Below, piece after piece: positions 1 through 64,000 of a DNA stretch of 64,000 nt (position 1 is the first letter of the stretch; each line of letters begins with the position of its first letter). The translations under genes were made by a program, and so were the position numbers. The notes under the pieces are model-generated. The model did not search any database and was not told where the DNA came from. It saw only the letters and a list, made by a program, of their open reading frames with translations. Location of the stretch: the NCBI GenBank assembly GCA_004022145.1, contig RCNU01000012.1, one strand, 5' to 3'. This stretch comes from Paecilomyces variotii. Lineage: Eukaryota.

Positions 1-1344
1 CGCCTCGTCATAGATGGGGACAGTCTAGAATCATAATGTTAATTAAATATTTGCTCATATGTGTCGCGATCGGACAGATTTGGTATCGTCAGCTAAGTAG
101 TAGCTCACGATCAGGCAGATCATTACAGACGCGCATCCGATAATAATATTCTGCCCCGGCAATCATTACTTGTAGATCGGGACTCTGGACCGAACCGCGA
201 TGACTTCTTGTAGAGACGCTGTCAAGGCTCACTGTGTATTCTCTCGTGAACGATGTAATAATAATACCTAGATAATAATCCAGACTAGAGTTGACTCGAT
301 CAACCCCCTCGAACCCCAGCACTAACGGCTCGGCTCGCTGTATCCCTATTCTACCAGTCAGAGGGTCGGACAAAGCACTCCAGCAGTCGGCCCTGGACCT
401 TGCTGCACTGCTGCAGAACATCTAAATGAATACAATGTCCTCTTCACTTTCCTGTCCCTGCATACTACTTACTGTTCTTCAGACGCCATCCGACGTGATT
501 CTCAACCCCCGCGACTATCTACACGTGCTGGCAGCGGCAATCGGTCTCTCACGCCCGCGCTCAAACAACCAGTGTCAGAGAGCACTCTCCGCAACGGACA
601 TTTCGACAAGCACATCATACTACGAGCCGCATTATTCCTCGAACTCGAACGGCCTCAAAGGTCGACGATCTTGACATCAGCTTGAACGCACCGGTGTCGC
701 ACTGTTCAGGGTCCTATAATATCAAAACAGGCATCGAGTGTCTAAGCTTCTTACCTCCTTTGTCGGAGAAATCCACAAGTTTCCGCACTTCATTCCTTTT
801 TTGTCGCAACTCGAGGAAGACATCCGGTGATCGAATCCCAGTTAAGCCATTTCTAACTGTCGAAGACACGGACGGTCAGGGGAAGCAAGACAGCCTCGTG
901 GGACTGGATCAGATCAAGTGGGTAGATCGATAGTGAACGCCAAACACGGTATCGCACTAGAACTGAAGCCATCCCGACAGCCCAAAACGGGGGCTGTCCT
1001 ACCTGGGACAGGCCTCAGGTGCGCCTGTTTAATAGTCAACGATACCTCCGCGCCATAAAATTTTCTTGGGTGGTCGTCAGGTTTGCCGGACAGCCCTCAG
1101 ACCCTTCGATTCCGTGGCACTCGCCGTCTGTCGTTCTCTTGGAGAGTCGTCGACTCATCAGCATCTGGGGAATCTCTCAGAGTCACTGTTCCACCAGAAG
1201 CCTCTGTACCAGAGCGCGACTTTCGTTTCTCTTCTAGTTCTCGTTCATCGCTGGTCGACGATCGGATATTTGAAACCCTTCTTTCTTCTCTTCTTTTTCT
1301 AATACGATACCTTTTCTCGTCTGTACACTTCATCGGTATTCAAC

Positions 1345-3146
1345 ATGGGGAGCTTCTTCACTGGTTATCTTGCGCCATCCAAACTTCTTTTCTACTTTCT
1401 CTTCCATGGTCTTCATCTGGCCTTATTTGCTGTAGGATGGTAAGTATCTGCTCTAAGTTGATACTCTGTTTCTTCACTGACAATTTTGCAGGTATCTACA
1501 GGAGACAAGTAAGAAGTTGACCCTTCTTAATCTATTAAACTTTTCAGTATGGATATCTCGTGGCGCCGGACTGGCCTTATCGGTTGATGGGACCCTGATC
1601 CTTCTCCCTATGTGCCGGACGCTGTTGAGAATTGTGCGACCGAAGATAAAGTGGCTACCGTTGGATGAGTCTATCTGGTTTCATCGACAAGTAGCCTACT
1701 CGCTGCTCTTCTGGACAATTGTTCATGCTTGCGGCCACTATGTCAAGTGAGACCTCCACGACAGAAAGATTAAGAGAGATTCTTGCTGACAATCCATAGC
1801 TTCTTCAACGTGGAGAAGACCCAAGTCCGTCCAAACCTAGCTGTCCAAATCCATTATGCCGAGGCTGGTGGGGTGACTGGCCATATTATGATGCTTTGCA
1901 TGCTTCTCATGTACACGACAGCCCATGCAAAGATTAGGCAGCAATCTTTCGAGACATTCTGGTACACTCATCACTTATTTATCCCGTTTATGCTTGGTCT
2001 CTATACCCACGCGACGGGTTGTTTCGTCCGTGATACCGCGCAGCCATTTTCTCCATTCGCCGGCGCAGCCTTCTGGGACCACTGCCTGGGTTATGAGGGT
2101 TGGAGATGGGAGCTCTTCGCAGGCGGCTTCTACCTGATCGAACGCTTGTATCGCGAAGTGAGGGCCAGACGAGAGACTGTGATAACTAAGGTCATCAAAC
2201 ATCCGTACGGTACGTTTGTAGAAGACATGTTTAATATTCATTGTCTAACAATAGTATAGATGCCATGGAGATTCAGTTCAGGAAGCCCAGTTTCAAGTAC
2301 AAGGCTGGCCAGTGGCTTTTCCTCCAGGTTCCGGAGGTGTCTACTATGCAGTGGCACCCTTTTACGATTACGTCTTGTCCATTCGACCCGTATGTCAGTG
2401 TCCACATCCGTCAAGTTGGAGACTTCACTCGTGCGCTTGGTGATGCCCTGGGTTGCGGTCCCGCTCAAGCCAAGGAATTAGACGGTCTGGATCCCATGGG
2501 TATGTACGAGATTGCTATGCAGAATGGACAGAAGATGCCCAGTCTCCGTATCGATGGGCCCTACGGAGCACCAGCTGAGGATGTCTTTGATAACGAAATT
2601 GCCGTCTTGATTGGAACCGGTATCGGTGTCACGCCATGGGCATCGATTCTCAAGAACATTTGGCATTTGCGAAACAGCCCCAACCCGCCAAAGCGTCTGC
2701 GTCGCGTGGAATTCATCTGGATCTGCAAAGACACTACCTCGTTTGAGTGGTTCCAAGCTTTGCTATCCTCCCTCGAAGCGCAATCACAACAGGCAGCTAC
2801 GAAACAGGGTGGCGAATTCCTTCGCATTCACACATACCTTACCCAGCGGTTGGATCAGGATACGGCCGCCAACATTTATCTGAACTCAGTCGGTCAGGAT
2901 ATCGACCCTCTAACAGAACTGAGGAGTCGAACTAGTTTTGGTCGTCCTGACTTCAAGCGTCTGTTTGGAGCGATGCGCGATGGTCTCGTCGATCAAACAT
3001 ACATGTCCGGCCTGGAGGGTAACATAACGACAAAGGTGGGAGTGTATTTCTGCGGTCCCAATGTTGCTGCCAGACAGATCAAGTCTGCTGCCAAGGAGGC
3101 TTCGACGAGAGAGGTCAAGTTCAAGTTCTGGAAAGAGCACTTCTGA
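1345..3146 (+). CDS. noxA: NADPH oxidase catalytic subunit (gp91phox-like, NoxA/Nox1); 4 exons (~1345-1439, 1492-1746, 1800-2209, 2260-3146)
   Basis: Ferric-reductase TM region (SRGAG, WFHR, FWYTHHLF), FAD motif QWHPFT, NADPH motifs DGPYG, GTGIGVTP and VYFCGP, and C-terminal FWKEHF. No N-terminal extension, as in NoxA. Introns read with GT..AG ends. Confidence 0.95.
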
Positions 3147-4381
3147 ACTCGCCTATCATCTCTTACTCAGTTGCAGGACAGTTGCTTTTTGGGTTCCTCC
3201 CTGCGCCAAACTTCAGTACTTGCGCGACTTGTGGGGAGTACATCCTCACTGATATGTATATCGTGCAGTGGAGATGTTGATTGTCCATCGTTGATTCTGT
3301 GGTGAGCTCACATAGCTCTGTCCAGCTACTTATGTACCTATTTTATTTGATCTATATGCTTATGACAGCGACACCTGGATGCTTTATCCATCTATTACGA
3401 ATGAACCATCATTCAATTATTTCCCATGTATCTTCTAGCCCCTGTTTTCGAATGCTGATCCCTTGCGTAGTATGTACTCCATATCTTTTTAACTCATGAA
3501 ATAAAATCCTCATCTTTCATTATTTCTCGATATTTGGACCATAGTTACTCTTCAGTATCCTTAAACGACCATATCAGACCTCATTAACAATCACAAAGAA
3601 ACCCCCTAGCAACTAGCTAACGTGAAAGTCTTCATTGCGAAGGAAACTTCCGTGGACTGGAAACACCGAGAATATTTTAACTAATGAAGATACTCTATTG
3701 AAACCAGGTATACATTTTATATCGGATGAACACGTATAACGGTCCTGAAAGTGAAATGATTCTATACGAGCATAAGTACCCACTCTACTTCACTGCAGAT
3801 AGCATCATCAGGAGCCCTGGAGTTCGACAGCGTTTCCCTCTATCAGCAAGAGGATATCTTTAGATGTTAGTCCAACAGATCAAGAGACGCTAAGTATGCA
3901 GTGTCTAAGTGGACTCTATATATACAACCAACGTTGGGATCATATTTGCACTAATCGTTGAAACAGCAGCTTCCATTAATTCAGCCACGATTTCCAAGGC
4001 AGCTGTTTTACAGTAGAAGTAGTCATAGTCAAGTTCAACACCACATACCGGATGAATATCCCGGGATCGACCCAATCTATGTATTATTCCTCCGTACCTA
4101 GTTAGCCGCATACAAAAAACCTCTAGCCTAGATAATTAAAAGCGATGATTACCTAGCTCATACCCAAACGGTCCACCATCCCGAAACGGATACGACATCG
4201 ATTAATTTCCAAACTAGGAGCTAGTCTAGTCTACTCTGAAACTCGATACTCCCTACCTCTAACTATCCGTGTAAGTTATTCCGTATGGCTTGCTTCAGTC
4301 CAATCCGAGTAAATAAGAGAACTCCTGAAAACGCCACATCTCCATGCTTCTTTGGGCAGATTTGTTTTGGAACGTGCCGTC

Positions 4382-4383
<2 letters not shown>

Positions 4384-4412
<29 letters not shown>

Positions 4413-4413
4413 G
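4384..4413. repeat. poly-G homopolymer (30 G)
   Basis: Uninterrupted G run, seen directly. Confidence 0.9.
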
Positions 4414-4760
4414 CTATTGTCTTTGTTCCGGGATCCGTGTTGAGGAAGTGGTGTGGTTGTCGAGTTCGGTATGGTACCTATGCGGTGACCCGTCGTCGTG
4501 TGTGTATTTTGTATTTTTGTGTGATCAGGTCTCTCTTTATACGGTATGTGTTAGTACTGTTTGGGATGGGGATAGTATGGCCGTAGATGACGGATCTGTG
4601 CAGATTGTGGTATCTGAATCGCGTAAAAAGTGCTACTCGATAGTGTTTTGAATCCATCCGTGCTTTTGGGAGATGCTGCTGAAGGTGTTTGTTAGGTTTA
4701 GTAACGCCAAGTAATGGCGCATGATCACACATAGATGCCATTTACTCCAGTTTACATTCG

Positions 4761-7700
4761 CTACATAATGTCCTGCTCACTATCTGGGTCCTCTGGCATG
4801 TTGATAGGATCGGTGTTCATCCCCTGCTGTCCCTGCATCGTCCTCTTCTGTTCCATCTGATCTTCTATATCCTCCAGTACATCTTCGATGTCGACATGAA
4901 GGCGCAATTCCTTCTCCACAAGGACGTTATACACGCGGCGTAATTCCTCGAAAGACATTCCTTCCTCCGTGGGTTTCTGCGTAGGGGCTGAATCTTGTTT
5001 CTTTTGCTCCTTGATGAGATCTGCGCGAAGATGGCTGAAGGCGAGCATGAGTATCTGCTTTGACCAGGGACAGGCACGCATAGCGCGAAAGAAAATATCC
5101 TTTGCACGAGCAATATGTCCTCTGGAAAGTTCGAAGAGGATGTAGAGCTTCCAAAGAGAGATATTCGAGTGAGAAGAGGAAGGATCATGGATGGGACTGC
5201 TGCTCGAGGTCCCGGACCTTAGAGTCGGGTCGCTGATCGCCTTTTCAAAGGCTGCTCGCACAGAATGAATCGTGGAGCCTGAGAAAACAGGTCGATGGAG
5301 CTCTGCGTAGACGGCAAAGAAGTGAGATGTCACTGGAACGGCCTGCTTATTTAACTGGCTTTGCCCCTTTCGTCCCTGTGCAGTGATTTCATGAATCACG
5401 TCTCTAACCCGTTCTTCGATACGGAACCGTGACTCGTTCCAGGCGAAGAGGTTGAGGAATATGGTATTGTGTGGAAATAGGGAGATACTTTCTAATAGTA
5501 ACCCTCGAATCTGCGATGGCTTGTATGCTCTGCGTGATCTGGTGTGATAATAAAGGAGCTTTGCTCGCATCTGGTGTAGCAACTCGGTTGCAAATGAGAC
5601 GAAAGAAGTCGCCTGTGGTGGCAGCTTTCCCAGGCGTTCAAAAGCTGTGCTGAATATTGTGATGGCATCGTCAATGCTCAAATCGTATGAAAGATACTTA
5701 AGAATTGCCAAGCATTCGGTGTAGGCCACGAAAACCTCGGCATTTCGCATGGCCAGGGCCTGCTCTTGGCCTTCGGAGAGAGACTGCACGGGCACATTAA
5801 TATGTGGGATAGCAAAAAAGAAGAAAGAAAATAGACAAACAACGACATACCCTTTGTGTTTTCAGGAACTCCGCGGGACTGATCACCATGCGTTCTTCAG
5901 ATGCGGACAAATTGGAGACGCTGATGGCGTTCTGGGGAATAGACAAGAGCAACCTGATTGCTTTGTTTACTTCCGCGCCATGTAGACACTCCCAAATCCA
6001 TGTGCGCCAGAGCAGGGCACAACTGAGTTTTTCTGTGTCCGAGAAATCTCTACTCATCGAAAGAGTCGTCATCCAGACTTTCTCGGCAGTTACAGCGTTT
6101 CCAGATCGCAGCTCGATCAGCCCGTAGGCGTTGTAAAGTCGCACATTCGACGGCGATCGTTTGAGGAGAGACTTTGCATATTTCCTTGCTTCCTTGAAAT
6201 CGAATGCGTATTCTAAAGCAAGAGAGTATTGAGGAAGAAGATCATGTCCCGGGGTTGCATCTACTAAACCTCGAATTGTCCGTCGAACCCAGTCAGGATC
6301 CAGATTGGCCTTACCGTGGAGGACTGTGTCTCGCCAGAGCTTTAGAGAGTCAAACCACGAGTCTTTATCCGAGAGAAGCGTATCCAAAGTATGCACATAG
6401 TTGCCCGGGATAGATGATGATGGCCATATCATTGGATTATCATTAGCAGAAGAATCGCATAGCCACTCATCCAACGTAGGGCCTGATATATCGACAAGCT
6501 CATTCCGCAAGAACGCATCCCCGCACCAGTGCCTGCATACTTCTGTGTTTTCTGTCGTTGATATCGCTGGAAGGGAGCAGAAGTGCACAAAAGCGTCGAT
6601 CAACACCTCTCTAGATGCTAGGTTCCAGAAGAGTGTCAGAAAGTCCTGCAGGTCCGAGAATAGAACTACCCTGTACGGGTCGTCCTCCTCGAACTCATCA
6701 AGCACGCGGGCTGGTAAACGAGCATTCATCTCCCGATCCTTTTCACACTCAAGCCACGAACCAAATACGCGTTTCCGATGGATTCGAGAATTTGCAATGG
6801 TTGACTGAGGCTGGACGCCTGTACTGTTACCGCTTTTCCAACCTTTCGCTCCCAGTTCTCCGATTCGCGCGACTTCTGATTCCCAGAACTCCATGAAAGA
6901 TGATAGTGCCGCTTGGAGGTCGTCACTCCCGTTGAAGACTTCCGGTCTGAAGAATACAAACTCCAATATTGCCTGCCAGAGACCGACAGCATGTTCTGCA
7001 AATCCGGATTGACGCATGAAAACAGCCATACGGAGAAACAAATAGGTCTGGATTCTGGCCTTCTCAGGGTTATCGAGACTGGAGGAATTGAGTTTCATAC
7101 ACTCGAGAAAAGTCCCTTTACATTTGTCATATGTAAAATCCAAGAACTCTGTTTGGCGAAAGTCCAGATATTTAACCCAAAGGCTTATATAGCCTGGATT
7201 TGCTTTCAACACGGAATGCCACTGTGTTGAAAGCTTCTTCGTATCCCACAGCTTTCTTCCCTCTTCAAGAAAGCCCAGGAGCAGGCGGTCTTTCAACGGG
7301 TTGCGACCGACGCGCCTCAGAGCTTTGTCATACAGTGACAATTTTATATCAGCCAAGCTTCTTTGCTCAGCGTAACTAAGTGTTCGAGCATCACGTCCAA
7401 CCCCGGCGAGGAGAGCATCTTGGTGATTGATCAATCGAAGCCATGCGTCAACATCGTCCGGATGGTCTTCCACAGTCCTGGACAATTGGATATTGTGTTG
7501 CTTTATTTCTTCGTCTGGGTCAATCCGCCTCCCTTCCTCTCCACTGTCTGAGTCCGACGCCTCCTCCAGGTCACTCGGAAGATCTTTACCCGGTTTTGCT
7601 TTGCCTTCAATGGACCGGTACGCATATCTATCACTTTCTTCTGAATCTGAAGTACCGAGTATCTTCCTTCGCTTTCGGCTCCCACTGGAGCTCAACGGCA

Positions 7701-8400
7701 AGAAGTCTCTTGTGGCCTCTGTCGGGTCTGCTTCCTTAAGCCGGCGTATCCGTAGCAGTCGAGGTTGCTGTCGATTCAACTTGGACAATGTAGACCTAAT
7801 CTTAGATCTCGACGAATCTCCGCGCAGCGTATCTGCAGTTATAACCAATGCAGCCCCATCTGCGGCGTCACGATCAATTTTATAGCTGGGTGGCAGACCC
7901 AGTACACTTCCTTGTCCAATACGATGGTACTGCGGGACGCTATAACGGTGCAGTGTGCCATATGTGATATTGTACCTATCACCCTTGCGATCCACCACAA
8001 AAAGATTAGAATCATCTTCTCCCTTTACGGAAACGTTCGCGCTAAGTAGAACGTCGTGATGATCGGAAGACGTATAGTCCTGTTTCCTGGAAGTTGGGCG
8101 GGGTTTTCCACGGTCAGGGCTTCGCTCTACCGATCGCGAGCGATGCCTATGGCTCCGGTGTCTCGATCGGTGTCTGGAAGGTTCATGATGCTCGCGTCTC
8201 CCAGAGACTGGCGACTCCCTCCTACGGTGTTCGCGTGTCTTGTCCGCTTCTGGTTTCGGTGCGGGCTTGGGTTTGAAGCTGGAAAACTTGGGGATCGGCT
8301 TCTTGTCCTACAGAAGTGAGATTAGTCCTATATCCGATTCAGCATGTAGTAAAAAACAAAAAAAAATAAAATAACGAACCTGGGAGCCCGCAGAATCCAT
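4761..8400 (-). CDS. NRDE-2 family (DUF1740/HAT-repeat) nuclear RNA-processing protein; exons ~8400-8380, 8307-5851, 5783-4761
   Basis: N-terminus MDSAGSQ/DKKPIPKFSSFKPK. Motifs D.KGDRYNITYGTLHRYSVPQY, FWESEVARIGE, DDPYRVVLFSD, RAMRACPWSK and EKELRLH match NRDE2/Nrl1 homologs as I recall them. Confidence 0.88.
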
Positions 8401-8695
8401 GCTCCTGGAATAAGAACAATACCATAATCTCGTAGTGGCAGCTTGCGATGCTCCGCGGCGGCGCGTTTACTCTAGTCCGGCTGCTCCACTGGAGCTCCGC
8501 GGATTCGGGAAAAATTTCCTTTCCGGTCCCGCAATTTTTTGGAAGTTCAAGACGCTTCAAAGTTCAAAGTCGATCAGCATCGACACATCTCACGGCAACA
8601 AAGAGCGTCCTGTTGATCTTTGATCCCTTGGAGGAAGGAAAGGGACAGGGATGGGTCGTTGTTCTTGAGCCTCTACGTCTATCCCACAAGTCAAC

Positions 8696-11600
8696 ATGGC
8701 TTCTTCCCTCGCCGCCCAGTTGTCGCAAATTGCGGCAAAGTCGACAAACCAGCTCGATTTGAAGGCGCAAAGAATTGCACATTCGCAGTCTCTGATATTC
8801 GAGAAGAAGATTGCAGGTTCGCAAGATTTCGACACAATCTACCACATATGCCACGAAGGCTTTCAGGAGCTATGTCTGTTGGACGCAAGGTTCGCGGAGT
8901 TTGGCCGCACCATCTTCAGCGAACAGAGCAAGAGTCAAGAACGCACTGAGATGACTGCTGCTCAAAACAAGGAGCTCGATGCGGTTCTGGAAGCGTTCCT
9001 GGCACTGGTCGGAAGCAAGCTTCTTCTCAGTCCGGCCATCAAGGCGGTTGACTGGCTAGTTAGGCGTTTTCGGTGCGACAAAATCTCACTTTCTATCTTC
9101 TTCATATTTTTTTTGCTGACAGTGACATAGGGTGCACGAGTATAATACTTCTAGCCTCATAATCACGTTCCTTCCGTATCACACTGCGCCCATTTTTCTG
9201 AATCTCCTGGTTATACTGCCCGAAAATCTCGGCCCGGCTTTCAAGGTCTTAGCACCTTACAGGAGGAGCCAGTTGAACCCGCCGCGCCATCCTCTTGTGC
9301 ACAGCGCAAAGACCAATCCATCGTTCTTCAATGCTATCAATACCTATGTTTTGCAGGCGAGCCGCCAAGGAGCCGGCCATCATGGTCTACTGGCCTTTTG
9401 GGCGGGGATCATAACGGAGGCGGTGGCCGGTATGCTGGATGCAACCAAATCTGGTCGCAAAGAAGTCGAGAGGCAGAAGCATGAAGACATTTTACTCCGC
9501 GTTCTTCCAGTGTTAAATGACGGGCTGTCGATACGAGAAGCCCCGGAACTAATTATCGGGTGCTATATGCTCTGCGTCGTTCTGGCACAGAACTCGACTC
9601 TTAGTGATACAACCCTCAACGGTCTGATGGAAGCCGTGGTCGAGTCATGGAACCAAGACACACTGGGATCCGGTCTAATCTGCTTGTCTGTCCTTGCACA
9701 GAAAAAGAACGATGCCACTCTGCCGCGAAGAGTTGTGAAAGCTATTCTTCGCATCGAAAACGGAGTTAACAAGCTAGCGGAAATAACTACACCATATCCC
9801 ACATCTCAACTCCTACTTGGTATAATTTCGAAATGTGTTGAAGGCCTCGACAAACAAAGAGACGCATCGCGACTGGATTTCGTGTATAGCATATTCGAGC
9901 ATGAGCTCTTGAAGGGTGATACTGCCAGCACGGCTCTGGGTATGATTCTTCAGGCGGCAAGTGATGCGGTAAAGACGGGAGGAATACAGCTAGAGATAGA
10001 GTCGCGTTTCTCGGACCTCATTGAGCGAGTTAAAGAATCGCAATCACTTCGACCTCTTCTCGAGGGCGCTATTGAGAAGTCATCTGTCGACATCCCGCAG
10101 TTACAACTCCAGATGCAGACGCTCATTCAGGATGAACTTCCTCCTGCTCCTGATGGGGATGTGGATATGCAGGATGCCGATAAGCCAGAGGAAGCGGGTT
10201 CCTTCGAAAAAGCTATCGAGTCCCTTGCTACCGAGAAGCCAACCGGATCATCTTTCCTAGGCCGTCAGCCAGCGGATCTATTTGACGGCCTTGTTCAGCT
10301 GTTTGCTTCGACCGTGGGTTCAACTGAGAAACTAGACAAGTTTACCAGTCTACCTGTACTAGGTAGATCCGATGCCACGAGGAAGCCATCTTTCCTGACT
10401 TTCTTTGTGAGAGTATTATCCGGGCCATATCCAATTGGTACGCGGGTTGCTGCACTCAAGGCAGTGGAGTCTTTCCTCTCTTCTGCTACGGCGTCTGAAT
10501 GTGACTTCCAAGTCTTGCTTCCCTATTTTATCGCAGCTCTAGCCGATCATTCGGAGAGAATTCGCCGTGAGACGGCGAATGCCTTAACTGCGCTGTCAAG
10601 CATCTACAAGAAAGGAAAGAAAAACGACAGCGATGAGCAAAAGCCATGGGCCCATGACACTTTCTATGCATCTGAGGGACGATCGAATGACATCAAATGG
10701 CTTTCGAGCAGCGACGTTCGCAAGGTTATGGACCGTGTATTGCTGCCAGGTCTGGAGGAGTATTCCTTGGACCCGAGCCATATCAGCAGAGTCTTGGAGA
10801 GTGCTCTGAAAGGGCTATCCGTGCCTGACAGCTCTTCATCGACGGGCAGTGCTGAACTCAAGAAGTCTCTTCGGCTTAGTCTCTTCACTTTCCTGTGCTC
10901 GCATATCGTTCGGACGCCCCTGTTCACTATCAAGCTTCGCCTCCTGAAAGTCATTAATCGTGTTGACAAGGCTGGTGGAACAACACGCACCAAAGAACTC
11001 ATGCCGCTTCTTGAGGCATGGCGCAAATTGGGCCAGGACGAGATACACGCAATCTGTGGTAAAGAGCACATATCCGCTTCTGAGCTTGAGTCAGAGGTTA
11101 TCGCTGTTGTGACGCCCAAGGATAAGGAGGCTATCGATATCCTGCTGACCAATGTCTCTGGAAACCCTCAATCACTCAGAGAGTCTTTCGTTACAGCTGT
11201 CTTTAATCGCATTCGGGATGTCTGGGCCTCCGTCTCTGAAGAGAGGCAGCTTGATGCTTCAGAGAAACTGCTTGACATCTCCCTGGGCATTTCTGACGCC
11301 TTCAGTTCAATGGAAAGCTACAGTCGTGAAGTCCTCCGCAGCGTGCATCTTCCCGGTCCGGCTTTGCTCCGATTCCTCGACAAAATACCGGCGTCAATCA
11401 CTGATATAGAGTCGAACGCTCCAGCATCGAAGAGAAGGCGCACGAGTCAAAACAACATGGTTGCAATGAGTGTTAGGGACGAAGCGGAATTGAACAGGCT
11501 TATGGACAAGATGACTTTCATCTTAGAACTCGTTGACAACTCGGCGCCTGAAAATCACCCAGAGCTAGCCGATGGCCTGTTCCAGACCCTCGCTTCTCTC

Positions 11601-14419
11601 CATCTGTTGAAGTCTCAGGTCCAATCTGGCTTGAGCTATCTCCTCAGCTTAGCTCTTGGCAGTCTATTGAACATTGTCAATAAGGCGAAGGTATGTTGTA
11701 CGCTATATCTTTGTCCCGTTAGTCATTCTAACATTTATCCAAGGTCTCGAAGTCTGCGTTCGACACTTCAGTCATCCGTGCTGACTTGGTCATCGACTGT
11801 GTTCGCACAACAGAGAGCCCGCAAGTGCAGAACACTGCACTGCTTCTTGTGGCTGGTCTGTCAGTTGTCGCACCCGAACTGGTGCTGCATAGTGTGATGC
11901 CGATTTTCACGTTTATGGGATCCAGTGTCTTGAGGAAGGATGACGAGTACTCTGTTTCAGTCATAGACCAGACGATCGACCAGGTCGTGCCCGCCCTCAT
12001 CCAGTCTCTCCGTAATCAGAAGCGGGATGTCGTTTCCGGGACGTCAGAACTACTTCTCAGTTTCACGGCTGCATTCGAGCATATTCCATCCCACCGTCGC
12101 CTCCGTCTTTTCCAGGCGTTGATTACAAAACTCGGAACTCAAGACTTCCTATTCGCCGTGCTAGCAATGCTCGCTAATCGATACGCCATGAACAAAGATG
12201 TATTGAGTCTCATGGCTGGGCTGACATCGACCACAGACTCCAGACTGCAACTTATTGTAAGTTTTTATGCTTCCCCCCATTAATTTGTGTGGATAAGCCC
12301 TAACCATAAAGTAGACATACGCGAAGTATCTGGATCTTGTCAGTGACTCTCTCAAACCCAAGCCTGGTATCTCGCAAGTGCTACTTGGCGTTGGCGGAGA
12401 AGATGGGCGCGATCCGCAGAAGGTTGCTGTCGACTTACTGCGCGCTTTGGCCCATCTATTGAAGCATTCATCTCTTCAGCCAAAGATGTCCGAGACATTT
12501 AACTCTGGCAACGAGAAGCTGTCTGCGGAAGTTCAAACGCTGTTCGCTCATATCCTTGAGCGGGTTTTGACGATAGGGGAAGCTGTGCAGACTATGAAGC
12601 CTGTCAGCTTGGCATGCGGCGATGTCCTCGGATCATTGCTGGGAACATTGTCTCTCGTCGATTTCCTCGACACTATCGAGGCATTACTACAGCGCCCGAA
12701 CGATGAACTCCGGCGTAAAGTCCTGCGCCTCTTGGAAGCTCGCCTCAGGCAGACCCCCGAACGCGAAAGTGTCTGTCAAAATCGAACGTTGCAGTTCCTT
12801 TCTGTCTTGGTTCACATCATCGAATCCTCGCCTGACATCCTTCTTAAGCATGCTGCGGTTGCTTGCATCGATCGTATCAGCGACATCTATGGTAAGAAGG
12901 ACCCCTCAAAGGTCGTGCATGCGGCGAAGGTTGTTGCTAGTGAGCGGTGTATTGGTGAGACTGATGACCGCATTCGTGTCATGGGTATTCTCTGTCTGGC
13001 TTCGATGGCTGAAGTTCTCGGCGAGGCGATCATTCCCGCTCTGCCCGAAGCTTTGGCTCGTTCGTTCAGTCTACTTGAGATCAGCTTGGAGCGTGGCAAC
13101 ATAAACCCTAAATTGCACGATGCGGTCTTCTCCCTGATCTCGGCACTCTTTATCCAGGTCCCTTTCATGATCTCGGGTGACCATCTCGATAACATTCTGC
13201 GTCTTTCGTTCAAATCTGCGGCGTCTGATCTTCACGAAGAGAGCGACGAAAGCCGCCGGGAAAGCTTGAGATTGTTGGCAAGAAAGGTCGACGTCAAAGA
13301 AAGCTTCGGCGCCGTCGAACGCAATTGGTCTGTTGCTGTGGCCGCTGGGTCTACTGCGGCAAATGAAGCTCTTGAGGTTGTTAGCACGGCCATTGAGAAG
13401 CATCCCAAGGCAGCTACTGTGAAGAATGTAAATTCCCTGGTGAATCTGCTCCAGAAGGCGCTGGACTTGCGTCGCGAGCAGCTAGTTGCGGGCTCGGCGT
13501 CACGTTACGATATCCAGGATCTCGAGGAAGTCGAGGAGACGGTCAATGAAGTCGCCATCAAGATGATCTACAAGCTTAATGATACCACATTCCGACCACT
13601 ATTTGTCAAGTTGACGGAATGGGCAACGAGTGGTCTACCAAAGAAGGATTCCTTAGGCAGAACGATGCGGCTTACAACATTCTACAAATTCCTCCAGCAC
13701 TTCTTTGGGACCCTCAAGGTATGTGTCAACACTGCGTCACGCGCATGCATAAATACTAACATCATTCTAGTCAATTGTTACCGGATACGCTAGCTACGTT
13801 ATCGATAACACAGTTGAGGTTCTGGGGAAGGCTAATCCGACGGACAAGAATTCCAAAGACCTCTGGCTTGCTACAGTTCGCATGCTGCGCCATGCTTTCG
13901 AGCATGATCAAGATGGTGGGTTTATTTTCCTTCCCTATAGGATTCTGTGATCTGTTCACGCTAACTTCCCAAACAGAGTTCTGGCAATCGCCCTCCCATC
14001 TTACTGCGATCTCCGGTCCTCTGATCTCGCAACTGGCTCATGCTACGAGCGCGTCGACTGCGGCTATTGTGATATCCGAGGCGGTCCCTGCTATCACTGA
14101 GCTAGCGGTTGCAGCGGATTCCCCCGACAACCATAAAGAACTCAATGCTTCCATCATGAAATTCCTGCGGCCATCTGCTAGCGGAACTTCAAAGGCTGCC
14201 GCGGGTGAGAATCCGCATACCCGAGTTGCCGCTCTGAAGGTCGAACGATCCCTCACTGAACGTCTTGGCGAGGAATGGCTCGCTCTCCTACCGGAGATGT
14301 TGCCTTTCATCAGTGAATTGATGGAAGACGAAGACGAGGCTGTCGAGAAGGAAGTCAGAAGATGGGTTCTGGAGATCGAGGATGTTCTCGGAGAGAAACT
14401 GGACGATATGTTGATGTAA
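8696..14419 (+). CDS. UTP10: U3 snoRNA-associated protein 10 (HEATR1/BAP28), 6 exons
   Basis: N-terminus MASSLAAQLSQIA, DWLVRRFR..HEYN, BP28CT-like KLNDTTFRPLF and C-terminal LLPEMLPFISELMEDEDE..LGEKL. ORFs join across short introns. Confidence 0.95.
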
Positions 14420-15438
14420 AGTTGTTGAATTGTGCGGTATGTTTTTGTCTTTTTGAGAGCTTATGACTTTTTGTGCAAACCTGTCAGGGCTGCGGGGCGT
14501 TTTCTTCCCAGGTTCTGGAGACTCCAAAAAGTCTGCATATTTCTGGAGTTATGAGGCGGAGAAAAAAGTTCCTCGCTATCTCTTTCTTACTGTTACTATA
14601 CTATACTATGATCTATTAGATAGAAGTGATCTACATATGTCCATCGTTTGGTTTGAAGACTATTACGTTGCCATTTTTCATAGATACCGTCGAAGCAGCT
14701 TCAGCTGTAACATCAAAATCAAAATCAACCCAGACTAAGAAAACGCCTGGACATAGGTGATAACCCATCTGGATACCTAGACAGCTGTGTTTACTTCGGT
14801 GGCTCCTGCTGGCTGTCACTAGAGTCACGTGATCAAGGCCACCCTACGTATATAGGCCTGGCTCCTAGCTAGAGTAATCAAGCAAGCTTCTCACCGCTTC
14901 CTTCAACTATCTCTCTAGACTCTAGGATACGATACGATGAGCTACATCTGAATATCCAGAGGCTCTTTATATCCAAATGGTAACCTGATATTGTGGTCTG
15001 GTCTCAGCATGAAGACGAGTTGGGAGATACCGGATACGAAGACGCGACTTCCCTGTGCAAGGTGCCCGTCAACAAAGCTTTGGTTCGATGTTTTCTGCTT
15101 ATACTCGCATACAAACTTCGCTTTGGAGGAGTTAGAAAGATTATGCGCGCTCTTACTACCATGGCAAAATCAGACTGGGGCTCTCCATCCTAGCCTTTGT
15201 GGAAATTGCAATCGGCGATATTGTGATGCTGGACAAAGAAGCGCTATTCAGCTTGGGCCAGAAAACGAATGACTACGACTAATATGAGTTGCACGATAAG
15301 TCGGACATCAAGAAATCCAAATGGTATGAAAGTTTCAGTCCTCAATATTGGTGTTCTAAACTAGCATAGCAGCATCGACCTCCCGGGGCCGGGTAGCATA
15401 GTGCATCCGTGAGATACGCAGATCGTGTCAACACGTAA

Positions 15439-17257
15439 TTATGCAAGACCATACTCCTTAATCAGCTTCTCAGCAGCTGTAGCGCCGGTGACATATGCCA
15501 CGGCCTGGACGTGGCAGCTTGCCAGAACCGGGACAACACTCATGTCGGCCACGCGCAGACCTTCAATACCCTTGACCTTGAAGTTGCTGTCCACCACAGC
15601 ATCCTGGTCATCCAGCTTGCCCATCTTAACCGTGCCGGTCATGTGCCAACTGGAGGACATGGTCTGTCTCCAGTACTCCAGGATGTCTTCGTCGGAATCG
15701 GACTTGGGCTCAGCAAGCGCGATAACATTGTCCTTAGTGTAAGCCGCGTGCTTCGCGACACGGAATGCATCGCGCATACTTTCGATAGCTGCGCGGCGGT
15801 CGAAGGGGTGCTGAAGGAACTTGGGATCAAAGAGAAGAGGCACATCGGGATCAGATGACTGCAGGGTAACTTCACCTCTGGCCTGGGCGTTGAACAAAAA
15901 GACGAGGAAGCATGAGTAACTGAAAGCGTCCTTCGGAAATCCAGGCATGAGCCAGTGGATGGGAACATGCGTCATGAATTCATAGTGTGGGATGGTCTCT
16001 TTCGTCAGATACTGCTTCTCGTCCTCGGGAAGCTCCTGGAACTCCTTGGACTCTTGGAGGCGAGGAATCTTGAACCAACCAACACCCAACTCGCAGGCGA
16101 ACTGGGCCCATGGCCCAGTTCCATCTTTCTTCCACTGCTCCAAAGCCTTATCCATTGCCTTCTGGTCGCCATAGAAAGCGTGACGGTCGTTAGTGCCCTC
16201 CTTGCGTTTGTACACTAGGGGACTAAAGGTGTGGTCACGGAGACCCTTTCCGACAGCCTCGACGGGTTGGACGACAGGAATCTTGTACTTTTCAAGCTGC
16301 TTCGCTGGTCCAATACCGGAATGCATCAGGATCTTGGGGGAGTCCAGAGACCCAGCAGACAGAATGACCTCCTTAGAGGCAAAGTCTGTATAGAGTTGTT
16401 AGCGGTTAATCACATTGAAAAGAACCAGTCAGAATGGCGCGTCAGGCTTACACTTCTTGCCGTTGCTCTCAACACCCACGGCTCTCTTGCCTTCCAAGAT
16501 CAAACGCTGGACTGGCGACTGGGTGATGATCGTCAAGTTTTCTGGCCTAGGCTCAAGTATGTCGGCAGCAGTCGAACGCAAGCCCTTATGAGCGGAATTG
16601 ATCATGAGTGACATTCCAATTGGATTTCCGGAGTTGTGGTCGTTGTTGAAGGGGAAGCCAGCCTTCTCATAGACGTCCAAAACATCTGGGAGATCCCGCT
16701 CAGTCTCCGTTGTGAAACCGACATGGAGAGGACCAGAGGTGCCGTGGTCTGCTGGGTTTGGAGCCTTGAATTTCTTTTCTAAGCCAGCCGGAAGGTCGCC
16801 GTGAAATGTCTCCAAGCTCTTGAACCGAGACTGAATAGGGCCCCATCGGAAGGCATCATCGCCCACGACCCTGGCCCATTCCTCATAGTCGTCTCGGGCA
16901 CCAACTGTGTAGACACCGAAATTGATAGCGCTGGAGCCGCCCATGCCCAGGCCGCGGGAGTAGTCGAGCGAGCGGTTATCAAGGCCCTCCTGAGGTGTGG
17001 TTGAGTATCCCCAGTTCATATGCTTGTTCATGAAAGTTATCCAACGCTGACCATCAATACGTAGGTTCTTGTCATCGTTGACGTCTCCAGCTTCGAGCAG
17101 AAGCACCTTCGGACTTTTCGCAGAACGTGCCAGGCCAGCAGCAACGGTGCTACCAGCCGGTCCAGCTACATCCTCGTCAGCATGGGTTGGCCGTGCAGTT
17201 AAAGGCTGGATATATTCACTCACAGCCCACCACGATAAAGTCGTAAGTCGATGCCAT
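15439..17257 (-). CDS. GMC (glucose-methanol-choline) oxidoreductase
   Basis: MASTYDFIVVG-(intron)-GPAG FAD motif, LLEAG, RGLGMGGSSAIN, GKGLRDH, SSWHMTGT and GLRVADMS. No signal peptide. Confidence 0.92.
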
Positions 17258-18622
17258 GATCTTTGTTTAAGCGGATGCTTGCTCCTATGCTAGAAAGACC
17301 CTGCCAGAAAATCAAGGGAAAGATGTGTCTATCGTGGAGGATATAGAGAAGGTCTGGGAATGTTCATCTCACGGGGTTCCGCGGGACTGATATATGCAGA
17401 GAGCGAATCCTGCGGTTCGCATCTACGGTACCTTGTCTGACCATCTTCCTCAAGCTAGTGTATACATGCGGTTCCTACTAAGCGGACTAGCGCGTTAGCT
17501 GCAGCCCGTCAGACCCGCTGTTTGCCGTCCTAATTTTACTCCATGCGGCGCGGTAGATGCTCCGTACTTTTGCAGCTACCAGTCTATTGCGGTTGTAACG
17601 GTTTCGGGATATGAACGACAATGCATCATATTACACACGCCAGCTCCGCAGCGTACATGCATAGCAGTCCATATCTTTTCAAGATATGTAGCTCGTCAAA
17701 ACGTGATATATTCTCACCGCTGAACAACCAGTCAAAAGCTACCCTCTGAGCTGTCATTTGAATACCTGAAGAAACGGAATCAGGCCGACTAAATCTCGGA
17801 CAGAACCTCGCTGATCATCCAGTAAAGAGGATGGAAAAAGTCTGAGGTAGAACGGCGTTGCTTCGTTAGCATCATCCGTTCAGTGTAAACCCGTCTTTCA
17901 AGCAAAGAAAAAAAATATGATAATTACCAGATGTATCACCTGTGGCCACAAAAATGAATTCATTCTGAGTGCGACGAACAGGAGATATCATTGGCCATGG
18001 GCTATTCCTCCTTAGGATCTTTCATACATGCATGGGGCCAAAAAATTCGAAGCACTCAAGAACTTCTCAGATTGGGTACCCCTTTCTTGTCCTAAGTTAA
18101 ACCCGGAGCCGAAAAGTCTGCATCTCCTCCTTGGGCTCCGTTAATCACTTCCGGTCGCAATTCGACCGTGTGTCGCGGTGAAGGGCGACAGGCACCGGTG
18201 CTCTTGATTCCTCCACCCGTCCCCTGCGCCGCAAGTCTCACAGGCCCCAATCATATCGGATGGACCAGGCGTTGAAGTATTCGGGGACGCGTACGGAGTA
18301 GTTGGACTAAAATTATCTAGATCGTTCCGAAACCCAGGAGTAACGGGCCGAGAGTCTGGGTCCATTACCTCGGGACTTTAAACATACATCTGAAAACAAG
18401 GATTGGAATCCATTTGCCGTTAGGACATGCAATATTACGACGGTCCTCCTATTGGGAATCAACCGACGTGGCTTTGCCGCCGCCCGCTCGTTCGCTACAT
18501 TGTACCTCTATACCGTTCTTTTTTAGTTTCTTTCCACGCGCGTGTGCACCATTCCTTCTGCATATCTTTATCTTCCAACTTCAATACCTTTAGGCCTACT
18601 GTGTAGGAGGATATCCGCGAAT

Positions 18623-20109
18623 ATGGGGGCTCCTGCGGATGTCGAACAATGGACCCTCCTGGCCTTGGCTATCGTTATCATCATTGTTCGTGTCTATGTA
18701 CGATGGACGCTGGTTGGACCTCGAAATTTCGCCGCTGATGATTATCTGATGCCTGTTGCGGGAGTAAGTTGATCCCTTGATGGACACTCAGGAAGACGAG
18801 ACATGAAGACTGATCATTTTCTAGATTGTATTTATAATGGAGACGGTGGCAGCATACCTTGTCGGTGCGAAATTCGGCGGCTTGACGAATAGTTATATGA
18901 CTCCAGAGGAGCGGGCGGAGCTGGATCCGAACTCGAAAGAATACTATGACCGGGTCTGGGGATCCAAGATCCAAGTAATCGGCTGGTCTTTCTATGTCTT
19001 CATTCTGTGGACCATCAAATTCTGCCTAGCATTCTTCTACGCCCGGTTGACGTACGTGATCTCGACTTTATCTGATTAGAATCTCGCCATGATACTGATT
19101 GGATGCGATTAGGACCGGATTAGCATATATGGAGCTGCGCGTCAAAATTGCCTATGTAGTGTTGGGAGCAACTTACATCATGGTCTGCCTCACTCTTTTG
19201 CTCAGTTGCCGGCCCATGCACAAGTTCTGGCAGATAAATCCTGATCCAGGGAGTGAGTAAACGCCGGGAAGTTCATTCTAGGTTGGAAGCTATACTAACT
19301 GGAGATGCAGATATCTGCCAGGCGACCCACTCGCAGGTGTATGTGTACATTGCGGTGGTCCCTAATGTGCTCACTGACTTGTATTTGCTGTCCATTCCCC
19401 TGCCGGTAAGAAATGCAAGCTCCTTTGATATGTCCACTTGGGATCTAATTTTTTTCCATAGATGGTATGGAAGGTAAATATTAGCGTTCGCAAGAGAGTC
19501 TCCTTGATGGCTCTGTTCAGTGGAGCTGCCTTCGTGATCATGGCCTCTATCATACGTGCCGTGACAATTGTCAAGGTCAGTACTCTGAATTTGAATCACG
19601 GTTGCGAATGTTCTCTCTAACCCGACATATTTGTACAGTCTGGCCCGAACGGCGCAGTGGCAGGAAGTCAATGGGCCTGTCGTGAGACCTTCGTGTCCAT
19701 CATCGTTTCCAATATACCCATCATCCAGCCTCTGCTCCGAAAAGGAGCTAAAATGATAGGTCTCTCGGTTCTGTTCAGCTCATATGCCTCCAAACCTACA
19801 CAGAGCTACCCTCTCTCGAGCAGGGAACCGACATCTCGAAAAAGAGGTACTCATCCGCTTTCGATCCCGAAGGGCACTGCTTGGGGCAGCGACGAACATA
19901 TTTTGGTGCAAGACGGCCCTAGCAGTCACGGGGGCGAAGCATCAAAGGAAATCACAGTGGTCCAGGAGACAGTCGTTCAGTCAGAGACCTGGTCGAAGCA
20001 CCATGCCAGTCATTCCGCAGGGCGTAATGAGTGGTTGCAAAATCCTGCTGAAAATGATGCCTACCGCTTTTCTGTCACTGGAGGCGCTCAAGATCCTCAT
20101 GACCTTTAG
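18623..20109 (+). CDS. PTH11-like (non-CFEM) fungal rhodopsin-family integral membrane protein, multi-exon
   Basis: Hydrophobic helices with RVYVR..ADDYL, GSKIQVIGW..Y..LW.IKFC, NVLTDLYLLSIPLP and WACRETFVSIIVSNIP. Confidence 0.82.
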
Positions 20110-21656
20110 TCCTTCGGCCACGACAGATTGTTCGATTCGTATCAAGGTTGTTTCTATGCCTCATGATCTTATTGGGGGGTCTAATGTCGTCTTCGCTGTT
20201 CGGTTGGTACACACTGGTATTCTGGGGACTCTCATCCTTAATCGTTGGGCTCAAATAACCCACCACGAAATTCTTGGCTTTCTTGTCTATGACTTTGCTT
20301 TGTCTACCTTTCCCTTCAGTCTGAAACCCTACTGTAATATTCGTTTTTTTGTTATGTCTATACATCTTATGAGAACCAGATATAGCTCGTTTATTTGGAT
20401 CGAACTTCCTGCGAGTCAGGGGAATGAATGTACATACTTCTGGTTTCTATCCGCCGGCTTCTTTGTTCTATTGATCATGTCGAGTACATCCAATATTGAC
20501 TCCGTAGTGCACAATGCAGCCTAGGTAGAATAGAGGCTGTTGAAATGGAAGCACGATCCCAGCCGCCAAGGATCTCCCAGTGGTAAACATTATTCATTTG
20601 AGGCATATGTCAAGCGTATTCCCCGATCAACAATACAACTTTCCAGATTAGTTCCTTTCACTTTCTTTTTCCTCTTGACACCTAGGATATTTCAACAAGG
20701 GGTCCAGGGTATCTACTGTTAGTTACAAGCGACCATTCTTCTTGGCCCCCAAACCCAAGAATTGCGCCTCTCCCGACAAAATGAGGCTGCCCACTCCACC
20801 TTTTCCAACAATATAATACGAATTTTCCCCATAGCTTCAAACCCCATACTCTAGTGGTTACTCCGCATGACGGCCCGCGATAGCGCCGTAATCGCGTGCT
20901 TATTTAGACGGAACGGGGCTTCCGGGTCTAGCGTCCCACGTTAATGGAACTATTACGGAGTAAGTAGAAGTCTGCGCGAGTTTCTTCAGCGTGTTGGGTA
21001 CGGCATTCATATATTATTAGTGTTTGTTAGACCGTGCGGAAGAATGCTCCCTCACCGGTGTCATTGGAAAAGTCTTAGTTTTTTCGCTTCGCTTACGGCG
21101 TTGTTCGGACTTGGGGCACGTCACGGAACTATCTTTAGAGTTGATAAGCTGTTTCTCTTTTTTGGGTCCGTCGAATTTAACTCCTCGCTGTGGATTTTTC
21201 CGCTAATTTACGCATCGAGCGTTACGCCGTCACATCGCCAAGGTAATCGGCACACAGATAAAGCTTCAAGACAGCAGAAAATTTTACAGGGGTCCCCCAT
21301 GCAGTAATTGAGCAGAGCAACGTATGGAAGCTTGTGAGTAAGTACTATACCATAATCCTTACTATCATCACTAGCGATGCGACTGCAAGTAAGTACCTAG
21401 GTAGCGCTAGAAATGACTCCTGAACTAGGCTCCAAAGCCTCAAATCCGCAGTTATGAGTATTTCCATCCAGGGTTTATACTAGTATTCGTCATATATACA
21501 ATGTGGAAACGATAACTCTTTCGATGATCGATCATACCAAGTTGAAGATTTTCGTACCGCAGTGCAATCACTAGTTAGTTACTACTTACTACTGACGGCT
21601 GCGACAACGGAACATCTTATTTACTGTGCATTATTTAGATCGGCGAAAGTACCAAT

Positions 21657-23570
21657 CTAGGCGGGGATCTGAGCGTCCTTGGCATCAACACCAGCTCTCC
21701 ATCTGTACTTGGACGCTGGGTGCTCTGGCAACGGGCCCGACTGGCCTTTTTTGCCATAGAAGTTCTCGCGGTAAGTTCCCTTCTTGACGGCGTAGTCGTC
21801 CCAGAAGAGGCCTCGGGAACGCAGTTCTGGAAGAAGGAGCTCGATGATGTCCTTGAAAGAGCCGGGTTTCACGGCGTAGGCCTGGGTCACGGTATGTTAG
21901 AATCGTTACGACATCAGATGTTGTTTAAGGAGCCTTACGAAGTTGAAACCATCTACGTCAGCTTCGTTAACCCATCGCTCGATTTCGTCCGCCACTTGAG
22001 CGCCCGTGCCGACAGCAGTCGCTCCTAATCCGCCTACCGTGATATGTTGAGCAATGGTCTCCTTTGTCCATTTGGGAACTTCAGGGGTCGCTCTAGACCA
22101 TCCTTCGACGGCAGATCTGTGAGAAAGCTGAATCAGCATTGATGGTCTGGAGGGTTCTGGAGGTGTCAGGTTCAGCATACCGGATAGCGTTGCTCTCAAC
22201 CTGGCGAAGTTCTTGGTCATCATCGTATTTGCTCAGATCGATTCCGGTCCAGCCTCCGAACAATGCCAGTGCACCCTCAGTCGAACCAAGGCTGCGGAAG
22301 TACCGAAACTTCTCTTTCGCCTCCTCCTCTGTGCGGCCCAGGACAGGGCAGAGCAATGCCAGGAACTTGATGTCTTGCGGGTTACGTCCGAATTCCTCCT
22401 TGGCCTGTTGACGGATCTCCGCGATGTTCTTTGCGACCACCGATGGACTGTGGCCGGCAACGAAGATGGCTTCCGCGTGCTGGGCGGCAAAGGTCTTTCC
22501 AGCTTTAGAGGTACCCGCTTGCAGGAGCAGTGGAGTCCGCTGAGGGCTAGGCTGGCAGATATGCGGTCCAGGGACAGTGTAAAATTTGCCTTCATGGTTG
22601 ATTTGACGGACGCGAGAGGGCTCTGTGTAGATGCCTCTTTCTCTGTCAAGGACGACGGCGTCATCTCTCCATGACGACTCCCAGAGTTTGTACGTGACCT
22701 TGATATATTCTTCTGCTACTGCATAGCGATCATCGTGCTACGACGAAGCGTCAGCCTCCCCTGCTATGTGGTTCTTGAAGGGCATGGGGCATCTTACCCC
22801 AGGCTGTTGGGTATGTCCCAAGTTTCGCGCAGCGGAATCGAGATATCCCGTGACGATCTATTGGCAAGTCAAGTCAGTCAGCGCTCCATCGGTGCAAGCA
22901 ATACTCGGGGGCCCCGTACGTTCCATCCTATTCTACACCACGATTGTTAGCTTCAGTTTACGGGGCCTTGTGTTCTTTTATGGTATGTACCTACCTTCCT
23001 TTGGTCAGGTGGTCGACAGTAGATAACCTCCTTGCCAGGTGATAGGGCTGTTCATACGTCGTGGTGACTGTGACGCCGAAGCCAATATTCTGCGTAGCCG
23101 CTGCCATCGCTGGAACGACAGCCAATGGCTCGTTTACTGGCCATTGAGCACCGGAGACGATGGCCGGGTCGAGGTTACGAGGTCCCTTGTATACATCATA
23201 ACCACCTGTTCTTCCAGTTAGCTACTGGAGCAGCACCCCGAGGCCGCAAGACATGATTACCGAGGACATCTGCAATGAATATTCCGTGGAATTTCGCTTC
23301 TTCAAGTAGCTTTGCTAGCTCGATCCAGTGGTCGACGTCGTTGAAGCGCCAGGATTCATCCTCGGGATGTCTCCAGAGACCTGGCGACTGGTGGCCGCTG
23401 CCTATTGAACGCAATTGGTTATTATGTCAGTCTGCAAAATGCGCAATACTTGAATCACTTGCCTGTCGTCGAATATATTCGAGCAACACAGCTTACTTAC
23501 ACATTTCCACAAAGGCATTGAGAATCAAGCTCTTGCGCGCCTTCTTGGACGCATCGTTGGTTGCGGCCAT
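21657..23570 (-). CDS. NtaA/SnaA/DszA-family FMN-dependent (luciferase-like) monooxygenase, many introns
   Basis: LILNAF, SGHQSPGLW.HPED, AKLLEEAKFHGIFIADVLG, GR-IGWN-IVTG, HDDRY, QAGTS, ADVDGFN and LPELRSRGLFW. Confidence 0.9.
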
Positions 23571-24769
23571 GGTGAGGTTGGGCAATTAGGGACAGGGATA
23601 CGTGACGAAAGGTCTGCAATCTACTTCAATCCGCATACAATGAATTCGAAAGATAACAGGCAATGGCTTAAGTAGGTGCAGATGCGCTGACGCAGCAATC
23701 TGCGCAATTTTCTGGCCGAGTGGTTATTATATCGGACCTGCTGCGAAGCTCGCCCTTTCGTGCGAACCCCTCCAACCCCGCGCCGAGGCCGCTGCAGATT
23801 CGGGACATTTCGTAGAGAATATCATAGCATCAATGTGGGCCGAGATGACGCGATTTCGCCAAAAGCCTGAACGGGAGAGAACTTGGTCGAGCAGGGGCAG
23901 ATCACTGTAGGACAGGAAAGCTTAATCGAGAAAAACGGTCGAAGGTGAAAAGGAGCATAATATCGGCAATTGTAGAGGAGGATGCGAGTATGCAGCAGTG
24001 GATTGTCCAGAAATGGATAACATGGCGTTCATATTGAGAGCTTCGGAAACAAAAGGTGGTGGAGATTCCCGTTTCTTTTTAGGACGCCGTTTAAAGTTGG
24101 CTCTATCAGCGCTAACATTCTTAACTCTACTTAGTAGATCCATTTCTCCAGCTTCAAGGAACCACGCGTGTATTTCCGGGTGTGTCTCTTTCAGCGTATC
24201 TCGAATTTGATTTTTGCAAGCACGACATTGTGTCCAACTATCCTGCGAGTTCCCCCAAAGCATAAAAACCAGTCGCAAGATCCACCGTGACGTTCTCTCC
24301 ATGCCATACGCCGAAGAAGCCAGGAACCACACCATCAGATCTTCATGAAAAAGGCGTCAACGCAGCATTGAGCTTCCTGATCTCCCTTCGCTAGCGCAGC
24401 ACACCATCGCTATCTGTTATCGACTCATCGTGGGTCCAATCTGATGCAGCATTGAGGAAACTCCCATACAAACATGATGTTGTCCAAAGCCGCAGTTGCC
24501 CTCGAACTTTCCCTCCCCTCTCTATCCGAAGATCGTACTATGTTGGAGATGTGGCAACTATTGGACGGTGGAAGATCATCCTGCTCCTCAACTTAGACCA
24601 GATTATCGGGACATGGCCTTGGGGGATGCATGCCGAGTACCTGGTCCTGGACCTTCCTCTAGCCCGGTCTGGCCTTGATAAATTCAGATGATCCGGCTCT
24701 ATCCCTGATCTTCTGACATTTTGGCAAGTGCAGCTCTTGTTGACCCTGCGCCGCAGTTCGCAGTTCATC

Positions 24770-27432
24770 ATGGTCGAACTACACAGTCGTGGCGGCGTGA
24801 CCGCTACTGCAATCACGCCGCCTCTTCCCCAGGTGGTTGGCTATATCGTCGTCGTCGTAGTCGGGTTGATTATTGCTTTAGGTATTTCTCCTTACCGTTT
24901 TCAATGCCATGAAGGTATATATCTAATTATGGCCGTCTCACTGCAGCCATGATGGTTATCACCCGTATTCTGAATAGGACAGTCGGAGAGGACAACAAGA
25001 AGACAGAAATGTGGGATTCATCTCCCCTTTTTACCTTACTTTTGGCTGACAGAGTCCAGGTTCATGACGGCGAATCGAACGGTACGCACTGGTTTAACAT
25101 CTTCTGCTGTCGTATCGGTGAGTATCTATCTCTATCTGATTGAGAAGAAATTGAGTTCTGACATTGCTGAAGTCCTGGCTGTGGACAACAGCCATGTTGG
25201 GTCCAGGTCTCGTAGGATACAGCTATGGAATGGCAGGACCTTTCTGGTTTGCCGCCGGCTGTAGCCCAATGATCGTGTTCTTTGCATTGCTAGGGGTCTC
25301 GTGCAAGAATAAGATCCCTGAGGCACATACCTCCCTGGAAGTTGTCAGAGTCCGCTATGGTCAGTCCAACCCATTGCTACGTCCAGAAATGAAGTATAGG
25401 CTGACAAGCGCAGGTCGTGTCGCTCATCTCGTCTTTATGGCTCTCTGTCTGGTGAACAACATCTTTGCCTGTGCAAACATGTTGCTAGGTGCCGCAGCTG
25501 CCATCTCTGCTATGTAATGAACCTGGACCTGTTTGCTCGTCGCCATATACGCTAACACTATCAGGACTGGAATGCACGTCATCGCAGCAACTTTCCTTCT
25601 ACCAGTTGGAGTATCCATCTACACCTTTGTCGGCGGGATCAAGGCAACTTTAATTACCGATTATTTCCACACAGTGATCATTCTGATCATTGCGTGTTAC
25701 TTCTCGATTAAGGTTTTTACCTATGATCAGATCGGTTCTGTTGGCAACCTATTCGAGCTCGTCAAGGCGGCTTCCATTCGCAACCCTGTTTCTGGGAACG
25801 AACAGGGGACATATCTGACTATGACTTCTAAGGGGGTATGTGTCTGCTGTTCAGATAAAGTCCTCGGTATACTGATGTCTTCTGAAAGGCCATCCTGTTC
25901 GGAATCATTCATATCTGCTCTAATTTCGGATTGGTCATTGTAAGTCCACTCGCAACGAAAGATCCAAGTTATCATCGCTGACAATCATACGTAGATGGAT
26001 ACCAGTTACTTCATCAAGGCTTTCTCTGCATCGCCTTCCGCAGTTGTCCCAGGTTACACCATTGGAGGGATTGCATATTTTGGAATCCCCTGGGCACTTG
26101 GAACTTTGATGAGCTCGGTTGCCCTTGGTCTTGAAAATAATCCGGTCTTCCCCACGTATCCTAGAGTGAGCTATTGCGTTATTAACCCCTACTCGATGTA
26201 GCTTGCGACTAACCGACATCATAGCGCATGACTGAGACAGAAGTCAATGCCGGTCTCGTCCTCCCGTACGCTGCCTTGACCGTCGCTGGCAAGGGTGGCG
26301 CAGCTGCAGTCGTTCTGATCACTTTCATGGGGGTGACGTCGACTCTATCTGCCCAGGTCATTGCAGTCAGTTCTATCATCAGTTTCGACATGTACAGAGA
26401 GTACTTCAACAAATCCGCTTCAGACCAGCAGGTTATTCGATGGAGTCACTTTGGAGTAGTCTTCTTTTCTCTCTTCTCAGCTGGCTTCAGTACCATGCTG
26501 CACTATGTCGGAATTGACCTTCAGTGGACTCTCTACATGCTCGGTAAGACCGGATAATTTGTGCTATTATACCATTCCCTCCTAGCTGTACTAACACCAT
26601 TTAAGGCGTCGTCACCTGTCCTGGTATCTTCCCCATGGCTTTCACCATCCTCTGGCGCCGCCAAAGCAAAGCCGCCGCAATTCTCGCGCCCATTCTCGGC
26701 TTCGGCACAGGACTCGGTGTCTGGCTCGGAACTGCCCAAGCCTTCTACGGTGAAGTGTCAGTCACGTCGACGGGGCAAGTTCTTCCCTGCGTCTACGGCA
26801 CCGTTGCCTCTGCCTTCTCACCCATCCCATACTCGGTCCTCATCACTCTCCTCAAACCACAGAACTACGACTGGTCCGACTTCAAGAAGGAGCATCTTGC
26901 ACTTGAGAAGCTCGATAGCGATCTCACAACCGCCCATCACCATGACGAGAGAGCCGCAGTGCGTGAAGAAACCGCACCCGTCGCCCCGCCTACTCGTCAG
27001 GAATTCAAACGATGGAGCCGTATCGCTGCATTCTGGTCTATCGCTACGTTCCTCGGTCACTGGGTTATCTGGCCATTACCGATGTATGGATCGCACTACG
27101 TTTTTCAAAAAGGAGTAAGTTCCAGAACCGCATAATGCTAATTACCCCAAAAAGATCACAACAATCACTAACGTGAGAGCGTACAGTTCTACGCAGCATG
27201 GGTCATCGTCGCGATTATCTGGCTCTGGCTCACCATGCTCATGGCGACCTTCTACCCCCTCATTGATGGAGGGTTCCAGCAGATAATCCAAGTCATCCGC
27301 GGTCTTCGTCAGGGAGCGCCTATCTACGGAAGCAGGAAAACCGACAGTTCTCCTTCCTCGTCATTCATCGAATCCAGAGTCAACGAGGCTACTAACGTGC
27401 AAGAAGAGGCTGCGCCAAAGTTGAAGGAGTAA
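24770..27432 (+). CDS. Sodium:solute symporter family urea/polyamine active transporter (Dur3-like), about 9-10 exons
   Basis: FMTANRTVRTGLTSSAVVSSWLW, K.KIPEAHT..E..R.RYG, GGIKATLITDYFHT, DTSYFIKAF and AQVIAVSSIISFD.Y. Confidence 0.9.
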
Positions 27433-27883
27433 GATAATATAGATAAGGAACGACTTAACCTGCTCTTAAACCCTATATTTGGAGAAACTGGAATTGGCCG
27501 TGTGCTTTCGTCTTTTGGATTAGATACGACTTACTTCTTGGGTATTTGATGCGTTTAATGCGTGTGATGAATGCATGTATTGTATGGGTATACTAGAGGC
27601 TTAATAGAGTCTAGATGGGTTATAGAAATAGCACAATAGTAATAACGAAAAACATAAAATAGAACATTAACAGATTTGACATTAGGTATGATAATAATAA
27701 TAAAGAACAAGTCTAAAGATATATGTCATAACTTTCTTCCCGCAGAAAATAGAAAAGCCACGGGTATTTTTCAGCCTCGGCGAAGACATTGGAAATGACA
27801 CAATACTAAGTACATCCATAAATATTAAAGATATATATATATGAGAATACACTTTTAAACACCACATAACTAACCCCTCCTCC

Positions 27884-28532
27884 TTAGACAGGAGGCAGCA
27901 ACATCGCCATAGCGCCAGTTTTCTCTTCAGGTCTGCGGTTTTCGTCATCTCGGGGAGTAGAAGAACACGCAGCTAGGGTCTGACCATTCGGACGGCCCCA
28001 AATTCGTGGCGTGGATGTCGCGTCTGAGTATCCTGGAGGGTCCGCGCGCTCCAGGGATCTAGACGTATTATCTGATATGTCAGAAAGGCTACCGCTGCCG
28101 TCTAGGCTTCCAGGATTCGGTAGACCAATCCTCCGAGGACGGAAGACGTCTTCCTCTTCATCGTTCTCTGCATCTACCTCTGCTTCTGTATCGTCCTGAC
28201 CGATAGATCTGTCCCGACGTTCACAGGTTATCTGTATCGGGACCCTCAGCGAGCTGCTTGGGGCGATGAGGTTTGCGTTCGGGGTGTAATACGACACGCA
28301 GAGGTCAAGTGCGTAGGTGCGCGAGATTAGGCATGAATGGAACGTCGGTACAAAAGACTTGGATTTCGGAAGCGTTATAGGGACAAGAATCGAGGCGGTA
28401 TAGAAGGTCTTGCTGGAACATGAGGCCGATGGCCCCGTCAGGGATTCCGTAGATGAAGCAGATTGCGTGGAGACTCGACGGGGCATGTTGGCATCGTTTC
28501 CGTTGCAATGTTTCTCCCATTGAACGGAGGCT
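27884..28532 (-). pseudogene. 3' part of an alpha-arrestin gene separated by a transposon insertion; carries the PPGY motif
   Basis: FYTASILVPITLP, FVPTFHSCLISRTYALDL and PPGY. Joins in frame to the 5' part when the element is removed (..RCIAS|VQWEKH..). Confidence 0.88.
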
Positions 28533-28552
28533 TTATCTCAGCAAGCTCAGAC
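28533..28552 (+). repeat. left terminal inverted repeat (extends to 24 bp with 1 mismatch)
   Basis: ttatctcagcaagctcagac is the reverse complement of 36872-36891. Confidence 0.95.
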
Positions 28553-28999
28553 CCTCTAGCGAGGTGCCCCCCCTGCGGGTGGGCTTTTCACTGCAACGGC
28601 CTGTATAAGTATATGTACTAAAGAACTGAGCTAATAATATAGCATAAAAGCGACCTACTAACTTTTGGACCAATAGCAGACCGCGCAGTAAAAAACCTCA
28701 TAGAGAATTTAAGAATAAATAATTGCGTTTTATAAGGGTTATTTAATTATTCCTATACAAAAATTAAGCATTAATCTTCAACTTAATATTTTATACCCTA
28801 AATTACCTCTTTTTAGGTTAAAAATAGGCTTAATTAATTTATCTTAATCTCCTACTTCTCTAGCAGTTAATATAGAGCCCTAATCTTATATAAAAATCCT
28901 ATAAGAGCGGTATTTATAACTGCTACTATCTGACGTATCTTTAAATTACTTATTCTCACCTTCTATAAGGCTTACCTTACTAAACAACTTTATAATTAA

Positions 29000-31600
29000 T
29001 AGGGATAAACTCAGGGAGAGCTATAATAAGATAGAGGATAATAATATTAATATATTTAAAATAGATAACCTGGATAAACAGTTAATATTCTAGATTCAGC
29101 AGAGATTAGAAAACTTCGCCAAATATCTATATTAATCTTATTAGAGCTTTAAACAGCTTATATATATATGAATTATATATTCTTTAGAGATCTAGCATTA
29201 TCACTACTGCACTTATAAATAAAGATATTATGCCTAGAAAGAGATATTAAAAGAAATACTATAGGTTATTAATTATTATAACTTAGCTTTAATAGCTAAA
29301 GCAAAGCTTAATAAGCTAGTTAAACAACTATATTTTAGGAAATTTAATCATATTATTCCGTTAAAGGATATTAACTTTAATACTGCCTTTAATACTGTTT
29401 AGAATACTGCACCTAGACTGCATATATTTCTCTATAATCTACTAAGAAATTACTATGCCTATTAGATAAGTTATACTAGCTAGTATAATAAGAAAAGTCT
29501 TTAACAATAGCTATTTATTATTATCAATATAATCTATTATTTTTACTATATAAAATAGTCCAACTACTTATCTTTAATTCTTAATGCCTACCTAATAGGC
29601 TTAAGAGTAAAGTATTAAGTTATAGAGACTTTATCGGGTCTTAGATTATACTATAATTATATATAGGGGAATCGCTTAATAAAATAGATAGTAGACTATA
29701 AGAAGATAGCTTAATTTCTATTATAATATTTTATATCCTAATAATATTATACTTTTATAAACTATCTTTTACTCCTTAGTTCTCCTATAAAGACCTCAGA
29801 ACTCCTAGATAATTTAAGAGGCTAACCTTAGTTATAATTATAACTGCTAAATTTAGGAAAGAACCTATAGAGTATTATAGTCTATAATAATATAAATTTT
29901 AAGGAAATAATATATAATAAAATCCTTAGATATAAAGCTATAATGCGCGCAGTTATAATAACAGCAATTATATTATATCTTAATATCTTAGCATTAGGCC
30001 TATCGCAGGATATATATAATCTAATTATTTCTCTTAATTTCTATAAGATTATTAACTCCCTAATAATATATAGGAATAATAATGGCATAGGAAAGCAGAT
30101 ATTTATCTTTCTTATATTAAACATAATTATAAAGATACATTTATCTTTATTTAAAAGTATATTTAAATCTGCTAATTCGGCAATACCCTCTATATTAAAA
30201 CTAGATCGCCTTACTCTAAACTAAATGTAGTTTTAGCAGTTTAGGGCAATATTTAAAGATAAAGGAACTATTACTAGGACCTATAATATTTATAATAATA
30301 TCTTTTTTTAACAGTTATATCTGCATGCTTCTTAAGAACTAGGAAAGCCTAATAACTTCAATTTGCGCCTTTAATTTGTTTATAGCGATCAGCTTACTAT
30401 AGAGCGTATTTAAGCTATATAGAATAAGTAATTACGCGCTAAATTACCTTACAATTAAAGGTAGTAGCTTCTCAGAGTTCTTACATAATTCTATATTTAA
30501 TTAAACTTATTAAATACAATAGTATAGACGCATTTTATACCTATAAAGTCTGGTTAAGAAGCATATTATTATATTAAGTCTGATATTTCTATATAGGGAC
30601 GCAGCTAAATAAATCTAAATAGCCCCAAATATTATTAATTAGAACTAATTATTTTATAAAGCTTTATAACTTAAGTCTTAGCTCTATTTTATTACTTAAT
30701 ATAGCGCAGAGAATATTTAATAATTACTAATAATAACTCTCTTAAAAGACAGCAAGAATATAATTAAGTTATTGGCACTTTAGCAACTATAGATTACCTA
30801 TAGTTTATTAAAAATATTTAACTTATAGCATTTATACTTAATACCTAGGAAGAGATTAACCCCTATATAAGAGAACCTATCTAGGATATTAGATTCTGTT
30901 CTATATATCGGCTCTTGCAGGAAATAGAATTATTTCTTACTATCTGGCATACTATTAAATATAGTAATATTAGGCTTTTTTATTATTTAGTTAATCCACT
31001 AATTATCTATTTTTTAGCGTATCTTAATATAACTATAGTAATAAAATACTATACTATTAATAGAATCTATCTTTAGTTAATAACCCGGAGCTATAATATA
31101 CTATTCTAGTGTTAGGTCTTATTAATTAGTAAGGTAAGCTAGCTTATTTTAAAGCTATTGACCTTAGTCTTAAGTATCTTAATATAAACTATAAAATAGA
31201 AATAAAGGCCTACCGGAATTCTATATATAATATAGATATTAGCTTTAACTAGGTTTACTTAATAAATATCTAGATATAGGGTCTATAAGAAAAGCTGGAG
31301 TCTATATTCGGTTAATATATGCTTAATTTATATATTATAATATCTACATTAGATAAGATATTCTTACTGGCTTAAAATCTATTAATTAGTAACCTTGCCA
31401 AACTAAGAGACTTTAAATATTTCCTTAATTTCTCAGCTTTATTTAACTCAGAAAATATATTATAGATTAGAATAGAATAACTTGCTAAAAAAGTTAATTA
31501 GTTTAATAATAGCTATATCTATTATACTAAGATAATTGCTAATATATAGTCTATCGATAAGAATAGAATTAAGCATAATATCTATAATTATACTACTATT
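29000..31600 (+). pseudogene. RIP-degraded Academ/DUF6589-type DDE transposase (boundaries approximate)
   Basis: Observed -> transition-reverted: YNNINFKE->YDN.NFKE (~29883); FKDKGTI->FEDEGTI (~30253); YSDQLT->HGDQLT (30381); IKYSNIRL->IKHGDIGL (~30954); NPEL*YTILVLGLIN->PELQHAILASGLVN; FKAIDLSLKYLN->FKAIDL.LEHLN (~31150-31180). Family assignment is from memory of these motifs. Confidence 0.75.
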
Positions 31601-31738
31601 ATTAATAAATGCTATAATAGTATCCTTATTAATAATATAGCTTTAAATATTTAATATTAGAGGAGTATATAACCTACTAATAATTTGTTAACTCCTTATA
31701 AGACTTAGACTAATAAGAGAGTTGACACATAATAAAAT

Positions 31739-31852
31739 ATATAATCCCTTTACTCCCTTAAACTCCTAAGCTAATATTAAGAGGTTTAATATAAAGCATA
31801 TAATCTCTTTACTACCTTAAATTCCTGACTTAATAGCAAGAGGTTTAGTATA
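31739..31852. repeat. about 59-bp tandem duplication inside the transposon
   Basis: atataatc(c/t)ctttact...aagaggttta(a/g)tata at 31739 and 31798. Confidence 0.75.
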
Positions 31853-32092
31853 TATTATTAGCTGGCTAGGGAGCTCTATAATCTTAGTTAATATAAGGTA
31901 AAGTATAATATAAGAGGGTCTATATTAGCTACTATAATAAACTAATTATATCTCTATTTAGCTACGCTTTAGATTAGCTCTAGATTATATTACCCGAGTA
32001 CTATTATATAGAGGTATAGAATCCAATTTTAGCATCCTCCCTTCTCTTACTTATTAATATTAACTTAGCCTAATAAATATAGAATATTAGCC

Positions 32093-32330
32093 AATACTTG
32101 CAGTTGGGCCCTTCTAAGATATCTTAAAGCATTCGGCTATATAGCTTATTAGTTATTAAGGACCTAGTTAAAGCTTACCTATAAAGCAGAGCAACTAATA
32201 TAAAGATTATTATATCTCTAATTAATACTTACAGTTAGGCTCTTTTAAGATACCTTAAAATATTCGGCTATACAGCCTATTAATTATTAAGGACCTAGTT
32301 AAAGCTTATCTATAAAGTAGAGTAATTAGC
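32093..32330. repeat. tandem duplication with 131-bp period inside the transposon
   Basis: Two copies of about 105 nt starting at 32093 and 32224. All differences are transitions. Confidence 0.88.
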
Positions 32331-33999
32331 AGATAAAGCATACCTAATATAAATTAAATATTAATACCTATTAAACTATAATAGCACTGCTACTAGCTCT
32401 AGGAGAAGGACCCCCTTTTAGTAATAAAATCTGAGGAGGAGGCGATAGCGGTAAGGGAGCCTATTTATATTATTTGCTTATATTATAGCCCTTAATATAA
32501 GCAGCTAAGCAGTAATAAGTATAGGTATTTCCCGGCTTATATACCTGCTAGGCACCTTTTATAGAATAAATCTAATACTTCTTATTATAGAGCTAATAGG
32601 CTATATACCTATCCTCCCTAAAGAATTATTTACCTAACTTAGTCTTTATAATATAGCTAATATAGCCAATATTATACTATTTATTAGGGTTAAGATATTT
32701 TAAGTCCTCCTGCCTGAAAGACTACTATTTCCTAATAATTATAGGAGTATATGCCTCTATTATCTTATCTTTAGGGGTCTATACCTAGGGTAAATATAGC
32801 TAATTAGCTATTTAAGACTAATTATACTATTTTTATATAAGACTAAGAGCAGGTATAGTAATACCTATTAAAGGCGGGTTCGCGATAATAAGAGTTATAG
32901 GCATTAGGGATGGAGTTCTATTATAAAGGTATTAATATTTACTCTCTCCTAATAGCACTATTATTTACAGAGATATTTCTAAATCTTCGCTTAAAATAGG
33001 CCCGGCAAAATTATTATTATTATTATTATTATAGTCTGTTTTAGCTATAAAAAATAAACTAAAAACCTATAGCGGGCTCTCTAGCAGCGGCGGGAGGGGT
33101 ATAGGCGGTAATAGACTTAAAGATAGGGGAGGGCTAAATTATATATTTAGTTATTTTAATCTAACTCTGCTAATCTGCTATTATTTCTATTAACTAGCAA
33201 GGATAAAGAGGCGGGGAGGAGCTAAATATTAGATATATTAGTCTTATTTAATAATACTTAGAGCTAGTATATTATATAGGGGAGGGCAAGGCTCTGCTTT
33301 AAACTAGAGAGCACCTTTTAATATTACTATAGCTGTAGCGATTATATCTATCTTATTAAGAGAGATAATAGCAGAGTGCCTAAGCACCTAGATTATAAAA
33401 AGGCGGGCTATCTTAAAGTTTATTATTTTAGAGAAAAAAAGGAGGAGTTAAGAATATATAGGTCTATTTACTTCTACTTAAATAAAGCTAATATCTAATA
33501 AATCTATTGTATTATACTATTTACAAATATATCCTTATTAGCTAAAGAGAACTAAGGAGCTACCAGGAGTAAATAGATATTCTCAGGATAATTTAGAAGT
33601 TTTTAGGATAATTTAGAAGATAGCATAAGTTCGGATATATTATAGTAAGACTCCCTCTACCCTAATATCTTTGACATTACTCTTCTAATATAGAAAAGTT
33701 CTCCCTCCTAACCGCTATTAGAGTCCTAATTCTTTTACTTTTTATTATAGGCGTCTATATAAGCCTTTTATTAGGACTTTGTTTCTATAAAGGTTATTAC
33801 TTAACTAAAGTCTCTAATATTTAAATACCCCGTCTCTTTCGCGAAGGAGTCCTCTAAGGAGATAATTATTTAACCTATATATTAACTACCTCTTCTATTA
33901 ACCTATTCAGTAAGCTATTTAGTCCGCCTAGTCTATATAGCTTAGAAGGCGTATTCTATAATAATATTATTAGTATCTAAACTAGTAAGCCGGGGATTA

Positions 34000-36300
34000 A
34001 ACTTTTAGCTTATAATTTTCTAGCTGCAGTTAGCCTTACTAATTATATAGCAAGGGAATTATCCTTTTATTAAATAAACTTAGCATAATCTTCTTTTATA
34101 TTAAGGGAGATATCTAACTAATAAATATCCTTATGTTGCTGGCTTTAGTTCTAAATCTAAGCTAATTTCTTTATTAGATATAGCTTATTAACCTCCTAAA
34201 TTATATGCTATAACTGCTAGATTAAATTACTATTATACTGCTCTTTATACTGCTATTTTTAAACTAATAGAGCTTATATAGCAAGATTATTAAACTCTAT
34301 ATTAATAATTATTACCTTTAAGCTATATAAAGCTATAAGTTACTATTAGCATTCTTAGCTTATAAAAGTAGTAGATATTATAGGGAAATATTGCTCTTAG
34401 CGAGTATATATTAACTTTGCTTATAAAGTAGCCTATTAATTAAGCAATTTTAGTATAATACTAGCGCAACTTCCCTTATATAGTTTTTATATAGGTCTCT
34501 CCTCTAAAGGAGGTATAGTAGAGATAAGGATCTATAATAGATTATATCTACTATAGCAAGCTTCTGCTAGTATAGGAGATATATTAATATATAGGGATAG
34601 TCTATTCTCGCCCAGGTAAGATAAGAATGCTTTTTAATAATAAGGCCTATTAATAATTTGCTTCTAATAATCTGGGAGTTTAGATTAATATTCTATCTCT
34701 TTTTAATTCTAATATCTCTTTTTAGATATAGGTTCTTAGCTTCTTATAGAGACTAATAATAAGATGCTTTTAGTATTATTAATATCTCCTAGTATAATTA
34801 ACTTAGATAGCTGAGTATATTAAGACTATAGCTTTAAAGTCTAAGAAGCTATAGAAGCTAATATCTGTTTCCTAGATCTATTAATACCCTCTAAATTAAA
34901 TGCCTAATATAGAAGCATAATATAGCCTTTATTTGTTTAATTTTTTCTACGGCTACTATATCCTATTTGCTGCTAGATATTACAGATATCTAAATTAATT
35001 AAGAACTTCCAGTTAATAATATGCTTAATATTAAGTATATTAATTCTTATTCTAAGAGCGGTTATTGCTATTATAATATATATTTTTAATAAAGCAGATT
35101 TAAATTTGTTAAAGCGGATTCTCTAGTTATAAGATAAAACATATAATATAAAGGTTTGGATTACTATATTAACTAAATATAGACTATTTTTTATCCTGGA
35201 ATACTAATAATCTAATGCTAATAATATAGTCTTTATTAAAAGTATTTAATAAAGATATTCTGCTGCTATTTTAATCTTCTAAATATTATCTATAAAGATA
35301 ATTATTTTTGGTATATGTTCAGGTGTTATTTTATTGTTTTTGACAGCAGTATTTAAGAGAAAGTATAATGCTTTAAAGGAAGATAGCTTCTTATATAGAA
35401 TAGGTAAGATATAAATAAATATATCTTTCTAGTTAACTGAGGTCTAAATAACTTTTATTTAATAGGGTTAATCTCTAATAACTTAAAAGCTAGCTCTTTA
35501 AATAATTTCTTTCTCTCTATCTTCAGTAAGTATTGCGGAATAGCTAAATTAAATAATATCCTATCTTAGGATTAACTGTAATTTGCCTAGCATAGTAAAT
35601 TTAAGCTAAAATATCTCCTATTATACAATTAGATAGCATTTATTAATTATTATAAAACCGATTATTATTTATATCTCTAGTTTTAATAATATATCTAGAA
35701 AGACCTTCGATATAGCTTATTTAGGACTTAAAAGTATATGCATATATATATTAGCTTAGATATTTTAAATAAGATTATAATATTATTATTTAGTCTCACT
35801 ATTAATAATATATAGCTTTATCCCCTAGAGCCTCTTAATATCTTATATTTGCTCCTTAGTAAGCTTATTTAAGAGAGTTATTTAGAGAGTTATCTTCCCT
35901 GTTAAGATTAAAAATAAATAAAGGATAAGGCTTTTTTTAAACCTTATCTGCGCAATTAGAAGAGTATTGCTATAGCTATATATTAATTATTAAAGTATTT
36001 AGATCTACTCTAAATATAGAAAACAGCTAGACGCTAAATTTATTAATTAAAGTATGCGCTTTAAGCAAGCTTTAACTATAGCATATTACTGAGGAATATC
36101 CTCTTTATTAATAAATGCTTTAATTGCTAATAGTAAGTCTCTAAGCTTTATCTTTAATATATTAGATAATATTAAAGAGGCAGTATCTCTTGCTATTATT
36201 TAATAATACATATTCTTATAAAGCCTATGCTATCGGCTTTATTTATTATATTATCTCGCCATTCTTGCCCTATAGCTATGTGCTGGTATTTAAATATACC
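34000..36300 (-). pseudogene. RIP-degraded RecQ-like SF2 helicase (boundaries approximate)
   Basis: Motifs in the correct order. Motif I NTLLIAQIRFKKSLI->DTLLIARTGFGKSLI (~35968-35924); HILLSPK*->HILLSPEQ; motif II INKCYL->IDECHL (~35640); motif III YSAIL->CSATL (~35535); motif V AITALRIRINILNI->ATTALGMGIDIPDV (~35050); motif VI *QQIGYSSR->WQRIGRGGR (~34960). Confidence 0.85.
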
Positions 36301-36871
36301 TTATCTTTTAGCCTGAGAGCTTCTAAGATTTATAGGTATTAAAATATATTATACCCTAGCTTAGAGATTTGAAAATATTAAAAAAATAACCTTATCTATT
36401 AATCCAGGAGTTCTTAAGAGTTTCTAAAAGGTGAAAATATAGGGTTAGGTAATAGGTTTAAGTAATATTAAGCCTCTCTAGTTATATAGAGATTAGTAGT
36501 AAGCTTTTATAAAATCTGATCTGGCAACTTTAATAATATAGTTTAATATCAGCAAACTATTATAGCATCTAAATATATATATAAATTAAAAGAGAATTAC
36601 CAGCTAAATCTACAGCAGTTAACTTTAGTCAAATAACTTAATTATTAGTAGAGTTATTTGTTATTAAAGTTAGATAGTATTTTTAAAAAAGAGGGAAATT
36701 AGTAAGCTTTATTAATAAATTGCAACTATTTATTCTCAGATACTTACTAAAGAATTTTTCACCTTCCTATTTGGGTTTAGCGTATCCGCTCAAATATTAT
36801 TGGCTCAGGTTATTGAGCTAATTTGCACTAGTTTCTAAATAGTATAGTAGAAGCACTAATCTTTGGCGAGC

Positions 36872-36891
36872 GTCTGAGCTTGCTGAGATAA
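36872..36891 (-). repeat. right terminal inverted repeat
   Basis: gtctgagcttgctgagataa, followed directly by the TSD copy cggaggct (36892-36899). Left TSD copy at 28525-28532. Confidence 0.95.
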
Positions 36892-37985
36892 CGGAGGCTA
36901 TGCATCGTGAAGACAGCGGCATGGTTTCCGCATATACACCCCTGATATTGGTCCAGTAAGTGTTGGACGACCTGGATGGGAATTTATCCCACGGGATGAT
37001 ACTATAGAAGGTTGATGCTTTGATCTTCGTCCATAGTGTTCCCAATCTGGGAGGCTGTTCGTCTCCTACGGGGTCGAATCGAAGGTGTAGAGTTGCGACA
37101 GTACTTGCTGAGCAGGATGAACCGTTGCGGGTTGGAAAGTCACATTGTAGCGGTTTGGGTTGTGATGTTGCAATGACCAATCGACCATACTTCCCTCTCA
37201 GTAGGCCTTTCCTGACATCTCTTTCCTTCCGAAGACAATAATCATCGCAATCATCGGGAATGCTCAAAGGAGGCTGTTCATCGACTGCGGGTACGACGCG
37301 GACTTTCTTCGCAACTGATGCAAGGCTCGTTGAACGCCCGCCTTCGACCGACGGTTTTCTCGAAACCGATACCTTGATGACATATGATATTCTAGTCATT
37401 GCAGGCGCCATATCGTCCAGGAGACTAACTCCATCTCCTGCTAGCATGGGGTCTCCAAGACTTGGCGGCAATTGGGTGTGAGCATATCTAAGGTGGAGGT
37501 TATCCTTCGAATGGTCACAGGCCTGTGGAAGGAGGTGATCAGGCACGACGAAAGTAAATGGGAATCTGAAGGTGCAGCCGGCTTCGAAGATTCGTGGGTG
37601 CGGATACTCCGTCTGGCGGATGGGTTGTCGTAGCTTTAGAAATGCCTGATATGCATTCGATGTACGACCTGAACCTGCTAGGCTCGACGACCGTTCCACC
37701 GATGTTGTGGCCAGTCCTAGCATGCGGTTAGCCAAACAATTGAACTTGACTGATGTAAAAAGGAAGCCACATAACATTACCCTCGAATGTGATGTTTATG
37801 TCGTCAAATTGGATGTCATGTTCCGCAGTTACGGTCACTTCACCCTCGATCTTATCGCCAGTGGTATAGGAAGCGACGAAGCCATCTTTCTGATCGACCA
37901 AGTCAATTCCAACCTTTGGTCTAGATCTTTTCGTAAGTGACTCGAAAGTGCTTGTGCTTCGAGCGACGAAGGATGATGTGGACAT
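36892..37985 (-). pseudogene. 5' part of alpha-arrestin (arrestin-N/Bul1-like) gene. Reads into the transposon end and stops at 36818.
   Basis: SYTTGDKIEGEV, DINITFEG, FLKLRQPI, FPFTFVVP, LPPSLGDP, DDMAPAMTRISY, KGLLRGKYGRL and LHLRFDP..EQPPRLG. One intron at ~37730-37778. Confidence 0.88.
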
Positions 37986-38807
37986 GTTGGTGGGATTATT
38001 ATCGCTAGAGTGATCCAGCTGATCATTCAAGGGTGTGGTACGAATAACTGTCCAAGTTGACAAAACGTCTATTTATATATTTGCAGAAATAATGCAGCGA
38101 TTCTTTATTCTCCCAAACCCATAAAAGGGTCGCAGGATGAATGCTCTTGACTGACTGTAACTTCAGGCAGAGATATTGCGCATTATATATATACTAAAAG
38201 TAGTACCCCGTACGATTCAAGTCTCACCCCAGCATACATTTACTAATCGCTCATCTCTCCACCTCACCATGAGTCATCACCGCTGTTAGTTATTGTCAGA
38301 AACACGAAGGCAGCAGAGCCTATGTCGCTAGCTAGGGAAGCCAGCCGATGCATGGGGACAATCTGGCCGCAGTCTGGAAAGTTGCGCCCTACGAGAACAA
38401 GCACATCAACTCTGCACTAGGGCCGACGCTAGCAGCAGTGGTCCGTTTCCACGCCCTTATGGTGACATCTCTTGGCTCAGAGTGGCAGGGATCTAAATGA
38501 TGCCGTTCTTATGTTAATGTGTTCTCCGAAGTCGGGGACGTGCTCATATGGTATTACACAGAATATGGATCCTTTGTTATATCGAAGAAGTGCAATGTAT
38601 GCGCATTTTATACTAAGCTAACGCAAGACGGGCGTTGGCCGAAGCAGTACGGAGTATATAGATGATTCAACCACGTAAGAATGTCTGTTAGTTAACAAAG
38701 CCCATCATCTTACCAGAGCAGACTCGTGAAAAAAAAAAAAAAAATGAGGTTGTTTCTTCGGTTGTGATTGATTTACAAAAAAATAAAAAGAAAAAGAAAA
38801 AGTGAAA

Positions 38808-38890
38808 CACTCTCGACGGGATTCGAACCCGCAGCCTTCAGCTAATCCCAGCCATAGGAGGCTGACGCGCTACCATTGCGCCACGAGAGT
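38808..38890 (-). tRNA. tRNA-Arg (anticodon CCU) with an ~11-nt intron
   Basis: Cloverleaf: acceptor ACTCTCG/CGAGAGT, D-arm GCGC-AATGGTA-GCGC, anticodon stem TCAGC/GCTGA with CT-CCT-A plus intron, T-loop GGTTCGAATCC. Downstream T-run Pol III terminator. Confidence 0.93.
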
Positions 38891-40887
38891 GATCATTGGC
38901 CAAACTTGGGGTTATTATGGTAAATATTCACTATTATCAAGATGGCCGGAAATGCCCCGTCCATCATTAATAATCGCATGGAATTTCGCAGCTTGCTAGT
39001 TAACTATCTACTTCAGTTCGTTAACTTAATGATCTAAAAAGTGAGTCATCAGACAGCCACCAAATGTTAAATTGACAGGCATTTGAAAATAGGAACGCCT
39101 GGTTTATACCTGGTTAACTTCTGACACGTCGTGTGAACTCTCCACATCGCACCCACAACTTAGGTACCTAAAGTACTGTACTTAAGATCTCCCATTCAAC
39201 CGATATAGAGAAGGTCCATTACTTGAAGACCGCGACCAAACGCGCGCGGAAATGACATGTGGTCCCTTAGAGTCCGACTCGTATGAGTATCGAGTTCCAA
39301 CTTCAAGCACGGCTGGCCTAAAAGAGCCCAAGTTCGAATAAAGTCCAGACCTTAGCAATAGTGGAAAGGGGCTTGTGCAAAAGTTCTGTAGAAATTCCTG
39401 ACAAATGTTATCGCGAGCACATAATCGGGGCTTTCTGAAACAGAATTGTTGCATGCAACCCTTTCAAAGAAAAATAATGGTCAACATGATTTGTTTGCAT
39501 CTATACTCCGTAGATGACTCCGTTGATCCACAGTGGGAAGGGTATGGGGGACCACGCCCTTCCGACGACCTCGTATGGAGAACATGGCCAAACTACGATG
39601 CGAGGTTTCCCTTGGCGCAAGTTGCTGTAGAAGGAACCAATAACGAGTCCTAGAATCCGGGCGAGAACTAAGTCCAGCGGATAAGCCCCATACCTTAGCT
39701 TTATTTAATTCAAACACCATGCCTCTAAAGTTAGGTCCTTCCCGAGCAAGGTTTATCCCGATATCTGTTTTTTGATGAAAATACTTTTTAACTAATGACT
39801 CGAACATCGGCTGGGCTCTACTTACGGGGTTCACTGGGTGGAAATTATCGGGTCTCTCGCGAAATGTTCCCTTGCCCGTTTGTTTTCATGTCTTGCAAAG
39901 GCATTATCTCGATCCCGAGGCGTAGGATTATATTATGACGAATGGCCATTCGAGACAAGATAGTCGAGGAAATCGACTGAACATGTTTATCTGGCTTCCT
40001 CTTTGACACCGGAAATCCAGTTAGTCTGGCCAAATGTAGATGACTCACCGGATTGTCTAAAGGCTTTGCTGGAACTGTGGATTGCGATTCTTTTGCAATC
40101 GTCAAAACTTCATTCACGGGATAATCCAGCCACTCCGTATTCTAGACGTCTTTGAATCCCGAAAACAAACTTCGAGCCCTCCTATACCAGCCTGTTTTAG
40201 CCGGCTTGGCAGGTTTTAGGATTGGATGGATCTACTCAGTCTATCTATTCTACACCGTCTTGGCTATCCCCTTCGCCTTTCCGAATTAGGTCCCCGAGAG
40301 GGAACCGTCTAGCATCATGAAGGCAGATTTCCCGGTGAGATGTGCGGATGAATCGAGACAAAAGTTCGAGGGTTCTCTGCTGCGGCAGCACCTCGTCCTC
40401 GTCTCTAGTAGACGTGTCTATCATTCCTTGATGACCTTACTTATTTGATCAGCGAAGGACCATCCACTGGAGACTTCCTGTCTGGAACCACTGGAGTCGT
40501 AATGAGAAATTCATAAAAGATCTCAACAATAGCCACTGCACTGAACCGCTCATGGTTTCACTTTTCTCCACTCATTATTAATGAAAAGCTGCCGCTCATC
40601 ATGTCCGACCTCGGATTACGTACTGGCGGATCAGACACGTTCCTCCCTGATGAGTATTGTGTGCCAACACCGACTTATGTAAAGGGATACTAGTCATGAA
40701 ATCCTCCTCGGTGACTGACCGGGCACAGTACTCCCGACGTGTGCGTTGTTAGAATTGAACCAGCGGCTGAGAGTCCGGTGTAATACTCCCTGTTTTTCTT
40801 CCTTTTCTTCCCCTTTCTTTGCAATTTCCGCTGGTCTAGGGAAATATATACCGCACGACAGGCCTCGACTGAGGCTTCCTCGTAGAG

Positions 40888-42307
40888 TCACCGATACCTA
40901 ACCCTCATTCGCCACCAGAGAACGAGCAAGAACATACTCGCCACGCAGTACGACAAGCCGGAAAATATCTGAGGATAGAGATATTCATGCTTCGAGCCAT
41001 TTCGACGCAGTTTCAACGCAATAACCTCGGAAACTAGCATTGTCAATCTTTACATTTCGAAAGATTCGCATCGCTAGCGGATCAAACTCACATGTGGTGG
41101 GTAGCACAGTCGTGAACCATGCCAGGGACAATAACGACTGCAGCTCGACGAGTCCAACCACTTCCACGCTGATGGGTCCGACAGTCTTAAGTCATAAATA
41201 GCCGTCAGTGGAAAGCATCTCCATACTATGTGATGAAAGACAACTCACAACCCAGAAAACCCCAAGTATACCCCCTGAAAAGAAAGCAAAGAACAATAGG
41301 ACGCCATACGACGTCGCAGACATCCAGATCGCAAAGCACGATAATCCACATACACAGGTCAACAGCCCGGCAATTTCGATTCGTCCGAAACGATCACTGG
41401 CTAGTCCTGTACATAGACGTCCTATGGCATTGCCGACGTTCAGCGGCGCGTTAACTAACGCAGCCTGCTCTCCATTAAGCCCAAGAGACCGTGCATAATC
41501 CGGCAACGAGTACGACAAGGTGATATAGCCGAACATGCTGATGAAGGCCCATGCCAGAAACAGAAGCACGTCAAAACGGCGCAGGAGATTGAGGTCGAAT
41601 GCCCTCTGTCTGGGCTGGATGGCCTTGTTTCGGTTTCGGATGAGCAGCGTGGCTAGGAGCAGGAAAGAACCGCTTATGATGCCTGTGATGCGGAGAGCCC
41701 AGGGTAAGGAAAGTCTACTGATGAGGGCCTGAGTCAAGAACGAATAGATAAGTCCGCCAATACCAGACCCGGCGCTGCTGATCCCGTTTGCCAGACTGCG
41801 TTTCTTGTCGAACCACTGCGAGATGATGGGAATGCTTGGGACGTAGGTAAATCCGACACCAATGCCAATGAGTACACCCTGGGTCAGGTACAACTGCCAG
41901 ATTCGACGTGTGAACGAAGCCAGCACAAACCCGCTCACTAGAAAAACTGTCCCTAGCAGCATTGAGGCATGCGTCTCATATTTGCGCACGATAACAGTGA
42001 CTCCTGGTGCAACCAGCATTGCCATGGAGAGGTTCAGACCGCCGATCAAGGCGTAGTCCACAAGTGTGGCCTCTGGAAATCTATCGTCGGCCAGGTAGTT
42101 CTCTAGATAAACGCCATATGTTTGCTACAATACGGTCAGTACTAAGTAGTATTGAACACAGCAATTAGAAGGGGAACATACCACAGAGGCACCCCAAGTG
42201 AAGCAGTTGATGCAAAAGCACGCTGCAACACATATCCAACCATAGCCACCGTCGGGCGGCCGAGCTGGGTCTGTCGAAGAATCGCGAATTCGATCAGGCG
42301 CAGCCAT
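40888..42307 (-). CDS. MFS monocarboxylate-porter family transporter (Mch-like), 4 exons
   Basis: PPDGGYGW, LYLTQGVLIGIG, QWFDKKRSLANG, SDRFGR, VGP...EVVG and YLYPQIF. Confidence 0.9.
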
Positions 42308-43019
42308 GTTCGTGACCCCAACATATGTCGATTCATCTCAACCGAGCACAATCCAAGCTACGCCCAGGGGGACACGTTTTGCCAATGCTGCACGCTTGCC
42401 CAAGTGAGATGGACGATCATCGGGTCCGAGCGAATCGTATACTTTTTCACCGTGGCATTGGCCTTGTGTATCATGGGTTCTAGTTAACTGTCTCGGTCAA
42501 TAGGAGAGCGGAGATTCGAACTACATCGGACTTCTCCCCGCATCTCCATTTCCTTTTGAGTGAGAACAGCACCGTGGGCTGCCAGTACATGTGATCTGAG
42601 ACCGGGAGGATTTCGAAATTGTTGCTTGTTTTTAGCATCTAGATTCGCAAAGGTAGTATGAAAGCAAGAGTTGATATTAGGTCGTTTGAGTGCGTTTGAA
42701 TCTTATCAGTAGTGATACAATACCCGAATGTATTATCCGACATGAAAAGTACTCATCGTACCAAGTTTGATACTCCAACGATAATCATGAATACAATATC
42801 GATTACAGATTAGATATAATGCAGTTGCGAATTTGCCTAGTCTAAGACATATCTTTATCGACCCTACGAAAATACAACCAAACCACAAACCAACCATCTC
42901 AAGATCTTTCCAATAAGTATATATACAGTACAGTACATTTAAATCTAATTTCCATTCAATTCGAATATACCCCAACCAAACAACCTACAAAATAACCACA
43001 CAAAGCATGCATACACCCT

Positions 43020-43719
43020 CTACACCCCCCTCCACACATCCTCAACATACCCATCCATCCACTCCACATACTCCGGCCCTGCACCCACCCAGCCCTTAAT
43101 CCCACCTTCAAGAACAAGACTCTTCATCGACGTATTCCCCTTTTCCACCAGCAAATCCGCAAACCAGCCTCCGGCACGAGTTCCTCGACCGCGAGATGAG
43201 CCTAATAGTTAGAAGTTCTGGTTTTAGTTCATGCTAGAGCACATATACACACGCGCACACACATATACATATATGTATATATAGTATTTATTTGTCGCTA
43301 GGAAACACTCACCACAATACCAAACCACACTCTGCACCCCAGCGCTTTCAAGAAGGGTATAGAATGTCGATAGAGACGGATATAAACTCTGTGCAGGGAG
43401 GTTTATTGAGTTGCGAATCGTACCGCCCTTGATTTTTATATTAGCTAGAGCAAATATCTCATCTATTTATATCAAGAAAAACAATAACAACACCAATAAG
43501 GATAGTAACAACAACAACAACAATAAAAAAGAAAAGACAAATTGTACAAACCTCATGATCAACCCTCCTCAAATCAACCAATACAAAATCCTTTCCTGGT
43601 TTCTTCCCTTCTTGAAACCACCGCAGGACTTCTTCACGAGTGATAGACGCCGCCGTGCTTCGAGGTGCAGGGAAAGCTTCATGCCAGGGTCGTTCTGGTG
43701 TGGTTGTTGATGAGGACAT
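43020..43719 (-). CDS. Cdc25-like rhodanese-fold phosphatase/arsenate reductase (Ych1/Ibp1/Acr2 family), 3 exons
   Basis: Manual splicing gives PWHEAFPAP..LVDLRRVDHE|GGTIRNSINLPAQS..WYC|GSSRGRGTRA..LEGGIKGW, including the C(X)5R active site. Only exon 1 appears in the ORF track. Confidence 0.88.
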
Positions 43720-44554
43720 TATTTCTTGTTTGTTGTTGTTATTGCTATTAGGTATTCTTCCTTTCTTGTTTTCTTGAATATAAATTCGATGTGGGATTTC
43801 TTAATCAAGATATAGAAAGAGAGATATAATATCTGATAAAGATTCAGTTGGTACCTGGTGCTTTAACTGTATTATCTCGAGATATTGTTGTTCTTCGACG
43901 GCCACATCCAATCATCACACTGCGGTGACATTGTGCCGATTAATTACCCCGCCGCATGGCTATTCTACCCCTCATTGCTCCGTATCGAGTTACAGTTGGA
44001 TTTGATGAGAGCAGTTACAGAACTAGAGTCACACAGAATTATGATACTCAAAACGCATATATAAAGACCGTCTAATGCTACCGTCTGCTCTTTTTATGTA
44101 CATGCAAAATGACAGAAAAGATTATTTCTCAACTTTCAGAAAATGCACATAAAAACCAGACAGATCGCTAATTCGATTGATGTGCGCCAGAGTCAAAATG
44201 GAAATAACGACGGAAAGATAAAAACCTCAAGTTGAAAGCGCAGGTAGCAAAACACGCTGTAGTACAACCAACAGGCAAACGAAAAAATCAGTCTCATACA
44301 TGCGTACAATCCCATGCGAAAATAGAAAATTCCTTGGGTATAAGTTTGCTCCTCGAAAGCAAGAAGAAAATGCTGCCGAGAGAAGTAACTTGCGCACGCA
44401 AAAAATTGAAAACCAAAGGTTTAGGAGAATCGTAATCATCGAGTTCAACCCCGTATAGATCCGGGTTAGACTCGGCGGTTGGTCGGCCGTTCAATTACTG
44501 AAATTCTGTACGAGGTGCCACGGAGCCAATGACATCTTCCAGAAGAATGTCACT

Positions 44555-46365
44555 TTACTCGCCAGTGGCCTGCTTCTTCAGCAGACGAGGCCAACGCGAC
44601 ATAACCTCGACGTCGTCCAGAGCACCCTTGCCCTGGTTCCGGACGTACTGCTTGCTGGGATCGACACGAGGCTCCCAGTCCCAGAAGGTGATGTTGCCCT
44701 TGATCAGAGCCGAGTAGACGAGACGGCGTCTGCGCTGCGACACCAGCACCTCCTGGTGGATCCGCTCGAGGTCCCATCGCGTGCGAACCTCCTCCATGAA
44801 GTGAGCCAGCAGCGTGGCTGGGTCGGAGGCAGGAGGCAGCGAAACAGCAGCGCGAGTCGGGCTCGGCGTGCGTGGAGGAGTCGGGGCGATGAAGGCATTG
44901 CCGTTGGAGAAGAAAGACTTGTTCGCTTCAGTAGCGCCCGGGGTGGCGCCCGGGGTAGGAAGACCAGTAGGATTCAGCTGCACAGGAACGGCGTTCTTGG
45001 TGGCCGAAGGAACAGGGATTCCAGCCACCAGATTGACCGACTCGGTCGGATCGGCCTCGAGATCAAACAGCATCGGAGGGTCGATCAGCGAGTACACGAA
45101 CTTCCAGCGTCCGCGGCGGATCATCACTACGGGGGTCTGGGTGCCCTCGCCCATGTACTCTCCCAGCACAGTGTCCGTCTTTACGCCTGCTGCGCCAGAG
45201 ATATAGGGCATCAACGACACACCGTCTAAAGGTAGCTCCGGGATCGTCTGGGCGCCCACCATTTCCACAAAGGTGGGGAGGATATCCATGGTGGATACAT
45301 TCTCCTTCACGCGCTTCGCAGCGAAGCGACCGGGAGCATGAACGATAAAAGGCACGCGAGCAGAGTTCTCGAACCAGGTCATCTTGTACCATAATCCTCG
45401 CTCGCCCAGCATGTCTCCGTGGTCACCGGTGAAGACGATGATCGTATCATCCGTCAAGCCACACTTGTCCAACACCTTCAGCAACTTGCCCACCTGCGTG
45501 TCTACATAGGTGCATGCCGCATAGTAAGCGCGGCGGGCAGCCTTGATCCGCTCCTCGGGGATCACCTTGCCCCAGAGATCGATGCACTTCAGCACCCGCT
45601 GAGAGTGCGGGTCCTGCTTGTCGTGGGGGATGGCGGGCGTCTGGGGCAGCGGGATCTCGACATCCTCATACATATCCCAGTACTCCTGCTCCATCGCGTA
45701 CGGATCATGCGGGTGTGTCATCGAGACGGTCAGACAGAAAGGCTGGTCGCCGCGATGTCGGACGTGGTCGTAGAGGTATTGGGTCGACTTGTAGATGACT
45801 TCCTCGTCGTAGTCGAGCTGGTTCGTGCGGGCCACGGGACCAGCCTCCTCGACGGAGGACATGTTGTGGTACCAGTCAGCGCGGATTTCCTGTCAAATGG
45901 CTGCGTTAGCGTTCTGTTCTGCATCATTACCGCAAAGAGCAAAGAAACCCATACCGGCTCATCCCAGTTGACGGACCAGCCGTAGTCGCCCGGGTAGATA
46001 TCGCTGGTCAGACGCTGCTCATAGCCATGCAACTGGTCGGGACCGCAGAAATGCATCTTGCCCGCCAGCGCCGTGTGGTAGCCCTCGTTGCGCAGGTAAT
46101 GTGCGTAGGTCGGGACGTCCGCTGGGAGATCTGCTGCGTTGTCGTATCCCCCGATCTTGGACGGCAGCTGGCCGGTGACCATGGTGAAGCGCGAGGGCGC
46201 ACACAAGGGAGAATTGCAGTAGGCATTATCGAAGACGACGCCATCCTTGGCCAGACGCTCCAGGTTGGGAGTCTTGATGGGGGACTTCTTGTCATGGATG
46301 GACAGCAACGGGGCGGCCATCTGGTCCGCCATGATGTAAAGGATGTTGGGTCTGCGAGGCGCCAT
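44555..46365 (-). CDS. Choline-O-sulfatase (BetC-like), one intron ~45891-45953
   Basis: PNILYIMADQ, sulfatase signature CAPSR, GKMHFCGPDQLHG, THPHDPY, DHGDMLGERG and SQRRRR. Confidence 0.93.
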
Positions 46366-47500
46366 GGCTGGTGCTGTTTGTATCCTATTCTTTTTTTTTT
46401 TTTTTCTCTCTCTTTCTCTTTCTCTCCTAGAGCAAAGTGGGAAGGAAGAATTACTCCGCTGACCTGCTCCAGGAGATCACCACAGAGGGGAAAGGAAGCT
46501 TGACTATAATTTGATTGATTGATTGATTTATTGATAACCGTAGAACTAAGAGAGTTTACAAGAGAGTTGAAAGGAAAGGAAAGCGATTATGGACGGAGAG
46601 AAAAGAAAAAAAAAAGAGCAAGAGAAAAAAGAACCACGGGTACTTCGGGGGTAATGACAGCCCTTTTAATAAGTACCAGACGAGCAGCGCTAGAAAGAAG
46701 ATTCCACGGCTGGATCCACGAGAGAGCTGGATAGGCGCCCTTTCGCAGGCCTTCTCATCCTGACGTCCGGGACAGAAGGCAAATCCGGCCCAGGCGGTAA
46801 CGCAGACGAGCGAACCGCGACCCCGGGCGATGGTGTGCGATGGTGTGATTGCGGGGGGATGTGAGCTATGGATCGGTTTCCGTGCCACAGCACGCCATGA
46901 AGCAAATGAAATCTCCTCGATCTCTCTCGATCGTCAGGGGAACCGACTGGCCAGATGCTCTCCGGGACTTGCGTACACCGTGAGTGCATCATATCGTGGC
47001 TGGTGCTGACACTGGTTTCCGGGGGATTATTATTGCTTCAGGATACAGTAGAGTATTACATCCATACAACTGTCAGCTAATAACTAACTAACCAGTAATT
47101 AATACTACTACTAGTTACAAGAATTCCTCAGAAGCGCATGGATGACAAGCGCTGGATCGTTTTTCCCGGGACAGCAATACGATCCATCACTGGTCGTCAG
47201 ACCCACGTTCTTCACACAGAAAAAAGCGTTGACAGAAGAACCACCGATCTGCTTCATCCGCCACTCGTTGTGCTGACCAAATCCTCCCTGGTCTTGGCAT
47301 TCCGCTCAGCTTCAGAGGAAAAAAAGCAAGAGAAAGAAGAAAGAAGAAAGAAAGAAAAAAAAAAGGATGGATCTCTGGGTTGCCACCGAGATAGCCGCAC
47401 ACTACCATATGGTACTCACTACCCGATGAATGTCCGAACCATCCTCCCTCCCCCAGCATTATTACTCGTAAATACTTACTACTCTACTCTTAAGTACATC

Positions 47501-47560
47501 AATAATAATAATAACAATAATAATAATAACAATAATAATAATAACAATAATAATAATAAC
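47501..47560. repeat. (AAT/AAC)n microsatellite
   Basis: About 20 trinucleotide units, seen directly. Confidence 0.9.
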
Positions 47561-48607
47561 GACATGCAGAATGCCAACCAAACCGCCAAGCAAAATACCA
47601 CCATCATCGATAACTTAACACGCAAGCCGGCTGGCGTATCCCGATGTAGATCCTGGGTTATCCGGGGGGAACCCATGCCGCGTGGACCCCGGGCGCTGCC
47701 TCCCCTTAGTCGTACTCGGCTCGTTTTGCTCTCTCACCGTATTTTTGGACCTTCCATCTTGCCAACTCGGATTATTATTATTATCTGCCATCCATCCCTC
47801 GCGGCATGTGCCATGAGATCATAGATCAACGCTCCCGTGTCTCGTCTTGCTGGATCATCCTATCCTCCTTGTTTCATCCCTAGACTATCTATGTATATCG
47901 AAATGCTACCTCGGGAGAGCCAGTAACAGGGAGAATGAATGCCACATCCTCCAGTCCGATGTGACAGGATGCGTCCTTTGGAACCTAAAAGTGTTAGGTA
48001 CCTAACTACCTACCTACCTAGCTGTATCTACCTATGGTATAACAACTATCACAGTTCTTTTTTACTTCTTTTTCATTCGCCCGCCCCGAAATCATCACCT
48101 CACGTGCCCATCTACCTATCTGCACCCAACAACCCTGCTATAACCACATTAGTTAGCCATAAAACCAAAAGAGAAAAAGAAAAAATGCGCTTATAGTACT
48201 TCGGCTTATCTCTAAACTTAATTCTACTACTCACCCTCATCGAAAGCCCTGCTTCTTTGAATCAAATCAATCCTTTCGAAACGTTTCAGAACGACCTTCA
48301 ATTAGATGAGATAGAGATACTAGAAGCAGTAACAGTGACAATGCCAGTCAGTCTCAACCGTTGATTAATCTATTATTATTATCTCAAGCCGAAGTCAGAG
48401 TATTAACTAGATCTACTTTAATTGACACCTCGTGACCTCTCACTCAAGTGCTAGTTAGGTAGTTAACTCAGTTCTTAACACTACTCCGTACTTCCCGACG
48501 TCCCGTAAGTACAACAGCCCCACATCCTTAGACTCGGGATCCATTACTAGACTAGCCACTAGAAAAAAAAAAGAGAAGAAGAAAAAAACAAAAACAAAAA
48601 AGAATCG

Positions 48608-48611
<4 letters not shown>

Positions 48612-48638
<27 letters not shown>

Positions 48639-48647
48639 AAGAAAAGA
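48612..48647. repeat. (GAAA)n microsatellite
   Basis: Seen directly. Confidence 0.85.
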
Positions 48648-49859
48648 AGCTAATTACTCAATTAGGGTACCGCAGGAAAAGCATTAGTTAGAATTATGCG
48701 CTATTCTCACCTCCGTAATCGGGAGAGCTAGAGCAATAATACACTAACTGCACTTACATATAATACAGTAGTACTCTACAGTACTCCGTACATTACCAGC
48801 TAATTAGTTACTCTAGAGTTAGTTAGAAAATATCACATTGTACTGTACAACCATCACAGAGAAAATCCCATGCGTGTGCCCAATAGAAGTGGTTTCTGCC
48901 ATACTCTACTGGCCTCTTACTTATCTGATGTGTCATTGGTAGGGAAATTCAACTAACTACTCTACCGGTGCGTAGAGTATATGTACGTGGAAAGAATGGG
49001 TCCAACTGCGCGGTTAGGTCCCGATTTGTCGGGATATGTACGGAGTACCATACAGTAGTAGCGAACAGGGGGGTCAACCAAAGGCCGGTTCAAGCCGCAT
49101 CGGTGCGGCCGGCCGGCCGTTGTCGGTGCTATTCGGTCTTATTATTATTTATTTTGCTGCAACCTCCTTATCTACCACTACTCACTAACTAATAACTAGT
49201 ACTTCTGTTTCGACTGAAACGAGTTGACAAGTGTAATCTTTCTTGCTTGTTTCTTGTATGTATTAACCAAGATAGAACATTCATCTTGTTTTTGCATACG
49301 CGTGGGCAGATAATGATACAGGAACCAAGCATACATCAGTTCATTTCGTATTGGACTGTTTAACCTATCCTGGGACAAGGTTCTTCGCTGCGACGATTGA
49401 CGTCCGCATTCGTGCCAGTGCATCGTCCCGCCCGAAACAAGAATCGAATCGAGAAGGTTAGAGAAAGAAACTAAAGAAGTAAAGCAGAAACAAAAAAGAC
49501 TGAGAATCGAAAGGAAACGATGTCTTCACCAAGGATTTAACTCTACGAGCTAGACACTCAATGGTAATCACCTTGCCTCAGATCCGACACGTTTCGCATC
49601 CACATGAGGTAAACCCCGAAAATCAACTAGATCCTTGTTCTTGTGTTGCGGGGAGGCAGCAAAGAAAATACCAAAAGGGCAACACAACGAGATATAGAGA
49701 GCTCGGACGCCGGCTCGAACGCATTCATCCAACGCAGTTACAGGATAAGAGAAAAGGCCGTACGGGCGTTATAATGCTTTTTTGGCAAAAGTTCCCCGGA
49801 AATATACTGGGGGCTACTATGTTCCGCGACTTGCGCCCTTTGAAAGGCGCAAGCCTCGA

Positions 49860-52270
49860 TCAGTCGATCTTAACGGCACTATCCACAAAAAACGCAGTTA
49901 GTCTTCTGACAAGTTCCAAGAAAGAATTCAATGACACAGTCGGCCCACAGAATGGTTTGCTTACCTGTACATCCGCCTGATGAATGCGTAGGCGGTCAAG
50001 AAGCCCACGGTTCCCGTCAAGAGTCCATATACCGCACAGGCAAGCAGACTATAGCTGAAGAAGAGCAGGCTGGACACGAAACCTGTGATGTGTAGCTTGA
50101 AGAAGTAGTACCAGATGCAGTAGGCAAAGATCCAGAAGGCGCTGCTACCGCCAGTGAAAAAGCTCTGCCACCACCAGTGATAGTTCTGGGTGATCGCGTT
50201 AGCTTAGATCAGGCGACGGTTGAGGGCTTTCCATGGGAACACTAACCTCTGCGCAGAGTTGGCTGTATGTGGCAATGATTGTGACCTCGCTGACCGTGAC
50301 AATGAGAATTGTGCTCACAACGCTAAGGAATCCAAACACGTAGTAGTAGCCGCTCTTGTCCTGCCAGAGATTCTTGAACACGAACAATAGCTCGATGAAA
50401 AGGACAGCGAACGGTACCAAACCGGTCAAGAGCGTACCGCGGAAACTGCTCAGGTACCACGGCTGGGGTGGCATCTGACGTGGGATCGGGTTTGTCTTGG
50501 TCGGGTGCTCCCACGGTGCCGCACGGACGTACCCATACCAGCTGCCAGCGTATACAAGAGGGACCTGAATCAATAGCCAGAGAGCCACCAGACCGACCAA
50601 TGTCCCGAACGGGATCGCTGTACTCGAGGCCTGGGCCCAGACGAACATGTTAAGAATGAACACAAGGCAGAAGGACAAGCCCGGGAACAAGGTCGCGGTC
50701 TAAACTCTGGTTAGCAGCTACAAAAGTAGAGAAAATATGAGAACTCACGATGATAGTGTTCTTTCGCCAGTTCTGGCCGCCGAAGGTCTTGTACAACCTT
50801 CCTGAAAAGTAGCCCGAGAAGAGCCCGGCGAATACGAACAGACCCATACCAACGCTAACAAAGCCACCGCGGAAGCTCGGGTTCAGAATGCCCAAGCAAC
50901 TAAGTATGAGCAGTCCAGCAGACATGAAGAGCAGCTGCATGCCGGATCCGACGAGCGGTGCGAGAAGACCGCTGTATGCCGGCACACGGAACACGTCGCC
51001 ATGAAGAAGCTTCCATCCCGTAAATTCCTCTCCCGTTTCCTCGTCAAGAGATACATCAGCATCCCGCTCCACGTCTTCGGGCTTATCCAACACACCCTCC
51101 TGATTCTTGTCGACGGACCGGGCTGACTTGGACTTTCTTGGGCGGATCTTGCCATCCTCCATGACCCCATCACCACGGCCTTTGACATCTCCTTGCACAG
51201 TCCTGCCCCAGATCACGAGGACTGTAACTCCCAGAACGGCAGAAATAGTCAGAGAGTTGAGAATAGCGAGCCAGTGGGTCATGGAGCCCTCAGACTGGTT
51301 GTTGAAGTAGTGATCCCAGCGGTTAGACCATTCGATCTTGTCATCCTCACGGAAATAGACGGAATAGGTGTAAGGAACCTTCAAAGTAGCGCCGTCATCG
51401 AAGTCGGGATCCTCCTCGGGAATATATGAGGATCCGGGGTACTTCTCCGCAAGTTGAGAAGTGTTGGGAGCGATGAAGAGTTCCAGGCCCTCCTGATCGC
51501 CATGCACATCCTTGGGGCAGCTACCTTCCTCGCGGTTCTTGTTGGTAATGCTCTTTGGGTATATTTCGAATCCAACAATGACTTTACCGCCCTGATCGCC
51601 AGCCTTTCCAGGCGCTTTTCTCCAGCGAATCACAAAGGTAAAGTGGTTGTTGATAAAGTAGCGCTTTTTACCGGTTGTGGGAGAGATGTCCTGGTAACCG
51701 AGCTTAAATCCCGTAGCATAGTACTTGCGACTGCGGTCGACAGTGACGAAACTGGTCGCTCCAGGTAAGTTGTCCATAATCCACTCGGCCACATATCCAT
51801 CTTTGATCAACTCGCGACCTCTCTTGACACCCTGTCGATCGACCTCCTTCGTACAGAGCGCCTGGCATTCAACATCTTTACCCATCACAATTTCGAAGTC
51901 CGACGTCATAATACGATCGCCTCGAAGGACCTCTCCAATGTTGAGGGATATGCTCTGGCCGGAGCCGAAAGGAGATCCGCCATGTACTCTCCCTGACGGA
52001 GGACAGACGAACGGGAGATCGTAGTACGCATATTGCAACTGGGTGCGATCCGAGAAGACCTTGTTCACGAGGAGGGGGATGTGTTCGTCATCGCGATAGC
52101 TCTTGATCGAATAACCTGTAGACCAGATCATGTCAGTCCACGGGAGACATCTCAGGCAAATTCATCTAAAGGCATCGAGGCCCACCTGGAATGTACCACG
52201 CTTGACAGCATGACACAAGAAGGACCCAAATCACCACGGATAGCGTGCGGTTGAACATGTTGGCCAGCAT
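49860..52270 (-). CDS. TM9SF / Emp70 (nonaspanin) family protein, 5 exons
   Basis: Signal-peptide-like N-terminus. QLQYAYYDLPF.CPP, GEVLRGDRI, WIMDNLPG, HWLAILNS, TGWKLLHGDVFR, QLCAE|NYHWWWQSF and terminal VKID*. Confidence 0.93.
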
Positions 52271-53276
52271 CTTCACGCTCTACACGCTGAGAGGGGCGTA
52301 CGGCCGCTCAGTCATATAAGGCGGCCCCCCAGAGCCTTTTTTTCTTTGCGGCGGCGAGCAAGCGCAAAAGAGACGAGGAAAGATCAGGTCGAACTATAGT
52401 TGTTCCTAGATTTGAGCCCGCTTCCTGGTAAAATCTGCGGAATCTGCGCTGGGATGGATGCGGCGGTGCGATGATCGTCGATGTCGAGCTGATCTCAGAC
52501 GGGGTGGATCTCCAATCTGTCAACTCGGGAGGATCTGAGAGGCGGCGACAGGGATGTTAGCAGACAGCACGATCTAACGAGTGGAATTGGCACAGAGTGC
52601 CGTGAAGCAGAGAAACAGCACTGATGTCTGGACTGAAAGGAAGACCCTTTGCCAGAGTCCGATGGAAAGGAGCGACTGAGAAAGCGAGTCGGGGTCTGGA
52701 GCGTGGCCGTTCCATTCCGGTTATGATGCTAACTAAACCTTAGGAACAACGCTTCCCGCCCCCGTCGGGTTTAGCCAGATTCCATGGGGAGTTCTATAGT
52801 AGCTCCAGGAATCTCCCAGAGCAAGTCTCTCTCCCCCTGTCTTACTATGATATACCAGCTTATCATGCAATCTGTTTCGTTTCTACCAAGCCCTGTTCTT
52901 TGATAAGATCTGATCGATATACCATGTACTGTACATACCCCATAGTGGTTGTGGGGAACCCAACCTCGAGACTACCTACGTTCTACTGCCGTCTATTAAT
53001 AGCTAATGAGCGAAAAGCACAAAACTCCAGATTTAGTGGCGGTCTTATCCCAACCACATGGATTTACCTACAATACCGGCTCGCTAGGTCATGCATCTGC
53101 AGTCATGGATTAAAGCAGACACCGTCACCAGAAAAATCACACAAGGAGAGGCGCACAGAAAACACAGGGGAAGAGAGACCAGGGCATCCTTGGCAGTAAT
53201 AGGGAAACCATTGTGCATCGTAATCATCATACAGCAGGAAGCAAAGATGTCGCGAGAGTGCGAATGCCTTCAGCGC

Positions 53277-54712
53277 TCACGATTGGTTCAGGAGATATTC
53301 CACTGCTCCTTGCACACTACCACCGCTTCTCCGTAGAGCCTCAATATTCCTCTCGAATTCGAAGAAGCCCATATCGTTGAGCTGGCGCAGTTGGTCCGCG
53401 TATCTCTCCTCCGGAGGTCGATTGTCTGCCGGGGCTGCGCTAGGGAACAGCGCAGCAAAGGGATTAGCCCCGGCCTGGTCTGGACCACCCAAAGCCTGTA
53501 GCATCTGCGAGAGCGCGGCGGGGTCTCGAAGGAAAGGGTTCGTTTGCGGGTTAAAAGCATTAAAGGGTGCCTGGGCGCCTGGCGTCTGCTGCGAGCCGGT
53601 CGCACCAGGCTGGGCGGGCGGTTGTCCAAAGAGAGCGGGATTAAATAGCATAGCAAAAGGGTTCTGCTGGTTTTCCGTTCCTCCAGGCGTCGTTCCGCCT
53701 GCCGGTCCTTGGCCTGCGGCGGTCTGATCGGTTCCAGCGGAAGGCGCGGTGGGAGGATTGCCGCCAAACAGAGCAGCGAACGGATTCACACCTCCAGCTC
53801 CAGCTCCAAGGAAGGGGTTGAATGGCGGAGGTGGGTTCGCATTGGCCCCCTCGTTTGTCTGTCCTTGCTGTGCGTTCCTGTTTTCTTCCGGAGTCGTGTT
53901 CGTTACTCCCGGAGCAGGGAAGCCTGCATTGCCCGCTCCACCGAAAGCACCCCCCAAGCCCATGGCTCTCTGCATCTGTGCAGCCTGGCGGATCGCATTG
54001 GGATCAGTCAACATCCGGCGGAATTCCGGGCTCTGGAACATCTGCCGCACACCAGGTCCCATGTCGCGGAGCATGGGATTTTGCTGGATCATCATGTCGA
54101 TAATGGCGGGGTTTTGAAGGGCTTCGTTCATGGTGGACTGGAACTGAGGATTCTCGAGCATACTGAGCATAGTCTCTGTGTCAGGAGGAGGTCCCATCTA
54201 ACATCGAGTCAGTATACACAGAAAGCTATCCATCTTCTCTGGGTAGTCGCAGATCGACTCACTCCACCGTCCGGGCCAAACATCCCAGCACCTGGCAGCT
54301 GCGCAAACCCCGCATATCTTGCCCCAGTCAACCCAGCCAACGGATTATTGCCAGTACCCGCAGCAATGTTCGTAGGAACACCAGGCACTCCTTGGCTCGA
54401 AGTCGTTCCTGGAGCAGAGGCTGAAGTCTGAGCGGCTTGCCGTTGGTTGCTCGCGGCACTCTTCACCAGGTGAACCGTGTGTCCATCCTTAATCTTGTAT
54501 GTCGCAAGGGCCTCGTTGTCCTTCAGCACCCGCCCGGAATAGATCAATCGCTGGCGGTCTGCTGGCGTGTCTGCGTATTCTGAACTCGAGAGCTTGTTCT
54601 TCAGCTCTGATACGAGTGTCGACGTAGGCAGTGTGAACGTGTACTTGGCGTCATTGGAAGACTTGACGGTGAAGGTGACGGACTCGTCCGCCGCGGGGGT
54701 GTCATCAGCCAT
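53277..54712 (-). CDS. DSK2: Ubiquilin / Dsk2 (UBL-STI1-UBA), one intron ~54198-54262
   Basis: UBL QRLIYSGRVLKD..GHTVHLVKS, STI1-like M..NP repeats, and UBA PEERYADQLRQLNDMGFF..N..AL..SGGSVQGAVEYL. Confidence 0.95.
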
Positions 54713-55250
54713 GATATGACAATGTGGGGAAGTCAGCAAAGGGAGAGGCGAGAGGCGGGGGGCGTGATAGGATACGGATGATCTCTGATATACAAAGCCT
54801 AGGACGACGCGGACAGGAGAAAAGGAGAAGAGGAGAAGAAGTGAAGAGGTGAAGAGGTCGATGGCTCTCAGAGGATGAAACAAACGACGTTGACGAGACA
54901 ACTTCACGATCCCCAAAGCATTCGAGGAAGGCGGCAGAACCGAATCGTCCGGGCGGCGAGACGAGCCCTGAGCGCCGCCGGCAAAATAACCCACATTAAG
55001 CTAGTACTTAGTAGCCTGCTTCTGGCACCGCACGCTTTTTCGAATTTTGCATCTCTGTTGACAGAGCTCTGTATCCTGGCTCTGTCTGCTGCCCCTTCCT
55101 GAGGACACTCTGCGGAGAGTCCTTTCTCATCCCATCAGCCATCGCAGCGATGGGCTTTTCTGGTCCCTAGAGCTAATTTGCCTCGATTTGTCTCATTTGT
55201 CTCGCAACAAGGTGTCTGGCTGCCTTCAGCCAGAGAGCTAACTGCCCACC

Positions 55251-58200
55251 ATGGCGACCACCTCGAACATGTTTATGTATTCTCTCACCATCCAACCTCC
55301 TACCGCTATCACCCAGGCCATCTTGGGCCAGTTTGCTGGCACAAAGGAGCAACAGATCGTGACGGCGTCGGGTTCCAAGCTCACCATCCACCGCCCCGAT
55401 CCGACACAGGGGAAGATCACTACCCTCTACTCTCAGGATGTCTTTGGGATTATCCGCACCTTGGCCGCATTCCGGCTGGCCGGAAGTAGCAAAGGTAAGC
55501 TCGATTCCAGCTCGCGTTCTAGGACCAACTTAGTGATTCTTGAAGCTCCCGGGGCAGCACGATGTTCATCACGCGAACCCGCCCCTTGGCGGGGATATGC
55601 CCCGGTCGGCATCGTTGGCGTTGGTAGTTGAGCTATGCTGAGCATGCGTCTAGATTATATCATCATCGGGTCGGATTCTGGCCGCATCACCATCATCGAG
55701 TATGTGCCCTCACAGAACCGGTTTAACCGGATCCATTTGGAGACCTTTGGCAAGTCGGGTATCCGACGTGTCATCCCGGGACAGTATCTCGCGGTCGACC
55801 CCAAAGGCAGAGCTTGTCTGATTGCTTCGGTGGAGAAGAATAAGCTCGTGTATGTTCTGAATCGGAACGCACAGGCCGAGTTGACCATTTCCTCTCCACT
55901 CGAAGCTCACAAGCCGCAGACTCTCGTGTTCGCATTGACAGCCTTAGATGTCGGCTACGAGAATCCGATCTTCGCGGCTCTGGAAGTCGACTACACCGAG
56001 TGCGACCAGGACCCTACAGGCGCAGCGTACGAAGAGGTCGAGAAGACCTTGGTGTACTACGAGCTCGATCTGGGTCTGAACCACGTCGTCCGCAAATGGT
56101 CTGATCCTGTGGATCGCACCGCCACCATGCTCTTCCAGGTTCCTGGAGGAGCTGATGGCCCTAGCGGTGTCCTAGTCTGTGCGGAAGATAACATTACCTA
56201 CCGGCACTCCAACCAGGATGCTTTCAGAGTTCCCATCCCTCGTCGCAGTGGCCCGACGGAAAATCCAGAGCGGAAACGCTGCATTACCGCCGGAGTCATG
56301 CACAAAATGAGGGGGGCATTCTTCTTCCTGCTTCAGACTGAGGATGGTGATTTGTTCAAGGTCGCCATCGACATGGTAGAAGATGACAACGGACAATTAA
56401 CGGGCGAGGTCCGACGATTGAAGATCAAGTACTTCGATACAGTTCCTATCGCAACCAGCCTGCTAATCCTGAAGAGTGGTTTCCTTTTTGTTGCTAGCGA
56501 GACCGGCAACCATCACTTTTACCAGTTCGAGAAACTGGGTGACGATGACGAGGAGACTGAGTTCACCAGCGAGTCGTTCTCGGCAGACCCCAGTGACCCT
56601 CTGGAGCCTGTCTATTTCCGACCTCGAGGAGCAGAGAATGTGAACCTGGTGGAGAGCATCAATTCTATGAATCCTCTCATGGATTCTAAGGTCGCAAATC
56701 TCACCGACGACGATGCCCCTCAGATCTACACTATCTGCGGTTCTGGCGCTCGCAGCAGCTTCAGAACGCTCAAGCATGGCTTGGAAGTCACCGAGATTGT
56801 CGAGTCTGAACTGCCAAGTATTCCGTCGGCTGTGTGGACAACAAAAATCACACGTGCTGATGAGTACGACGCGTACATCATTCTTTCTTTCGCAAACGGT
56901 ACCCTCGTGCTCAGTATCGGTGAGACTGTTGAAGAAGTCACAGACACGGGCTTCCTTTCGTCAGCTCCCACTCTTGCTGTTCAGCAGCTGGGAGAAGACT
57001 CCCTCATTCAAGTGCATCCTAAGGGTATTAGACACATTCTGGCAGACCGCCGTGTGAATGAGTGGCCCGCTCCTCAACATAGGACAATCGTAGCAGCTGC
57101 GACTAACGAACGTCAAGTTGCCGTGGCATTGAGTTCTGGAGAAATTGTCTATTTCGAAATGGATGCAGACGGCTCGCTTGCTGAATACGATGAGAAGCGA
57201 GAAATGTCTGGTACCGTGACTTGCTTGAGCCTTGGAGAGGTACCAGAAGGCCGTGTGCGGAGCTCATTCTTGGCCGTTGGGTGTGACGACTCCACGGTCC
57301 GTATTCTCAGCCTTGATCCCGATTCGACTCTGGAAAACAAGTCTGTACAGGCTCTCACCTCCGCTCCGTCCGCTCTTAATATCATGTCCATGTCTGACTC
57401 CACCTCTGGCGGATCGACGCTTTACCTGCACATTGGTCTTTATTCTGGTGTCTACCTGCGAACTGTGCTTGACGAGGTGACCGGTGAGCTTTCTGATACA
57501 AGGACGCGGTTCTTGGGTGTGAAACCTGTCAAACTCTTCCGTGTTTCTGTCAAGGGCCAAACTGCTGTTCTAGCGCTCAGTTCACGCCCTTGGCTAGGAT
57601 ACTCTGACGTCCAGACAAAGGGCTTCATGCTGACTCCCCTCGACTACGTCCCACTGGAATGGGGATGGAACTTTTCCAGCGAGCAGTGCGAGGAAGGCAT
57701 GGTCGGCATCCAAGAGAAACACCTACGGTATGTATTAGCTCCACCCTCTTTTCCTCCATCTACCAGCCCACGATCACATGATGACAACTTGGGATCCGAA
57801 ATATACTGTGGAATCCACTTTTTATTGTACCAATTGTTCCTACTGAGATCAAAATCATTATGCTTCTGAGATACTCAACGCCGTGAAAGACCCGCTGCTA
57901 ATATAAAATTAGGATATTCTCCATCGAGAAGCTAGAAAACAACTTACTCCAGGAGTCTATCCCTCTGGCTTATACTCCGCGTCATTTTGTCAGGCACCCG
58001 GAACAGCCGCTGTTCTACGTTATCGAGGCGGACAACAACATTCTGTCTCCTGTCACTAGGCAAAAGCTGCTTGAGGATTCCAACATGCAGAACGGCGATG
58101 CCGCCATCCCTCCACCCGAGGACTTCGGATACCCACGTGGTACCGGACATTGGGCATCTTGTATTCAGGTTGTAGACCCGGTCAATGCTAAAGCGGTTCT

Positions 58201-59280
58201 GTCGAGCATCGAACTCGAAGAGAATGAAGCGGCTGTCAGCATAGCTGCAGTCTCATTTGCCAGTCAAGATGACGAGACTTTCCTAGTTGTTGGAACGGGA
58301 AAGGATGTTGTCGTCAGCCCACGTTCACACTCTGGTGGATTTATCCATATTTATCGGTTCCAAGAAGATGGCCAAGAGCTGGAATTTATACACAAGACTA
58401 AGGTTGAAGAGCCTCCTCTGGCTCTTCTGGGATTCCAGGGCCGTCTCCTCGCAGGTATCGGCTCGAATCTGCGTATATATGACCTGGGAATGAAACAGAT
58501 GCTCCGGAAGTGCCAGGCGCAGGTGTCTCCACGGCTAATTGTCGGCCTCCAAACCCAAGGCAGCCGGATAGTCGTTAGCGATGTGCAGGAAAGCGTGACA
58601 TATGTGGTATACAAATACCAGGAGAACCGCTTGATACCGTTTGTCGATGATTCCATTTCTCGGTGGACCACCTGCACTACAATGGTTGACTATGAGACTG
58701 TTGCTGGCGGAGATAAGTTTGGTAATATCTGGTTCCTTCGCTGCCCCGCCAAGGTGTCTGAGGAGTCTGATGAGGATGGTTCTGGCGCTCACCTAATCCA
58801 CGAGCGTCCCTATCTTCAGGGTACCCCCAACCGGCTGGAACTAATGGTCCACTTTTACACCCAAGATATCCCCACAAGTATCCAGAAGACCCAGCTTGTT
58901 GCTGGTGGGAGAGATGTCTTGGTATGGACTGGTCTCCAGGGCACGCTGGGTATGTTCGTGCCGTTCGTTAGCCGAGAAGATGTCGACTTCTTCCAGAGTT
59001 TGGAGATGCAGCTCGCGGCACAGAACCCTCCTCTGGCTGGACGAGATCATCTAATCTACCGAAGCTACTATGTTCCTGTCAAAGGCGTCATTGATGGCGA
59101 TCTTTGTGAGACTTATTTCCTACTGCCTAATGATAAGAAGTTGATGATCGCTGGTGAGTTGGATCGCTCGGTTCGGGAGATCGAGCGGAAGATATCGGTG
59201 AGTGCCATTTCCTGCCTCATGTTGTTGCTGCGGCTAGCTAACAAGCTGTATAGGATATGCGGACGAGGGTGGCGTATTAA
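55251..59280 (+). CDS. RSE1: Pre-mRNA splicing factor Rse1 / SF3B3 (SAP130); introns 55495-55653, 57728-57912, ~59198-59253
   Basis: [70 protein letters not shown] and terminal DMRTRVAY*. Confidence 0.97.
57772..57850 (+). ncRNA. Intronic box C/D snoRNA, predicted guide for 18S rRNA Am541 (snR41/SNORD62-type target)
   Basis: Box C ATGATGA (57778-57784), box D CTGA (57843-57846) and terminal GATC/GATC stem. The 12-nt guide CCAATTGTTCCT is complementary to 18S AGGAACAAUUGG. Confidence 0.85.
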
Positions 59281-60607
59281 ACAGGGTCGTGACAAGTTAC
59301 TCTGGCGTCTATGGCGGCGTTTTCTGTATTCCGAACAGCGGCTGATGTCTTGGTTCGGTGTGAACTACCGATGTATTTCTTCCATAATGACGGTCTAGAC
59401 AGCTAATTAATGCTGCATTTCATGCACAAAGCGGTGTTGTCGACCGCCACTGATGCTAACATTTGATAAGAACGAAGTAAAGCCACCATAGGATGTCTCT
59501 TTCCTCGCTCGGTCTGTCCGCACCTATCGGCTGATCTTGAGCTGGATGCACCGGTCCCCAAAAGGTCCGCTGTATGAGACGAGAGGAACTCGCGACGATC
59601 TTTGAGTACGGTTTTGTCCGCCATTGCGCTACGGATATCGAATCGTAATTTATCTGTCGGGACATCTATGTATATTAGCTGATCTCTGTACTACAAGGCC
59701 TGGTAGATTAGTCTACCCTGGTGTCTCCGCCACGTTGATCACCTCGTGTTCTGGGCTCTGTTTCTGCTTTTGTTTAGCTTATGTGGGTTCTCTGCAGCCG
59801 CTCGTTCTGGAGGCGGAGGGCTTTCATCCAGCCAGATAACCAAGCACTAGCTCAAACACAGCATTCTTTTCCCTTGAATTTAGTTCATATGAGAATATGA
59901 TGAGTCTAGCGTAAACCCATCGGGATACATACGATCTCAATATCCTTTCAGTGTCTGTATACCTGATTTGGAAATCTTCATCCGATACAGGTTGTTGAAA
60001 AGAAGTCGAATTCTCAAAGTTTCGCATGGATTAATACTCCATTACTAGCTCCTGACACTAGTATAGCATGTCGGTCTTACAAGTGCTTTCCCTTTGTCAT
60101 TGTGTGATAACTATCTTGTCCTGGTTGCATCGGAGTTGTCCTTCGGAGTATATCTTATCTACTGCGAGAACAAGACCGGGGACCCGTTTGCACCTCCAGA
60201 GCCCCGACGACTGTAAACAAGGACATAGATCGCCTTTCACCTAGATGTACGAAACATTTTATTGCAAGCAATGTTCCCATGCACGACACGAGAACTACTT
60301 AGTGAATAGCATCGGTGGCGAGACCTGACGTTAAACAAATCCGCTATTGACGCATGCCAGCTTCCCCCGCACGGCATGTCTGACCTCATCCGGTGTCTTC
60401 CCAAATCCCGCCGAGGTCTAGTACTTTGGAGTTCCATTCCATCAGTAACAGCCTCGGTCAATTGATTCCTTTCAATTGATCCTCTTGAGGAGTTCTATCC
60501 CCAACCTTGTTCGCGTTACCATTTCACCTATCTCATGGGTCTACTACCCCAGCCGCCTCAAGATCCTTACTGTAACTAGCAGGGTTATATCTCGCATTCA
60601 CATCATC

Positions 60608-62111
60608 ATGCCCCAGAAACTTACTCTGGGAGTAGCTCAATCCCACACCCTCTCGACCCTCTCCGAGACTCTCGCTGCCCTTGAGCGGATCACACGCCAT
60701 GCGGCCTCTCGTGGTGTTGATCTCCTCCTATTCCCAGAGGCCTATCTAGGCGGCTATCCCCGGACATGCGACTTCGGAGCCAGCGTTGGAGCGCGCGCTG
60801 CACACGGCCGGGACCAATTCCTACAGTACTTCCGGTCAGCAGTCGATTTAGGCGACACACCTACCGGGGCTGGGGATGATTGGGTGAATAGGAAATTACC
60901 AGTCGCGAAGGGAAGAGAGAGTCGAGGAGATGGAACGAGAGAGTTCCTTGAGAGAGTCGCGAGAGAGACGGGAGTCTTTCTTGCTGTGGGATTGATTGAG
61001 AAAGCCGGTGGTAGTTTGTATTGTGCTTTAGTATACATCGATCCTATCAGGGGAGTATTGGGGAAGAGGAGAAAAGTCATGCCTGTATGTTTGTTTGTCT
61101 ATCCTGACGCTTCGCGGTCGTAAATCATCCGGAACTGATATCCATCGATTCCCCTTTTTTTAGACCGGATCAGAGCGCTTGATATGGGCTCAAGGCTCCC
61201 CGTCGACATTGAAAGCAGTTACAACAGAAATCCGCGGCGTCAAACTCATAATCGGCGGAGCTATCTGCTGGGAAAACTTCATGCCTCTTCTCCGACAGAG
61301 CCTCTACTCACAGAATGTGAATCTATATCTCGCTCCCACAGCAGATGGAAGAGATACATGGCTCCCCTTGATGCGAACCGTCGGGTTTGAGGGTCGCGCT
61401 GTTGTTCTCTCTGCGAATCAATGCCTCAGACGGAATGATCTCCCAGACTGGATTCGAGGAAGCAGTGCCGCTCCTACTGCTAATGGACGTCCTATCTCAA
61501 CGGCAGCGCAGAGAAAGAAGTCTATCACAGCAGAAGGACCGCATGAGATTGTATGGCCTCAATCACCAGGTTCTCAGCTCCATCCGGATAAAGAGCTCGA
61601 TCGAAAGGCAGAGGATACGAGCGTTGCAGTAGAAACTGGGGACGGCGTCGGTGAGTATGGTCTTTATACATAATTGGTAGCAGTGCCTTACTGATGATAC
61701 TCGATTGGCATAGCCACACCCAAACCACAAGGTGGATTCCCCATAGGAAAGGAAAATGCGCCAGAGACTGGTAAGTCCTTTTCAATACACTGCCTTCTTA
61801 CAAGCCCGATCTTAATGCACTCATACGCAGATCCCACAAACCCATACGTCTCCCACGGCGGCTCCTGCATTATCAGTCCCTTGGGCGAAGTTCTCGGGGG
61901 TCCCATCTGGGATGTCTCGACAGAAGACCCTCCTATCAACGTCGACGACGTCGATAAATCAGCCATTGGCGACGGTCTGCTCATTTCTGAGGTTGACTTC
62001 GACGACTGCGAGCGGGGTCGATTGGATCTTGATGTCGCGGGGAGTTACTCGCGCAATGACGCTTTCAAGTTAACTGTGGAAGGGCTGAGTTTGGATCCGC
62101 CTCCTTTTTAG
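60608..62111 (+). CDS. Nitrilase (carbon-nitrogen hydrolase, Nit1/arylacetonitrilase-like), about 4 exons
   Basis: Catalytic triad motifs [18 protein letters not shown] and ICWEN. Also [10 protein letters not shown] and [12 protein letters not shown]. Confidence 0.92.
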
Positions 62112-62442
62112 GAATGTGTGTCCTTCTTTCCTTCATGTAGGCAGTTGGTCTATGTTGAAGCTAGGCACGTATATGTACATATGTTTTATGTTCAGTACGT
62201 GTGTGAAATTATGAAGAAAACGGCTTTCTAAAGAGCTATATAATGCGCTGCACAAAATATCAACAAGTTCATAAACCCAGACAATAGACGTGAGCTTTGC
62301 ACGTTCATACTGTCATATCTCGGACATTTCACATCCACCCATCATCATGAATATGATCTAACACCTCCTGGGCATAAGCTACCAATGAGGACGGTCTCCA
62401 GTAAATAACTGCCTTCACATCAAAAAGAGAGAGAATTGACTA

Positions 62443-64000
62443 TCATTCGAGGGGATAAACAGGAGCTTTGAGAAGCACACTTGTCGGGCCCTTGCCTCTT
62501 ACTTCAACAGCCAGGAAAGATGCGAACCGTATTCGTGTGGCTGAACAACTCTCATTCTTTTCAGACTCGCCCTGGTCCTTTGTTTCTTTCGCTACTATCG
62601 AGTTTGAGCGACTGGAAGCTTCTTGCTGGGGCTGAGCCGGTCCAGCGGCAGCCGCAGTAGGTTTCCTTCCCATCAAGCCCCCCAACACAGATCTCTTTCT
62701 CTGCTCTCTGATGGGTGGCATATTCTGCTGCGACGATTGCTGGGCCGCAGAGGAGGCGTCAGCACTATAGTTTGCAGACAAAGATTCATTGTCATCTCTG
62801 GTGTTGCCGGCATCTTCTCCATCATTCTGGCCATCTCCTTGAGCATCGTTCGCAGAGGGTCCCTGAGTATTAACTGACTCGAGTTTTGGATTTTTTAAGG
62901 GCGGAAGTGTCGTCTCCACTTTCATGTGAGTGTCATTGATCAGCGACCCCGGCGCGAAATATTCAATCCAGACGTCGCGAGATTCGAACGGAATCTTCTC
63001 AGCGATACCTACTGCATTCTCCACAATATTTCTTCCTGAACTATCCAATCCCGGGGGTGGAGGCTCGTTCAAATGCATCTCGAGGCTGGCAACCAACTTC
63101 TCCACTAGATGATCGATGAGGCGGGTGCGGTTTTCTTCCGCGGCCTTGCCTTGTAAAGCATCCTGGAGACCGTCCAGGGTTGTGCGGCGCCAATTCGAAA
63201 TCCTCGCAATGATGTTCTCCTTGTCCTCTTCTGTATACGTCTTGACACTCTGTCGCCGGATATTTGCCTCGATGTTCTTGAGCTGGGCACTCAAGGTCGG
63301 CTCGATGGAGGGATGAAAGTGCCGTTCGAACAGCTCATCAACCAGCCAGCGAGTAATTACCGCGCGTCCGACAGCGGTCATCTCCTTTGTGCCTACAGTG
63401 TGCGCATCCTCGTTCACGTATGGTTGTAGCCAAGTCGGAATGCTCTTCCAATCTTTCCTGGTAGAAAACGCAAGGTCTTTAATGGCTCCGTCGAGGCGAG
63501 TGAAACGGTTGGTGTATTCATTATCATCCAAAACTGTCCGCGAGGCAGCCATTCGCTGATGTGCTACAGTATTTTGGAGCTGTTGGACCTGGTTTTCCTT
63601 TTCGAAATAGTACCTTTTCACTTTTTGGTACTTTGCATCTGTCAGACAAGGCTCGTTAGCAATAAAGAGCGACGACTGCAGACCGGGATTTCTAATGACA
63701 TACGAAGTTCCTCATGTTTCTGTAGTAAGGCCCTCACATCTACCTCGGCGAGATCATCACGACTTTTGCTTTGAGGAGGCGGTGTCTCTCGGCCCTGCTC
63801 CTGAATATTCTGCTGGGACATCTCGCTCTTAAGACTGGGACCTTGGGCGGGAGCACCCGTACTCTGCACATAGAGTGACTGCGCACTGCCCTGGTTGTCA
63901 CTAACTTGGCCCTGTTGTTGGGCGGATTCTGTGGGCTGTCTCATGCTAGCAGATCGCTCCGCGGGGCTCATTCCTCCTTGATGTGGCGGCTGGGTGATGG
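62443..64000 (-). CDS. Conserved fungal coiled-coil protein, 5' end outside the window; function not assigned
   Basis: A 392-aa ORF joined through an intron (~63639-63702) to a Q/P-rich upstream exon: HEEL|..KYQKVKRYYFEKENQV..LDDNEY..RF.RLDGAI. Confidence 0.7.

Follow-up and report, generated by a model that had tools for sequence, protein, structure and literature searches.

Kojima's 2020 paper in Mob DNA (11:15) is said to describe AcademH as the helicase-encoding lineage of the Academ superfamily of DNA transposons. AcademX elements carry a transposase fused to an XPG nuclease and generate target site duplications (TSDs) of 3–4 bp. Kolobok elements target TTAA, and a TSD of 8 bp is typical of hAT, P and Zisupton. 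Passages of one publication attribute DEAD/Helicase_C helicases to AcademH elements, give their copy number as low in Basidiomycota, Ascomycota and Mucoromycota, and name KolobokH and Helitrons as other helicase-carrying transposons of eukaryotes (PMC10799480); elsewhere, a passage gives the TSDs of AcademH as 9–10 bp (PMC10045372). Academ elements are stated, in passages of two further sources, to be abundant or present in Mollusca, Basidiomycota and Mucoromycota (PMC10294476, PMC5751038), and the relevant passage of one of them reported in 2017 that the RNase H-like domain of Academ matched no Pfam family (PMC5751038).

The window studied here is a stretch of 64,000 nucleotides from contig RCNU01000012.1 of Paecilomyces variotii. 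It contains a transposon of known type, not a new kind, and this copy is dead. Positions 28533–36891 very probably represent a single inactivated copy of an autonomous transposon of the cut-and-paste type, encoding a DUF6589 transposase and a RecQ-like helicase and most likely from the AcademH lineage of Academ. The 8359 bp form a complete TIR-bounded DNA transposon with an 8-bp target duplication on either side. The left TIR (TTATCTCAGCAAGCTCAG..., 28533–28556, plus strand) and the right TIR (...CTGAGCTTGCTGAGATAA, 36868–36891, minus strand) are arms of 24 nt with 96% complementarity; the 20 outer nucleotides pair perfectly, as the original prediction had claimed, and the terminal motif is shared with related loci. 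The flanking direct repeat that had also been predicted is CGGAGGCT, present at 28525–28532 and 36892–36899 and supported by empty-site reads (see below). It grows to AACGGAGGCT once the AA that closes the TIR is added, and a 10-bp reading of the repeat is possible only if this AA, which belongs to the element, is assigned to the target. The termini of related elements speak against such an assignment, since 23 of 27 relaxed matches to the terminal motif are preceded by TT and thus begin with TTA; position 9 before the left end is an A in only two of 12 flanks, which also argues against a TSD of 10 bp.

The element has been wrecked by RIP, through C-to-T and G-to-A changes mainly at CpA and CpG. 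GC content is 0.22–0.31 across 29001–37000, versus 0.39–0.58 elsewhere in the window, and 0.27 for the element as a whole, versus 0.47–0.49 in its flanks. Repeats affected by RIP usually have a TpA/ApT ratio of at least 0.89 and a (CpA+TpG)/(ApC+GpT) ratio of at most 1.03. These indices are 1.38 and 0.59 in the element, versus 0.75–0.77 and 1.16–1.17 in the flanks, and the observed/expected ratios in the element are 0.38 for CpA and 0.34 for TpG. Both indices, together with the transition-dominated differences between copies, identify the element as a RIP-affected repeat, in line with the heavy RIP initially proposed. The description of the block as AT-rich DNA with one short ORF was also accurate: five ORFs of at least 60 aa overlap 28300–37100, and the only one lying wholly within the block is that of 93 aa at 29943–30224.

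The transposase remnant lies on the plus strand, in two parts. The first (28914–31013, frame 0) comprises an N-terminal region without a known family followed by DUF6589, and contains 53 in-frame stops in the RIP-aware traces; the second (31007–31618, frame 2) is the C-terminal part, with 16 stops in its RIP-aware trace. They are separated by a one-base frameshift near 31010, and reads from other copies have one additional base at 31009–31015. The plus-strand read-through translation, in which stops were read as X, matched Pfam DUF6589 (PF20231) at about nt 30093–30719 with an E value of 2.3e-11 and 43.5 bits, above the gathering threshold of 27, and a second DUF6589 fragment was found past the frameshift (13.8 bits). 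In tblastn searches, the intact relative P0002 aligned with 29871–31019 (E 1.8e-68) and, through its residues 381–542, with 31007–31477, and P0064 aligned with 28935–29708 (E 1.5e-36). When the RIP-mutated transposase was used as the query of a word-indexed search for homologues, none of the 2768 candidates scored; homologues with E ≤ 1e-3 number 190 (best 4.3e-49). The motifs YDN.NF, GDQ.T, WFH, GDIG and IDL.LEHLN, first recognized on the plus strand after reversal of RIP changes, proved to be the family consensus in 20 intact homologues. Candidates for an acidic triad are three residues conserved in these 20 proteins: the aspartates in YDN and GDQ and the glutamate in LEHLN. The AlphaFold model of P0002, which is confident (pLDDT 82.9), has the P element and Transib transposases as its best three matches among PDB folds, with Hermes at ranks 6–7, all of them weak (E 0.039–0.33, TM 0.2–0.3, none at E ≤ 0.001). 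Since the resemblance to DDE transposases is this faint, we only infer DDE chemistry for the DUF6589 protein.

The helicase remnant is encoded on the minus strand, at 33659–36313, in a single frame of roughly 885 codons interrupted by 84 in-frame stops, with its core at 34949–36016. It had been predicted from motifs visible after reversal of RIP changes, a procedure that allows many degrees of freedom in AT-rich DNA, so that the motifs might have been artefacts of free T-to-C and A-to-G reversion and the element might have encoded a transposase only. Direct searches of the minus strand would fit such a reading: Pfam found no helicase in the minus-strand read-through translation, with nothing at E ≤ 1, and a phmmer search of the PDB with the three minus frames read through gave no relevant match at E ≤ 10. 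However, residues 94–689 of the helicase encoded by the related locus L003 aligned with 36079–34361 in a plain tblastn search, with no reversion applied (29% identity, E 5e-60), and plain Smith-Waterman scores were 338–511 in one frame versus at most 41 in the others. These two results rule out an artefact, whose probability we regard as negligible. The RIP-aware alignment with E. coli RecQ (residues 27–329, to 36016–34949) agrees with them, scoring 125.4 in one frame versus 46–62 in the other five, whereas 200 shuffled queries gave 56.4 ± 6.2 as the best score over frames (maximum 81.2), and shuffled, reversed and unrelated-protein controls did not exceed 81. The RIP-aware traces have 45–70% identity after reversal, a value that is inflated by free reversion and was not counted as evidence. 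Motif II reads NKCY in the window and DECH in an intact relative, motif III is SAI instead of SAT, and the sequence at motif VI is QQIGYSSR.

The intact partner helicase is closest, in its core, to the RecQ family (E. coli RecQ, human WRN, RECQ1, RECQ5 and BLM), with which it shares a DExH-type motif II (DECH). The L003 protein contains DEAD and Helicase_C domains, and 37 of its 42 matches among PDB sequences are RecQ-family proteins (WRN, E 1.9e-20; RecQ, RECQ1/4/5 and BLM). All five intact partner helicases have DEAD and Helicase_C as their only Pfam families; the RecQ zinc-binding, RQC and HRDC domains were detected by Pfam in none of the five. In this Pfam content they differ from RecQ proteins, as they do in a tail of about 450 residues that matches no family; at some related loci, tblastn with E. 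coli RecQ extends to residues 391–408.

A third conserved gene remnant, the Cys-rich ORF3, is located between the transposase and the helicase (32374–33192, minus strand). The transposase and helicase of the original prediction are both borne out, but this third gene had been overlooked. ORF3 has a RIP-aware score of 273.9 against the L003 ORF at 3789–3073, versus a null of 61.6 ± 6.6 (maximum 85.2 of 200), and a plain score of 75, versus at most 33 in other frames; it is kept in 10 related loci and is present in the closest subfamily. It has no confident family assignment, as the matches are all sub-threshold (DUF3716 in two of eight sequences, at 13.3 and 16.9 bits, and Zn_clus in two of eight). 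Atlas neighbours of ORF3 carry DUF3716, with scores of 0.83–0.86 that serve as leads only.

Relatives of the element are encoded at 66 metagenome loci. A convergent RecQ-like helicase accompanies the transposase at 20 of these, including 12 of the 18 with at least 3 kb of downstream sequence, and every RecQ-like match lies downstream of the transposase on the opposite strand, so that the convergent arrangement first noticed in the window recurs among its relatives. The termini TTAYCTCAG...CTGAGRTAA were found at 22 places across 16 related loci and are shared between families, and the L010 and L025 sequences part immediately after TAA. In 15 loci with a single TIR end, a search for the opposite end returned just the known L037 pair and one poor match. 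No matching TSD of 8–10 bp was found at L011 and L019, the metagenome elements with both flanks, where repeat contig ends may be chimeric.

Public reads of runs under the same species label served as the basis for a census of copies. The element is inserted in an exon of a Bul1-like host gene, and in reads from another strain (X21) position 28522 is joined directly to 36890, with a 10-letter overlap that can be placed on either side of the junction; this empty site is spanned by 41 reads. Flank-TIR junctions are present in contigs of X16, X18 and X19. Loose ends in X21 reveal a second insertion with an 8-bp TSD, CTGTAGCT, and a comparison of the window's copy with the X21 reads gives 877 variant places, 830 of them transitions. 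The family is therefore multi-copy in this species, so that the absence of other TIR-bounded copies, named in the original prediction as a ground for rejecting the transposon, did not materialize.

The architecture of the element matches that of AcademH, a comparison made by description rather than against reference Academ transposases. Like AcademH, it is bounded by TIRs, is several kb long, and combines a transposase with a separate SF2 (DEAD/Helicase_C) helicase located inside the TIRs (36313–33659, minus strand), with no XPG nuclease. It differs from AcademH in its TSD, which is 8 bp in the two readable insertions, a sample of only two, rather than the 9–10 bp given in the passage cited above, and in the third, Cys-rich ORF conserved in the closest subfamily. 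The original prediction took convergent genes within short TIRs to define AcademH, a wording that does not appear in the passages on AcademH consulted. AcademX presumably has a transposase of the same superfamily, but the element has no XPG domain (Pfam found no XPG family in the six frames of the window, in the six frames of L010 or in 39 homologues), and its TSD is 8 bp rather than 3–4 bp. KolobokH and Helitrons also carry their own helicase, but the transposase here is DUF6589, neither a Kolobok transposase nor an HUH Rep, its helicase resembles RecQ and not Pif1, and its TSDs differ from TTAA.

Were the element a degraded copy from a different known superfamily that makes 8-bp TSDs (hAT, P, Zisupton/KDZ or MULE), or from KolobokH, this would account for the length of the TSD, which is typical of hAT, P and Zisupton, and for the appearance of P element and Hermes transposases among the weak fold matches. 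Such an origin is nevertheless very improbable, given that all 39 long homologues have DUF6589 as their only family, with no hAT, MULE, KDZ or THAP domain, that Pfam, run on all six frames of the intact relative L010, finds only DUF6589, DEAD and Helicase_C, and that the TSDs are not the TTAA targeted by Kolobok; the families named at the outset as potentially overturning the assignment (hAT, MULE, KDZ, or neither of the two domains) did not emerge. The element may also come from outside AcademH as described, either from a clade of its own in Pezizomycotina or even from another superfamily, and resemble AcademH in its helicase only. The discrepancy in TSD length and the retention of ORF3 in 10 loci would be consistent with this, as would the lack of a link to XPG among the homologues searched: an XPG-fused DUF6589 protein was absent from the 39 long homologues and from two further searches, in one of which all nine matches to region 600–1000 of P0020 have DUF6589 only. 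The 2017 statement on the Pfam status of the Academ RNase H-like domain points in the same direction, and the literature found here contains no transposon reading of DUF6589 and no statement linking it to Academ. However, the helicase partnership is the hallmark of AcademH in the passages published (PMC10799480), and the taxonomic spread of DUF6589, whose clusters occur most often in Mollusca, Basidiomycota and Mucoromycota, agrees with that given for Academ in the passages available; moreover, the TSD length is based on just two insertions, and the AcademH of Kojima may already cover such families. We therefore consider a distinct lineage improbable and retain AcademH as the preferred assignment for the element. 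A related proposal, which we view as possible but doubtful, is that the Pezizomycotina DUF6589 elements constitute a branch of their own, so far undescribed, next to the AcademH families already published and characterized by the TTAYCTCAG...CTGAGRTAA termini, an 8-bp TSD, a RecQ-like helicase and, in one subfamily, a Cys-rich gene, with DUF6589 as its transposase.

This AcademH-like copy inserted into the exon of the Bul1-like gene and duplicated 8 bp of the target; RIP then filled all three genes with stop codons, and a single-base frameshift was added in the transposase. In live copies, the DUF6589 protein would be a transposase with an RNase H fold and DDE chemistry, responsible for TIR binding, for excision and for integration with an 8-bp stagger. 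Transposition would be assisted by two accessory factors, the RecQ-like helicase and the small Cys-rich protein; unwinding or remodelling of transposon ends, or of repair intermediates, may be the task of the helicase. Today the window's copy probably has no effect beyond interrupting the host gene and creating an AT-rich island.

ORF-based annotation can thus miss a complete three-gene transposon hidden by RIP. Such an element is easily recovered with intact relatives as homology queries, and simple RIP-aware scoring finds the helicase even when the query is the remote E. coli RecQ. These results also allow Pfam DUF6589 to be annotated, as a working assignment, as a transposase travelling with a RecQ-like helicase; this annotation matters because the enrichment of DUF6589 in pathogenic fungi has been taken, in a passage of a preprint, as a possible virulence trait (10.1101/2025.10.24.684071). 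The intact relatives, the conserved terminal motif and a polymorphic insertion interrupting a host gene are usable for population or functional work. If the Pezizomycotina elements do form a separate branch, one such element would have been active in this species so recently that only some strains carry it, with the Bul1-like gene knocked out where it is present.

The G+C content of the window, which is about 50%, drops to 0.22–0.31 across 29–37 kb. The AT-rich block is delimited by terminal inverted repeats (TIRs; 28533–28556 and 36868–36891) of 24 nt that are 96% complementary, with the outer 20 perfect, and a copy of CGGAGGCT adjoins each arm; the original prediction had described just such a block, with perfect 20-bp TIRs and a flanking direct repeat. 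The single ORF that it reported is also found, at a threshold of at least 60 aa entirely within the block (29943–30224). The RIP indices that it proposed computing across the boundaries shift sharply there, with a TpA/ApT of 1.38 in the block vs 0.75–0.77 in the flanks and a (CpA+TpG)/(ApC+GpT) of 0.59 vs 1.16–1.17, and CpA, TpG and CpG are all depleted in the block (observed/expected 0.38, 0.34 and 0.53, respectively).

The plus strand carries the remnant of a transposase gene. A read-through translation of frame 1, with stops written as X, matches Pfam DUF6589 (43.5 bits, E 2.3e-11, gathering score 27), and a second DUF6589 fragment is matched in another frame. HMMER, run in full against 1.84 billion representatives, yielded 190 homologues at E ≤ 1e-3 (best 4.3e-49), those with names being hypothetical proteins of Pezizomycotina (Microthyrium, Zymoseptoria, Elaphomyces, Ascosphaera, Sclerophora). 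DUF6589 is the only Pfam family in all 39 homologues of at least 450 aa (likewise in the ten scanned first), and neither these 39 nor a search with region 600–1000 of the homologue P0020 revealed an XPG-fused DUF6589 protein. The consensus of 20 homologues includes the transposase motifs originally listed for this strand. Plain tblastn places the homologue P0064 (N-terminal region, no family) at 28935–29708 and the homologue P0002 at 29871–31019 and then, one frame over, at 31007–31477 (E 1.8e-68). The gene therefore extends over about 28914–31618 (+) and has one frameshift near 31010; its two parts contain 53 and 16 in-frame stops. The predicted P0002 model is confident (pLDDT 82.9), and its best fold matches are the P element, Transib and Hermes transposases, none of them significant; the DUF6589 protein would be a DDE transposase.

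Direct searches of the minus strand of the window gave no helicase match, and RIP-aware scoring was therefore adopted, each codon being scored by the amino acids possible before C-to-T and G-to-A changes. Escherichia coli RecQ, aligned in this way against all six frames, scored 125.4 in one frame vs 46–62 in the remaining five; the best scores over frames of 200 shuffled queries were 56.4 ± 6.2 (maximum 81.2), the reversed query did not exceed 50.5, and the highest score among seven unrelated E. coli proteins was 52.5. RecQ residues 27–329, from motif I through motif VI, align to 36016–34949, and the helicase of the related metagenome locus L003 matches 36079–34361 by tblastn without any RIP model (E 5e-60). 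RIP-aware traces place the helicase remnant at 36313–33659 (−); it keeps to one frame throughout and contains 84 stops.

A third gene lies between these two. L003 has a 239-aa Cys-rich ORF (ORF3; 3789–3073, minus strand) between its transposase and helicase genes, with counterparts in 10 loci of the subfamily nearest to the window element, and its remnant in the window occupies 33192–32374 (−; RIP-aware score 273.9 vs a null of 61.6 ± 6.6; plain score 75 vs at most 33 elsewhere). ORF3 has no confident family assignment, its DUF3716 and Zn_clus matches being sub-threshold, and its Atlas neighbours are leads only. The spacer between the ends of the transposase and ORF3 genes contains a 59-nt tandem pair (81% alike; 31732–31849) and a direct pair of 105 nt (32093–32328; 87% alike, separated by 131 nt).

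Searching metagenome contigs with the DUF6589 alignment identified 66 loci. E. coli RecQ detects a helicase in 20 of them, always on the opposite strand, downstream of the transposase. Among the 18 loci having at least 3 kb downstream, 12 possess a helicase; of the other six, four are themselves weak fragmentary matches and two are of a subfamily with the helicase at least 3.9 kb away. The intact helicase ORFs of relatives (929–1068 aa) have DEAD and Helicase_C, the PDB sequence matches of the L003 helicase are RecQ-family in 37 of 42 cases, and in the intact element L010 Pfam searches of all six frames returned DUF6589, DEAD and Helicase_C only. In locus L002 (3600–11200), the helicase is split in two ORFs and lies 7.9 kb from the transposase, with several ORFs without a Pfam family in between, a layout that may be a nested insertion. 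Helicase and ORF3 probably serve transposition, because both lie inside the TIRs in many families.

Sixteen loci contain the motif TTAYCTCAG-N(3-7)-CTCAG, at 22 places in total, all at the outer limits of the gene set. When the search leaves its first two bases unspecified, the TT start is retained in 23 of 27 matches and the next base outward is variable; the sequences of L010 and L025, which are copies of the same family, part directly past TAA. The window element therefore ends in ...GAGATAA, with CGGAGGCT as an 8-bp target site duplication (TSD). The match extends by two further bases (AA), which is best explained by chance: just 2 of 12 flanks have A at base 9 before the left end. Against the 8-bp reading, no TSD is seen in L011 and L019, the sole metagenome elements for which both flanks are available. 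In locus L028 (4589–4625), the right end of one element (...CTGAGGTAA) lies 7 nt (TGGAACC) from the left end of another (TTACCTCAG...); this arrangement may reflect adjacent insertions, or else a tandem or end-joined form.

Other copies within the species, which the original prediction had proposed looking for, and the insertion junctions are found in public sequencing runs with the same species label, four in all. Contigs of X16, X18 and X19 contain the flank-TIR junctions, and in 41 raw reads of X21 position 28522 is followed directly by 36890, with 10 nt assignable to either side, which is the empty site; the insertion is therefore polymorphic within the species. Reads of X21 nevertheless cover the whole element, mostly at 88–95% likeness, with transitions at 830 of 877 variant places, as expected for copies that RIP had mutated independently. 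Loose ends in X21 at 28530 (43 reads) and 36892 (63 reads) mark another insertion with CTGTAGCT, a second 8-bp TSD, flanking both sides. Other copies have one extra base at 31009–31015, and the frameshift near 31010 is therefore not common to all copies. Similarity to the left end stops at 28565 in 34 X21 reads and in X16 and X19 contigs, which run on into unrelated sequence; the species may therefore contain other elements that have no more than the terminal ~33 nt in common with this one, perhaps non-autonomous derivatives or members of a sister family. Thirty-two X21 reads connect 30953 with 34298 across opposite strands and suggest a rearranged copy at another site in this strain.

A host ORF is split by the transposon (27884–28522 and 36900–37777, both −). 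With the element and one repeat copy removed in silico, the ORF from the ATG at 37777 encodes 508 aa, and otherwise 319. The right flank matches Bul1_N (20.1 bits, cut-off 28.7) and the left flank Bul1_C (21.8 bits, cut-off 24.2), both weakly and below the cut-off. The site is uninterrupted in X21; X16, X18 and X19 carry the insertion.

AcademH is described, in part of PMC10799480, as a source of DEAD/Helicase_C helicases that is low-copy in Basidiomycota, Ascomycota and Mucoromycota. Academ elements are abundant in bivalves, as stated in a passage of PMC10294476, and their RNase H-like domain had no Pfam family match in 2017, according to a section of PMC5751038. DUF6589 clusters are most frequent in Mollusca, Basidiomycota and Mucoromycota. 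Both architecture and distribution thus agree with published descriptions of AcademH, whereas the 8-bp TSD differs from the 9–10 bp of AcademH (3–4 bp in AcademX) in the relevant part of PMC10045372. The original reading was essentially right, and each item reported as seen was correct. Anatomy, family, insertion and RIP are direct observations, and the copy in the window is dead and belongs to an already known kind of element. Useful by-products are a functional interpretation of DUF6589, a set of intact relatives, the conserved motif at the termini, the third gene and a gene disruption that is polymorphic between strains. A preprint (10.1101/2025.10.24.684071) includes DUF6589 in a set of domains described as 'enriched in pathogenic fungi', with the comment that they 'may represent novel virulence factors'; the sequence comparisons suggest that this enrichment reflects transposon load instead.
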